Source of the DNA: Phoronis australis
Taxonomy: Eukaryota > Animalia > Phoronida
NCBI GenBank assembly: GCA_002633005.1
Contig: NMRA01000005.1
Span: forward strand, 1,603,048-1,667,047
Length of the DNA: 64,000 nucleotides
Reading direction: 5' to 3'
The notes below the pieces were generated by a model. It was not told the origin of the DNA. It worked only from the letters and a program-made list of their open reading frames with translations, and made no database searches. Positions 1-64,000 of this stretch are shown piece by piece. Made by a program: the position numbers and the translations under genes. Numbering within the stretch: the first letter of the stretch is position 1; the number at the start of each line of letters is the position of its first letter.

Positions 1-925
1 CCTGCCTGCGCTGCCATCGGCAGCTCGGCTGAGGCCCGCCTAAGTGCTACGCCCGGGTCTGCCTGCACTGCCTTCGGCAGCTCGGCTGAGACCCGCCTAA
101 GTGCTACGCCCGGGCCTGCCTGCGCTGCCTTCGGCAGCTCCGCTGAGGCCCGACTAAGTGCTACGCCTGTGCCTGCCTGCGCTGCCTTCGGCAGCTCGGC
201 TGAGGCCCCCCTAAATGCTACGCCCTGGCCTGCCTGCGCTGCCTTCGGCAGCTCGGCTGAGACCCGCCTAAGTGCTACGCCCGGGCCTGCCTGCGCTGCC
301 TTCGGCAGCTTGGCTGAGGCCCGCCTAAGTGCTACGCCCTGGCCTGCCTGCGCTGCCTTCGGCACTGAGCTGGGCTGAGGCCCGCCTGAGTGCTACGCCC
401 GGGCCAGCCTGCGCTGCCTTCGGCAGCTGGCCTGAGGCCCGCCTGAGTGCTACGCCCGGGCCTGCCTGCGCTGCCTTCGGCATCTCGGCTGAGGCCCGCC
501 TGAGTGCTACGCCCGGGCCTGCCTGCGCTGCCTTCGGCAGCTCGGCTGAGGCCCGCCTGAGTGCTACGCCCGGGCCTGCCTGCGCTGCCTTCGGCAACTC
601 GGCTGAGGCCCGCCTGAGTGCTACGCCAGGGGCCTGCCTGCGCTGCCTTCGGCAGCTTGGCTGAGGCCTGCCTAAGTGCTACGCCCTGGCCTGCCTGCGC
701 TGCCTTCGGCAGCTTGGCTGAGGCCCGCCCAAGTGCTACTCCCCGAGCCTGCCTGCTGAGGCCCGCCCAAGTGCTACGACGCCCGAGCCTGCCTGCGCTG
801 CCTCCGGCAGCTTGGCTGAGGCCCGCCCAAGTGCTACGCCCGAGCCTTCCTGCACTGCCTCCGGCAGCTTGGCTGAGGCCCGCCCAAGTGCTACGCCCGA
901 GCCTGCCTTCTGAGGCCCGCCTAAG
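1..925. repeat. GC-rich tandem satellite, 57-bp unit, about 16 copies, degenerating at the right end and running off the left window edge
   Basis: Unit CCTGCCTGCGCTGCCTTCGGCAGCTCGGCTGAGGCCCGCCTAAGTGCTACGCCCGGG repeats head-to-tail. The 19-aa periodic ORFs in the track are a by-product. Confidence 0.95.
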
Positions 926-944
926 GCTTTTTATAAGGAGGCGA

Positions 945-1700
945 TGATGTCATTCCATTTTCGGACGGATTGAACGAATTTTACGCCACATTGTGGCCAT
1001 TTATGTTATTTTTACATCCAATTTCTGGCGTCCGCCTCTGTATCTGACGTACCGCTCGAAATTTCATTATGAAATTTCATAGTTGTGTTCTTAATGAGAA
1101 AGCCACGACTGACGTTGATTCAGTTTTGGACGGTCCCTCGTGGCGATTTTGTTTTTTTGCGTCTGCTGCCGAATCTCCTTAACCTTTTGAAGAAGCTGTA
1201 AAATTTGAAAGACGCGTTCCTATGGAGCCGACAACAAACGGTAACAAGTGTCGAACTTGAATACTACTTTGTCCCCTGAGTGACAAAATGCTTTTTTACG
1301 TTTACCCCTGTGTCTTCGGAGTTCATTATATATTCATGAAATTAGACAAATGGGTTTCCTGTAAGGTGACGACAACGATTTCCCATTTTCGGACAGACTT
1401 GGTGGTTTCTGCGCAACCTCGTGGCCTTTAAATATTTTCGCATAAGTTTTTGGCGCCTGCCTCTCTATCTTCCAAACCGCTTGAAGGATCATTAGAAAAT
1501 TGACGGTTGTCTTCCTTTTGCGAAGACCCCAGCTGACGTTGATTTTCAGATGTTATCGACTATTCTGGCGCTCTGTAGGAGCAATATACATTTTGCTTTT
1601 TTGCATCTATGACTGTATCTCCTTAACCCTTTGCGAAATTTGACAGTTGGGCTCCTATTGAGATTGAAAATGTACACACTTCAACTTTGTTTTTGCATCT
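945..1700. repeat. Diverged direct repeat, period about 430 bp, next to the satellite (possible non-autonomous element interior)
   Basis: Paired motifs: CCATTTT(T)CGGAC ~955/~1383, TGGCG..YGCCTCT.TATCT ~1026/~1451, TGACGTTGATT ~1110/~1534, ATCTCCTTAACC ~1173/~1617. Confidence 0.6.
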
Positions 1701-1739
1701 ACGGTTTGTATTCTTAAACCCAGTAATCTAGATCCTAAG

Positions 1740-2385
1740 CCAATAAACAATTTATTGCCATTTGAATTGTGAGAACATTTTAGGACACATTGTTGAGTTG
1801 TCCGAAATTCATCAATTTCCTTGAGACTTATTTCAGATAGACAGAAATCGTTTAGTGTACTTTTATATTTGGGGATCTGATGATAGGTCGAACTTTCTCA
1901 ATGTCGGCCTGCAATTAAGTGCATTGAAGTATTATCATTTCTTACAAGAGAAACTTTTAATTGTCAAAAAAATCATCTGTCAATCAGTCCACTTTCGCAG
2001 ATAATAAACATGTAAATCAGAAACCAACAATCAAATTCATGAGCAATGCGTTTACCTTGATTTAATGACTATTTCTTTTTAATCCCCTGTTGTACCGAAG
2101 TCAAAAAGCAATGCATTTATTGTCATTTGAATTTTGAATAAATTTTTTTGGGAGGTGTCCAAATTTCATCAATGTTTTCGAAAGTTATTGTAGATAGGCA
2201 AAAAGCGTTCAAGTGCACATTACTATTTGGTGATCGGATTATAGCTTTTTTTCCAAATTCAGGCTTCAACTTAATTCCCTGAATCGTCATCATTTCTTAA
2301 CAGATTAGCTTCTAATTGCCAAAAATCACCTATTAGCTTCTCGGGTTTTGTAGATACATATACATGTGTTTCAGAAACCAACGAA
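1740..2385. repeat. Two diverged tandem copies of a ~360-bp AT-rich unit
   Basis: Colinear shared blocks (TTTATTG.CATTTGAATT, GTCC.AA.TTCATCAAT, TAGATAG, CATGT...TCAGAAACCAAC) at ~1750-2030 and ~2115-2382. Confidence 0.65.
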
Positions 2386-4763
2386 TTTGTTAATCAAAAC
2401 GGAATGATAAGCACTTTCTGCATGCATGCTCGCAGACTTTTGACGGGTAACCGGGGAAATATGGGAGATTGGGCATTCATAGTGAGGTGTATTTTTGCTC
2501 TTTCATCAGGTCATCAATTTTTCTCAAGTGACATACAATTCGAGAAAATAGCGACAGTCGTCTCCATTAGTCTTTGCCAGAGAGGTGCCTCTGGAAAAAT
2601 ATGGTTTTGCAGTCGCGAAATTGACTTACTGAATTTAAAAATTAAATAAATTAATACGATCCGCAAAAGCTTGGCTTTACATACAAATTTTCTCGATTTT
2701 TCGAAATAAGTGTATGATTACGTGCACATTTCCAAGTGCGTTTATACGACCTGTGCTGTGAAAGCGGAGACCCCAACAACAATGGGGGGCCCTTGCATCC
2801 GGCCCCCCGCTTGCTACGGCCCTGACTTCGTGATCATGATTACCCGGCTGCATTTCGCTACATGGGGAATGTTTTGCTAGGATTGTAAAATGCGAAATCA
2901 GCAAATTTGAGTTAACGATCCAGAATTCCCTTCCTAAATTATCTCGAATTAAGTAAGTAAACTAGTAACAGTTACCAATTTATCAAGACATGCACAAAAA
3001 CGCAACACGATTCAATCCGGAAACCGGAATGAGCATTAAACCCGGGCTTTAATGTTCACACTTATGTTTATGCCTTTTCTTTATGTTTATTAAAATCATC
3101 AAATAACCAAGTTTTTTGTTGATTGGGACATTAACACTGACATGCTATCAAGAAAATTCTCTATTTCATTGTTGCCAGACGATTTAAAAGCTGGCCGAAT
3201 GTGGGATTACCTCGTGTTTTACACGTCGAGTAGGCAGGTTTTTTCGGTGTTCCACGTCACTCGATTAGAGTCCGACACTAAATTTTGAAGGTAGTCCCTG
3301 GGTATTAGCCCCTGCCCCTAGTTGCTGAATCCTTGTTTTCTAGGTTGCTAATTTGATTAAACACACATCTCAACTGCTGTCGCTGAAACTTGTTAAAAAA
3401 CGATACATTTAAGTTCTGTGCCAAGTTGCATACCGGGGTACTGAAGTTTTAGGGTTACAGCGCATAACAACAATACCGTCATATTTTACTCCCCACGGTG
3501 CTATTTCTGAACAATGCTTTTGACGTCATTCAATAATCAAAGTTATAAAGCAGACAAGTTATCATTTTTTTACAACCCAGATCTGATTTTAACACTTTAT
3601 TTTCCTCTGTCTTGCCAAGTAGCCCTGAAAAGTGTGTTACCTGAGACTAGATTAATAAAATATTCATTGAATTGACATCTTTTCTCTAAAATCAATTGGT
3701 CTGTAAACACCAACTTCTACTTTACTACATCGGCATGTTTTCAGTATAACAGAAAGTAGTCTTGGTTTCCTGGCATGCTCAGTTTTGGACGGACAAAGCT
3801 CAGTACCATGAAGGGTCATTCGATAAGCCCCTGACTCTCACTTACCATGACGACCAATTAATTATTTATTATGTAGGAACTTATCGTCAAGTCTATTTAT
3901 TTAGACAAATATATACTAATAGATTTAACTCAGTATCGGCGGATACATTTTCTGAAATCAGAAAGTCAGATGAATTTGATTTTTGACTTTTTCAAGTTTT
4001 CATTAATTAAATCAAGTGGCCATCTTTTTAGTAAAACATCGGTGATCAAATTTTATTTGATGTAAATGTTCAAAATGAAATCTTAAACATGCTGTTGTAC
4101 TTTTATCATTGCCTAGCTGTTTTATTTAACTTTTAATTGATTTTTTATGACAGCCTCTCATGCAAAAAATGGGACCGTAGTGAATAACAAAACAAATGCT
4201 GCACCACTGACTCGATATTCGCAAAGACCAGAACGAACTATTCTTTGTTTGGCTTAAGCTTGAAAACAGATAAAGATACAATGAACCGCAGCCCCCAACT
4301 TAGGATTTTCTGAACGGCAGTCTCTAGTGTTCTCCGGTAGTCAAGTGAGTCAGCCTCTCCTCTGCTCATTTCCGATTGTTTTTTTCGACGTTATCGGTCT
4401 TAGCAAACAGGAAAATATGATAAGCCACTCGACAGCCTTATAATCAGTCTGGAAATGGTATCACAGTCAAGTTCATGTTGTATTCAAAATCAATACAATT
4501 ACGTGTCGAAGAACCGACCTGTTTGGTGTATTTGTCTTTTGACGATCGCCGTGTGACAACTGGTGTCGACGGTCACGTCGTTCCTTCCGCTTTGAATTAA
4601 GTATTTAATTGGCCGTGTTAAGAGTTTAGACATTGACCGCCCAGAGATATTTGTATTTGGTAAATCATGAAAGCATTTTAAATAACAGTCTTGTCACCGC
4701 AGTCGCTCATCGATCAAGTTATCGGTTACATTTGTCGATGTGGAATCAACAAATGCACTCAAC

Positions 4764-6859
4764 ATGCTCGACCATCATACCTGGCACATTTTTGTTTTAT
4801 TCTTCGTCGTGCATATCCGATCGTTTATTTTTTGTAGCAATATAATTACGAAATTTCAACGCCTTTCAGACCAACGAGCAGTCGGAATGAGCGAGTGCGA
4901 CTTTGATATCGTTGGGCAGAGCATTGTACATTGTGGCGTCGAGGGCACCAAAGCTGGCATGGCGGCTTTTAGTTACTACTTGGATAACAGGACGTGTCGC
5001 CTGCATTGTGCTAACGGGGATTTGAGACCGGTCTCATCTCCTGGGTGGAATTTGTTCAAGCATCCAGGTACGAATTTAGTATAAGTCATGTTTATCTGGC
5101 TAACTCAAGTCGAATTAGGCCTCAAAATCGGTCTCATTATACTCCTTGCCCGACAGGATAGGACTAATACATTTCTTTTTTACCCGAACATGAATATTGA
5201 AACCACCGGTGACTCTAGGAAACGCTTCGGAATTTATTCGGGTTGGTAAATTCAAAAGTTGGAAATTCAAAGATGGCACACAGTGTACGCATTTGCCAGT
5301 CGTGACTTCAATTGAGTTGCATACTGACGAGAAAGGAATCCCCGTTGTGATATAGTAGGCAATACTGTATGAAACTGATTTTAAAGAGACCTGGAACGCC
5401 ATAAACAGACTAAATTGTAAGGCACCTGGTATTTTTAGGGTTTTCCCTTAAGAAAGATTTTTAATTTCTGTAACAGTTGACATCCAAGCATTTTCTTTTA
5501 GTTTCAAATTAAAAAAACGATCTGTCACTACTGCTCGCCACTTAGACAATTATTCTCCCACAAGCCAAAGCACGTCTCCTTATTCGGTATAGCAAGATAT
5601 AGATGTAGCACATTTCCCTTTATGGAAAATGTGACCTTTGACTTCAAGCTAGTTCAAGCCTCTGATTGTGAGCGCGTGCGCGCATTTGTCATAAGTGGGA
5701 GGGAGCTTAGAACCTTTGTGGTAACCACAGTTTTTCATTCGCGCGTATTTCAAAAATCGTGAGTACACTGTACTAGACGTTGCGAGACGGTACTTTCGTC
5801 AAGAATTGCTTGGTACATGCGTTTGATCAGCTTTCGCGTTCCATGCCTCTTTAAAGAGAGTAAACGGCCCAATTTAGCCAGCTAAACAGGGCCAATGTAG
5901 TTTGTGTCGGGCAAAATGTTGCGATCAAAGTACGTTTCTTGGCTAAAATTGAATGGAACACTTGTGTACCGTTTTCGAAACTCTTGATATAAGGAAACTA
6001 CACGTGTGGACTTGCGATACTTTCCAGCCGCTCCCGTGAATTCCATCTCAACGGTCATGGATGATAATCGATCGAATCGCTAGACACCCACGAGCTGCAG
6101 CACATTAACCAAGCACGGAAAGGAACCCTTATACTGATGTGCCACGAGAGAACCTATATCGCTCCATGCGCGTATCCACCTTAAAAAATAGGGGGCTCAA
6201 ATTTTGTGAATACAGACCTTTTACTAACAAAGCCGGGGGGCTCGAATTTTTAGAATGTGTACCTTTTACTAAAAAACGGGGTACGTTTAGAGCTATGAAT
6301 TTTGACAGTTCCTGCCTTTGTCTCCGAGTCGTTTTCTACTTTTCCAGACTTTTTGTTTCTCTAGGGTGGACCTTTTTGACCACTTTGTCAAATGGGGGGG
6401 CTCGTTCGAGCAAGCAAGTATGCACACAGTCCACGCACCTGTGTTTTATCAAAGGTGGCAAGTCCGGTTGCAGCAACGACGTTCGTGAGCACGATGCTGC
6501 AAACAAGACTTGTTTTTTCGATGAACGAAAACGTAGCCAACGACGTCAACAAAACTGATAATTTTTGAAATACAGATTAAAGGACTGACATAATAAAAAC
6601 GGACTTAATATCTAGTAAATTGATAAAACTAGACCCTGGTGTGTGACAACGTTTATTTTCCAAACACATTACTCTTGTTTTTTCAGAAGACTCCTTCAAG
6701 TGTCCAGCAGGTTTTGCTGGTAATCTGCCGGACCCATATGACTGTGCCAAGTATCACAAGTGTTTCTTTGGAAGAGATACCGTCGAAAGATGTCCCACGG
6801 GACGGCTGTTTCACAAAATTTCCAAACAGTGTGATTGGGAATATAACGTAACTTGCTAG
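4764..6859 (+). CDS. Secreted ~158-aa protein: signal peptide, PAN/apple-like Cys module, C-terminal chitin-binding type-2 (CBM14/peritrophin-A) domain; 2 exons
   Basis: Exon 1 4764-5067 (ATG, hydrophobic N-terminus, HCG..C..AFSY....TCRL pattern, CAG|gtacg donor, phase 1). Exon 2 6687-6859 (tttcag acceptor) reads EDSFKCPAGFAGNLPDPYDCAKYHKCFFGRDTVERCPTGRLFHKISKQCDWEYNVTC*, with C-x13-C-x5-C-x9-C-x12-C-x7-C spacing. AATAAA at 7417-7422. Exon 2 in this frame is absent from the ORF track. Confidence 0.85.
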
Positions 6860-7892
6860 TAATAATTTAGAAGCAACAGCCAAAGTATGCTGATCTATTT
6901 TTTATCAAAGATAGATTCTGCTTTATGAGTACCTGCTCATAGGGACATATACCACTAACTCTGGTGCATATCTCACCACTACACTGTTTATGTAACTGCT
7001 ATGCTTGTGGTGGTTTTTGTGGTAGGTGCTATCACATCAAAAAGCTAACAACCGCAATTGTTACAGCTTTCTTGTCAATGTTGTAATGCAATCCATTTCT
7101 TATTAGCCTAAGCTATTGACTGCATTCTAAAACCAGGGAGACTTAAATGTTTTCCTAGTAAAAGTGGATAGTGACAACTATTATAATATCAAGCAACCTC
7201 TCCCCCAATCCTGCAACGACGATTAGCACACTGGACCTGCTTATCAGCATCAAATGCCTGACAAGAGTTATTCTATGGAAAAAACAATGAAATGTGGGGT
7301 CTTTATCAGTTTGCTTCACTTTTTTTCGAAATTATAGCTACCTGAAACTCAAATGGGATACATGAAGTTGGAAATGAATAGAATCGACGACGGATATTCA
7401 CTATATGGAGTGAATCAATAAAGGTATCTTTTTAACACTTGAAGAGATTGGGAACAGAAAGTAGCTCATCAGCAGGAGGACGTTTGTGTGATAAAGGACC
7501 CACCTGATTATCTTAATGCAGGCAATTCTATAGGGAGGACCCTGGCTTCAATTGAAATACCAACTGAAATTCAAGTTCACTTTATGCAAAAATTATACAC
7601 ATCAAAACATTAAATGTTGCTTGTGACAATACAATGTATTATTTCTTTTAGTAATATCACTAGCACTTAAATAACACAGTTACATTTGATCAGATCTATT
7701 GATTATAGTTTTCCAACTGAGTGTCCACATATTGCTGTTTTAAGAACATATAGTCACTCTAGCATTCAGTCAGGATATAACAATCATTTACACCACGATA
7801 ATAAAGCTTTGAAAAAGTCACTTATCAAATCAAACTCCATCACCATGATCAATTCCGAAGTATCCTCTTATAATGACTAGTATTTCGAATAA

Positions 7893-10800
7893 TCACTTCT
7901 CCCATTTTTCTATGTCTTTTGTCAGTTGATTAATATTCTCCAGGTCTTTAATAGAGATAGTTGCTGAACCTCGCTTAGCTGCTTTAGGCTGGAAAAGAGA
8001 GAAAATCAGAGGAATGCACACAAGTAAGCAGGTACACAGACACAAAGTTAACGGGGCAATAAACCAGCGTTTAGGCCAGTTACTGTTATAAAATCAGTTT
8101 TATCTTGTTCCTTACTCAGCTTACAATGACTAGAATGAGAAGAACCAACACTTCATTATTGCATCAGCGCAGACTCGGGAAGTTTGTAAGTCATGTCATG
8201 GTGGGTTAGCTTAAGCAGCCAAAGCACTGTGACCAGAAGGGGAATTACGCCGTTTCATTGTCACCAAGGATTTCAATTCAAGCAAATGTTTAAGAACACA
8301 TATTTTTGACACCAGAACATGGTTTCCAGTGGCTGTACATTAGAAAATACCAAGCCATGTTGCAAAAAACCCTCCCAGGATCTATGTAAATCATTAAATG
8401 AAACCAAAGTTCACTGTAACAAAATCCGAAGTATAGTTGGCATGGAACATGTGGAACGGAATTTTACTAGCAAGCAAACCTAATCAATACTGTAAAATTA
8501 TTCCTGTCTGGTGATTAATGTTACAAAATTAATACCCTCCAGCTGGGATTTTAAAAACCTTATTACATGTCACTTTATGTGCTGAGCATTATAATCATCA
8601 ATTAGTTCATTTCTCATTAATTAGTTAGACTCAAATAAGTCAATGAATTGTCTAGTATCATGTAATGATTAATCAGTCTTCTGTTTTGTATGGACAATTA
8701 TCTCAGTGTGTCATTGTGTTCATTTTGTGACACACCACCAGAGGGTGCAGTGAGCAACAGATGAAAGCTGTGCAAATAATGTTGATGAAACAGATCAATC
8801 CAAACTTTCTTTGGAGTTTCTATGCATTGACCCAGCATATTCATAGGTTATCAAAGTCTTTACATTTCATATGTGTCTGAAAGAATGTAGTTGCTAAACT
8901 ATACTTCACTGCAACAGAACATTGCAAACGCTACAGGCTCAACCTTCTCAATGAATGGAACTTTTGCATCACATGTTTCAATCTTTAGAAAAATACGTTC
9001 TTGCTTGGAAAACTGCAGAGAGGAAATGGGGTTTAAGATTGACAGAGACCTGGGAGGTTGATACCAGGTCACTCCTACAAACATGCAACAAGTGATCAAG
9101 GATAGATGGTAGTCTCGAGCAAAGTGAAATTATAAGTGCTATAAAAAACTTTGAAAAGATCTTTATGCCCTCAAATATAACATACCCAGAAATGGGATAG
9201 TAGTGTTTATAAACTATCAAAACGTGTTGCTACCTGCGAAGGATCAGGTTTCCACCCAATAAAGTAGAGCACCTGAAATGTGGCTGGTATGCTGTCATCT
9301 TCATTGCCGTACATTTCTGGAACACACGAACCAAGAATTAGCCAACACACATTTCATGAACTGCAGTGAACCTCGATTGATAAACAGTTATGACTGTAGT
9401 AAGAACACAAAGAGACATAAAATGAAATGTGTGCATTTCAATCACAAACTGATTCTGTTTCTACCAATTTGACATCAAATTTCAAAGAGACCCAATAGGA
9501 TTGTGAAGCAAAACAATTTCAAGCAATAACACCACACCTCCAGCTGTTGAGGCGTCACACATCTTTTCATGCAAATGTCATGTTAATAAGATGTGAAAAA
9601 TGCTACCCAGAGTGCATTCCGAAGATTAAACAATCTTGAAAAAACGCAAGGACACGCAAAACCACACAGGCCTTTCGTGAGTAAGCTTGAGACCTTACTA
9701 GGGTAACTTAGCAAAATGGTGGCCACTAAAGTGAATGGTCAGTGAGGTTGGAATGTTGAATTCTGGACATACTTCCCAGGCTCCGTTCCAAAAGCTGAGG
9801 TTTGTCACCGCAAGTGCATAACTAATGGAGTCTATGTAACATGGCCAAGTGTGAAGTGAACAGAGAGACATACAAATAAGAAAAAAATAATGCCAAGTAA
9901 AAATCATGACACGAAAACAAAATAGCACTAAAAGTTTGCTCAGTAATACAAAAAATGTCTGATTACAACAACGGAGAAATTTTAGTAAAATGTGCTTGCA
10001 CCTTCAGCTTATTGTTACCTTTGTACACAGAAGCAGCTGCTAACATAGTATCTCTGTGCAAGTGAAGCTTTCTCCTCCAAGAACAGTTATTCTCCCCCAT
10101 CCCTGAAGAGCATTTAATGATTAAAGAATGAGTTGTGAAATCACACCAGCGGTTTATACTTATGATAGCAGTGTGTTAGAAATGAAGTGACAGACACTAG
10201 ATATTACAATAGTCAACTTATTCAAAGCCAGTCGTCAAGCCTAAAAACTTGAGAATAAACTGAAAGATTCCCTGTCTAAGTATAATATTCAAGCATTGAG
10301 AATAGATTCCCTCTCCAAAGGTATTATTCAAGGCTAGCATTAAGATTACATTCCACATCTCAATGTAGTATCCAAGCATTAAGACTTGATTCCCTGTTTA
10401 AATGTAATATTCAAAGATTAAGACTAGATTCCCTGTCTAAATGTAATATTCAAGTATTTTAACATGTCACTTTTGATATTTACTTGCTATTATAAGAGAA
10501 ATTATCATTTTATTGCCAAGTACCAATGAAGTGCAATACAAATACTGGTTCCATTTATAGAACTCTAAATGATACACATGAAATGTCAAAGTCAGCAGGT
10601 CAAACATGATGAATCTTCAATGTCTAAAAATGTCAATTTCACCAAAAATCAATAAGGTTCCCCAGCATAAATCGCTTTCACATTCTGAAAGTTTGGTGCA
10701 GATCTAAGACTTACTTTTTCTGAACAGTTACTCCACGAAAACCAAAACATTCAAACATTGATCCATTGAACAGATTTTTTACAAACCATCTGCAGCTGTC

Positions 10801-13800
10801 TAAAAAAATTATTTTACAAGGAAATTAAGGAAATCTGATGAATATATTGTTGAGCCCCTCTAACAGAGAAACAATTTTCAACCACAAACTGAACCATCAG
10901 AGAACACTTTACAACAGTTAAATCTGTATTTTTGAAGAAAAGTTCCTAGTATGTAGGCATGCTTCACTATATAAAACCCAAGAAAATATAATCACACTAT
11001 CAAAACGTTATGTACAAACTGCTGTTGGTCCATCACAAACTGGCATTATACTTTTTCATCGACACTAAAATGTGTTTGCACTTCAAGTAGGATTCTCTAA
11101 TACTTTGTTTACGAAACTGGAAATAATGAGCAAGTTTCAATTAACAATATATTGTTGATTGAATTATTCACTGGACACATTACCTTTCAGATCGTACATC
11201 AGTTCAAACATGGATGGATAGTTGATGACCAATTCATCTATATCAATAGTGAGAAGTGTAAAGCCAGTCCTATTTAGTAAATTACCCAAATCTGTGACAT
11301 CCGTGAACGGCGATATATGAGGAGCAAATCCCTGAAAACAAGTTAAAGTTCAGATTAATGTATTGTTAGTAGTGGATTTCATGGCCAATAATCAGCTCTA
11401 AAACAGCGCTGAAGATCGCCCAGAGGGCTTTTCACCACATGGTGAAATGGATATAAACCAAAAGAATGGGAGGAAAATTCAAGTTCAGTGAGTGTGTTAG
11501 TGCTGACTAAATGAAAATCCCTTGACAAGTTTAGAAAACTAAACAGTTTTACCGGTTATATTTCGCTTCTTTTTACATTCCTCTAACAACAATGAATCAA
11601 ATCGTCTGCCATCTTCTACCCTTAGTTTTTGACCTAATGATGACATGTAGTGACCCGAATGCCACCCAATGAGCTCAGAGAATGCTTTAGCCCATGAATT
11701 CAGTGGCAGGGGAAAAATGCAAATGGTGGAGTGACAAGCAAAAAGTAAAAAGTCAAATCTTCAAGACAAAGTTCTTTTGAAGGGCTTGATTTTTGGGCAC
11801 TTAAAATATTGGCTGTATTAAGGTAAACCGTGAGGTTGTAATGTAAACAAAAACACACTGTGATTCCCGTTCATTGATTATTATATTATGTAATATGTTA
11901 AACCAGGGCCATTTAACAATTTCACACTGTGTAAGACAGAAAGCAAAATAACTCAGGTGAGCATCACTAAGATTACTTTTCAATAATTTTCTAGGGCCAA
12001 CATAAACTTAAAGTGATAAAACACACTCACTAATGTTAACTCGATGCCACAAAATGTTGAATTAATTTCAGAATACATCATAATCATTCCAATCAAGGGA
12101 TACTCAGCAAATTCCAATTCCATCCAAAAAAGACAATATATTTATAATGGAGTGCGTAAAGGAGTCAACGCTAATTTGGATAATTCTAACTTGCCAAATG
12201 TAACCTGGCGAAATTCTCAGGTCGCCAAATGAGAAATGAGGCCTTTCCATACTACAAAATAAAGCATCCAAAGAGAAAAGTTGCAACAGGGGCATTTTCA
12301 GGAGTTGCAACGGTCCATTTGCCCTCATTTGACTCCTACCAAAACCAGATGATAAGAAGACAGCATCTGCACATGCATCATAGTCGGGCCCTGCCAAGTT
12401 ATTCTGACTACTTTCTATTTACTACTGGTTGTACTTTGATCTGCGATTTCAGATTTTTACCAGGTCGTCAAACAAAATCTAAGGTCACATTGGCGACCCT
12501 GGAATGGATGACTGCAGAACTGCATAATTAGATAACGTGACAATAGGAATGCATTTGTTATGAAACTGTCGAAGCGGTCCGAGTTCTCCATCTTCATACT
12601 TATCATCAGTATCTTTCAACGACAATGTTGTTTCACCCAAGCACCGCACCATCCAAAATGTTCTCTAACTTGCACTGTGATTTNACTGGACACATTACCT
12701 TTCAGATCGTACATCAGTTCAAACATGGATGGATAGTTGATGACCAATTCATCTATATCAATAGTGAGAAGTGTAAAGCCAGTCCTATTTAGTAAATTAC
12801 CCAAATCTGTGACATCCGTGAACGGCGATATATGAGGAGCAAATCCCTGAAAACAAGTTAAAGTTCAGATTAATGTATTGTAGGGGATTTCATGGCCAAT
12901 AATCCGCTCTAAAACAGAGCTGAAGATCGCCCAGAGGGCTTTTCACCACTTTGTGAAATGGATATAAACCAAAAGAATGGGAGGAAAATTCAAGTTCAGT
13001 GAGTGTGTTAGTGCTGACTAAATGAAAATCCCTTGACAAGTTTAGAAAACTAAACAGTTTTACCGGTTATATTTCGCCTCTTTTTACATTCCTCTAACAA
13101 CAATGAATCAAATCGTCTGCCATCTTCTACCCTTAGTTTTTGACCTAATGATGACATGTAGTGACCCGAATGCCACCCAATGAGCTCAGAGAATGCTTTA
13201 GTCCATGAATTCAATGGCAGGGGAAAAAATGCAAATGGTGGAGTGACAAGCAAAAAGTAAAAAGTCAAATCTTCAAGCCAAAGTTCTTTTGAAGGGCTTG
13301 ATTTTTGGGCACTTAAAATATTGGCTGTATTAAGGTAAACCGTGAGGTTGTAACGTAAACAAAAACACACTGTGATTCCCATTCATTGATTATTATATTA
13401 TGTAATATGTTAAACCAGGGCCATTTAACAATTTCACACTGTGTAAGACAGAAAGCAAAATAACTCAGGTGAGCATCACTAAGATTACTTTTCAATAATT
13501 TTCTAGGGCCAACATAAACTTAAAGTGATAAAACACACTCACTAATGTTAACTCGATGCCACAAAATGTTAAATTAATTTCAGAATACATCATAATCATT
13601 CCAATCAAGGGATACTCAGCAAATTCCAATTCCATCCAAAAAAGACAATATGTTTATAATGGAGTGCGTAAAGGAGTCAACGCTAATTTGGATAATTCTA
13701 ACTCGCCAAATGTAACCTGGCGAAATTCTCAGGTCGCCAAATGAGAAATGAGGTCTTTCCATACAACAAAATAAAGCATCCAAAGAGAAAAGTTGCTACA

Positions 13801-16800
13801 GGGGCATTTTCAGGAGTTGCGACAGTCCATTCGCCCTCATTTGACTCCTACCAAAACCAGATGATCAGAAGGTAGCTTCTGCACATGCATCGTAGTCGGG
13901 CCCTGCCAAATTATTCTGACTACTTTCTATTTACTACTGGTTGTACTTTGATCTGCGATTTCAGATTTTTACCAGGTCGTCAAACAAAATCTAAGGTCAC
14001 ATTTGCGACCCTGGAATGGATGACTGCAGAACTGCATAATTAGATAACGTGACAATAGGAATGCATTTGTCATAAAACTGTCGAAGCGGTCTGAGTTCTC
14101 CATCTTCATACTTACCATCAGTATCTTTCAACGACAATGTTGTTTCACCCAAGCACCGCACCATCCAAAATGTTCTAACTTGCACTGTGATTTGTGTTTG
14201 TGTCGGTTAGTGACCCACAATTTAGCGTTTTATTTTCAAAAAGTCAGCTTCGTAATAACACCACATAAACAAAATCATTTTAAAAATTTGAAGAGAGATA
14301 TTGTTTGGGTTACTTAGGGTATGCTTTTACTTGTTAGCATTAAATTCACCAGACACACAAACAGTAAATAGTTTGCAGGATGGATTTCACAAGACATAAT
14401 TCAACTACAGCAGAAAACCTCACCCCTTCTCTCTCTGTTTCAGCCAACTGCAGAGAGCCACGTAACTCATACAAGGTGTCACCACCCCACATAGCACCAA
14501 TGAATGCACCGTCAGTTTTAAGGGCACAGTTCACTTGAAACATACAGCTGGGCAGGTCATTCACCCAATGCAGGCTGCAACAGACGAGCCTCGTGGTTAC
14601 ACTGGCCAGGCCATACGAAACTCAACAGTAATTGAGTGTTCTTTTTACCAAGTTCTAATACAAAAACTAGTACATCCATCAAGTCTTTGTGTGGTAACTC
14701 CCTCTAGTGATCGATGACAGAAATAGTCTTACTTTAGACTGACACAAATACATTTGTGACCTGCAATAAAATCTGTCAGTATTTACTGGATGACGTAAAA
14801 GACATGCGTTATCTTTGTGGCAAATATATTACATTACGGTTTTTAATAGATAAGGTACTCCTGGATAAATGAGAAACTATGATTTCTGTAGTGTGCCAAA
14901 TAGTCTACCCAATGTTTTACCTCAGACTACTGATCACCAGATCAAATGTATTGGGTTCAAATGGAAGGCGTTCTTCATCAGCCACAAGTTTAATAGTTTC
15001 AACCTCAGGAGAAGTCTGTGCTTGCTCCTGAAATGAACATGCTAACAACTTTTCATTCATAGAAAGTATTCAAAATTTAAGCTTTGAGGGTGAGGACGGG
15101 ATACAAACTACTGGAATGAGTAACTGAATATTCATTACATGGTGTTCATGAACAACAACCTCTCATCTTTTTAACATTCTAAATAAATTGAGAACAAGGA
15201 CCAGATTATCACCAAGGGGTATATGGGGGCTATAGAGCCCACACGATCACCTAAGTGAATGCATTCAAAAAAGTTGTTGGACCGTGGCCCCACTAGCACC
15301 ACCTAACAAATTTTTAGTGACATATTGCAAAGTTTTTCCAGACACCACAGTGATAATACTAGTATAATAAATGGTGAAAGCAAAACAGTACTGCAAAATC
15401 GAAAATCACACAGAATATGGTGGCCAAGTAAAATCTTAGTTTCAGTCTCTATTTTCATGAAAGATATGAACCACCAAAGTCATGATACAAGCACAAAATA
15501 CTAATTTATTTTAACAATCTTCCTACTTTTACAGGCACAGGGTGAACCAATATCCGATAATATCCAAATTTTGCACAATATTTTTCTATACTGGATGTAA
15601 TTGATCTTAGCCAGACTTGTCAATCTGCCAGTGTCAAGTCCACAAGGTACGTTGTACTTGGACACAGAGTTGCAAGGGATGACACCAATTAAGACATCTT
15701 GGTCTTATGGGTGTCAATCGGTTATTAAACTGGCTTTGAATTTTCATTTGAAAATGATGAAAACAGTATAGTGTGAAGCTTTAGGCAATATGCTCGGGTC
15801 TACTGGTATTTGTACATACTAAAATGGATGTAAACCCACCCCCATCTGCAAATGATGTCCGCTCAGCTACAGTTTCGATACTGCTTGTGGGCACACGGGA
15901 TTCTCCATAAATTTGTTTGAAAATTACTGTGAAGGAACAGTAAAGAATTGGTATCTAGGACAAACACCATCTCGCATTAATTACCACTATAAACATTTAT
16001 TATTATAACTAGGTAAATAATAATTACAAGCAATTAATCATACAACCTAAAACAGAAAATCATCAACTTACAAGAACATCTTCTGCCATGTCAGTCATGT
16101 ATAACTTTCCCACCATATCACTTAGGATGTGTTTGGAAACATGCCCTCTTCCACAGCCAAGATCTAAAGCTGTGTCAAATTTTCTAAAAAAAAACATTTC
16201 AAAGGAAACTGAAATACAACTGGTTATTCAAATCTGGTTGCTACCGTGTTATTTCGATTCATTATTCAATCAGACAAACATCATGGTTGCATGAAATTAT
16301 GCAATTTTACAACAAAATGGTTTTTAGAATCATGGGAGAAATATTTCATCAACCTACAAGTACAGTACCATGAACTGGGTTGATGCTACTATCTTTCACT
16401 ACCAAGTCATTGCAAAAATACTTGGCAACAGAGCGTTACTTACATTCCACAAGGTATCCCAGAACAGTATTGTAATTTCAATATCGGGTGTTAGTCATCA
16501 TGTTCTTTTCCTTTGTTCGACTATAAATGGTGGGAGAAATTTGCTCTCATATCATTGAAAATAAATTAATTATACTCCAGATAAGTTGATTTGGTTACAG
16601 GGGAGCTTCGGTTGCAAGGAACATAAAAATCTTTGGAATGTGTCGTTACAAAATTTGATTATTGTGTATATTATATAACAGTAGTTGTAGATTTACTGCC
16701 TTCAACAAAAGGCCAAAGAGAGATGATTCATAAATTTCTTTAGTTTTAAACACTTTGTAATTCTTTCATAAAATTCCAATAACTTTTTGCACTCTTTAAT

Positions 16801-17355
16801 GATGTGAAATGCGCATGGAATATTCCTGTCATGACCTCACCTCTTGACCCCCTCCGTCGATGACACCAGTTTTCCCACCCCTTCTAATAAACACTATATG
16901 ACCATGAAATCTGGCAATCTCGCTAGTGCAACTAACACTACTTAAAAATTCAGTTATGTATGACAGAACCCGAAACTGTCTAGTAGAAGTACATTTTTGT
17001 TTGTAGTCAAATTGGAGAATAGTAAATAATTTCACAGTAAAGCACACCTTTTTACATCACAAATTCTGTCACTGATTCTGTAGCCGACTTCTTCTTTTAG
17101 ATAATCGTACACATCATAGTCATCTAAAAATGCTGTCCTGTTTCGCTGAATTCTCTTTGCATTTCTATCAAATACGTTCATCGGCGAATCATTCGTCGTG
17201 ACTGAACTTTTGCGCCTTGCACAGACACAGTTCGCCAGGCCAAGACGGGTTTCTTGTCTCAAAAAGTGATCGATTGCTCTCGATTGCTGCCATGCAGCAC
17301 TTAAAATACAGCCTTGGAGCCTCAGAAGACGATGTATATGAATACTTCCGACCAT
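7893..17355 (-). CDS. NDUFAF5: Arginine-hydroxylase NDUFAF5, mitochondrial complex I assembly factor (SAM-methyltransferase fold), ~362 aa, 8 exons
   Basis: Exons 17355-17048, 16183-16072, 15027-14921, 14574-14424, 12846-12699 (identical copy 11331-11184), 10102-10019, 9316-9234, 7988-7893. All GT-AG with consistent phases. Motifs [72 protein letters not shown]. Confidence 0.95.
10255..10460. repeat. Intronic minisatellite, ~39-bp unit, about 5 copies
   Basis: GATTCCCTGTCTAA.TRTAATATTCAAG repeats at ~39-bp spacing in NDUFAF5 intron 5. Confidence 0.75.
11170..14193. repeat. Near-identical 1.5-kb tandem duplication (11170-12683 and 12685-14193) joined by a single N; contains NDUFAF5 exon 5
   Basis: The copies differ only by scattered substitutions and small indels, and the junction falls exactly on the N at 12684. 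Confidence 0.92.
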
Positions 17356-17510
17356 TTTAAACGAACTAGTGTTTTCAACAAGGGAAACTTTACATATTAT
17401 CTCACACACCGAGTTGACACAGGTAGGAAGGCGCCATATTTGTTTATTCCGGATGTATTACTAATGACATCTGGTGGATGGACCGAGCGTGGATCCCCAG
17501 GGGTGGAGTT

Positions 17511-17933
17511 CAGTGACCAGTTGCATGCAATAGGGACTCAACTACGGTCCTAAGTCTTTTTGCATATTTGTGTCTGTATGGACTCACAGATGGAATATTT
17601 TCTATCGTTTTATCTTTATTATGGGCTCCTCTTTGACTAATGATATTTTCTAAGGCTATAACTAAAATCCGAACCCTTTTCATAGGGACTAAAGGCGTTG
17701 CATGAAAAGGCCCCAACTTATTTTTGATGATATTGAGAATTCAACGTAGACATCACTCTCGCTTTGTATCAAAGCCAAAATTGACCTAATAATGAAACTT
17801 ACTAAAACAGTATAAAAAAGGACATTCAATGAGTGAGTTTAGTCACAGACAAGTCCACAGGCAAGCATGCATTAGAATTCAGGGACCTCAGCCGAATCCC
17901 TATTTGGGGACTGTTTCATGCAACCGGGCACAG
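17511..17933. mobile_element. MITE-like element, copy A (just upstream of NDUFAF5)
   Basis: Imperfect TIRs CAGTGACCAGTTGCATG...CATGCAACCGGGCACAG. The interior is colinear with 19473-19911. Confidence 0.7.
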
Positions 17934-19472
17934 AACGCCAACCGACCGCTTGAGGACCTCGCTAAAAAGCAATAGACTTCGCGATATTTCGAGAGATATT
18001 TCCGTGTATTTAACTGAATGAGAACAAATGATTTTGGCTTGATTTTTTTGGCCGCCAGCTACTGAACGCTACCCGGCTCTCTCACATGACCACAGGGCAC
18101 TGCAGTCAGTGCGTGCAGAAGTTTGGTGACGCCCGGGACAATTTCTTCAATGGATTCCCCCTCTACTGAAAATGAGTAAAAAATGAAACATAAATGATAA
18201 AATAGAAAGTCTGAATTCAACTCCAAACCATTCGCAATTTCAAAAAGTGGATGCCACGACACAGTGCCCGGGCTGGCCCCGTTGGGCCCCCGGCGTCGAT
18301 GTCCGTCGGCCGCCTCAGGTCTGCACGCTACTGGTGCAGTGTACTGACTCAGAGCTAGCAAAGGTTGCCACAACTGGGCTGGTTCAGTCCATTCGTGACT
18401 CTCGTACCTAGCCGAAAGATTTTTCTTTTCGCTTATTCACTAGAAAACAGAAAGGGTCTTTTGTCAATAGAAAGATCGCTGACTAAAAATACTAAGCGGC
18501 ATAGGCGTTCTCGTGCAAAGGGTGTTGAGTCCAACTTGTTCGGTTGTATGGCACAACAACAAGCTCAGTGGGCGGATGACCGCTGCAGCTTACAGGACTG
18601 ATTAAGCTCATTCATTTAGGGTTGGAGGGGCCGTCAGCTCTGTTTTGTTCGATAGGCCCCTAATCTCCGATAACATCTGGTCAGGCTGTGCTGTAATAAA
18701 AGTTAAGTTATAAAATGTTTGAACATAAACCAATTTCTGAATTCATCGTCAAATGCGGATCCTAATTAGTTTTTGAATCACAAAAATCGCCCAACTACAA
18801 CCGAAGTTAAGAAAATCTATTTTGTCAGAACGTACATACCAACGCACTCGGGCGTTGGATTCGTCTGTGTTCACGCGTGCTCGGTAATAAGCCTAGTAGA
18901 TAATTGTGGCCTGCATGTTGTCATACCAGACAACAAACTGTCTTCGGCAGTTAACAAATGAGCTAGAAGTTATCAAACGCTAAATGTTAACAACCGCTCT
19001 AGGCCTGTAGGCTGGTAAAGTCCGCACTCAACGGGAGAACGCCCTAAATTGAATTTTACTTAACAGAATTTTACTTTGCCGGGCGGCGATTTACCCTGAG
19101 AAGGCTTTTAATTTTTCAATCAACTTAGTTACCATACGTCATTTGCTGGCCATACCAATGCTGTTGTCAATATGTGAAATTTAAAATTTGAATTTTTATT
19201 TTCAAAGTTTAAAAACTTGAAAAATATTGATCCGTCAAGTGTGGACAGTGATAACGAGGAAGGATAAGAATATAGAAAAGGAAGCATTGATTGAATTCAG
19301 CCGGGTTCGAATCGTACATGATCTTATATGTGATCATATACTATTTGGGCGCCAAGTCACTTAGCCGTTGCAGTGAACGCAAACATAGAAGCGAGGCCAC
19401 TGAATGATTTTATGACACCCACTGGCAGGTAGTAATTAGTGGCCTGGCAAAGCGTGCCGTTTCTGTGTATTC

Positions 19473-19911
19473 CAGTGCACGGTTTCATGAAACAGTCTCA
19501 AGTAGGGACTCAACTAAGTTCCCTAAATGTTTTGCAAATTTGTTTCGTTCTTAACTCACAGATATAATAGTTATCTATCATTATATCTTCATTATGAGCT
19601 CTTCTTTGACTAATTGCATTTTCTAATAATGTAAGTAAAAACTGAGCTCTTAAATTCAGTTGAAGTAATCAGGAACTTCAAATTAGAGGCGTTACATGAA
19701 AAGATCCCTACTTATTTCCAATAATATTGAGAACTCAACGCAGAGTTCACTCTCAATTGTATACAAAGTCAAAAATTGACTTGAAACTCAAACAGCATAA
19801 GAAAGGACAATTAGTATTTCGACAATGAGCCCACACTATACCGGGTACGCAGTAGATTTAGGGATCTTAGCTGAGTCCCCATTTGGGACTGTTTCATGCA
19901 ACCAGGCACTG
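19473..19911. mobile_element. MITE-like element, copy B, ~40-bp imperfect TIRs, possible 3-bp TSD (TTC)
   Basis: CAGTGCACGGTTTCATGAAACAGTCTCAAGTAGGGACTCAACT ... AGCTGAGTCCCCATTTGGGACTGTTTCATGCAACCAGGCACTG, with TTC on both flanks. Confidence 0.75.
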
Positions 19912-22900
19912 TTCCCGTTGCTTTTGTGCACTTTTTACGCACTATTTCGCAACAGAAATGGAATCGCAAAGGTCAAGTACTCATGCACACCTACATCAAG
20001 AACTGGAAGGGAACATTGATACCAAGGCACGGAGTCGGACGACGCCCATTGTCCGAGTCTCCAGTGTCATTTCACTCTTGTGCCTTATATGCAATACTAT
20101 GACTCCATTAATATCATGTAGGACTTCATCGGTACATCAGTGTTGTTAAATAACCAAGAAACTGTAGACTTCAACCGAGTAAATACATGTTTCAGAAATT
20201 AGAAAGCTCGCTCGCAGAATTCGAATTTTGACGTTCTACCAACAAAGTGATCTGACAGTAAATGGGTCACGTGATCATGTCTTTTAATAAAATTTAGCAA
20301 AAACAGAAAGTATGTCGACTGCACAAAAACCATATCAGTAACGCTACTAAATTTCATTTAATATAAATGTTCAAAAACGCCGTTGCCTAAAATATCTTTT
20401 CTCTTTCATTTTATACAACTTGAATTTTTTCATAAAAACCATGCCCGTCTTATTTTTTGATAGTGGCCCCTCATGCCAAAACTGAAAAAAGTGGAAACCC
20501 TTCCTGACAGCATATAAACTTGATCAGATTTTTCTGACCTTTGATGTTCCAAAGTTTGTCCAGTTTTTCAGGGTCCTTCACAGGCTTAATCGTGTACTTG
20601 CATGCACCTAACCATGTTAATGTATAGCAGGAACTAAACGACAATTGACACTATTTGAATATCATCTACACTAAACAGAGTGCAGTTGTATTCATTGACA
20701 ACTTGTAAGATGTGAAAACAAAAAATTCTGCAAATAGATCTTTGTTCAAATGACGTACAGTGGAGCTCACATAACCCGCATCACACAGAATTATTCCCCA
20801 ACATCACATCACGATACTTACTGGACACGGTTAAGTGATTTACGGCAGATCATTTTCCACACAAAACCCGGTCTTAAAAACATTTGGCAATTTTCAACGT
20901 AATTCATAATCACGTCGTTATGTCGTGTTTCTAACTAATTTGACCAATTAATCACAGAGATAAGTAATAAGCCTGAAAGTTCCATTTTAACACCCAGGCA
21001 CCCAAAATCAGCAACATAGGATTGATGAAAAAGTCATGTCAGAAGCTGGCATCCATTGTCAAACTACTTATAGTGATCCTCCTTTGAACCTTGGGGTGTT
21101 TACAAATAGAAATATGCACCATTACCATGGCAACCAGGTGTTTTGCCAGCCAAAATCAGCAATTATAAGGGAAAAAGAGCAAAAGCTGAGCAGTCAATGT
21201 GAACTTAATATAATTTATGAGCAGATGGTCAAGGTCTAAGCGATTGTCTACGAAAATTAACAGCTTATTTCCTTTGTCTTGAGCTGTAAATAACTAATTT
21301 TTGCTGTTCAATGATGGATTTAGCTTTATAGATGGCAGTATATAAAATGGGCAAGAAAGAATATTGCCAAGCAGGTAGTAGTTATCACCAATACCTAACT
21401 CTGTTCACTAATCCCTAAACAAAAGAAACTGATCACAAAAATCCAAACAATGTGCTAAGTGCCTATTGTATCCCAACTGGTAAGAGACCTTCATAGTTGA
21501 AGGCTTGATATGTGATGTAGCGCGCAATGTAGTTAAATATTCATTGGACAATAAAGATGGTAATAATAGCGCTTCATCTTGTTTTTATTGGAAATAAATT
21601 AAACTTTTTGCCAACACACTTCAACCTCAGTTTCCCTCACTGATTGCTTCGGTAATGAATAATTCTAGACAAGATTTTGGAAATTTCTACTCTTCCTCGA
21701 ATATTTCAGCCGTACCTTAGGCTGAGTACAAACAGAACATACACTCCCCGCAAGGGACATGTCTTACATGTTTTATCACAGGCTGCAATGCAGTAGGTAA
21801 AGGTGAGAAAAAGTAAACAATCATTTGACAAGAAAACCTTGATAGAGAACATATTTCAAATGTTCAGAACCACAAGCTCATCTTAGTAAAAATTGGAGCC
21901 AACATTCTCACCGCAGGCTACATGCCTTCTCATATACATGTAGGCATACTTGGCCTGCATTCTTTAGATCTCAGAAACTCACGAAAATGCAAGACTTCAC
22001 TGGTTATTACAAACAAAGCACATAACGACACTAACTCCACTCTAGAAGTTCTTGTGTCTACAGAACGTTGTCCTGTGCTATAAATGGCATGAACTTTTCT
22101 ACCAGAGACCAAGTATTAAAGAACCTACACTTTCATTATTTAGCAATGCATCCCTTCTAAAACACAACACGCGAGTTTCATATGGTTATCACTGTCAATG
22201 TTGTAAGGCAGAATTGAACTATAAGATACAGAGCAGGCAAATTTATCAAAGCTTGAAATCCAATCATAAATTAAAGATGGTCGTGGGCACATAACTAAAC
22301 ATGAAACAGCATATTGTAGAAGAGTAAAAATGTAGCAAATGAAGTTAGATTGTATATTTTTCATATCCAGACTCAATGCCCACCTTCACAACTCAGCTTA
22401 ATGAAGTATGCAAATCAAAACCAATGCTGCACCAGTCTTAACCAAGACTGAGCTTACGAGTTCAGATCAATATGATCCCAAGTTAATAATCATCCTAACA
22501 AGAAGTCCTGGTGACAGCATGTATCACTACACAGGTCACACATGGATCCATTTCTTAACAACACCTCCTAGATGACTTCTTGGCGACGATGTTCTCGACA
22601 TGACACTCCACAGCATTGAACAAGAGCTGCAAGTAAACAAAGCATGTTATTAAAAAAACTTAACCAGGTTGATTCAAGAAGTCGTAAAATGTGGTTAAAA
22701 ACCTTACTGCAAGTTGCACTTCCAGAATGTAAAACCCACTTACTAACCATTTTAAGCTCACCAAGATAACTTTCAAGTAAATTCTCGTAAGTTTATTCTA
22801 AGTCACGGCCAAAGGCTACTGTAACAATAAATTGCACTTGTGTCTAGCCCTTGAATGGCGAATGTCATATCATTTTGATGACTATTGTTACTGTGCGTCA

Positions 22901-25511
22901 ATTGGAATACAGTCATTCGAACATACACAGAGTCATACACATTAACAGGTAACAAATCAACTTATAATTGGCACTATGCCAGCAAGACTGTTCACATTGC
23001 AAAGTGTAGCAAGTCAGAAGATGTTATTTTTAATATTTAGATGGATGGGTTCTGTGCCATGAGGCAAAGAATAAAGTTCCTGCATATGTACAAGAGCAAC
23101 ATGAAGTGTCGATATGCGCCCACCATGTGCCTTGCATACAGTGCAGATACAAGGTACAATGTTTATTTTTATCATTCCCAATAAAGGGAACAATGCTAGT
23201 AAACTTAACATAGCTTCTCAGGAAGCAATGTAAGTCAATAATGCTCTACTCAACAAGAACACAGCTGTCACCTGTGCATTTAATGAATGTCTCCAAGAGG
23301 GGTTGCTGCCAAATTATTGGATTATACAGAGGTGCATAAAAATATCACTTCACTGTATGACTATATATTACCACATAAATAACCCAATCTGTCAAAACTG
23401 GACGGTAAAGGAGCTGAATATTTTTATCCATAACTTCTCACACAAGACTTGTCAGAGAAATCCTCAAGATATGATTATTCTGTGCAACATTTCACATCAA
23501 CCAGCAAAGAAACAAACTGATGCATCTCACAGCGAATAAAATGAAAATGAATGATCTTTTCCCCAGTTGGCACTACAACTTCTTTTCAATTTATTTTCAG
23601 TGAAAACTGGATGCGTTTGTTAGCTTGAGAACGTAAAGAACTGACACCAAATACAGTTTACGTACACTTAGAGAAGATTGTTCATAACTTACACAACGTG
23701 TTTTAACCTCCTAGTGTTATCTGCCCTGCTCCAGGGTCACGGTTGACTCATTCGTGGCTGCTAAACCCAGCATTGCTAACTTTTTAACCTAGAAGAAGAA
23801 AGTACACAAAATCTTCATTCAAAGGTCTCGCATTAATGTAATCATGATTTTAGTAAGAGCTTTACAAGCACATTATGCTATGAGCAGTTTACCATGAAAA
23901 ATCAAAAATTTCTTGTCACTGTTTTAAAGAGGCATGGAACGCAAAAACCCCAAAAAAGCCATTATCTGTTTAAAAACAGATCGTGGCCAATCTACTTCAC
24001 GGGGATGCTAACGTTAGAGTTATTCACTTTGAATATTGCAAGAATTTTTAGAAGAAAATCTTCAGGTTCCCTATTTGTAAAACAGAGACGAAATATAAAC
24101 TCATTCCAATACAGTTTCAAATTCTCTGCCTCCCTACTGCTTGAAATCACCATTGTTTTGTTTACATCAAAGGTCACATTTTGCCTACAAGGGAAACGTG
24201 CAACGTCTGTGTCTCGCCTTACCAAATAAGGAGATGTGCTTTGTCTCGTTGAAGAAGTGAACAGTAGTTGACAGGTCATTTTTTTAATTTGAAACCAAAG
24301 ATAAAATACATTGACATCAACAGAAATGATGAACAGTTTGACTTTTGTTTCAGTGACAGAGAACTACACTGAATAATATAATTTAGTCTCTTTTCGCATT
24401 ACAGGCTTCTTAAAAAAGCAATTTGTCAAGAGTTCAATTTATGCAATTCAAAATGTGTGTGTGTAACTACATAAGCTTACCATCTATATTCAATCACATT
24501 TCTGCGCACTGAGGAGAGCTACAAGGTGAAATTCCCAATTTAGATATCTTTAATTCTTGACATATTCTCAATGTCACAATACCTTTTGTTTCGCCAGTCG
24601 TAAGGAAAAATTTGCAGTGATGGTGGTCAGAAATTGTTTGCATGTTGTTCACAACATTATGGTAACTTTCCACCTACTTCGTATAAAATAATGGCCAAAT
24701 TGTAACTTGTCTAATTTTCAATGGCTAATTATCTTCCTGCAAATTTAGAATATACACCAAATGTTTTTTTAACACCTACATAGTATAAATTAAGGTAAAA
24801 ATGAACTAAAGTTTTCATAATCTTTATTTTTATAGTAGAATATAAAAAAGTGAAATTTCACTTGTTCAAGTGCTAAATATATGAAGAACCAACGTAATTA
24901 GCTGATGAGAAGTTATGTCTTAATTTTTTCAATCAATAGTTCACATTTGACATACGGACGGCAGTATCAAAAAATAACCAATTTAATTTATGAAAGGATG
25001 GTGCGCAAAATGGAAAAAATAAGATACCGTAAAAGATTGCCCTTTTCTCATTTTTCAAGGTCTTCTTCCATTGTTGAAAGTGCCCAGAAGTTTCCAAAAT
25101 TTTTTGCGATGGTAGATATCTTACAACTGACCATTGTAAAGCATTAAAATTTACTTTATATACTAATCTTGTATGAATAAAATAAGGATATGAAATTTCA
25201 GCTGTCAAAATTTTGTATGATGGTAGATATCATACAGAACTTGAACATGGCAAAGCATTAAATTGGTGCAATTATAAGACAAAAACAAGAAAATAAGATT
25301 TCAACCGTCACCCATTTTGTGTCATAACTTTTTGGTATTTCAACAATGACATCATTACTGTGAGTCGTTTGACCAAACGATCATGCCCCATACGAAATAA
25401 CTATCAAAAAACGTAAAGAGCTAATTATGCAAATTCAATGCTTAGACAGTGCAGACATGCTTTATTTAATTTCAGTAGAGTAAGGACACAGTAACTTCAT
25501 CACAACACACC

Positions 25512-28500
25512 TCAGTTGACTTCATCGTTAACACTGTCATACCTGTCTTCCAAATCACACATTACACCTTGCATTGTAATGGACACTCCTGCCCTCTCTG
25601 GAGCAAGCCGTGAAATGCTGGCCTAAAACACATTCAACAACCACTCATTAGAACACGAATTTCTCAACTTACAAATAAACAAGAGGTACGATGTCATAAA
25701 CTATGTATAAAGTGTCTAGTGAACAAAAGCCATCCATTCTTATACAAACATGACAGGAAGATAATTAAGAAAATGACATTTAAGGCACAAAATATCATTC
25801 TAGTGTGTTTCTAACATGTTCAAGGCAGAATATGAAACTTGAAAAACATGGGAAAAATAAACGTCCTTACTTTCCCAAAGCAGTGATACGCAATGCAAAT
25901 TAAATTTCAACCTAACAAAACTAGTTCTTTAGAATGATTTTGTTATCAGCTACCTAATTGGCTTGAAAATGATTTGACTTCAAAGTACATTGTTAAAAAA
26001 GCACAAGACAAAAAACTTCCCTCTTAACACTATAACAATAAGCAGATTCTTACATAAAAGCAAAAACAAAGAAATTGGTTAATGTGATTTTAACACAGTT
26101 AGGGCGAAAATTCAAAATTATTACAATTAAACTTCCGGAAATTATCAAATTGTTCCGTAATATTTGACAATTAAGAAATTTACAATAATTATGTGTCTAA
26201 ACTGATGGGAATGCTTTCTTTAAGAGAAAATTTCACAATTCACTGTAAAACAACGAATGAAGTAAGTTCAGCATACCAGCCAAAGTGTAGGCACTTTATC
26301 TCACAGAGAGCTAGTTCACTGTCTAATGGACAAACCTTGGCGTGTATATCACTTGATGCCATGTAACCTATGCACATACTCTGTGTACTGTGACCCCAGA
26401 CTAGTTCTGCTTTACCAGGTGTGTCGAGGCGCACAGCTAGAACTCCTGCATAACGTTTGGAAACTCCTTGCAAAAACCTGGAAGCTGAAAATGTTTACTC
26501 CATTACAAACAATGAAAAATGACGTGACATGGTAACAGATTAGTTACTTCCACCAAAAACACCACTCATTACCTCCACCAAGGAAATAATTCATGTTCGG
26601 CATATGTCCCGAGTAAAATACACGCGTCACAAATTTGTTACCAGAGATGAAAAGGAGACCGAGTATGACAAAATAAGGTCATTTATCAAATGGTAGAATA
26701 CAAATACAAAGAATACGGGTGAAAATAAGATACAATACATAAAATATAATCTATGGTAAGATGGGCAATAAAACGCACAACACAGAAGAACGAGAATGTG
26801 CCAAAAGTGATGAGAGGTAGCGGGTGGGTAAACATGACATGTTTAGACAATAAATCTATGTAGCTGACACAAGGCAATAGAACTGAAACATGTGAAATAC
26901 AAAAAAGGACAGTCATCACCCTGTAAGAGTTGGGAGCTGACCAAACTCAAGGCACATGATAACATAGACCAGTTAGAAGGCAGGGAATAAATGTTGTGTA
27001 CCCTTGCACAAAAGATAAGTGACCCAGTTTGAATTGAGGAAAAAGAGGGGTGTAAAATAGAGTCTCTATGCTCACATAAATATATTTTAACAAGTGAAAT
27101 ACCATTTATGTTCGGCATACGTCCCGAGTACAATACGTTATTGCTTATTTCATTTTCTTACTCGTTTCTGCTAAGAACTGCAATAGGTAATGTACGTTTT
27201 TTTTGCAATCCAGGATTAAGACTTTTGCACAGCTTAGGGCACAATGGGCAAACCACAATGCTTAAACAGAGTTCTAAACTATTTGAGTGCTATCCAGTTG
27301 TGACGTAATTGGACAACAAGAGACATTTCCATTATAATAGTTATCTAAGGCTGCGTTACTTGAAGAATCACAATAATTATGTACGAAAAGCACATAAAAT
27401 CTTACTAAGGAAGTCATCTTTGAAAGACTTGCTTAAGCCTAAAGATGAACTTTCAGCAATTTGAATCTGCTGTGCACAAGTTTTGGCAAGTAAGGTCTTA
27501 AGTATGTGTTCCCCACAGCCAGAAGTGGACACAGCAATCCCAGGTAGACAGTCACTCATGTTATCAGCCCAACAGCCACTACCATAACAACCAGCCTGAA
27601 ATAATTAATAGTGACCAAATGAAAAAACAGCCTGAAATAACCAATACACAACCCCCAAATACAAAAGATGATATCAGAGAACATTTCAAAAAGCAAGAGT
27701 CTTTCACATTGGCGAGAAACAGAACATCACAATACAGCAATACAAGGTTCTGGCTTGTGTTTTACGTGAACACAGATTAACTCACCAACCAAGAATAGAC
27801 GTTGCTGAAAGTGACAGGTTGGCTGAATTTATTTATGTGATTTAAGGGAATGTATTCAAAAGCTGCCTATTGCATTGCTGCCATTGGAGTTAGCTTTCCA
27901 CCCAAATTTGACAAGACTAGCAGCACATTATTTCCACTTCTAGGCCGAGGTTTTAATTTCCGAACTCTGGCTTGACTCAAGACTCGAATATTACAAATTT
28001 GTAAGCACTTGTTAATTTTCAAGTTGAGTTTCGAGTACAAAGTTTAGATCCAGGTATCTGATCCTTGACCTACACAAGTCATGTGTATATTATTTAAAAC
28101 GTGCTCAACTTGTAAGCTCTTGGTCTCAGAGAACACAATCCTTGTCAAGTATATTCAGCAACAGCCATGAATGAGATCCATAAGGCAAGTCTTGCAAGAC
28201 CACACAAGATCCCACTAAAAGCAAAAGATCTTGCTAGGATTTCGCGATTAAGCTTACAGTCTTACTACCATACACTAGAAAAATGGCTACCATAACAGAA
28301 CTGTACAAGAAAATACAAATGTGGATCATGCTGAATCACAGATCATTAACTGTTGGCACAGTAGAATAGAAACTGTATAAAAAGAACAGATGTTGAATGA
28401 AATTAGATATTCTTTGTAGTATTTGACCTTTTCCAGTGCATTATGAGCCTCAGTAGCGAAATAAATGTGAAGTCCAAAAGTGTTGTTCATGCTGAGAATT

Positions 28501-31500
28501 ACGGTGTCGAAATATTGACACACCAGAATACATGTTGAATAAAAAGGTCAAAATTTTAGAGGAAAAATACACTTAATGACCCCATGGTTGCACCAAATGA
28601 CCTAAAGTTTTGGAATTAAAATTCAAGTGCATAAATCAAACACGTGTGTAAATCTGAAGTGTCTAGTTCAAAATTTAAGTTTGCACTCAATGACCTTTGA
28701 CCCATTTTATCTGATTGGATGGCCTGATTGCTTAGTTAACTAGTGTATGTATGCTTACACCTGTGTACTGAAATTGGAAAGAATTTCTTGAAAATATAAG
28801 ACCAATAACATTTTGAAAAATAGATGAGAATCACAGTTATCTAATTTCAAGTCTAGCTAAAAATCTTAGTTTGCACTCAATGACCTCCGACCTATTTAAT
28901 CTGATAGGATGACCTAATTACTTAAAAAGTTATCCACTTGATTGGCATGTAGACTTACACCAGTTCTGTACATTGAAAAGAATTCCTAGAAAAATGTAAG
29001 AGAAATAACATTTTGAAAATTAGATGACCTTTGCACCTATTGGCCACTCATGATGTATTATGGGTAAAAAATATATTTAATTTATAAAATTTATGGACGG
29101 CTCAAACATTCTTGGAAAGTTTAAAAATTGAAAGCTGAGTCGTTTGAGAGTTCTTAAGCTCTAGAAAAGGTCGGAAAGAAAAATAATAATAACAAAATGA
29201 TAAAAATCTGAGAATAACAAGAATCTGCACGTAACATCATGTTACTGTAATTACTGGGGAAAAGGATCTGTAAACACACTGTTATAAATTCAGAAGCCAA
29301 GATGGTCTCACTACAAGTGCCTCATGGGTGACTAGCACTTCAGATTCTCAATGTCACACCTGTAACTCACCTGGCCAACCCTACCAGACTGCTTCAGCAG
29401 CACCCCTCCACTTGACACACCAGCAGCCATGTTACCATGGCAATCAATACACACACAACCTACAGTATCAAGTAGTTCACTATCCTGTGAGCTCGCTTGT
29501 TGATCAGACACTGATGCATTAAGAAGCTTGAGTGCTTTCTTGTGAGACTTACGTGACGCACCTAGAGTGATAGCAATGATATAAAAGCAACACCAGTAAC
29601 AATAAAAGAGACTTCAATCCACTTTTGTTTCCAAGATTGCTGTGGCACAAATATGATGTGCTTGTTGAAGTAATCATAGTTCATTATTTTTTAATGTGAA
29701 GTTGGTAATATAGTGACATTTTCATTGTTCTGCAAAAGCGTAATGTCTGCCTGACGAGGAAAATTTACTCATCTACTGTTGGGATGTGTTTAATGCAACT
29801 CAAAACAGAGTACACATTCACACTCCAATTATTGGCCAACTAAATTTAATTCACGACAAATAATCTTAAATATTAAGGAAATCATATTGAAAATTGAATT
29901 TCTGATTACAACATAGAACAGGTACAAGACCCAAACTTAGTGATTTAGCACCAACCTGTCACCATGCTTGAGTCAGCACAACAGTTGAAGCCTTGATCCT
30001 GTGCAAACCATAGTGCTCCTTGTCCAACAACTAAACTGAAATTTGAAAATAACACCACATTCATTTCTTTGAAGTTACAGTCTTAGTCAGTGCAAAAACA
30101 TTTAAAAAAGAAAACCACTTTCGAGAGAAAATGGTAATTAGAAGCAATTAAATCAGCCCCGTTTCCTTTAATTTGCAATCTTGTAATAACTACCATTGCA
30201 ATTGCACAAAGTCAATAAAAAGTGAGAGGAGTCCACTCATCAAAAGCAAGGAAGCCAGAAAATCAGACATTTAGCCTCAAATCTTAAGCAAAAATCAGTG
30301 AATCGTTGATGCAAACTGCTATATAAGAAACATGATCACAAAAATCATTGAATCCTTGACTTAAACTGCTATATTACGCACATGAACACAAAAATCATGC
30401 ATACAAACAGAAAGTCATTCCCATGAACATAAATCATCAGCACACTAAGGTTTTGTGTGGATGATTCATAATTCTTCACTTATTTCCCACAGAAATTATT
30501 GCCACGATTGCAATTTAAATTCATACTTTTGCTAAGACTGGTTGCTTTGCTGCAAACTTTGGGACACTTTACCAACTGTTGTTTTATAACACCTCCACAC
30601 TACAAACCAAGATAACAATAGACCAAAATCACTGTGCGAGTAATATTAGTTGCAAAATTGACAAAACAAAATTTTACTTGTCGGCCATATTGCGTGCTGA
30701 ATAAGTGAATAATTACTGTCAATTTGTGCATGAAAATATTTGCTGTTCTGATGAGTGATGAATGATTTTTCCACACATGGTGTTGCTATGTGTATGTATG
30801 ACTTAACAGTGACGTGAATGATTCAGTGGTGTCTACAGATGACTCAAGGTTTGTGTGCATAATTGCCTGGTACCCTTGAAACTAAGATGTCCAGTGTGTT
30901 GTCTAGTAACACAGTAATTCTTTACTTACTTAGCACACAATATGGCTGACAAATGCTATAATTCAATTTTGTAAAATTCAAAATATTTATTTTATGCTTT
31001 TTGTCTCCGTGATAGCTTTTTACACTCTTGAATATGTTACATGTTGTTCTTTTGTACAGTGGGCCTATGGCCTTTATTACAGAAATAAGTTGAATTTCAC
31101 CAAAAAAGTAACAAATAAATACATAATGGTCTGTTACAAGGAAGGACTGTAGTGTGCAGATGTCATAAATCAACGTTTGTTGAAATTATCAGTAATTGCA
31201 AAAAGTTTACCATCTTGCCAATAATTATTGTTGTGTAAAATAAGTGGATGATTTGCATATCTTCCCTATTCGTACACACCATGGTGGCACTCGTCCTATT
31301 CTGTTGTCTTTCTGTTGTTGCTTGTGCAAGACTGCCTTGGCCACCTCCACCGGGTTCTGTATGTTGGACAAGGCTCCCACACCTGCCCACAGCAAGTTGC
31401 ACCCATCCATCAGGCTGGCATCACACTCTACATGGCCCCCTAGTGTTAGATTTGACCCTCTTCCAGCATTAGTCAACGGAGAGTCCTGAAATGGCAGGAA

Positions 31501-34500
31501 CGGCAAATTTAACAAGACAAACACCAACAATTATTACAAACTCTAAAGCGAACATTAAACACTCAGGTGTTAACAAGTTACCTCTGGGAACAAAGTGTGG
31601 GGTGAGAGAATCAATACAGATCGCCATACATGGCTCCAGCAATGGTGGGAGGTTCTAATTTCTAAGGATCTACCACCAATCGCTGGGCCCCCAGCAACCA
31701 AGCAGATGATTGGGAAGTGCACCTCTTACACCACCTAGTGTCAACGAACAGATTGGGGGTCATCATCGAAAGGTTCTCTATCAATGTTCCCTTAGATTTT
31801 AGCTGTGAGTATGGTTTAAACTTTGTTCCTATGTCGTTAGCACACCAGCTTAGCTTTCATAGTCATAAATTACCTCTAGTATCTTTACAGCATTGGCTAC
31901 TCCGTCCACTGCAGACAAACCTTCTCTCAGTTGCTTCATTACCTAGACATAATAAAAAAAAATGTGTCACAATAAAAATGACAAATCCTAGTTTGCAATG
32001 AGTGGAACAGAAACCCTTGACACAAACATTAGGATGATATTGAAATTGTCAAGCAAATATGAATAAAGAATCTGTAAACTCAAAGATATTGTTACTGTTT
32101 ATACTGCTTTGGTGGAAATTATAATTATCTCATTGCCTGAAACACTATGGCTCATACATGAGTTTATTCCCAAACAACAGATAAGCTCGTAGATGTATGG
32201 AAAAACTCTCCAACTTGGGGCAGTCTCTAGAATTTGGGACACGGAAACTCCCTAATAAAATTAATTTTATACATTCTATAATTTAGGACAAGGGCAATTT
32301 TGGCATTCACCATATTCCTAAAATTTCTACGACGTGTTTTCGATCTACAGAGCTGGTAACTTTGGCCGTCTTTCAGGTGATTCTTGAATTTAGGACAGCC
32401 AATATTGGCTATTTCCAGAATTTGAGGCAAGCTCCAACCTTGAACAAAATAATTTATTTTTCAATGTCGCAAATTTGAGAATTATTACCATAATTGTTCC
32501 TTTTACAGATTAAGAACTATTCCTCACAAGCAACAGTCACTGTTCTACTTCCATTGTTAAGTGAGTGGGTAAACTTTTAGCAACCTCTACTAACTGCATT
32601 TACCTGTTTACAAGCCCGTTTACACAATAACTTGTATTGAGGTTCTCGTGATGGTGAATGGAAACCAGCACCTATAAAACAATCAAATTTATAACATGTG
32701 AGATCATGTTGTCACTTAGAATGTTTTGAACACGATCGCATACATGCAATGAATTTGACTAACTTCACACCCTGGTAATGAAATGACTGGCTCACACACA
32801 TTTGCTACCCCTATGGTTCCAAAGAAACTTTTGATGAAAAATGCTGTTGTTCTAAAAAATCAAGACTAAATTTTTAAATTTTCTAACCTTGTCATAATCC
32901 TGTGTAATATCCAGCACAGGTAGACACGCACGCACGTACACACACACACAACTAATACAGTTTCACGATTATCGGAAACAGTGAATAACAACCGACTTTA
33001 AACCAGAAGCAATTATAACTTGCCACAGTTTTTTCACCAAGAACATTACCAACACATTTATTTTAAAATATGTTTTTGTCTCTTTTGGTTAAGTCTGATG
33101 AATATGAAATTTAATTAGAACTTGCCACCCACCAATAGCTCAAAGCCTATTGTATTAGGTCATCATTAAATGCAAGATGACGCTTTAGGAGTCATTTTTT
33201 TCCAATTTTCAATTTGCGAAGCCATTAAGCTCCATATTCTTTTGGTCTGTACCATTATGAAATTGGGTATATGGATGGATCTCTTCAAAAGCTATAGAAA
33301 AGTGTTGACTTATTGGTGAAATTATAATAACCTAGTATGATACGCGTCACATGATTAGCAATAGGAAATGATGGAATATCCTGTTACTCAGACTGTGTCA
33401 TGTTTTCTAGTGTGACGGGAGCGCCGTCTATTGATGGAGTCGTGAGTAATGACGAGTCGTCAGTTGAGTTACAGAAGCTAGAGTGCGCTATTATATTCTA
33501 AAGGGGTGTAACATGGTCAATTCCTTATTTGGTACTCCGATGACGAAATTTTTAGTTGCATTTTGATTGGTTTTTACGTTTACATTTAAACTTGAGACCC
33601 CTATTTTAGCGTAATTTGGAACATTCGCGGTGCGAATATGCCTATAAAAATGGGCCCCTCACGCTAAAACTTTGGATTCTGCCGGGTTTCGACTCTATCC
33701 GCAACCAAGCAAACTAACTGTTTGGGCCTTTTGAATTTGGACTTTAACGTTTTGTTTGTAAATTCTTTGAATTATAAGTCAAAGCTGCGATGTCGACAGA
33801 AGTTAGCGATGAGTTGTAAGTTTGTAGATTTGTATTTCATATTTATAGTGCTTAATAAACTGAGTATATTTATCTTCTTCTCTCTTGTTTCACTCTCTAG
33901 AAGTTGTCACCATGGTTCTCTCGTATGCGATTCGAACGAGTGAAAAAGTACACAACGCTGCATATATTTTTGTCGGCTACGAACAGTCTACATTTTAGAT
34001 CAGTGCTGGTCGCTCCACCGATTCCCGTTACACTAGGAACACTTTTTTTACTGTCACATCATCTTATTCGGTCATGGTTATTAGCTTCCTGTATCACCCA
34101 TCTACTGCATAGTTCAACATTTCTGCTTTGTTCAGTCCCATGCAAGTATTTGACACAAGATATTCTTGATATGTTATCTGAATATTACAGAAATGACCGC
34201 AATTTTCACCCAGAACGATTACTAAGTATTAGCTAGACATTTTTTTGACATTCACAAGTCTTTCTCAGTGTCATAATGAGCGGCTGATTAAAGCAGTCTG
34301 TGCCGTGGTAAATGTCTTGCCTGGCTTAAGATAGACAGTGATCATCATCTCTAGCTGGCCCAGTAGAGATGGAAGCTAATTTTCAGTGAATTATGCCTCA
34401 CACTGACTAAAGCATCAAAGCCACATTGTTTTAATACCTTTTGCACATAGGGGTACACTTTAGGAGGTTGTCGATGTATTCAACCCCTTCCAACTCGAAG

Positions 34501-35017
34501 CAATCCGTCGTTCAGTTCCCCAAATCGGTAACTCGCCATTTTTAACACCGCGCGCGACAGGTGGTATTACGTCATATACCTTGGTGTGCGCAGTGTAAAA
34601 ATAGCGAGTTACGGATTTTAGGAACTGAACGAGGGACTGCTCGAAAAAATGTTTGATAACGGGAGTATTTATTCGATTTGGAAGGAATTAAATACATCGA
34701 GGACCTCCTAGGTGTCACTCTATGCGCAAAGGTATTTTTAACGTGATTGATGTTTTAGTCAGTGTGAGACATAATTCGCCGAAAAGCTTCCAGCATATGA
34801 GGCTCCTATAGGAGCTCCACCATCTCTACTGGGCCAGCTTAAGAGATGGCGATCACTGTCTAAGCTTCAGAGCCGAGTTTAGGCTTGGGTTGAGACAAAA
34901 TTGACAGACAAGTCACAAATGCAAAATGGAACTCAAACTCAAATTCAAAGTCAAACCGATGAAGTAAATACCTGAATGGACTGCTATGAATGCCAGGAAT
35001 TTGTTAGAGTCGTTCAT
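25512..35017 (-). CDS. TASP1: Threonine aspartase 1 (taspase-1, type-2 asparaginase/Ntn-hydrolase family), ~369 aa, 9 exons
   Basis: Exons 35017-34972, 32671-32604, 31942-31874, 31485-31280, 30035-29956, 29561-29371, 27595-27406, 26484-26336, 25622-25512, phases consistent. Motifs IAVHSGAG, LEDSPLTNAGRGSNL, ECDASLMDG, autocleavage site LD/TVG, AAGVSSGG..LK..GRVGQA, STSGCGEH, WGHSTQSMCIGY. AATAAA on - strand at 25461-25466. Confidence 0.95.
28540..29250. repeat. Interspersed repeat with internal ~190-bp direct duplication (TGACCTTTGACC-type element)
   Basis: GTTTGCACTCAATGACCTYYGACC..TTT.ATCTGAT.GGATG at ~28680 and ~28869. AATAACATTTTGAAAA.TAGATGA occurs twice. Confidence 0.6.
34334..34860. 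mobile_element. Foldback/palindromic MITE, ~530 bp, TA-flanked, in TASP1 intron 1
   Basis: The arms pair along most of their length: GACAGTGATC/GATCACTGTC, AGCTGGCCCAGTAGAGATGG/CCATCTCTACTGGGCCAGCT, CTCACACTGACTAAA/TTTAGTCAGTGTGAG, CGTTCAGTTCC/GGAACTGAACG. Centre near 34570. Confidence 0.85.
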
Positions 35018-35460
35018 TTCCTCCAAAGTATTTTTCGATCACCAGCGGGTTGCAGTTGGACACGGAACCTTTGGGTAAATAAGCAGAATAAGTAGACAGG
35101 TGCAGTCAGAAATGTGCTTGGCCCAGTTTCTTGAGAGCGCCATCTAACGACAAGTTACTTCAACTCCCCACAACAATGTCAAAAGCAATAGCGACTGGAG
35201 AAAAATACAAGTTTTTGCTGAAAATTACTCCCATCGTAATAGTAATTGTCCAGCATTANTGGCAAACAATAAAAAATAAGGACGATTGATACAATGATAA
35301 ATTACGATGTAAACTCTTCAAATATGACATAAGCAATGAATGTGTAAAGCAGCCGATACCCCGCCGTTCACGTCACTGACACATCAGCCAATCAGCGATC
35401 GCTTTCAGAATTCAGTGTTTTGACCATGAATTCGAATTGGCTTTAGTTTGGCACGCAAGT
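35018..35460. promoter_or_regulatory. Putative bidirectional promoter between TASP1 (-) and the SDHAF1/TAMM41 unit (+)
   Basis: Divergent genes under 1 kb apart. CCAAT box AGCCAATCAG ~35387-35396, CRE-like CACGTCA ~35369-35375, CTCF-like AGCGCCATCTAACG ~35136-35149. An N at 35259 makes the spacing uncertain. Confidence 0.5.
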
Positions 35461-35591
35461 CAGGCAAATGGGAGTTTTATTTGTATGTTAGAACCGATTA
35501 CATGCAACATTATTTTGACTACAGTCCCCTTTTAATCTCTCTTGTATTTTTGACCCTTTCAGTTCTCTCCTACTGAAAAGCAGGGTAGGTT

Positions 35592-35678
35592 CACAGGCGT
35601 CCTCAGCTTCTGATCGTCCCCAATACACTACATATAGTATTATGTACTGGGGACGATCAGAAGCTGAGGACGCCTGTG
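35592..35678. mobile_element. 87-bp hAT-type MITE with perfect 31-bp TIRs and 8-bp TSD GGTAGGTT
   Basis: CACAGGCGTCCTCAGCTTCTGATCGTCCCCA (35592-35622) and its exact reverse complement (35648-35678). GGTAGGTT at 35584-35591 and 35679-35686. Confidence 0.9.
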
Positions 35679-35844
35679 GGTAGGTTAAGAAAAAAGGGGC
35701 AAAAATACAAAATCGGCACTTTTCATCCGAACACCACCACTTTCCTGGCAATGCACGACATATACCAATATAACAATCTGAATGAAAATTTTTTTAAGCT
35801 TTTGTAACTACTGCTCCCTCTGTTGTAGGTGATCTAAACCAGTG

Positions 35845-36099
35845 ATGTCACTGCGCAGTCCCATTCAGAAAGAAGTACTGAAGCTGTACAGGCACTTACT
35901 GCGAGCTACTTGGGACAAGCCAAGTCTGAACCGTCTGGTCAGAGACAAATACCGGGAAAACGCTACCATACCCAGGAAAGACACATTCACCATAGACTTC
36001 TTGTTACGACAAGGACAGAAGCAGCTGCAGACACTTAAAGGAAAGGGAGTTCAGACGGGAGGGAGATTTTCTGTCAGAAATTCAAAACCTGATTCTTAA
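35845..36099 (+). CDS. SDHAF1: Succinate dehydrogenase assembly factor 1 (LYR-motif protein), 84 aa, intronless CDS
   Basis: MSLRSPIQKEVLKLYRHLLRA...VRDKYRENATIPRKDTFTIDFLLRQGQKQLQTL matches the SDHAF1 pattern (LQ.QVL.LYR.LLR, .PR.D...IE.L.R.G.RQL). Splice acceptor tgttgtag ends at 35828, 16 nt before the ATG. Confidence 0.88.
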   Translation: MSLRSPIQKEVLKLYRHLLRATWDKPSLNRLVRDKYRENATIPRKDTFTIDFLLRQGQKQLQTLKGKGVQTGGRFSVRNSKPDS

Positions 36100-36129
36100 A
36101 TTCTGAGAAGGCTCAGAAAAAGTGTAAAA

Positions 36130-37113
36130 ATGAGCGTGATTAAGTCGATTTATAGTCGGATTCTGTCGCACTTTCCTGGTGAGATGGAGATGGTGTTTGC
36201 CTATGGTTCAGGAGCATTTCAGCAAACGAGTTTGATTGACAAGTCGAATAACATGCTAGATTTTATTATATCTGTCAACAATTCGACTTTATGGCATCAG
36301 GAAAACATCAAGCGTAACAAGGATCATTACTCATTCTTGAAGAAGCTGGGTCCCAAAACTGTGGCTAAGATACAAGATAAATATGGTGCCAACATTTACT
36401 TCAACACTATGGTTCCTTGTGAAGGCCGTATGATCAAATACGGCGTAATCAGTACCGATCGCTTAGTTAATGATCTCCTCGATTGGGACACACTATACGT
36501 GAGTGGTCGTTTACACAAGCCAGTCCACATGTTGGTGAAACCCAGCTGCAATGTGCTGCAGACTGCGATGAACATTAATAGGCAGAGTGCTGTGCATGCG
36601 GCATTGTTGTTGCTTCCCGACGTTTTCTCTGAAGAAGATTTGTTTATGAAAATTGCTGGTCTGTCGTATTCTGGAGATCTCAGAATGTCTATGGCTGAAG
36701 ATCAAAATAAGGTATCAAACATAGTGAAACCAAACGTCCGTTTTTTTCGCGAATTATACACAAATGAATTAGAACAACAAAGTGACCATTTATACTGGGA
36801 CAAGCATAAGGGGACATTTGAGCAACAGTTGTGCAGTGCTACACAACATTATCATCTGAACATGCTGCCTAAGGCTGTGCAGATTGGATTGGTTGCTTAC
36901 AGGAATATGGATGGCCGCACACGGGATACAGAAGAGGTGTTGAAGAGTATATCACAAGACACTCGCTGCGACGAGCTGATTACTATGTGCATCTCTGGTA
37001 TTGTGAAGAATTCGAGTTTAACTCAGACAGCTAAGGGTTTATTCACTGCTGGCATTGTTAAAAGTGTCAAATATGGGTGGAAAAAAGTTAAGAAGTGGTG
37101 GAAAAGCAGATAA
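36130..37113 (+). CDS. TAMM41: Mitochondrial phosphatidate cytidylyltransferase (CDP-DAG synthase Tam41/Mmp37), 327 aa, intronless
   Basis: ILSHFP, FAYGSG, MLDFI, HYSFLK.LG, IKYGVIS, DLLDWDTLYVSGRLHKPV, IAGLSYSGDLRM, QTAKGLFTAG motifs. Confidence 0.96.
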   Translation: MSVIKSIYSRILSHFPGEMEMVFAYGSGAFQQTSLIDKSNNMLDFIISVNNSTLWHQENIKRNKDHYSFLKKLGPKTVAKIQDKYGANIYFNTMVPCEGRMIKYGVISTDRLVNDLLDWDTLYVSGRLHKPVHMLVKPSCNVLQTAMNINRQSAVHAALLLLPDVFSEEDLFMKIAGLSYSGDLRMSMAEDQNKVSNIVKPNVRFFRELYTNELEQQSDHLYWDKHKGTFEQQLCSATQHYHLNMLPKAVQIGLVAYRNMDGRTRDTEEVLKSISQDTRCDELITMCISGIVKNSSLTQTAKGLFTAGIVKSVKYGWKKVKKWWKSR

Positions 37114-37817
37114 ACATTAAACTTAAGCTTAGCTTGCACCCTTATTATGTTTGCAGCAGCTTATCACTTTTCACTAAAAACTGATATCAAATGTGAATTT
37201 TTATAAAAAAGCATTGTCCCACGATTTCAGTTAATGTCAGGTGAATTTTTGTAAGGAATGAAAAGGGAATTGATGCACCATTTTTGGAGGTGAGTTTTTG
37301 TTTTTGAGAAAGTAACTAAAAATACCTCGCTTTTGCCTCGATTTTCAAAATGTCCCCAAACAAACACCAGATAAACTCATTTCCTCATTCTGATACTGTA
37401 AGAATTTTCTAAAATGAAGAACTACATTGCATGTCAAACATGACAATTGGCTTTTTTAGCAAAAATTAATGGATGCACATCCCAGAGTATAAGTTTGTAG
37501 GATATGAGTCCTCTAATCCAAAATTCTAAATTAAAATTAAAAAGTGTCACACAGGTGATTGTCTGTTTGGTCAATTGACTAATGATTTTGGATACATGCT
37601 AACTATTAACTTTCATATGTGATAAACTGAACTAAAATGAACTGATTTCTACTGACCGTATTTCTCTGGGTGACGTTTATACAAGTTGTTTTGCACTCAC
37701 CAGCGGCAAAGAATCAACACCTGAATAGTTTACAAAATTAATGCAAATTAATTTTGAAATTTAATAGAAATTGTACGGGACAGTTGCTGTCACCAATCAT
37801 CATACTCTTGTCAATCA

Positions 37818-37823
37818 AATAAA
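37818..37823 (+). terminator. Polyadenylation signal for the SDHAF1/TAMM41 transcript
   Basis: AATAAA about 700 nt after the TAMM41 stop, followed by a GT-rich tract (TATGTTTGAGTGATTGTGTTTGG). Confidence 0.55.
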
Positions 37824-39235
37824 CCTTGGCAGTAAAAAATTATTCTTTTATGTTTGAGTGATTGTGTTTGGTCTGCACGTTCAGAAACTAACCTGCTCAG
37901 GATTTCTTGGAGAATTAATCCCTGTCCAGCCCAAAAGAGTATACTCGCTTGAAAATCACGTGGCGAGTGCAAAGTTATTAAACTGGTATTTGAATGCTTT
38001 AACTTAGTTACTATGCGTCATCTCTGTCTGGACGTCTGGTGTCTGATGGTGCATTGATTTTTGCTTTATATGTTTGCCTCAGTCTGTATCTTTGGAGTTC
38101 CTTGATGGATTAGCATGTAGGTTTCTATTTGGGAGATGATGACCACTTTTCATTTTCAGACAGATTTGACATTTTCTGCCTCTCCTCGTTGCCATTTAAA
38201 AAAAATTTGAGTGCTTGTTTTTACTTTTGCCTCTCTATCCGCCAAAGTGCTCAAAAGATCATGAATATTGGCACATGTTCCTGACAAGAAGACTGTCACT
38301 GTGGCTGACTTATTTTCAGATGTGTTCTACTACTCTGGTGCACCTAGTGTTTAATTTCGTTTTTTGTGTCCATGGCTATAACCCTCTGTTTTTTGTCATT
38401 TGGACAATCTTAGTGACAGGAGTTGTGTGATTCGTATGTCGTTTAAGTAATTCGTTGCCTGGTAAGCACACAATATGACAGAAACATTATTAAAATAGCA
38501 TGTAGTCAAATTTCTCACAAAAATGAGTCTACCCATTTTGTAGTGCACAGCTTCCCTAAAACAAATTGCAAATATTCTGCAGTTACTCGTACCGGACTGT
38601 AGTACGCATATAAAAATGACAAGTTTGAAAACTATTTTTGTGCAAAATGACTAAAAGAATTACTTAAAGATCAAACTCTCCGTTTTGAAAAAAGTATTTG
38701 ATTTCGACCATTTACCTGTATAAAACTGGTGTAAACTTTTTCCACATTTTGATGAGATTTCTTGGCTTGAAAAGATCCAGCATTGAGCTCATGGTAGAGA
38801 CCACCTTCAGCACAATATTATGTCGAACACTGGCAAGTCAACTTATTCAGCCAGGATTCTTCCCAAGCTTTAAAAAAAATCTTCACTAACCAGAATGGAG
38901 AGCAGTTTTATAACAGCCTACCTGGGGTCTGTTTAAGTGACTAGAGACAAACATTTGGTCTTGCGCTCCTACTTCACAATTGCTGAAAATCAGTTTAGCC
39001 AAATAGTTATGATTGGATCTCAATCTAGAACTAATTCATTAAAATCATCTCAGTAACTCACAATTATGCGTGTATTCTTCTAGTCAGCAATTAAGCATGA
39101 CAAGTGATATTTAATTATTTTTCTGAAATAGCTGTGTGGAGCATAATGCCAAACTTTTGACCATTTTAATTGTTCTGCAGATAACCTGCAGTGTTGCTAA
39201 ACCGTGATCATAAAACAAGTAGTGTAATGTAACAA

Positions 39236-39241
39236 TTTATT
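39236..39241 (-). terminator. Candidate polyadenylation signal for TRIP11
   Basis: AATAAA on - strand about 810 nt downstream of the TRIP11 stop. Confidence 0.4.
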
Positions 39242-40051
39242 TTTAACTGTAACCACATTACAAATCAACTGAACTGGCATATTTTATCCACAATGCTTAA
39301 CAGTACAAAGTAATCTAGTGTCGGGAACAGATGAAGATAATCCATGACTGTTAGAGCACCCAGACACAGTAAATTTCTTTTGTTTTTTATAAAAAAAGAC
39401 ACCACAAGTGCAAGCACAAATCCCTTAGCACCCAAGAAAATTTAACGACCATTTATTTCCGAACACTTTCTTATCTACGGAATGTACAGTTCCCTTAAAG
39501 TTTGTACATGAAGATGATGACTGGCCGCTTGCAATGTATGACAACAGATGTCCATCTGGCTGAATCGTAGGTGGAGAAACATCACCGCTGCCATCTAGTA
39601 TAGTCGCTAAGACCATTCTTAAAGTAGATTTTGTTTGTCCTCACTCTATCCACATTCCTCACAGATAGAGAATGAGGTAAATCATTTCATTTCATGCAAT
39701 GCATACTGTAAGTTGTACGAGTGATATTGATATTAACATTCTTGCAAAAATCTCTTGCTTTGCAATTATTAGAAAATCAATTCTTTTTCCAGATTGTGAG
39801 TAAAATGTTATGAGACCCGCACATAACATACAGGCAATCACAGGAGGGGCAATCAACTTAATGTTAGATCAGACCAAGTAAACTACATTTTACTGGCAAC
39901 TTCTACAACCCGCCACGGAGTGAATTACTACTTAAACTTGAGGTCTGAGAACCATGCCTAAACCAGTAAAAACGATGATGGCAAGTAGAGAATCCGTCTA
40001 ATATTAACATGGCACAATACAAAACAGACAAAGAGCACTAATTTGGTGGGG

Positions 40052-43000
40052 TTAGCTAGACTGATTAAGAACATTCTTCAGTATAGCCCCGCCGCTGGGT
40101 GTGGAACTGCGCGAACTGGTTGCACTGTTCTGGGCTGGCTCCGTTGCACTTAACACAGGGGTGAAGGTGGGTATAGCAGACATGAGTAGCTGTGAGTCTG
40201 ACTGACCCTGCAGCTCACCCAGCCTGACTGGTTGGCTGGCGTGCTTTGGCGCCGAGAACGGGTTGAACGCGGGACGCTGATGCTGTTTTTGTTGCTCTTC
40301 TTTCACCATGGCTTCAACAGGCAGCTTCAACTGTGGTTTGGGGGACGACTCCCTCTCTAGGAAGTTGACAAACAACTCTGAGAAGGACTGAAATAGACAG
40401 GAAGTAAAAATGAGAGTAACAAACATTTAGAACTGTGAATCGTATTGCACGTAAAAGCAACTTTGCAAAATAACCAGGGAATCCTGTGTTTACCCGTAGT
40501 TTTCGGTGTAAGTGAAATTAGCCGTTACCAAGGGGAAACAGTATTCTCCGATGACTTCTGGCATGCCCTCTATGACGAATAGTCAAATTCAATTGGATTG
40601 AAGTAAAAAATTAACGACCGGAAATTTTTAACGACACGATAATAATCAAGATGAAGTGTGACCAATCTTGATCATGCATTCAATGAATGATAACGGATAA
40701 AACCCTAAACATACTTCAAACATGAAGAGAGTTTTGAATTTGCGTTTCATTTTTGGAAGCAAGCCACGTAAAGCTAAAGGGCACTATCAAACTATCAAAT
40801 CAATCCAAGAAATATACAGGCATTGCTTACCTGGTTAACTTGACCTTTGGAAGGAGTGACTGGTGGAGTGGGCTTGCTTCCCCACAGACTAGGTAACCAG
40901 CCCCTGCCTGAAGATTCAGCACCGATCTGTAAAACAGTGCATGGCATGTCATTTCATCTGTTCAATCATGCAAGCCCAAGTTATCCACACTAACATGACT
41001 TCAACAAGCTCAGCCTATCACATGACTACACAAACTAGAGGTTTTTGAACCAGCACTTTAAGTTGTATATTCTTTTCAGGGGTTCATGAACTCACTTGAA
41101 ATGGGAAATAAATGATACTCCTTACATACAAGTTGATTTGCTCTAGCAAACTAGAACTTTCCAAGGAATTAAAAGATCACTCTTGGAGATCTCTCGACTC
41201 GCGGCCATTTTTGATCTCATCTGCAAAGTCCCCATGGACTATGAATTGCATTATTACGGCCATGCTTTCATACAAATGCTATTTAGTACTAAATGTTTTA
41301 GTTGACTCGTGGAGTGCATCATTTGAAAAAATCTTATGTGGCATAGCGAATTTCTCACAGATGCTGGCTTTACAGACTGTGCATTGTAAAGCATATCCAT
41401 GAAACCCAGAGAACATTAATTTCTCTGATCACCTTTAGTATGCTTTATATTTGTTGTTTGTGTGATGTTTATGTTTTCATAATCGGACATACAGTACAAG
41501 ACAAACGTAGCCAGAAAAATACACTGTACAAGACAAAAGTAGTCGGACAAAATACCATTTCCCATTATGAAGGTAAATTCAGTCAGTTAACCGCAAGAAC
41601 ATCCAGTAATAACTATTATGAGGGCAAAATTATGGGGGAATGGCTTACTAGAGAAGTTACTAATTTTAGTTCCTGTTAACTCCCCTTCATTCTGGAAACC
41701 CACTCCGACAATAAATTTGGCTTCTGCCCGGTCATCAGGATGGGGAATTCTGGGTATTTTGTCTGATTAATGTTGAAGTGAACTGTAGGTCCACACAGCA
41801 AGTGAGAACGTATGTGTCTTAAGTCAAAACAGTGGAGTAGCTCGGACTATTGTAGCTTAGGGCAGAACATAGAAGTGTCTATTTACACGCAAGACATTGT
41901 GAAGTAGATACCCTGTCATTGGGTTACCATGGCGAGTTGTGGGGCATACCTGAACCAGCTGGTCATGAGTAAAGTCTAGCACACTTCCAACCAAGCGCAA
42001 CACTTCCTGTCTCTTGGCCTGTGGTGCCGTGAAGTAACCCATAAACAAGTTCTTTATGACAGCTCTGCAACGAGAAAGCCATAAGACTCACTACACAGAC
42101 TAGTGGGAGCAGGTCGAGAACTTCTGTTAGGGCCAACATAAAGTGAATTATATTGCATCATTATGCAAAACAAAAAAGTGTAACAGCCCACAGAGAGGGT
42201 ACCATAATCGGAATGGACCCAACATCAAATGGAGCCATTCTGTCAGTGGTAAGAACATGCCAATAAAATGTCATCTAATACCATGACATTGTACCAAATG
42301 TTATCAACAGAAATCAGTTGTAGAGCAGTATTATTATGCTAAAACAGTACAATACTGATTCTGATATCACTTAAACAACTATGTGAATATACTCAGTAGG
42401 TATGCTATTATACTTCAGGGGGTTATATCTGTTTTTGTTAGAGACAATGAGTACTTTCATGAAAAATCAAGAGTCAACTCATGGTCAAGTCGCCATGTCT
42501 CAGCGTTCAACAACTGAAATATAAGCCAACCATGCAGCAGTGGTCAGAGCTAAGTAAACATACTTGTCCACTTTTCCTTCAGTGCTTGTACTCAGCTGAT
42601 GAATGCGATCTTCAGCCTCTTTCAGTTGGTTCTCTCTTAGTTCAACTATAACACACGGAAAATGGGTAAAGAACAGAAGGTACAACTTGTTCATGATTGT
42701 CTCCAATTCTTTATCTTTAAAGAGACCTTCTTAAAATAGTTTCAGTTTAATCATATCTCAACAGAAGTGTCGTCAAACTTCTCTTATAACAGCCCTACTA
42801 TCAATTATGTGAAACCTTCCTCTTACAAATTGACACATCTTAAAAGCCCATGCCTCAATGAGAGAGTTGGAAGTGGCAAAGAGTGCCCACCACTTTTTTG
42901 AAAGGTGCCAAGGGAGCTCCTTTAAGAAAAATGGTCAATCAGTAAAACAATGTTTTCAGTGAGAGCCACCTGATGCCTACTGAAAATCCCCGGTAGAATT

Positions 43001-46000
43001 AAAATTTGTAAAAATTGACAAATACAGCCGGTTATGATAGCCATGAGGTAACCTCACTGAGATTCCAGATTTCTAGCCATATCACCTAACTTCAAACAAT
43101 CAGAATACAATTAGAACTCAGTACTAGATAGTCGCCATCCCTAATTTCAGACCAGTTTATCCCTAATATTAATCGCAAACTGTGCAAAATATCGCGATCT
43201 GACGTCACCCCACTGTGCATATGCTGTTATGAGAGGGTTAGTCGATAGGAGCCACAGCTGGTCGAGTATCACATAGACACTGAAGTCCAACACAGTCAGT
43301 ACCTGATGTAATACTCACTGACTGTTGGCCATGCATGCATGCACACGCTTCATGCACCAATAGTAACCAGAGGAACTGGATGTTGCTATGGCAATATACT
43401 ATTAAGCCTGCCAGCGTAATCTTGTCAAATCAGTAAACATTGGATTTTCATAATAATTAGTTATTGAAGTCTGTAAGTAGACAAAGTGCCCAGTCCCGCT
43501 GCTATGCCATTACATCAAATCAAACTTCCAGTAGTGAGTGAATGACGGTGCTAATTACGCCTAGCATTGTGAGGGTTAAAGGGACAAAATTCATTATGCG
43601 CTATCTGCTACAACCGCAGACCACGTGCACTAACCGACGTGTTAGTACATTAGTAGGTTAGAGAGATGTCTGTGAAATCTCACCTAGTAACTTGAGGCGG
43701 AACCATCTCAATAATTACCAGCTGAGATTAAACAAACAGCTTTTAAGTCATCAAAGAGTGACGAGTTGCCTACAACTCTACTCGAATACATGCGCTTGTA
43801 TTAGATATTATCAGCAACCAAGATGGGCCACGTTATGTGAAGAACTACAGCCCGTAAAGATATGGCCAACAGAGTCAAATCATCATGTTGCAAAACTAGA
43901 GATCAACAACAACGTGAGCATAGGAACGATTCCAGAACAACAAGAATGAGACATAATTAAAACAAAGACACCAACAAGACAAGCTTGGAAACAACAGTTT
44001 CATTCGACAACAGTTTGTTTGGTCAGTGAGGAGACAGACAGTGGATTGCCGTGGAAACGATGCAGGAGTTGACGACGACGGCGTGCGCTGTGTGAAACAG
44101 TGGTGACAGTGAGCCTATTACTATAATACCAGGCTGGATCCCGAGGTCACTCCAGCTCAGAATTACCAGCTGATATTAAAGCAACAGTGTAAAGCACATG
44201 CAGTTAACAGATCATGCAACAGGTGGCGCCAGTTACTGTGCTGTGTTAGTCGTGTGATCGAATAGAAGACAGCAGACTTCAGAACTACCTTGAGGGCGAC
44301 TAACAACAAGATGTTGAATGAGTCAGAATGGTGTCAACAGACAAGCATTTAGCATGAACTTTCCAGAACGTTATACAGGAAGTGTGAAAAAGACAACAAG
44401 ATTGTGGCCACCGGGTTGGTTAGTAGTTAGTTGGCATGCATTGGTGAAACCTCGGCTGATAATCAGGAGGATACAAAGAACAACTCGCAATTACCAGCTG
44501 AGATTAAACCACTGCTACGGTATGACATTAGCAACACAACAACCCAACAGGCAGTACGATACTAGGGTTACTCAGACAAGGATGAAACGACAGTCAGGTA
44601 ACCACAGATCAATAAGAACAACAGCAAATGAAACAGCTGCATGAGCTACAGTGCTGTATGAAATTCTGCTGCCAGCCAACAGGTTTGTGTGGCTGGTCTA
44701 TAATCTCATATATCAAGCCAGTTGTGGTAGAATTACGTTATAGAAGAGTCAGCGTGTACAGGTTAGTATAAACAGTGAATGGCGAAAGAGATGATCGTTT
44801 TTCACGGTTAAATGGGATGCTAATAGCAGTATTGCAGTGAAGAATCACAGCAGTTCTACGAACGCTCAGTTAAAGTCACATACAATCAATGTCATCTTTT
44901 GAAGGGGTATGGATGCCCTTTAAATTTTTTGATGAAGCGAGCTCTGGTGTCTGATATGGTGAGCTAATATTCATTTATTGCTTTGGACACGGTATTTGCC
45001 AAGACAAACATCAATTATTTCAGTTTGAAAGAGACACTCTTTTTATCCTTTGATCTTATTACTGTGTGTGACTTTTAGAACGAAAGTTAAGTTTTTAAAT
45101 AAAGTACAGCGTGGTTTGCCAGCTTAAGGCAACATGCACCACATACAGACAGATAGGCGTGAACAACACGCATCACATTCATACAGCTAGGCGTGAACAA
45201 CATGCATCACATTCATACAGCTAGGTGTTAACAACATGCATCACATTCATACAGCTAGTTGTGAACAACATGCATCACTTTCATACAGCTAGGTGTGAAC
45301 AACATGCATCACATTCATACAGATAGGCGTGAACAACATGCATCATATTCATACAGCTAGGTGTTAACAACATGCAGTGGTCACTGATGTTGTGTTGTTA
45401 CCTTCGTGCTTCAGGGCGTTCATTGCCTCATCCTTACGGTCCAGCTGTTCACTCAACCTGAGGGCTGCCTCCAGTGCATCAGACTGTTCCACCACCTCAT
45501 TCTAAAACAACATGGTGTTGGGAGATATTCAGCTGCAGGGTCGCCAGCAAAGGAAGTTGTGTAAAAACATTGTTACTGGGCATATACTAGGAGCATGTGA
45601 GTAAAGGGAAATACAGCCCGTTCATTCCAGGACAGTATAGCACACTGGTCTCAGCTATTAACTATCACTTCAAATCTGGAATTTGCTGGCAGCCAATGAG
45701 CATTGGGATGGTGTTGGCTCTTGTCTGCATGTCCTTGACCTTAAGTGCATGAAAGAGAGTGGCTATGTTGCAAATGACTTTTGTGGAAAGCTGTAGTGAG
45801 CACTGGAATGGTACTCTGATAAAAAATGAATTAAATAACAAATAGCCAATTAACATTTCAACACTCACCAGTGACAGCGGTATTGAAATGATAGTTTCAG
45901 ATAAAGCTTGAACTTGGATCTACGGAACAAACTTATCATGATTGCAATGAAACACTTTGAGGATAAGAGTTAGGGTAACAACACTGAGGTAGATATACCT

Positions 46001-49000
46001 TGAGTTGGGCCACCTCTACCTTCAGTGACATACACTCCTGCTTCTGGTTCTCCAACTCCTTTAGGTGTTGCTCCTGCTCGACGGCCTTCTCTGTCTGGAA
46101 CTGCTCTAGCACCATCTGTAGGTTGGCAAGAGAGTGCGCGTACTGGCGAGTCTGTTCCTGACTAGACTGCAGCTGTAGGACTGCTTGGTCCCGCTGACTT
46201 GCCACTTGGTGGAGCTGCTGTTGCAGGTTATCCATTTGCTGGCTGGCTTGCAAACTGCGAGTTACATGACATACTTAAAGGTTCTTGTCCGATCTAGTCA
46301 GTTGGTTATAAGAAATAATAACATTATAAAATCAATATTCACACCTGAACTACATCATTGAACCATTAGCTCTCTAAAAAATTATCATTTTCTAGAATTT
46401 ACCAGTCACAACAATACTTCTACTAAGCTCCGTAATCCATATACTTAACAAACCCTCCCACTTCCTATTTGTGATGACCCCTGTAACAAGGGTATGAGTG
46501 TCCCGCATGTGTTCTTACTTGACACTCTCCACAGCACTTGAAGATGACTGTGCCTTCTCTTCAGCCACAGCCAGACGTGTCCTGAGATCTTTTTCACGCT
46601 CTTCCGCCTCTAACGCTTCTCTGGTGTAGCCTTCTTCAATCTACAAGACAAATCATACACTGTGTGGCATGACCATGATGATGCGAAGAAACACGATGCA
46701 AGCATAAATGATCATATAAAAGTTTTAGTTGACAACAAACTGAGACATGCAGTAGTGAGGTGTAACACATGAAGAGCAGTCCTTGTTACTGCAGACACTG
46801 AAGTACACAGCTCACAGAAAACCTGTTGTCTTGATATACATTATAATCATCAATTTTTTGCTTAAAATCAATTGCAGATGAGAAGGTTACATCTCATACA
46901 TAAAACACTTCTTCATACCATCACTAAATGTTCTTTTATCAGATGTATTCCAAAAACTAAACTTGATGGAGTAGTAACCCCATTAAACAGCAATAATCAT
47001 ATCCCCATTACATCCCTCAGTACTAACTTGTAGGTGAGCCCTCAGTACTAACCTGTAGAAGAAGAGCTCTCAGTACTAACATGTAGAATGTGAGCTCTCA
47101 GTACTAACCTGCAGAATGTGAGCTCTCAGTACTAACCTGCAGAATGTGAGCTCTCAGTACTAACCTGTAGAATGTGAGCTCTCAGTACTAACCTGCAGAA
47201 GGCGAGCCCTCCGTACTAACCTGTAGAACGAGAGCTCTCAGTACTAACCTGTAGAATGTGAGCTCTCAGTACTAACCAGGGCTTGGAATTTTCTGCGGAA
47301 ACGCGGATTTCCGCTTTTTTGAAATGTGCTTTCCGCTTTTTTTATAATATTTCCGCGTAAAAAAATCGGATTTGACATGAAATTTCCGCGGCAAATTCCT
47401 TTCTTACCGCGGCGTTGCAGACGATGTTCACCTCGGAAAGCGGAAGTCTTTATGTTTCGGAGGAACGTAAATTGCCAACATTGCCGGAGCATCTGGGTAA
47501 AGCGTGGTGTGATTTTCAATGGCGGCTCGTGTTATTGTTAAGCGCGCCGACAAATACTACCGCTCTGCAGCCAAATTTGTGTGAGTTGGGAGTGGACGGG
47601 CGAGCGAAAAGGACGCAGACGCATGCTACTGATGGTGGTAACGTTTTTTTTTTTTTTTTAGTCCTCCCGATTTTTGTCGCGGAAAGGTTCACATTGACCA
47701 TTTCAAAGGCTGGTTATCGGGCATGATTTGGGCCGTAAAAGTTTCCGCGTTTTTGTCATTGGTCATTCCAAGCCCTGACTAACCTGTAGAAGGCGAGCCC
47801 TCAGTACTAACCTGTAGAACGTGAGCTCTCAGTACTAACCTGTAGAATGTGAGCTCTCAGAACTAACCTGTAGAATGTGAGCTCTCAGAACTAACCTGTA
47901 GAAGGTGAGCCCTCAGCCTCTCCAGTTCCTTGGACAGTTTCTGCTCCTGGCTTTTCAGTAGGCTGACTTGCTCTACCAACTGACTATTCTCTAGCTGGCG
48001 CTGCTGCAGGGCCAGAAGCACCTGGTCCCTCTCCTGTTGAAACATGCGTGATTGTGACTGCAAGCTCTCACTCTCCTGCAGTAGGCGACCCACTTCACTA
48101 CTCTCGCCTCGCTCACGGGCCTAGGAAAGAATAACAGAGTGTGAACACACGAGATGATACTATACCATATCCCATCCAGTAACTCTGAATGGTCTACGCT
48201 TACTTTTATGACCAGCTTCTTTTGTTTGTGGACATGGTAACAGAGATGGAAGATATTGATACCACTGGCATCACTCATCACAGAATAGGCTGACTTGGCT
48301 TGAGCATGTAACAGCCCAATTGGCATTTTTTAGGTTTACTATCCAAACAGCCCTAAGGGATACGGAGACATTTGATTCCGGGAGAGAGCCGTGAATAGTT
48401 TTTGAAATAGTTACAGATGAACTTATCAATTATTCTAAACACAATTTAAGCACTGATTTGTTAATAACGAAGCAGAATTTAAGATTGAACTAATAGCGTG
48501 AGCTAGTGGTAAAGCAAGCATCTTGTAACTAAAATACCACATATTCAAATCTCCCTTGGCTGTACAGCTACACCTCGATACCAACCTCATGCTTCCTAGT
48601 TTCGTTTAGTGTGAACGCATGAAATTGTATTATTAAGTGTGAGTTTAGGAGCATAACACAGTGGAAAACCTGTAATTCGGGAGGTTCCTTGTGGAGAAGA
48701 CCTGATGTGGACCTGATTCATAATTTGTGTTTAACCTGTCAATTTGATGGATTTTGAGGCTCACTTGTGGTTGCTTATTCGCACTTGCACCAGCAACATG
48801 TGCCCAAGCGATTCAGTGCTGTTTCCCACAATATTGTTTACACGTCAACGAGTTATCAGTGTTTACGAGCCGAAAACCATCCCACACTGCACGTGACAAT
48901 CATCAGCAATGCAGTACAAGAATCCCCTCAAATTCTCACAGGTGTTTTCAATGTCAATATGTGGTACAAAAAGTTAGCAAAAAATTTGCATCTAAAAGCT

Positions 49001-52000
49001 TTTAGTTGCTTTAGAGACGAAATCTTTCACTATCACTAATAACCCATTCTATCAAACAACGCAGCCTATAAGCAATGACTCCTTTTCACAGCAGTGGACA
49101 GGTCACAGTATACACTACACAACTCACCTGAGCCATGCTGGCCACAGAGTTCACCTTGTCCTTCAAACTGTTCACTTCATACTCCCTGTCTCTCACAGAC
49201 AATGTCAATTTGCTGTTGATCTCCTTCAGCATGGCCACCTCAGCATCGTGATCTGAACACTTCTTCAGCAGACTCTGATTCTCGGACGTTAAATCGTGCA
49301 CGTTAGACTCCAGTCCTTCCATTTGAAATGTTAAACTGTCCACCTGCTTACGCAGAGAGCTGTTCTCAGACTCCTTAGCGTGAATGTCACGGTCTTTCTG
49401 GTTGTTTTGCTGCAACAGGTCACCTACGATGTTATCCTGAGGACATAAAAACAACTATCTTGAATACATGGACAATGAGGTAAGTTAAATTCGGATGGTT
49501 TCTTTCAAAACAGTGTTCAAAACATTTGATGGTTAAATATAATAGGCCGAGAATGTAATATTTTTTTCACAAAACTGAGACCATTGGAACCATTTACAAA
49601 AATGCGACCTGTTTCTCCTTTTAATTTATCTCAAAGCACATTTTACACAGTCCTATTTGAGCACAAAGCTAACCAATGGAAATTATGTTGTGCCTAACCT
49701 GAATATTTTTTTATGTCAACTGACCCTTTTTCCAAAATGATCCTATAACAAAAATGTTACAATGAACATTAATGAACAAGGAAGCTTACCTTCTCTAGAA
49801 GAGCCTGTTTCTGCTTCACCAGTTTATCCTTCAACTCCTCTATCTGCTGGCTCTGAGCATCAAACAAAGACTTTGGCACATTAGCTTCCTCCTCTCGAGC
49901 AGACATATCACTAAGCATCTTTTCATTATCAGAGCACTTTTGCTTGGAGACCAGCAACTCATTCTGCACATCAACTAAACATTGCTTGTTGGCCTCGAAT
50001 GTCTGTGACAGTTGCTTGTACTGCTGTTCCAAAGTCTCCTTAGCATGCCCCTCCTCTTGTATAAATGCCGTTAGTCGCTGCACTTCCCCGTGGTATGCTA
50101 CCGCCTCCTGGTGTTTCTGATTGACAAGCGCGATCATTTGTTCACGCTCGCTCTGATAAGCAGCAAGCTGCTTTACCAAAGCTTCCTTTTCTTGTAGCAG
50201 TCCTGTGATCTGCTCAGAGTCGACACTCTGACCCTGTGAGCCACTCTGTGGAGAACTCTCTTGTAACACTGCTAAGAGAGTTTGGTTCTTTTGTTGTAAA
50301 GAGTCTATCTCTAAGTCTTTGTCTCGAATGATACGCGACAAGTTATGAACAGCTTCCTTGGTCATGTCATGGTCTTGATCATCAGGTTTACGATGTATCA
50401 ACTCAGTCTTGTCATTCTGGAGCTTAGTCAAGGCTACTTTTTCCTGAGACACGGCATTCATGAGTCTATGAACTTCATTTTTTAAAGAACTATTTTCTCT
50501 AGACTTTTCATTAAGCACAGCCATAATCTGCTCTTTCTCCATTTTGTGTTTAGCTTCAGTTGCCTGAAGTTTGTGCAGTTCAGTTAAAGTGGAATCACCA
50601 TACACGGACAATGACTTGTCATCTAACATCTTAAACAAAGAGTTACTGTTTTCTCTCAACTCATTTATAACCTCGTCTTTGTCCCGGATAATTTTCCTCA
50701 TTTCCTTGATCTCGTCTGACACGGACTCCCGTTCAAGATGTTCCGTACGTTTGACCTCTGAGCTCCCACTCAAGAGCGAGTCACTATCGACAGCATCAAG
50801 TCTCATTGAAGAACTACCTCGCTGCAGCGCTTCTAACGCCTGCATACATTCATTCAATTCATTGCACTTAGCTTCGAGATTAAGTTGAGAGGAGTCGAGT
50901 CTGTCGCTTAACTGCTCTATTTCTTGGTCCCGGGCAGTTATTTCCTCCTTAAGAATATCACAGTGTTTGTTAAGTTTTGACACCTCTCTGTCACATCTTA
51001 CCTTTACTTCATCAATGTCCTTCTTCAGCACTGACACCTCCTGCTCCCTCTCTACAAGAGACAGCTCTAAATGAGCCACCTTCTGTTCCTCACCTAAATG
51101 CCCATGCCCGTCCACAGATTCAGTACTACTCTGCACTATGGTAGGCTCTCCCTTCCACTCTATCATACCCGCCACAGCTGCGCCCTCTGTGGTTACAACA
51201 CCAGCTTCTACACTACTCAGTCTTTCTAGCTTCTTCCTGATTTCTTCTGACCCTTGCTCATCTTCCAGCCTGCACTTCAGTTGATTTCGCTCCTGTTCCA
51301 CACTTTTCAGTTGCTGTTCCAACAAAGTCAGTTGTATACCATAACGCTCAAGATTTTCCTCAGACTGACTTAATTTTAGCAAATGTTCATGTTTCTTTTC
51401 ATTTAACAACGCTATACCACATTCGTGTTCTTCAACCACCTTTTGAAGATCAGTAATTTCCCTATCCTTATCAGAGATTGTGTAATTTAGAGAATTAATC
51501 TCAGATTCAAGTTCAGTAATAACATCTAATGTCCTAGTATCAATATTTTCAGAATCTTGCTTAGCTCTCAATGCTTCAAGTTCACCAAACAGCTTCTTGT
51601 TTTCTTCCCGTACGCTTTGGAACAAGTTCTCAATGTCTTTATATCTGTTCAGATCTGACTCGGCATGTTCCAAGTTCTGTGACAACCTAACGTTCTCCTC
51701 CACCACTGCCGTATGTTCTCTCCTCACAGTGGCCAGTTCATGCTCCCGCTCACTGATCAGGTCTGTAAGAGGTTGCTGGCCATCAATAGTCGACTGCAGC
51801 AGCTCCTTATTGTCCTCCAACTCCGACCTCGTCTCCTCAAGCTCCGCCTCTAGTTTACTGATCTCCATCTCCTTCCCATGCACCAGCTTCATCACCTTCT
51901 CATGCTCCTGCTGAAGAGAGCTGGAGTCCATCTCTCGGGCACTGGTCAACTCTTGTACATAGTTCTCCAGCTTCCTGCACTGCTCCGTGTACTTGTGCTC

Positions 52001-55000
52001 AGCCTGGTTCATCTCCTTTTCCATCGCTGCCTTCTCAGCCTTCAGCGCATCTACCTGTGTCTCAAGTTCTTCCACATACTTCTCATACTTGACATTCAGC
52101 TGCTCAACCTCAGCAGAATACTGCTTCTCGCTGTTCTCAACCTTCACCGATAACCTCTGCCTCTCTTCACTCATGTTAGCCACCACTCCCTCCAGCTCGG
52201 CAACATTCTGCTGAAGCTCTTCATTATCTTTTTGATGTCTCACACGAGCCTCATTCTCAGCCTCAACCTGTTTCTCAAGGTAGTCCACCTTATCTTGCAA
52301 CTTGTTCACTTTGTCTGTGTTAGCACTGTTTTCACGAAGTAAGAACAGTTCACCCTTAGCAGACTCGAGTTTCTCAGAAAGCTCAGCCAAGTTCTGCTCC
52401 AGCTCACTCTTTTCCTTCTTATACTTCAACTCACTGTTTCTTCCTGCTTCAATACGTCCCTTCAACTCACTGATGGTACTTTCCAATTCTTTCTTATCCA
52501 TATGCAAATCATTCACTGCCATTGCCCCTGCTTCAAGCTTGGTTCTCAACTGTGAGATTTCCTGCTGCAGGTGTTCTCTCTCGCTACTCAAATTTCTCAT
52601 TTCTTCTACAGATGTTTCTAATTGTTGTCTGATGTCACAAAGCTGTTGAGTCATCTCCTTGTTCTCCTTGTTAAGTTGGTCCCTTCTGTCAACAATTTGC
52701 GTCATCGCCGTCTGGTGTTGGCTATCCAACTCGTCCAGACTGGTCAATAAGGCATCCCTTTCCACGCTTATTTCAGCCAGCCGTTGTTCTTTCTCTTCTA
52801 ATTTAGACACAACATCATCTTCCCCTTGGCTTTTGCGTTCGTCTGCAAAATACAAACATGATAAAAACCCATCCATCACTTTACTACTAATTCTAGTCCG
52901 TTGCACTCGAAAAACAACACAATTCAATAATCAGTCTTAGGTCAGTTTGCATCAACAACCATGTTAGGAGTTTCCAAGACACTTTGGTCAGCAATTTTTG
53001 CAACCATCATCTGATTAACAATGAATGGTACTCAGTGCTACCACTTGCCAATATTACAAACTAGTGCGGTTGGTCTGATGTTACATAATGAAGTGCACAG
53101 GTCACTCAGCCGGGCTCATTACACCAAACACTGACCAAGCTGAGGAACTACAAACCAGGCTCAAGGGTATAGCAAAGGGCTCCAGTGGGATTTGAATCCA
53201 CAGCCTTGAGAACAGGAAGCAGACACTCAAACCAACAGTTCACACTGCCTCTTCTCTAACTGATATTTTCTTATCTCAAGAAGTTCTTTCTCAAATGAAG
53301 AAGTTAAATATGAGGAACTTAACTCATGATATCAACAAACATTTCAAATTCACCTATTTAGTAAAATATTAGCAAGTTATGAGCAAATTACCTTTAGAAA
53401 CAAACGATGCGTGTAGGTCTTCATACTGGGTCTTAACAGAGCTTAATTCCTCTTCAATGCCATTCTGAAAAGATGGGTCACAATAACAGACAAAACAAAC
53501 TGAAAGTACATTCTACGCCTATTATTCTTTCCATGGCAGGAAACAATGTAGCATGGTTTATCTGTTCAATGAATAAACAACAAAATCTAATATCTGATTA
53601 CGGAACACACCACTCAAACTCTGAGGTAAAAATAAGATGAAGACTGTACTTTTCATCAGGTGGTATCCCACGCTGAAAAATTGCTATAGACATAACATGA
53701 TAGAGAACATACTGGAATTTAAATGACAGAGCCGAGTCCAAAAAGAAGCTGGTGTACTTGGGTTTATTATTGACCTGTTACTATGATGCCTCACCCCAGT
53801 TTAACTGTATCGTAGACATTTTTGCAATATCCTTACAATTCTAATACCATTCAAAAACCTACAATTTTGTCAATCTACAACACTGTACTCTCATTTAGAG
53901 GAACTGGAAATTTTTCATAAAACTCTTTGGTTTTTAAAATGCAACAAGGTGTTTACTTAGTTTGCTGACTAGGTTTGTTGCTTCTTTCTGTACCAATGGG
54001 ATCTGCATAAACATATTTTTAGTGATGCCAGTCTCAGAACTAAGTGACGACCACAAGCATGGGCTACGGGAGAGGGATTCAACTGATAAAAATAAAGACA
54101 TGCCAGGCAAAACAATAAAATTTGTAATCAAATCCCTAATCACAGCCTGTGATCAATAAATTTTACTCAAGACTAAAAAATTGACCAATCGCATGTCATC
54201 TTCGTGATAATTTTCCAACTTCACGCAATGTGACGGTCAACTTTCCAGTCGAGTCTTGAGAAAAAATTGCGGTTACGGGCAAGGTTCCCCAAATTGTGAA
54301 GTGCAAATATGCCAATGGTTGAGACGACCAAAACCAATACAACTGGCTACAACTCCACCCCCTACTACCACCTGTGTGTCCAGGGCCAGATGGTCTCTCT
54401 CTAGCTGGGCATTAGCCAGAGCTACTAATTCGAACTTTCCCAGGCCACTGATAGCAGTACAATTGGGCACAGCTCCACCTTCCCCACCACCCAGTGTGTC
54501 TAGGGCCACCCACCCTGGCTGTCACTAGCTGCTCTTTCCCTGTCTGTAGCTGGGCATTAGCCAGAATTACTAACTTGAACTTTCCAAGACCTCTGATAGC
54601 AGTACAACTGGGCACAAATCCATCTCAACCCTCTACCACCTGGTGTTTGTGTTCAGGGCAACCCACCTTGCTCTTCATTAGCTGATCTCTTTCCCTCTCC
54701 AGCTGGGCATTAGCCAGTGTTAGTAGCTCCACCTTTTGGACCAAGTCATGAATGCCAGTCTCTATATCACTCTCAGACTCAGACTCACTGTCTGCACCAG
54801 TACGATCATGCTTCTCAACAGCTATCAAACCCTGGTGAATAAACACATGCAGTTGCACTTCAAAAAACAAAAAGAAAACGAAACAATATAGCAATCACAG
54901 TTACTTCAACAAAAGCTGATCAGCTAGAAATATGTTAGATAAAAATAACACTTAAGCCAGGTCATAATCCAGTGCCATGACCACAAAACTTCAACCAATC

Positions 55001-58000
55001 ACATCGTCAACAATATCTTGAGTCAAGTCTCAAGTAAAGTTTGGTGGTCACGAACCAAGAGGTGCGTTCAGTAGGGCTAGACGCACAAGACACTAGGCAT
55101 AGAGAAACCTTAAACTGAACAGAAATAGTGAGTTTTTCACCTTACGTTCTCGTGCAGCCATGATATTTCAAAAAAAAATGAAACCTGACAAAAAACACCA
55201 AATCATTGGAGAATTAGATCACACAGATTTTCAAAGTGAAAAAGCTTTGTGAATTTTTTGAAAACTACTGCACTGGCATCACAGAGCGCACCCATGGTGA
55301 ATCGCTATGGTAATACATGCTTGCATAAATAAACAAGTGAATCGAAAACGCAGAATCTGCAACAACAAAAAAATTTACATTATGATCACTGGACACACAA
55401 AACACAGGCAATAATGTAAGGACAAACAGGGAAAAAGCAAAGAAATTGTGGGAAAAAAGCATACAACAAACCTTTGAGCCGTCCACGGTTGGCAAATGTG
55501 CTCTCTTGGTCGCCTTGGACCCCTGGACATAGGAAGACAAGCATGGGTGAATTATACTGCAGGAAGCAGCAGTGAAGGTGGGGACATAGGGACAGCTTTG
55601 CACTCACATACAGGGATAACATGAAGACCACAACACCAACATGTAGAGCTACACACAAAAAAGACGATTCTTTAAAATATCTCTCAATCATCCAAGTGTG
55701 CAGAAACGATACAGTGCATGGACTCGTACATAATGTGTTTAGATTTCTAAGGTAATTCTCCACTTATTTCGAACAAAAGAAATTGAATTATATTTTACCT
55801 ATATTCAGGGTATGATAAATACTGAATATGCAGAGTTTGCAGTTGATGGGTTTGCGAAATCATTACTGAGTTACCAAGCATCGCCACCTTCCCATCTGCA
55901 AATTTAATAAAATATGGCCTACGTGTTGCCAACACGACCCAATTTAATATGCTGTTCTAATATTAAAGTACTTTATGCCATCCTTGGCAAAACATTTATT
56001 TGAGCATATGACTCAGAGTCACATGATTTTTCTAGGACACCCCTTTCACACCCTGTTTACAAAAGCACAAGATATCTCATGTAAATGGATGAATTAAGTA
56101 CTTAATACGCAGTGTTCACAGCTTATGAACACAGTTAAAGAGGAATGCATTAATAAGATTGACGTTGAGGGCTTTGCATTGATATTTTTTTGAAACGTGT
56201 GCAAATTAGGCGAGGAAAGAAATTCTCACCAAGTAGCTTCGTGCAAAATAAGTCGGGAACAAAACATCATTTTTACAAAATAATTTTGGGTGAGCAAAAT
56301 GAGGCGAGTGTATGAAATATGTGTAGAATTACCATATATTAACATGACTGTAAGCACTATGACACGAGGTCAAACTCTGTGACCAGATCCTAGAAGACCG
56401 CAAGGTGGACTGTAAATTTAAAATTCAATGATCTGACTGTCGTCAGAGATCATATAGTATCCCTAAGCCTGCCATGATTAACAACTATTGGCCAGGGTAT
56501 GTACGAATCGAGTCATAACATCGTTTCTCGCATATAAGCACATTCGGTTCGGAACAAAAAACATTCAATTCCGCAGGTAACAAACAGTGACCAGACTGAC
56601 GAAAGTGGTCTGTATACTAAAAATTCTGAAATTTGTGAACATATGACACTTTTTTCCATAATATAACATATAACAAGCATTTGCAAGCCTTCATGGACAA
56701 AGCAAATAGCTGCAGTGTAGGTGTAACCAGCAGTAGACACTTAGGGTACCAAGTGTCACCCACATAGAGTATCAGGGTGAATAAACATCCCCCATCAGAC
56801 CAAACACTCAGAAACATTAAGCTGTATGTTTCACTTCCCGCTTTGTAAACACTCACTAATTGTACAGTAACATTGTCTTAAGCACAAAAAATCTCAACCG
56901 TTTCAAAATTAAGGACAAAATCCTCCTTTCAAATAGAATGACCAATTTTTTTCTTTAATCGTAACGTTTTACTATAGACAGAGATTGAGATACACCCAAA
57001 CACACCCCTACCATGACCCCTCCCATCACACCCTCTGACCACCACCACCACCAGCAGCATCACTCCCACCACCAACACAACAGGGTCTGTGTCAATCACC
57101 TGCTGTGCTTGTGCTACAGTCATCTGCATCTCCTTGTCACGTAACTCCTGTCTCAATTTGACGAGCACGTCCTCGAGAGCCTCCTTCTCCATCTGCCAAT
57201 CAGAGCGGACCAACTCAAACTGCTCTATTTCTGTCTCATAGTGTTCTATCTGCTGCTGTAGGGAGTGGACCTGCATACAAATAACACAGAACCTGGGTGA
57301 TATGAAGCTACCAAGACAAAACGAATAATATGCTATGCAAACAAATCAGCCTTATTGAACAACAACGCAGAGCGTTTAATTCAAAATATATACTACAGAG
57401 GTTAAATAGTAGTTGTCAACTGTTTGACTTAGAAATTTTGGTTATTTAGGATTAGTTAAACAATTAATTTTAAATTAATTAAAAATAGATCATCCATTGA
57501 TATTTCTAACAGGAAAAACAAATAAAAAGACAACTTCGCATGTAAAAAAAATATTAATCAAATGTTTCATGCTGAGAGGAGATTACCATATCAGTTAGCT
57601 TATCTTTAAGTGATAGTGCTGTAGTTATAATTCAGGTGGAATGTAACAGTTTAATAAACCTAATCTGTGTATTTTAAAGCCCCTCATACCAGTGAACTTA
57701 AAGACTTATCAATAAAGAAGTACAGCACATATACGTAAGTAGGTGTGCTTGACTCTAATAAATGAACAGCTGGGAGGCAGGTGTTCAAGACTCAGTGGAT
57801 GTAATTAAACCACGCTGCCTTGAGGCACGTCATACAATCTCACCAGCATATTACCACATAGGCAGTGACTCACTGACATCTACTTACCTGGTCATCCAAC
57901 AGGCGGTTTCTCGCTGATATCTCTGAGAAGCCGGACACCACAGAGTCCGTCTCCAGCTCGTCGAAGCCTTGAGCATCAAACGGAAGTAAACGATTTCCAC

Positions 58001-61000
58001 CGGAGTTCTCTGACGAGTTGTTGTGAGCAGTGGGCTTACTGTGGAGTGGAGTACTGGACACGTGCCTGAAGTGAAACAAAATATTATCATAATACATGTG
58101 CAATACACACTATACACACATTGGGCTGCGTCCTGTAGGTGCACGACACTTGCGAAAAAGCAAATAAAATCACACAAGGCCACGTAAAATAAAGCGTGTG
58201 AATAGTGAATGCGCTCAGTACCATACTCGCATACACTAGCAAAATGGTAACTCATGAACTGATTGGTCGGTGGGGTTGGAATGTTGATTTCTGGGATAAA
58301 ATTGATTTCTCGCTCCATATGGTAAGAGATCTGTATTAATGGAATGCACATCATGTGAATGGATTATGGTTTATGATGAGATTGTACGCGCACATCCTGA
58401 TTCACAACTAGAGTGGATATGATGTTGGGACATGATTGCATGTATTTCAGTGATCAATCATCTTTCATTTTGTTTTGACTTTGCTAGTTTCCAAGCTATG
58501 AGGCATCATTTTTGACCTGTTAAACTGTTGTCAAACTCGTTTTATCTCAAGTTCCAAGCAGCAGAGTTTTGGGTTTCACGGAATCTAGTGTACTCGCATC
58601 TCTTTTGTCTTCTTGTTAGTGCAACGTTTATCCATGAACGGTGCAATCCTTTGTATAAGTATTGATGAATTCAGGCAGACTACTCGCTTGGTCATGATCT
58701 GATGTGACACACATGTGTCAATTCACTTTATTTTTTCCAGACGTTTCCTGCTATATATACAGTCATTTCCACACTGCCGGAGAGCATTAGGAAGTTTAAT
58801 TAGCCAGAAATAAAATGAACAGCCAACTCACGCATTTATGTAATACTTACATCGCATAACAATTTGAGTTCACAAAATCAACTATCGAGAGAATACGGAG
58901 TTGCACATCTTTTAATAGAACTATAATCTTGATTAAACAAACTGAATGCATTCTTTCAGATGATGAAACAAATTGCAAGTTCTATTGTGTAAAAAATGTA
59001 TAACAGAAATTGTTGGCATTGCCTTTGATGTTTTGCACTTCTAAAAGACTATCTGACATGTTTTTGTAACATAACAAAATATGGAAATGTATTATTTAAA
59101 ATTAATCAGCACAGCATATCAAGTAACATTCCTTTACTCTTCAGTGAAAAGCAAACACATCAGTCTCAAAGCTGATGTGCCTTCAATTTACATGATACTT
59201 TCCCATCATAACCAATTCCTGTCTCTGACAATTTTCACTACACTCCTCCCCTCTACCTACCTATCTAGCGGGTGACCCAGGTTGCTCTCCGTCTCGCTGT
59301 CCCCGATCAACTCTAGGGTCTTTTCCGAGTCAGATCGTTTCAGAGCCCTCAGGTGCTCAACTTCTCCGCTCATCTCGGCCATACTGTGTTGCCAATGAAC
59401 CTTCTCCGCCGACAGCTCCATCACCACTCTCTGAAGGTGGTCAACAGTGTCCTGCAGTTCCTGGCTGTGCTGCTGTAACACCTTATTCTCTTCCTCGAGA
59501 CTGTCCACAATGTCTGCAAAATACAGCACGCAGCGATTAGACAATACGACAACTACACAGCACTTGCAAACAAACACAAGAATTATGTCCTCGACATTTT
59601 TATACTAATCACCGAAGCATCATCCGGAAACAATGTCCGAGAAAATAACGCTTTGACGCCAAGAGATTTTATATAATGTTTGTGTAGCTTTCTTGAAAAG
59701 GATTTTGCGATTAAGCTCGAAACATCAACAACAAAATCCTTGCATTTGTTCAACCACTCACTCTACATTTTATTGATCCCACTGCTATGCAAGTGATCAC
59801 TTAGTAACATGTGGTGTAGTGTCTTTCAGTATATTGTGAATAAAACCAGTCAATGTCATTATACACAGAGAAAGTTTGACGAATGACAAAACAAGAAACA
59901 CAAAACACCTGGATGTCAATGAGCCCAACTCCAAGCAGATTAATGTTGAATTCTTAAAAAATGTGTGACATATACACCATAATCTGTCGGATTTTTGATT
60001 ATTTTAGCACCTAATTACATAAGCTACAATGCAAGACCAGCACATTCAGTGGCTTCCTAAGATAAGAAAAAAGTATCAAAAGTGAAAGTAGAACAACAGT
60101 AACATTATATGCATGCCCTGCTCCACCAGATGGCAGTACCTGCTGTTATCTGCTGGTGCTCATCATTCCCAATATCTGTTACAATGTCAGTGGCCTCCCT
60201 GGAGATAGACTTCTCCTCCGCCTCAAGTGACGACACAGACGTCCGCAGCTCATTGGTCTAAAATAAGAGAGACATCTATTGGATAAACGCAGTTGATTGC
60301 TGGAAGATAAGTGAAAACTAGCAACAACATGTCATCATTCCAAAAATAATAAGAAGTTCAAAAAAGAGTCAGACAGAGTCCTGGTTTATTTTTCAAAAAT
60401 CAAATTGGTGTTGCAGGCTTTTTGTTTTTAGTTGCTCACATATTCAAAAAAAGAAATTCTTTATTACACGTCTTTGTGAAGCTTTTCAAAAAAACATGAC
60501 ACACTGACTGAAATTGGAGTGGTGGGCTTTTTTTCGTTGGTGAGCACAGGCCTCAAAATGAGTTGGGGTACAGATCAATACCAGCTATACTTTTTGCCCA
60601 ATACTCTAATAGTAACACGGAAGTAATAAGGAAACAAAGTTGCTTCCAAAAAAACAAGAGACTGACAAATGGTACATTTAGCCTATGTGTTCTGCATCAA
60701 GTGTTCACTGTTTGCAAACAACAATGACTTCAATGCAGATGATGGTGGAAAACAATCAATGCTAACTGATTACTATGAATGGGTAATTTCTAAATCATAT
60801 CATGACTACACTCTATTAAGGCTCTGCGTGTATATGGCCATGTGGTATTCAAGCAGCTGGTAACATTATATTCACATATGCAAAGAAATTTTGAAAGCCG
60901 GGGCCCGATAATACGGAAAGACATACATCCAGTCGTAGCTACGATGGTCTTAAGCACTGATGTACGCATGCTACACAGCATTTTTATAGGAATAAAACAT

Positions 61001-63462
61001 TGGAATTTGCAACATAAATTCAATCCAAGTTCGGCTTGACACTGAATGACAATCACTATAAACCACTTTTAATGAACTGTATGCCAGTAAATACACGGCA
61101 ACCTCAGTTTGAGAGAAGGCGAGATAAAACGGGCCCGATACGACTAAACGAGCAAAGCGAGTGTCTACAGCTAACCTGCTGTCCTGCCTCAATGATTCGA
61201 CTGACAAGCTGGTGTTTTTCCTGAATAATTTCAGCTTTTCTTGCATGTATATCCCTACCAAAGCTCCTCCTAGCACTCTGCAAATCGCGCAACATTTCCG
61301 TGGTCTGCGCCTGCAACAATGACTAGCTTTGTGAAAACTGCTGCATCACAGCCAGTACTTTGTGATGTTTAGTGATAAGCACTAGATGTGGTGAGACAAA
61401 GTGAAAAACTATGAAAATGTTTTACGATACAACATTAAATTTAACGAGACGCCTCTTTAAGTAATTATGTCGAGAGTATCTACTGTAGTTTGTAATATCA
61501 CTGCACCATTAAATGACATGATGCCAACAAACTAACACAAAATGACATACTGTTTAGCTACAAAAATTACCTTTTCATTCTTCCAACAAAAAGAAACAAT
61601 TAAAAAATGAATACTACAAGAAAACAAAGAATGTGAAAAGCCACCCATGAACTGGACAAAGCACTGAGGCAGGCAGCAGGTTAGTGACCACTCAAGCCAG
61701 AAAGACGACATGTGTGAGTACTGTGTCTTTAGAGATTCAAACAAATTACATGGCACAAACTTAGCACAGGCAGACCATGCGAGGTGAATGCCATGGGAAC
61801 ACCTCGACTACAGCAAGGATGGAAAGCAACAGGCACTCAATGCATCTGCAGACTTAGTGTAGACCACAGAAGAGAAAACGTATATACATTCACCTAGTAA
61901 GTATACAGGCACATCGTCCTGTACAGTACAGGAGGATTGAAAGATTCCCATCTGCTCACATAGCAGAAACTGGAGTTTTTGCAGTCGACTGAAATGAACC
62001 CGATGGCTCTTAAATGATTTACTTACTATTTCGGCACTAATGCCATCTCATGATCAGACGGGGGCCTCCTCTGCAGCATAACAAAGCTGGTCGAACAAAA
62101 CCCCCTCTGGATCCATGCCTGTTGTGTGTGCTGTTAACAATGCACTACCAGTGACTGTGACATACAATCCCAAAAGGAAGGAAGCCCCAAGGTGCGCATG
62201 TGTATAGCAAAGCACAGCTGCCATAAAGATTTGCATTCGGGTAAAATGAACAGTGACAACCAGGTGTGTATGCACCAGGATTTCCAAAAGAGACCCCACC
62301 AAGAAAAAGCCCCCATGGGATCTCTTTCGGGATCCTTTGACATGTGTGGTACTAATGGCAAATGTGAGCAAAATGTCAGTATTTCTCATTTTTTTTATCT
62401 TGAAAAGCCTTATCAACAAGTCTGTGCATTTCGCAAAATACCTTTAAAACTATGAAAGTAACGTAATTGTAAAGCTGTGTACATTTTCCACAAGTAGAAA
62501 GACTGTCGACTTCGATTTTCAACCTCACTCGCTTATACCAAAGTGTCATTAATTGGGCCAAATGAACATGACGTGTCTTTTTTGTAAACATAGTAAAAAG
62601 AGAATGGTACTTTCATAGCAAAATAACTGAATAAAAACATGACCAAGTTTCATTTGAAAGGTTTAAGACGAACTACCAAAAATGTTGCGACAGTTTCCCA
62701 AAATGATATCATTTAGTTTTACGCAACTTGTGAGGTTTTTACAGCCTCTAATGCAAAGGTGGAATTTTTAAAAGCAATTCCTATAATTGCGTTCTGGAGA
62801 ATAATGCACCAAGCACAGTTTATGAAAGATTTATATCAATCCGAGATATGATGTTCTGAAATCATCTAAATTTAGATATTTTTCTAGGGACATACATAAC
62901 CTTAAAAGGACTGTTATTTGAGAAGTTGTTCGCTTGTCAACAGAAACATAGTCAGACTACAATTATAACAGTCACATTTCCTGCAACTATTATCTTACAA
63001 CATACCTTAAACAGTCCATGGCTGAATGAGGGCGCTGCAGGGAGCTATAAAAATTTAAAAAGGGCAGGGCCACTTTTTTCCAAAAGACCTCTGGAGACTC
63101 TATCTGGACAGTCACTTTGGTAGAAAGAACTTTGAATTCCCAAAAAGAGCAATCGGGGAATTTTAGGGAAATACTTCGTAACGATAGATATACGAGGCAT
63201 GCCTAAGCTAAACCTAGTTGACACGTTGTCAGACTCCAAGCAAGGACAATGAAAACATGAGAAAACATTGACCTACGCATCACCATCAGACATGCTCTAC
63301 TAGTTAGTGCACACAAACACAGTAAGTAAGGACACTAGGATACACAAGAGCAATGTACATGGTTTGTTTCCAGCTGCTTGAGTAGATGAGTCTTAGTGGT
63401 AAACAAGTCACTGCGAACCTTAGCTTCACGCAGTTGCAGCTCTTCAATCCTCTTCTGAGCAT
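40052..63462 (-). CDS. TRIP11: Golgin GMAP-210 / thyroid receptor-interacting protein 11, 5'-partial, 18 exons (~1960 codons) in the window
   Basis: Exons 63462-63359, 61310-61176, 60257-60140, 59513-59261, 58065-57888, 57270-57100, 54831-54667, 53464-53392, 52842-49790, 49436-49128, 48120-47896, 46640-46519, 46254-45999, 45501-45402, 42645-42564, 42064-41950, 40926-40831, 40387-40052. All GT-AG, phases consistent. Long coiled coil with [65 protein letters not shown], then the GRAB domain ([15 protein letters not shown]...[10 protein letters not shown]) and [14 protein letters not shown]. The 5'-most small exons are assigned on phase continuity. Confidence 0.9.
43255..43325 (-). ncRNA. mir-12: microRNA mir-12 precursor (mature 5p 43317-43296)
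   Basis: The - strand reads UGAGUAUUACAUCAGGUACUGA (miR-12 mature as recalled), then a loop, then the complementary arm UCAGUGUCUAUGUGAUACUCG. Sense to the TRIP11 intron. Confidence 0.92.
43670..43739 (-). ncRNA. mir-216: microRNA mir-216 family precursor (mature 5p from 43730)
   Basis: The - strand reads UAAUCUCAGCUGGUAAUUAUUGAG with star arm CUCAAGUUACUAGGUGAGAUUUCA. Seed AAUCUCA. Confidence 0.88.
44115..44185 (-). ncRNA. mir-216: microRNA mir-216b/mir-283-type precursor (mature 5p from 44178)
   Basis: The - strand reads UAAUAUCAGCUGGUAAUUCUGAG with star arm CUCGGGAUCCAGCCUGGUAUUAUA. Seed AAUAUCA as in insect miR-283. Confidence 0.88.
44443..44510 (-). ncRNA. mir-216: microRNA mir-216 family precursor (mature 5p from 44506)
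   Basis: The - strand reads UAAUCUCAGCUGGUAAUUGCGAG with star arm CUCCUGAUUAUCAGCCGAGGUUUCACC. Confidence 0.88.
45140..45375. repeat. Intronic minisatellite, 34-bp unit, 6-7 copies
   Basis: GTGAACAACATGCATCACATTCATACAGCTAGGY repeats at 34-bp spacing. Confidence 0.92.
47014..47915. repeat. 28-bp minisatellite (~15 copies) derived from a TRIP11 exon/intron junction, interrupted by a transposon
   Basis: Unit CTCTCAGTACTAACCTGTAGAATGTGAG. The rightmost copy is the real exon end and donor at 47896/47895. Confidence 0.92.
47277..47777. mobile_element. Non-autonomous DNA transposon, 501 bp, 13-bp TIR CAGGGCTTGGAAT, 6-bp TSD ACTAAC (hAT-like ends)
   Basis: CAGGGCTTGGAAT ... ATTCCAAGCCCTG, with ACTAAC at 47271-47276 and 47778-47783. 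CpG-rich interior with repeated TTCCGC subterminal motifs. Confidence 0.88.
49790..52842 (-). CDS. TRIP11: TRIP11 giant internal coiled-coil exon (3053 bp)
   Basis: Most of the 1052-aa ORF in the track, bounded by a ttttgcag acceptor and an AAG|gtaagc donor. Confidence 0.93.
53120..53250 (-). mobile_element. Degenerate tRNA-derived SINE fragment
   Basis: The - strand has a tRNA-like head with A-box-like GTTGGTTTGAGTG and B-box-like GGATTCAAATCC, followed by CCCTTGAGC as in SINE core regions. No intact cloverleaf. Confidence 0.5.
54340..54745 (-). repeat. Three diverged tandem copies (~145-155 bp) of the 3' half of a TRIP11 exon plus flank
   Basis: AGCTGGGCATTAGCCAG at ~54403, ~54548 and ~54701. 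Translations [13 protein letters not shown] (true exon), [13 protein letters not shown] and [13 protein letters not shown]. Confidence 0.8.
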
Positions 63463-64000
63463 CTGCAAAAACAGAAATAAACAAATTAATTAAGAGATTG
63501 AAAAAGGAAATGTTCAAACCATTAACGCATTCAGACATTTGGATATTGTGCTAACAAGTTTAGCAAAGAAATTTTAAAAATTTTTAACAGACTAACAAAA
63601 CCTACACAACAGTTATCCCTAAAACCAAGCCTAGTTATGAGCCGCGTGGGCAAAACACATTCATGATAGAGTGCAGGTGATATACATACAGAGAGACAGT
63701 CAGCTGCTACCTAGAGGCATGGCATGACATTTAATAATGGCATACAACATGAAACATGTGTTGCCTTGTATTGATTTAACTTGACAATTACATATGTCTC
63801 TATTGATAACAGTTATAGGGAGGACAACGTCATTAGTGTTTTGCTGGCACACATCCTCTCCAGTGATGACACTATCAAACACTATTAAAGTTTTGTATCA
63901 TTGCTTCAACAATGCAATGTTCATTCGCATTGTCATTTTGTTGCGGTAAATACAAAGAATTATTAATGAGATATACGCTCATTACTTATGATTGTTTTGA

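Follow-up and report, generated by a model that had tools for sequence, protein, structure and literature searches.

One transcript over SDHAF1 and TAMM41 in Phoronis australis, an apparently undescribed animal bicistron

Main finding

In Phoronis australis the genes for two mitochondrial proteins, SDHAF1 and TAMM41, lie in a single transcribed exon with a common splice junction and a common 3' end, as seen in short reads, beside which a minor shorter form is possible. The analysis concerns a stretch of 64,000 nt (assembly GCA_002633005.1, contig NMRA01000005.1, positions 1,603,048 to 1,667,047), which we refer to as the window. The reading that we favour, with a probability of about 0.55, is that both proteins would be made from the one mRNA by cap-dependent scanning with reinitiation after a short upstream ORF (uORF). 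The SDHAF1-TAMM41 bicistron is apparently undescribed; LYR microproteins on bicistronic mitochondrial mRNAs are already well known.

Organization of the locus

The features of the locus are collected in Table 1. Two intronless ORFs on the + strand, 30 nt apart, had been predicted here from the sequence, and their coordinates were confirmed. The two ORFs are in the same reading frame, and the SDHAF1 stop has the context TAA-A. The absence of AATAAA between the ORFs and the single signal past ORF2, both claimed earlier, were borne out as well: a hexamer search found neither AATAAA nor ATTAAA between 35829 and 37115, and the only AATAAA is at 37818, with ATTAAA at 37116, 37530 and 37536. Two copies of ATTAAA in 37530-37541 lie where RNA depth drops by about half, possibly an earlier poly(A) site. 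In the spacer, a perfect 7-bp hairpin (36101-36118) begins one base past the SDHAF1 stop, with a z of -5 against base shuffles for a structure chosen post hoc, and an allele at 36115 within it retains a G-U pair. The hairpin is absent from all seven paired relatives described below.

Table 1. Positions of the features of the SDHAF1-TAMM41 locus in the window.
Feature	Position	Strand	Description
ORF1, SDHAF1 (LYRM8)	35845-36099	+	84 aa; Pfam Complex1_LYR PF05347, E 1.4e-10
ORF2, TAMM41 mitochondrial phosphatidate cytidylyltransferase	36130-37113	+	327 aa, intronless; Tam41_Mmp37 PF09139, E 1.1e-110
Spacer between ORF1 and ORF2	36100-36129	+	exactly 30 nt; without acceptor, without poly(A) signal
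Pyrimidine tract and AG splice acceptor	35811-35828	+	pyrimidine share 0.78; loose 5' read ends at 35828
Single exon with both ORFs and 3' UTR	35829-37828	+	continuous stranded RNA depth
Poly(A) signal AATAAA	37818-37823	+	RNA depth ends in bin 37756-37828
uORF, 3' part	35828-35845	+	8-codon uORF; TGA 35843-35845 overlaps SDHAF1 ATG
Single N, likely site of missing leader exon and promoter	35259		leader end without window match; N between TASP1-like 5' end and repeat

Transcription of the pair

Three stranded RNA-seq runs of the same species, all from one study, provided the RNA evidence, and about a fifth of each run was read. The individuals differ from the assembled one, and the reads are short (151 nt), with a depth of about 7 per run. 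The region 35785-37960 collected 100, 86 and 100 reads in the three runs, nearly all oriented as + strand RNA. Depth was unbroken from the acceptor at 35828 to the bin 37756-37828 and fell to zero from 37829; summed depth was 25.3 on ORF1, 24.5 in the spacer bin, 22.0 on ORF2 and 20.1 in the first half of the 3' UTR. The depth of the first bin fits spliced reads, and the RNA is therefore not pre-mRNA. The acceptor itself, claimed earlier from the sequence, is in use: 15 reads (4, 6 and 5 per run) have loose 5' ends there, with median lengths of 47, 55 and 37 nt and one sequence. Within the exon, no joints, start or end pile-ups or other loose ends were found in the three runs at a listing threshold of 3 reads, and no monocistronic TAMM41 RNA was seen at the depth of about 7 per run. 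Read depth at 36115 was 11, 1 and 15 (27 in total), and about 77% of the 151-nt reads over this position should span the ORF1 stop as well as the ORF2 start, a share that is computed rather than counted. Run X3 was thin, its depth falling to 1.6 over the spacer and to 0.4 in a bin of ORF2, and the X1 contigs over the locus consisted of three short pieces with no bridge. RNA-seq covering both ORFs had been proposed as a check on the original prediction, and all three raw-read runs gave one spliced transcript with one 3' end.

Leader exon and uORF

The junction reads give the 30-nt end of a leader, which is known for those 30 nt alone and may contain more uORFs further upstream; this end had no match in the window when 3 mismatches or gaps were allowed. 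The leader has an ATG 9 nt before the junction, present in all 15 junction reads (consensus agreement 0.99-1) and with G at -3, and its frame leads to the TGA listed in Table 1. When the join of leader and exon is read by eye, the stop of the resulting uORF overlaps the SDHAF1 start as TGATG. The ATG in the leader means that SDHAF1 does not have the first AUG of the mRNA; the original prediction could not take account of this ATG, since the leader exon is missing from the window. Exon 1 is probably hidden by the single N at 35259. Single N characters occur at 35259 and 12684, of which the former may represent a gap of some length. A cis-spliced exon hidden in the gap is more likely than a spliced leader, because the loose ends are long and because no trans-splicing is reported from the annelids examined (PMC7854359).

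Identity of the two proteins

Pfam domains and named homologues together support the identities given to the two genes earlier. PF05347 was above cut-off in window ORF1 and in 7 of 7 paired relatives. A profile of the eight paired SDHAF1 homologues matched P0138, named SDHAF1-like, with an E of 5e-28; among the 10 top profile matches looked up two were named, and the other name was generic. Compared directly, window ORF1 and P0138 are 31% identical over 84 aa (E 9e-16). The best PDB LYR match of the profile was LYRM4, with an E of 2e-5 in a library smaller than that of the P0138 search, and SDHAF1 itself was not found among the PDB matches. A cluster search with one SDHAF1 homologue (Atlas) gave generic LYR clusters only. 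Window ORF1 has LYR at 14-16 and shares Q8, R55 and G57, at the same numbers, with human SDHAF1, in which Gln8, Arg55 and Gly57 are described as disease residues (PMC7700678, PMC7758838); it differs from the human protein by Tyr52 to Phe and Arg56 to Gln. Judged by its sequence, ORF1 is SDHAF1 specifically, being closer to the named SDHAF1 than to other LYR proteins; as an SDHAF1 it would be expected to bind SDHB and HSC20 and to help in assembling complex II.

The TAMM41 ORF covers positions 2-322 of the 322 of the Tam41_Mmp37 profile with 370 bits. Its identity to named homologues is 51-59%, including 59% to the Lamellibrachia protein and 56% to that of Paralvinella, and its family membership suggests that it would act as a CDP-diacylglycerol synthase in mitochondria. 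The SDHAF1 ORF is intact in all eight paired loci, with pN about half of a saturated pS. The window SDHAF1 is the most divergent, at 29-42% identity against 42-65% among the relatives, and the window TAMM41 is not clearly divergent (55-62% against 55-78%). As far as such comparisons of sequence go, both ORFs are conserved as proteins.

Occurrence of the pair in relatives

A scan of metagenome contigs, which favours intronless genes, gave 401 TAMM41 relatives, and the best 80 were kept. In seven of the 80 loci SDHAF1 was found upstream on the same strand, 33-402 nt away. With the window included, the spacers are 30-84 nt long in seven of eight paired loci and 402 nt in one; the contigs of L033 and L048 break off within TAMM41. 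The phylogenetic tree comprised 52 of the 80 loci (L053-L080 were excluded as distant) and 28 database proteins, and its deep nodes are weak. The window was placed beside Lamellibrachia, five paired loci fell among annelids and two with molluscs (group support 0.98). Altogether 33 loci were placed with annelids or molluscs. Seven of these are paired, and 24 form one annelid-like clade without SDHAF1, 15 of them having at least 1 kb upstream. L031, with a TAMM41 that the tree puts at zero distance from that of Paralvinella, has no SDHAF1 in 341 nt, and the flank of L029 is too short to judge pairing. In most of the 21 members of the unpaired clade that were inspected, an acceptor was recognized by eye just before the TAMM41 start. 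SDHAF1 was not found in any of the remaining 47 of the 80 loci.

Among 120 listed homologues there were two fused LYR+Tam41 models, the annelid-like P0019 and P0115 from the freshwater mussel Potamilus streckersoni. In the latter (KAK3576289.1), SDHAF1 continues at residue 3 of the orthologous TAMM41 of Sinanodonta, and we read both models as mis-joined neighbours. No further fused proteins were present in the best 150 of 940 HMMER matches (longest 212 aa) from a library with one protein per 50% cluster. Word-indexed searches, an insensitive type that missed P0019, returned nothing with ORF1, and only the query itself among long proteins with ORF1's LYR domain. Conserved adjacency, another check proposed with the original prediction, was thus observed in 7 of 80 loci and in two fused models, annelid- and mollusc-like, and we infer that the pairing existed before annelids and molluscs diverged and that some annelid lines have since lost it.

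The two ORFs share a frame in six of the eight paired loci (the window, L027, L030, L032, L033 and L048), whose spacers differ; for this a post hoc binomial p on loci that are not independent is about 0.02. Five gastropod TAMM41 proteins (P0042, P0073, P0085, P0116 and P0119) have N-terminal extensions of about 90-110 residues, and annelid-like ones start almost at the domain.

ATGs and start contexts

Between the two starts in the window (35848-36129, 282 nt) there is no ATG in any frame, where about four had been expected in the original prediction. That claim stood. Base composition gives an expectation of 4.6, and 14 of 1275 windows of 282 nt on the + strand are without ATG; the Met frequency of ORF2 gives 4.8 (Poisson p 0.008). 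Given the SDHAF1 protein, zero out-of-frame ATGs have a p of 0.33 by recoding, and 8 of 51 SDHAF1 homologues are without inner Met. A fairer joint p for the ATG-free stretch is about 0.03 (the product of 0.16, 0.33 and 0.55), and the overall p about 0.01-0.03.

The same depletion had been read as the signature of leaky scanning, but as a conserved signature it is not supported: the seven paired relatives contain 32 ATGs against 38.4 expected, 9 against 8.6 out of frame, and 2-9 per locus. Several of these inner ATGs have a purine at -3, and L001 holds nine. Inner Met residues number 13 in the seven ORFs, and their mean is 1.6 in 51 homologues irrespective of gene context. The ATG depletion is thus a feature of the window's lineage, or chance. 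Weak ORF1 context was not supported as a general rule either. In the window the SDHAF1 start has G-3/T+4 and the TAMM41 start A-3. A purine is found at -3 of SDHAF1 in all eight loci, G+4 is missing in six, and both mollusc-like loci (L030, L032) have A-3/G+4; at the TAMM41 start all eight loci have a purine at -3 and six have G+4. Upstream of SDHAF1, the relatives in which the acceptor is clear and leaves enough room (L001, L026 and L030) each have an ATG between it and the SDHAF1 start, with a uORF overlapping that start in L001. Of the four relatives that have an acceptor, three thus carry an upstream ATG, which is close to the chance expectation for 32-120 nt.

Translation of TAMM41

According to the favoured reading, SDHAF1 would be started by ribosomes that leak past the uORF AUG. 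Ribosomes translating the uORF would terminate at the SDHAF1 AUG and resume scanning before being recharged, so that they would pass this AUG; they could then reinitiate at TAMM41, 285 nt on, with no AUG between and in an A-3 context. Ribosomes leaking past both weak-to-middling AUGs may add to TAMM41, the division between leaking and reinitiation being itself predicted. Both stops are in the last exon, and the mRNA should be spared junction-dependent decay. In this best model SDHAF1 and TAMM41 would draw on the same ribosomes or compete for them, and the translational coupling suggested earlier is not shown. In the KSHV mRNA, short uORFs before ORF35 repress ORF35 and the second allows ribosomes to reinitiate at ORF36; when an AUG was added 16 nt past the uORF it was largely skipped, and one at 246 nt was used (PMC3561293). 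A stronger ORF1 context cut ORF2 output in algal bicistrons (PMC11291117). The uORF-reinitiation model leaves the relatives rich in inner ATGs (nine in L001) unexplained, and in them reinitiation after SDHAF1 or a separate TAMM41 mRNA is possible.

Pure leaky scanning, by which TAMM41 would be reached only by ribosomes that skip both the uORF AUG and the SDHAF1 AUG, has in its favour the 282 nt without ATG, the G-3/T+4 of the SDHAF1 start against A-3 at TAMM41, and its demonstration in algal bicistrons (PMC11291117). It requires two leaks at AUGs that both have G at -3, there is no depletion in the seven relatives, and SDHAF1 has A-3/G+4 in both mollusc-like loci, so that we regard it as unlikely, if the least unlikely of the alternatives. 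True coupling, i.e., ribosomes that finish SDHAF1 and reinitiate at TAMM41 over a short spacer, would account for the relatives in which inner ATGs are many and SDHAF1 starts strong; inner ATGs are irrelevant to it, and spacers of 30-84 nt in seven of eight loci would suit it. Against this, reinitiation dropped sharply when a uORF grew from 11 to 64 codons (PMC3561293), UGGGA is found in three of eight loci at differing offsets, neither sequence nor structure of the spacer is conserved, and one spacer has 402 nt; coupling seems to us improbable, more so than pure leaking. Initiation of the IRES or TURBS type was rejected: the fold of 35829-36140 has a z of -0.86, and no motif, structure or UGGGA position is shared.

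The inner ATGs of the relatives, which would block scanning, also speak for a TAMM41 translated mainly from its own mRNA, made by an inner promoter, a second acceptor or trans-splicing, with the long RNA serving SDHAF1 only, and short reads miss some starts. The window exon, however, has no depth step at ORF2 and no joint, loose end or start pile (threshold 3 reads). An acceptor that could receive a spliced leader between the genes is missing as well, with no loose ends in the window spacer and no pyrimidine-tract acceptor in eight of eight spacers; the median length of the loose ends at 35828 reaches 55 nt, and the annelids examined are reported to have no trans-splicing (PMC7854359). We rank this account below coupling, as doubtful. 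A real SDHAF1-TAMM41 fusion protein, arising through stop-codon readthrough or splicing, would agree with the same frame in six of eight loci, a spacer that is open in the window and L032, the hairpin past the window stop and the two fused models. Yet in-frame stops or frame changes occur in six of eight loci, the stop is TAA-A, no joint was seen in the reads and the best 150 matches (longest 212 aa) held no further fused model, which makes the fusion very improbable indeed. A bolder proposal, which we would place between pure leaking and coupling and likewise consider unlikely, is a bicistron of greater age than the annelid-mollusc split, translated without ATG depletion by a reinitiation relay, after short uORFs or after the whole 80-codon SDHAF1 ORF, in which the uORF on the SDHAF1 start would be a switch favouring either complex II assembly or cardiolipin synthesis at the expense of the other.

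Comparison with known systems

No report of an SDHAF1-TAMM41 pairing was found in the literature searched, most subscription papers lying outside the search, in agreement with the earlier statement that the pairing was not known to be described. Human bicistronic mRNAs include MIURF-MIEF1 (AltMIEF1), PYURF-PIGY, ASDURF-ASNSD1 and STREMI-SLC35A4 (PMC13303939), and AltMIEF1 is a LYR protein (PMC12257267). MIURF-MIEF1 likewise has a small conserved protein ahead of a larger ORF on one mRNA, but the partners in this human set are other ones, and SDHAF1 and TAMM41 share one exon. The terms TAMM41 and SDHAF1 do not occur in the main text of PMC13303939, as distinct from its 14-transcript dataset. 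AltMIEF1 matched the ORF1 profile weakly, with an E of 0.7.

The fly LYR gene CG34229 is presumably the fly SDHAF1. It had no matches in the 12 supplementary files of PMC4528330 that were searched, file 1 not being among them. Fly Tam41 is CG33331 (PMC4736822) and appears, in the supplements of PMC4528330 other than file 1, only in a list of shared promoters, together with CG33332. Conserved-peptide uORFs and dicistronic genes of Drosophila are described as enriched for mitochondrial proteins (PMC2276209, PMC4528330), and the pair resembles these dicistronic genes as an animal dicistronic mRNA for mitochondrial proteins. Green-algal bicistrons include TOM22-SDHAF3, and five LYR subfamilies are found on bicistronic mRNAs (PMC7896298, PMC11291117). 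Like the pair described here, TOM22-SDHAF3 combines a complex II LYR assembly factor with another mitochondrial protein and is conserved across species, but SDHAF3 is the downstream ORF in algae, whereas SDHAF1 is upstream here. Leaky scanning with few upstream ATGs was shown for the algal bicistrons, while the scarcity of ATGs is not conserved in the present pair. The KSHV ORF35-37 mRNA (PMC3561293) is similar in having a short uORF just before ORF1, which would repress ORF1 and feed the downstream ORF. That system is viral, has two uORFs and was tested experimentally, whereas here one uORF is known, it ends on the ORF1 start, and its role is predicted.

The pair adds an old, apparently unreported animal bicistron in which complex II assembly is joined with cardiolipin synthesis at its first step, and it reinforces a pattern seen in algae, flies and vertebrates, where LYR microproteins are encoded on the mRNAs of other mitochondrial genes. 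It also offers a natural series, i.e., a species that has a uORF and no ATG on the way to TAMM41, several others in which the gene order goes with many ATGs, and lines that have lost the pair, which makes testable the route to a downstream ORF where leaky scanning should fail. For annotation it is a trap, since at least two gene models fuse SDHAF1 with TAMM41, and SDHAF1 is readily overlooked in spiralian genomes.

Neighbourhood of the pair

A TASP1-like (Asparaginase_2) gene on the - strand (31228-31500, 32601-32671, 34972-~35150) stands head-to-head with SDHAF1-TAMM41. Its first coding exon is spliced to 32669 (joint 32669-34970) in three of three runs, and Asparaginase_2 is on a later exon. 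A two-way promoter common to this gene and the pair is possible. With one exon as query, TASP1 was not found beside related SDHAF1-TAMM41 loci. The repeat at 35260-35800 is truncated at 35260, next to the N at 35259, and contains a palindromic element (35592-35678; 88 nt, 89% self-complementary) that is covered by many reads from both strands and is probably a miniature inverted-repeat element. On the other side, the 3' UTR and a coding exon of another gene are transcribed from the - strand at 39300-40430, convergent on the pair. Among the other loci, those of another animal group (L034, L036-L040) have an intronless TAMM41 head-to-head with a SPMIP11 gene, within about 150 nt of the start, and PF22593 was found for the SPMIP11 gene in L037 and L040. 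A CCT chaperonin gene (L049:184-1900) has the same orientation as TAMM41 and ends about 400 nt upstream of it, and THG1-like exons (L026:3289-4460) lie downstream of an SDHAF1-TAMM41 pair.

What the first reader, a model, noticed from the sequence alone, without database searches (positions are those of the whole stretch)
43255..44510. mir-216/mir-12 microRNA cluster inside a TRIP11 (GMAP-210) intron
Seen: a recurring 20-mer (AATTACCAGCTGAKATTAAA, three times) is the reverse complement of three miR-216-family matures, each with a star arm, followed by miR-12. All are sense to intron 45401-42646, just upstream of the GRAB-domain exons. Known: the Drosophila mir-283/304/12 cluster lies in an intron of Gmap, the TRIP11 orthologue. 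Inference: the host-gene association dates back to the protostome ancestor. Here there are two AAUCUCA-seed paralogues and one AAUAUCA-seed paralogue, in the order 216, 216b/283, 216, 12.
Basis: partly seen in the sequence, partly recalled or inferred. Interest (0 to 1): 0.75.

Follow-up and report, generated by a model that had tools for sequence, protein, structure and literature searches.

The report
miR-216/miR-12 cluster in TRIP11 intron
Three miR-216-family hairpins and one miR-12 hairpin lie, in sense, inside a spliced intron of the Golgi-protein gene TRIP11 (GMAP-210) and are predicted to be cut out as microRNAs; the arrangement is real but already published for oyster, limpet, fly and tick.

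Summary
The 20-mer occurs three times (0 expected). It marks the 5' arms of three minus-strand hairpins that match Rfam mir-216. A fourth hairpin matches mir-12. All four score below Rfam's gathering cut-offs, but their window-wide E-values are 1e-5 to 2e-4. The host is a TRIP11/GMAP-210 orthologue: 71 of 85 hits are named TRIP11 and none carries another name. RNA-seq reads of the same species label splice out exactly 42646-45401 on the minus strand. In 47 metagenome loci holding the miR-12 mature sequence, 20 have miR-216-like hairpins upstream on the same strand. Fourteen have TRIP11 exons, all in sense. Several show the same intron position as the window.

Mol Biol Evol 2025 (PMC11848845) dates 216~trip11 to Bilateria and 12~trip11 to Protostomia. 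Its Dataset S1 lists Mir-216-P2, Mir-216-P1 and Mir-12 in trip11 of oyster, limpet and fly.

Two small additions come from this work. There is an extra upstream AAUCUCA-seed copy, also seen in loci L025 and L043. Sense RNA also accumulates from the base of the miR-12 hairpin to the 3' splice site, which fits Drosha cropping. No small-RNA library could be tested. Interest is low.

The parts
44439..44514 (-). Mir-216 paralogue 'a' hairpin (AAUCUCA seed). The 5p arm is 44506-44485; the predicted 3p arm is 44466-44445.
   Evidence: Rfam RF00654 at 39.9 bits, E 1e-5 over 2.9 kb and 2.3e-4 over the window. Fold -32.2 kcal/mol, z -4.2.
44116..44186 (-). Mir-216 paralogue 'b' hairpin (AAUAUCA seed, mir-283 type). 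The 5p arm is 44178-44157; the predicted 3p arm is 44142-44122.
   Evidence: Rfam RF00654 at 40.4 bits. Fold -35.1 kcal/mol, z -2.8. Its 5p arm is 100% identical over 21-27 nt to loci L001, L005, L024 and L025.
43667..43738 (-). Mir-216 paralogue 'c' hairpin (AAUCUCA seed). The 5p arm is 43730-43709; the predicted 3p arm is 43692-43673.
   Evidence: Rfam RF00654 at 44.9 bits, E 1.1e-5 window-wide. Fold -32.9 kcal/mol, z -4.5.
43255..43324 (-). Mir-12 hairpin. The 5p arm is 43317-43296 (seed GAGUAUU); the predicted 3p arm is 43281-43260.
   Evidence: Rfam RF00751 at 42.2 bits, E 1.6e-5 window-wide. Fold z -3.5. The 21-nt 5p sequence is found exactly in 47 metagenome loci. The first base pair beyond that fixed 21-mer covaries: AU 14, UG 10, GC 7, CG 2.
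42646..45401 (-). Host intron of 2756 nt in the TRIP11 orthologue, holding all four hairpins in sense.
   Evidence: GT at 45401-45400 and AG at 42647-42646. The joint 42645->45402 is seen in 18, 27 and 7 reads of X1-X3 and in one X4 contig, all with the strand signature of the host exons.
45402..45501 (-). TRIP11 exon just upstream of the microRNA intron.
   Evidence: tblastn to Haliotis TRIP11 residues 1915-1947. Joints and the X4 contig piece 45402-45501 confirm the limits.
42564..42645 (-). TRIP11 exon just downstream of the microRNA intron.
   Evidence: Joints 42645->45402 and 42064->42564, plus X4 piece 42564-42645. tblastn to Solemya P0037 residues 2159-2199.
41950..42064 (-). TRIP11 exon carrying the GRAB-domain match.
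   Evidence: Pfam PF10375 GRAB at E 2.9e-5, 24.2 bits against a cut-off of 26, covering profile positions 8-48 of 49.
42646..43259 (-). Tail of the intron downstream of Mir-12 that accumulates as sense RNA. It is inferred to be the 3' product of Drosha cropping, still joined to the downstream exons.
   Evidence: Depth is 2-16 in X1-X3, continuous from the exon edge up to between 43247 and 43264. Depth is zero from 43265, through the 25-nt bins up to 43360, and about zero in the coarser bins on to 44423. The predicted Drosha 3' cut lies after 43260. The other introns laid have depth of about 0-1.7.

Best explanation
Four hairpins on the minus strand (three Mir-216 paralogues and Mir-12) lie in sense inside the 2756-nt intron 45401-42646 of the TRIP11/GMAP-210 orthologue. 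They are predicted to be cropped by Drosha from the host pre-mRNA and diced into roughly 22-nt 5p microRNAs.

Shown directly: the hairpins exist, their 5p arms match the mir-216 and mir-12 models, the host is TRIP11, the intron is spliced on the minus strand, and the same cluster sits in sense within TRIP11 in independent loci.

Inferred: the host promoter drives the cluster. Each hairpin is then released by the Microprocessor before or during splicing. This leaves the piece downstream of Mir-12 attached to the 3' part of the message. The mature products would have seeds AAUCUCA (twice), AAUAUCA and GAGUAUU.

Hairpins b, c and 12 correspond to the published Mir-216-P2, Mir-216-P1 and Mir-12 order. 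Matching the ATC-seed copy to P2 and the CTC-seed copy to P1 rests on my recall of the fly sequences. Hairpin a is an extra upstream copy with the P1-type seed.
For: The repeat occurs 3 times against 0 expected. Rfam gives four minus-strand hits with window-wide E-values of 1.1e-5 to 2.3e-4, with the consensus 5p arm aligned base for base. The four hairpins have folding z-scores of -2.8 to -4.5. Among 90-nt windows of the intron, they are the only single long hairpins that fold well.

Host identity: 85 hits, of which 71 are named TRIP11 or TRIPB, 14 are unnamed or generic, and none has another name. Fifty-eight of the 85 carry Pfam GRAB. Exons are collinear with 7 of those 85 proteins. There is a GRAB hit on exon 41950-42064.

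RNA-seq: the joint 42645->45402 appears in 18, 27 and 7 reads, and all transcription is on the host strand. The intron tail is covered up to the base of Mir-12, and the hairpin region is empty.

Conservation: 47 loci hold the exact Mir-12 21-mer. Twenty of the 47 have 216-like matches upstream on the same strand. Thirty-one of 34 distinct 216-like sites and 35 of 37 distinct Mir-12 sites fold with the conserved 22-mer in the 5' arm. Fourteen of the 47 loci have TRIP11 exons. All 14 are in sense, and 8 are flanked on both sides. All 71 blastn matches between the intron and the loci fall inside the four hairpins.

Print: PMC11848845 Table 2 and Dataset S1, PMC4043116 and PMC12714197.
Against: None of the four hairpins reaches Rfam's gathering score: 39.9-44.9 against 53.5, and 42.2 against 55. 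No small-RNA reads were available, so mature and star products and their 2-nt overhangs are predicted, not seen. Hairpin c also scores 37.9 bits on the + strand, though no + strand RNA was seen. A MAFFT/RNAalifold run on 31 of the 34 distinct Mir-216-like hairpins (two non-hairpin matches and a near-duplicate left out) recovered only 7 pairs, because loop lengths differ. The Mir-12 5p arm was fixed by the search pattern, so it cannot show covariation. Thirty-three of the 47 loci gave no TRIP11 hit; many are short contigs, or their host may be too diverged for the 10 queries used. The RNA-seq depths are small: 88 to 172 reads per run over 4.9 kb.
Confidence: 0.9

Rival explanations
1. The hairpins are real microRNA genes, but they are transcribed from their own promoter inside the intron, independently of TRIP11.
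For: In the fly the cluster and Gmap differ somewhat in sex bias, -1.1 against -0.3 (PMC4043116 Table 2). Coverage of the intron upstream of hairpin a is low, 0.4-5. That would also be expected if little host pre-mRNA is captured.
Against: Sense orientation within TRIP11 is kept in 14 of 14 informative loci. It is also kept in every species row of Dataset S1. That is the pattern expected when the host supplies transcription. No read pile-up or start site was reported inside the intron.
Confidence: 0.15
2. The RNA covering 42646 to about 43259 is not a Drosha product. Instead it is an alternative first exon or a retained-intron isoform that starts just downstream of Mir-12.
For: In X3 the tail has depth 7-14. 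That is deeper than the fully exonic upstream bin 46064-46227 at 2.5. Downstream joints (11 reads) also outnumber upstream joints (7, 4 and 4). An in-frame ATG at 42694 opens onto the exon.
Against: The upper edge falls between 43247 and 43264, within about 12 nt of the predicted Drosha cut after 43260. The ends are ragged, and in X2 coverage begins only near 43110. That suits 5'-to-3' decay better than a fixed start site. The tail shows no conservation in the 47 loci. A general 3' bias in X3 would explain the depth ratio.
Confidence: 0.25
3. One of the three Mir-216 copies, most likely 'a', is a decaying duplicate that no longer yields a microRNA.
For: Hairpin a has the lowest Rfam score (39.9 bits) and the most non-canonical positions in the model alignment. 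Published mollusc, fly and tick clusters list at most two Mir-216 genes in trip11.
Against: Its first 18 5p bases are identical to those of copy c. It folds well, at -32.2 kcal/mol with z -4.2. A CTC-seed copy in the same first position is present in L024, L025, L043, L006, L012 and L019.
Confidence: 0.1
4. The hairpins are chance or transposon-derived inverted repeats with no microRNA function.
For: The window does hold a non-microRNA perfect palindrome at 35591-35679 that drew weak Rfam microRNA hits.
Against: The arms are conserved while loops and flanks vary across dozens of loci. The stems are imperfect and microRNA-like. Neighbours and host gene are conserved.
Confidence: 0.01

Closest known systems
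Mir-216-P2 / Mir-216-P1 / Mir-12 cluster in trip11 of Crassostrea gigas and Lottia gigantea (MirGeneDB genes as tabulated in PMC11848845 Dataset S1)
   Same: Same host gene family, sense orientation and intragenic position. The Mir-216 genes lie upstream of Mir-12 within about 1-4 kb. The window's hairpins b, c and 12 fit this order.
   Different: The window has a third Mir-216 hairpin ('a', AAUCUCA seed) upstream of the other two. I saw the mollusc entries only as table rows with coordinates, not as sequence. I therefore could not check which seed each P-number has.
Drosophila melanogaster mir-283 / mir-304 / mir-12 cluster in Gmap
   Same: The cluster overlaps Gmap (PMC4043116 Table 2), and miR-283 is described as nested in Gmap (PMC12714197). 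Dataset S1 lists Dme-Mir-216-P2, Dme-Mir-216-P1 and Dme-Mir-12 in the trip11 family host, in sense. mir-283 and mir-304 are described as duplicates with changed seeds (PMC4238352).
   Different: The fly has two Mir-216-family genes, not three. Whether the fly intron is at the homologous codon could not be tested, because no fly genomic sequence was at hand.
Chordate Mir-216 / Mir-217 cluster (in trip11 in amphioxus, hagfish and lamprey; the host was lost in jawed vertebrates)
   Same: Mir-216 lies in sense inside trip11. The 5p arm matches the Rfam mir-216 consensus.
   Different: The partner gene is Mir-217, not Mir-12. According to PMC11848845, jawed vertebrates no longer keep the trip11 host at this cluster.

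Membership tests
Mir-216 family (Rfam RF00654; MirGeneDB MIR-216) | Reaches the Rfam gathering score of the covariance model (53.5 bits) | tested here: not met
   Scores are 44.9, 40.4 and 39.9 bits. E-values are 1.1e-5 to 2.3e-4 for the whole window, both strands. This is a curation threshold of one model, not what defines the gene family. The hits are statistically significant.
Mir-216 family (Rfam RF00654; MirGeneDB MIR-216) | Conserved 5p arm with the family seed, aligned to the model consensus | tested here: met
   The cmscan alignments place UAAUCUCAGCUGGUAA (a, c) and UAAUAUCAGCUGGUAA (b) on the consensus AAUCuCagCUgGcAa of the 5' arm.
Mir-216 family (Rfam RF00654; MirGeneDB MIR-216) | Imperfect hairpin of about 60-75 nt with the mature sequence in a duplex of about 22 bp | tested here: met
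   Eighteen to 20 of the 22 mature bases are paired in the three window hairpins.
Mir-216 family (Rfam RF00654; MirGeneDB MIR-216) | Conserved neighbourhood: inside trip11, in sense, upstream of Mir-12 in protostomes | tested here: met
   compared with Dataset S1 of PMC11848845.
Mir-216 and Mir-12 as bona fide microRNAs | Small-RNA reads for both arms with fixed 5' ends and 2-nt 3' overhangs | not testable with these tools
   Only three long-read-pair RNA-seq runs and one contig set were offered. Both read-laying runs were used on them.
Mir-12 family (Rfam RF00751; MirGeneDB MIR-12) | Reaches the Rfam gathering score (55 bits) | tested here: not met
   42.2 bits, E 7.4e-7 over 2.9 kb and 1.6e-5 over the window.
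Mir-12 family (Rfam RF00751; MirGeneDB MIR-12) | Conserved 5p mature sequence in a hairpin, with a complementary 3p arm | tested here: met
   The window 5p agrees with the model consensus UGAGUaUUACAuCAgGUACUGGU at 21 of 23 positions. The 21-mer is exact in 47 loci. Thirty-five of 37 distinct sites fold with it in the 5' arm. The first free base pair covaries.
TRIP11 / GMAP-210 / Gmap | Sequence homology along a very long coiled-coil protein, with collinear exons | tested here: met
   The 1053-aa exon gave 85 hits. Seventy-one are named TRIP11 or TRIPB and none has another name; the best is 8e-93. tblastn of 7 of the 85 proteins gave 7 to 10 collinear segments each, spanning 60251 to 40061, with residue order preserved.
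TRIP11 / GMAP-210 / Gmap | C-terminal GRAB (Arf1-binding) domain | tested here: inconclusive
   PF10375 at E 2.9e-5, 24.2 bits, just under the 26-bit cut-off, covering 41 of 49 profile positions on a single-exon translation. Fifty-eight of the 85 homologues carry PF10375.
TRIP11 / GMAP-210 / Gmap | N-terminal ALPS membrane-curvature motif | not tested
   The 5' exons were not analysed. That this motif belongs to the family is recalled, not taken from any call.
Canonical (Drosha-dependent) intronic microRNA, as opposed to a mirtron | Hairpin ends lie away from the splice sites | tested here: met
   The nearest hairpin ends are 887 nt from the 5' splice site (45401 against 44514). They are 609 nt from the 3' splice site (43255 against 42646).

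The most novel reading that the evidence does not exclude
Cropping of the Mir-12 hairpin cuts the TRIP11 pre-mRNA and leaves a stable 5'-truncated RNA. This RNA would run from about 43259 through the unspliced intron tail into the GRAB-domain exons. In one sample (X3) it is deeper than the upstream exons. The ancient microRNA cluster would then double as a switch that splits the host message just ahead of its Arf1-binding end. That could help explain why this host-microRNA link has been kept since the bilaterian ancestor.
Probability: 0.12. Interest if true: 0.45.

Novelty: new member of a known kind. Interest (0 to 1): 0.18.

Why it matters
The Mir-216/trip11 link is one of the oldest microRNA-host gene associations, dated to Bilateria in PMC11848845. 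This window adds one more spiralian-like example, supported at the RNA level by splicing evidence. It also shows a three-copy Mir-216 state and a conserved intron position in several independent loci. None of this changes the published picture. Its main value is as a clean annotation of four microRNA genes and their host intron.

Tried and rejected
- **Rfam at gathering thresholds:** 0 hits in the window. The hits appear only at E-value thresholds.
- **Search for RNA runs holding the stretch:** no RNA holder was listed. The runs offered came through the species label.
- **RNAalifold on a MAFFT alignment of 31 Mir-216-like hairpins:** only 7 pairs were recovered because loops differ in length. 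I replaced this with single-sequence folds.
- **A fifth hairpin in the intron:** the only other low-energy stretch, 44721-44612, is branched and has z -1.25, so I rejected it.
- **Sub-threshold Rfam hits MIR1428 and mir-125 at 35591-35679:** this is a perfect palindrome, not a microRNA.
- **Parhyale genome paper (PMC5111886):** its 'GMAP' is the mapping program, so it is irrelevant to the host gene. It reports that mir-283 was not found there.
- **Earlier findings of this scan:** nothing by place, by words or by sequence.
- **Whole-genome search:** no genome is held for this window, so I could not look for further copies of the cluster.
- **Orthology of copies a and c across loci:** their 5p 3' halves show no diagnostic differences. 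I built no tree, because about 60 nt would not resolve one.
- **Literature search for Drosha, Xrn2 and intronic cropping:** it returned one paper, which was not to the point.
Full report
**The observation.** The 20-mer AATTACCAGCTGAKATTAAA occurs on the + strand at 43713, 44161 and 44489. It occurs nowhere else in the window, even with two mismatches allowed. None of 100 dinucleotide-preserving shuffles produced a match. Read on the minus strand, each copy is the 5' arm of a stem-loop. A fourth stem-loop follows 350 nt downstream.

Folded alone, the four hairpins give -32.2, -35.1, -32.9 and -40.3 kcal/mol. Their z-scores are -4.2, -2.8, -4.5 and -3.5. In a sliding 90-nt scan of the whole intron, they are the only single long hairpins among the low-energy windows. 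The one other low-energy stretch, 44721-44612, is branched and has z -1.25.

**What the hairpins are.** At Rfam's gathering thresholds the window has no hit at all. With E-value reporting, mir-216 (RF00654) matches three sites on the minus strand:
- 43738-43667 at 44.9 bits
- 44186-44116 at 40.4 bits
- 44514-44439 at 39.9 bits

mir-12 (RF00751) matches 43324-43255 at 42.2 bits. Window-wide E-values run from 1.1e-5 to 2.3e-4. The alignments place the window's 5' arms base for base on the consensus mature regions. The seeds are AAUCUCA, AAUAUCA, AAUCUCA and GAGUAUU.

The scores fall short of the gathering cut-offs of 53.5 and 55, and I report that as a failed threshold. It is a curation threshold of these models rather than the definition of the gene families. 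The other family features are met: seed, arm, hairpin and neighbourhood.

**The host gene.** The minus strand carries a 1053-codon open exon at 52930-49769. Searching it gave 85 hits. Seventy-one are named TRIP11 or TRIPB, 14 are unnamed or generic, and none carries another name. Fifty-eight of the 85 carry the Pfam GRAB domain. The best hits are a gastropod, an annelid and two bivalves at 24-31% identity.

I took 7 of the 85 proteins for tblastn: four of those spiralians, Solemya, amphioxus and a sea urchin. Each gave 7 to 10 collinear segments, spanning 60251 down to 40061. The exon at 42064-41950 matches Pfam GRAB at E 2.9e-5. Its 24.2 bits are just under the 26-bit cut-off.

The neighbouring Tam41 gene has its best named relatives in annelids, molluscs, nemerteans and a brachiopod, at 53-60% identity. 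The animal is therefore likely a spiralian with no close relative in the database. I did not try to name it.

**The intron, and RNA evidence.** The sequence shows GT at 45401-45400 and AG at 42647-42646 on the minus strand.

Three raw RNA-seq runs and one contig set with the same species label were offered. Laid on 41800-46700, they show the joint 42645->45402, which skips 2756 nt with CT..AC ends on the + strand. It appears in 18, 27 and 7 reads and in one contig. The neighbouring joints 42064->42564, 45501->45999 and 46254->46519 are also seen. Nearly all reads have the first mate on +, the signature of the minus-strand host. The intron is therefore real, is spliced, and is transcribed in the sense of the hairpins.

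**An asymmetry inside the intron.** The other introns laid have depth of about 0-1.7. The microRNA intron is different. Its tail from the 3' splice site up to the base of the Mir-12 hairpin has depth 2-16 in all three runs. From 43276 to 44423 it is essentially empty, apart from 3.5 in one X2 bin. The part upstream of hairpin a has depth 0.4-5.

With 25-nt bins, coverage is continuous from the exon edge. It falls within the bin 43240-43264 and is zero from 43265. From the fold, a 2-nt-overhang Drosha cut on the 3' side of Mir-12 is predicted after 43260. The downstream piece would then begin at 43259.

I read this as the 3' product of cropping, still joined to the downstream exons. This is an inference. 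It rests on the established view that intronic hairpins are cropped before splicing is complete (Kim and Kim 2007; Morlando et al. 2008). Both papers are recalled and were not seen here.

An internal start site is the rival reading. In X3 the tail (depth 7-14) is deeper than the fully exonic bin 46064-46227 (depth 2.5). However, read numbers are small (88 reads), and a general 3' bias would produce the same ratio.

**Related loci.** A scan of metagenome contigs with the 21-nt Mir-12 5p sequence returned 47 loci.
- Oriented on Mir-12, 21 of the 47 have at least one match on the same strand to AAT[AC]TCAGCTGGTAA with up to two changes. Twenty of these lie upstream. The one downstream match, in L033, does not fold.
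- Thirty-one of 34 distinct 216-like sites fold with the conserved 22-mer in the 5' arm, with at least 16 of 22 bases paired. So do 35 of 37 distinct Mir-12 sites.
- In the Mir-12 alignment the 5p arm is fixed by construction. The first pair beyond it covaries (AU 14, UG 10, GC 7, CG 2), while loops and flanks vary.
- All 71 blastn matches between the window's intron and the loci fall inside the four hairpins.
- tblastn with 10 of the 85 TRIP11 proteins found TRIP11 exons in 14 of the 47 loci. All are on the Mir-12 strand, and 8 loci are flanked on both sides.
- The exon before the cluster ends at residue 1947 of the Haliotis protein in the window and in L012, L019 and L025. The exon after the cluster begins at residue 1948-1950 in L031 and L019. 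The intron position is therefore shared.
- The other 33 loci gave no TRIP11 hit. Many are short contigs.

**Comparison with what is known.** In Drosophila the mir-283-mir-12 cluster overlaps Gmap (PMC4043116, Table 2 passage). miR-283 is called nested in Gmap (PMC12714197, passage). mir-283 and mir-304 are treated as duplicates with changed seeds (PMC4238352, passages).

The decisive source is PMC11848845 (Mol Biol Evol 2025), of which I saw passages and supplement rows. Its Table 2 lists 216~trip11 as arising in Bilateria, 12~trip11 in Protostomia and 217~trip11 in Chordata. Rows 3 to 32 of the 33 'trip11' occurrences in its supplement give the following, all intragenic and in sense:
- Mir-216-P2, Mir-216-P1 and Mir-12 in trip11 of Crassostrea gigas, Lottia gigantea and Drosophila
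- Mir-216-P1 and Mir-12 in Ixodes
- Mir-216 with Mir-217 in three amphioxus species, hagfish and lamprey

For Mir-216 the link is older than the protostome ancestor.

**What is additional here.** The published protostome entries have at most two Mir-216 genes in trip11. The window has three, in the order CTC seed, ATC seed, CTC seed, then Mir-12. L025 and L043 have the same order. L024 has the first two copies. L001 and L005 have the last two. L006, L012 and L019 have CTC-ATC-12. L014 and L027 have ATC-CTC-12.

A three-copy ancestor with reciprocal losses would explain both two-copy orders. I could not test this. The copies carry no diagnostic differences, and the organisms behind the loci are unknown. 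Matching the ATC-seed copy to P2 and the CTC-seed copy to P1 rests on my recall of the fly sequences, not on a call.

**Verdict.** The feature is real and correctly interpreted: four canonical intronic microRNA genes in the TRIP11 orthologue. It is a new instance of a published, ancient arrangement, with a third paralogue as a minor variation. Processing into small RNAs remains predicted, because no small-RNA library was available. Interest is low.

Noticed in passing
window 35833-37113 (+): A LYR-motif ORF (Pfam Complex1_LYR, E 1.5e-10; 35833-36099) and a complete Tam41 ORF (PF09139, E 1e-110; ATG at 36130) lie in one reading frame. They are separated by a single stop codon and 30 nt, and neither has an intron. 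Two Tam41 homologues in the database, P0104 (427 aa) and P0200 (419 aa, a freshwater mussel), carry both Pfam domains in one gene model. The pairing therefore recurs. It could be a bicistronic message, a stop-codon read-through or an annotation fusion.
   Followed up: partly
window 35591-35679 (-): A perfect palindrome of about 37 bp (-78.7 kcal/mol, z -15) is flanked on both sides by the 9-nt direct repeat AACCTACCC. It looks like a miniature foldback or MITE-type insertion with a target-site duplication. It drew sub-threshold Rfam hits to MIR1428 and mir-125, which should not be taken as microRNA genes.
   Followed up: partly
window 54397-54717: A 145-bp tandem repeat of 2.2 copies with 79% matches lies inside the TRIP11 gene span. 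On the minus strand it repeats an open frame with the motif LANAQLE, next to the ORF at 54894-54625. It may be a partly duplicated exon. None of the 7 TRIP11 proteins aligned there.
   Followed up: no
window 42646-43259 (-): The tail of the microRNA intron accumulates as sense RNA. In run X3 it is deeper than the upstream TRIP11 exons. An in-frame ATG at 42694 opens onto the next exon.
   Followed up: partly
L040 (two Mir-12 matches, 427 nt apart): One metagenome locus holds the Mir-12 21-mer twice on the same strand. Only one copy folds as a hairpin; the other has 11 of 22 bases paired and z -0.2. This suggests a decayed tandem duplicate.
   Followed up: no
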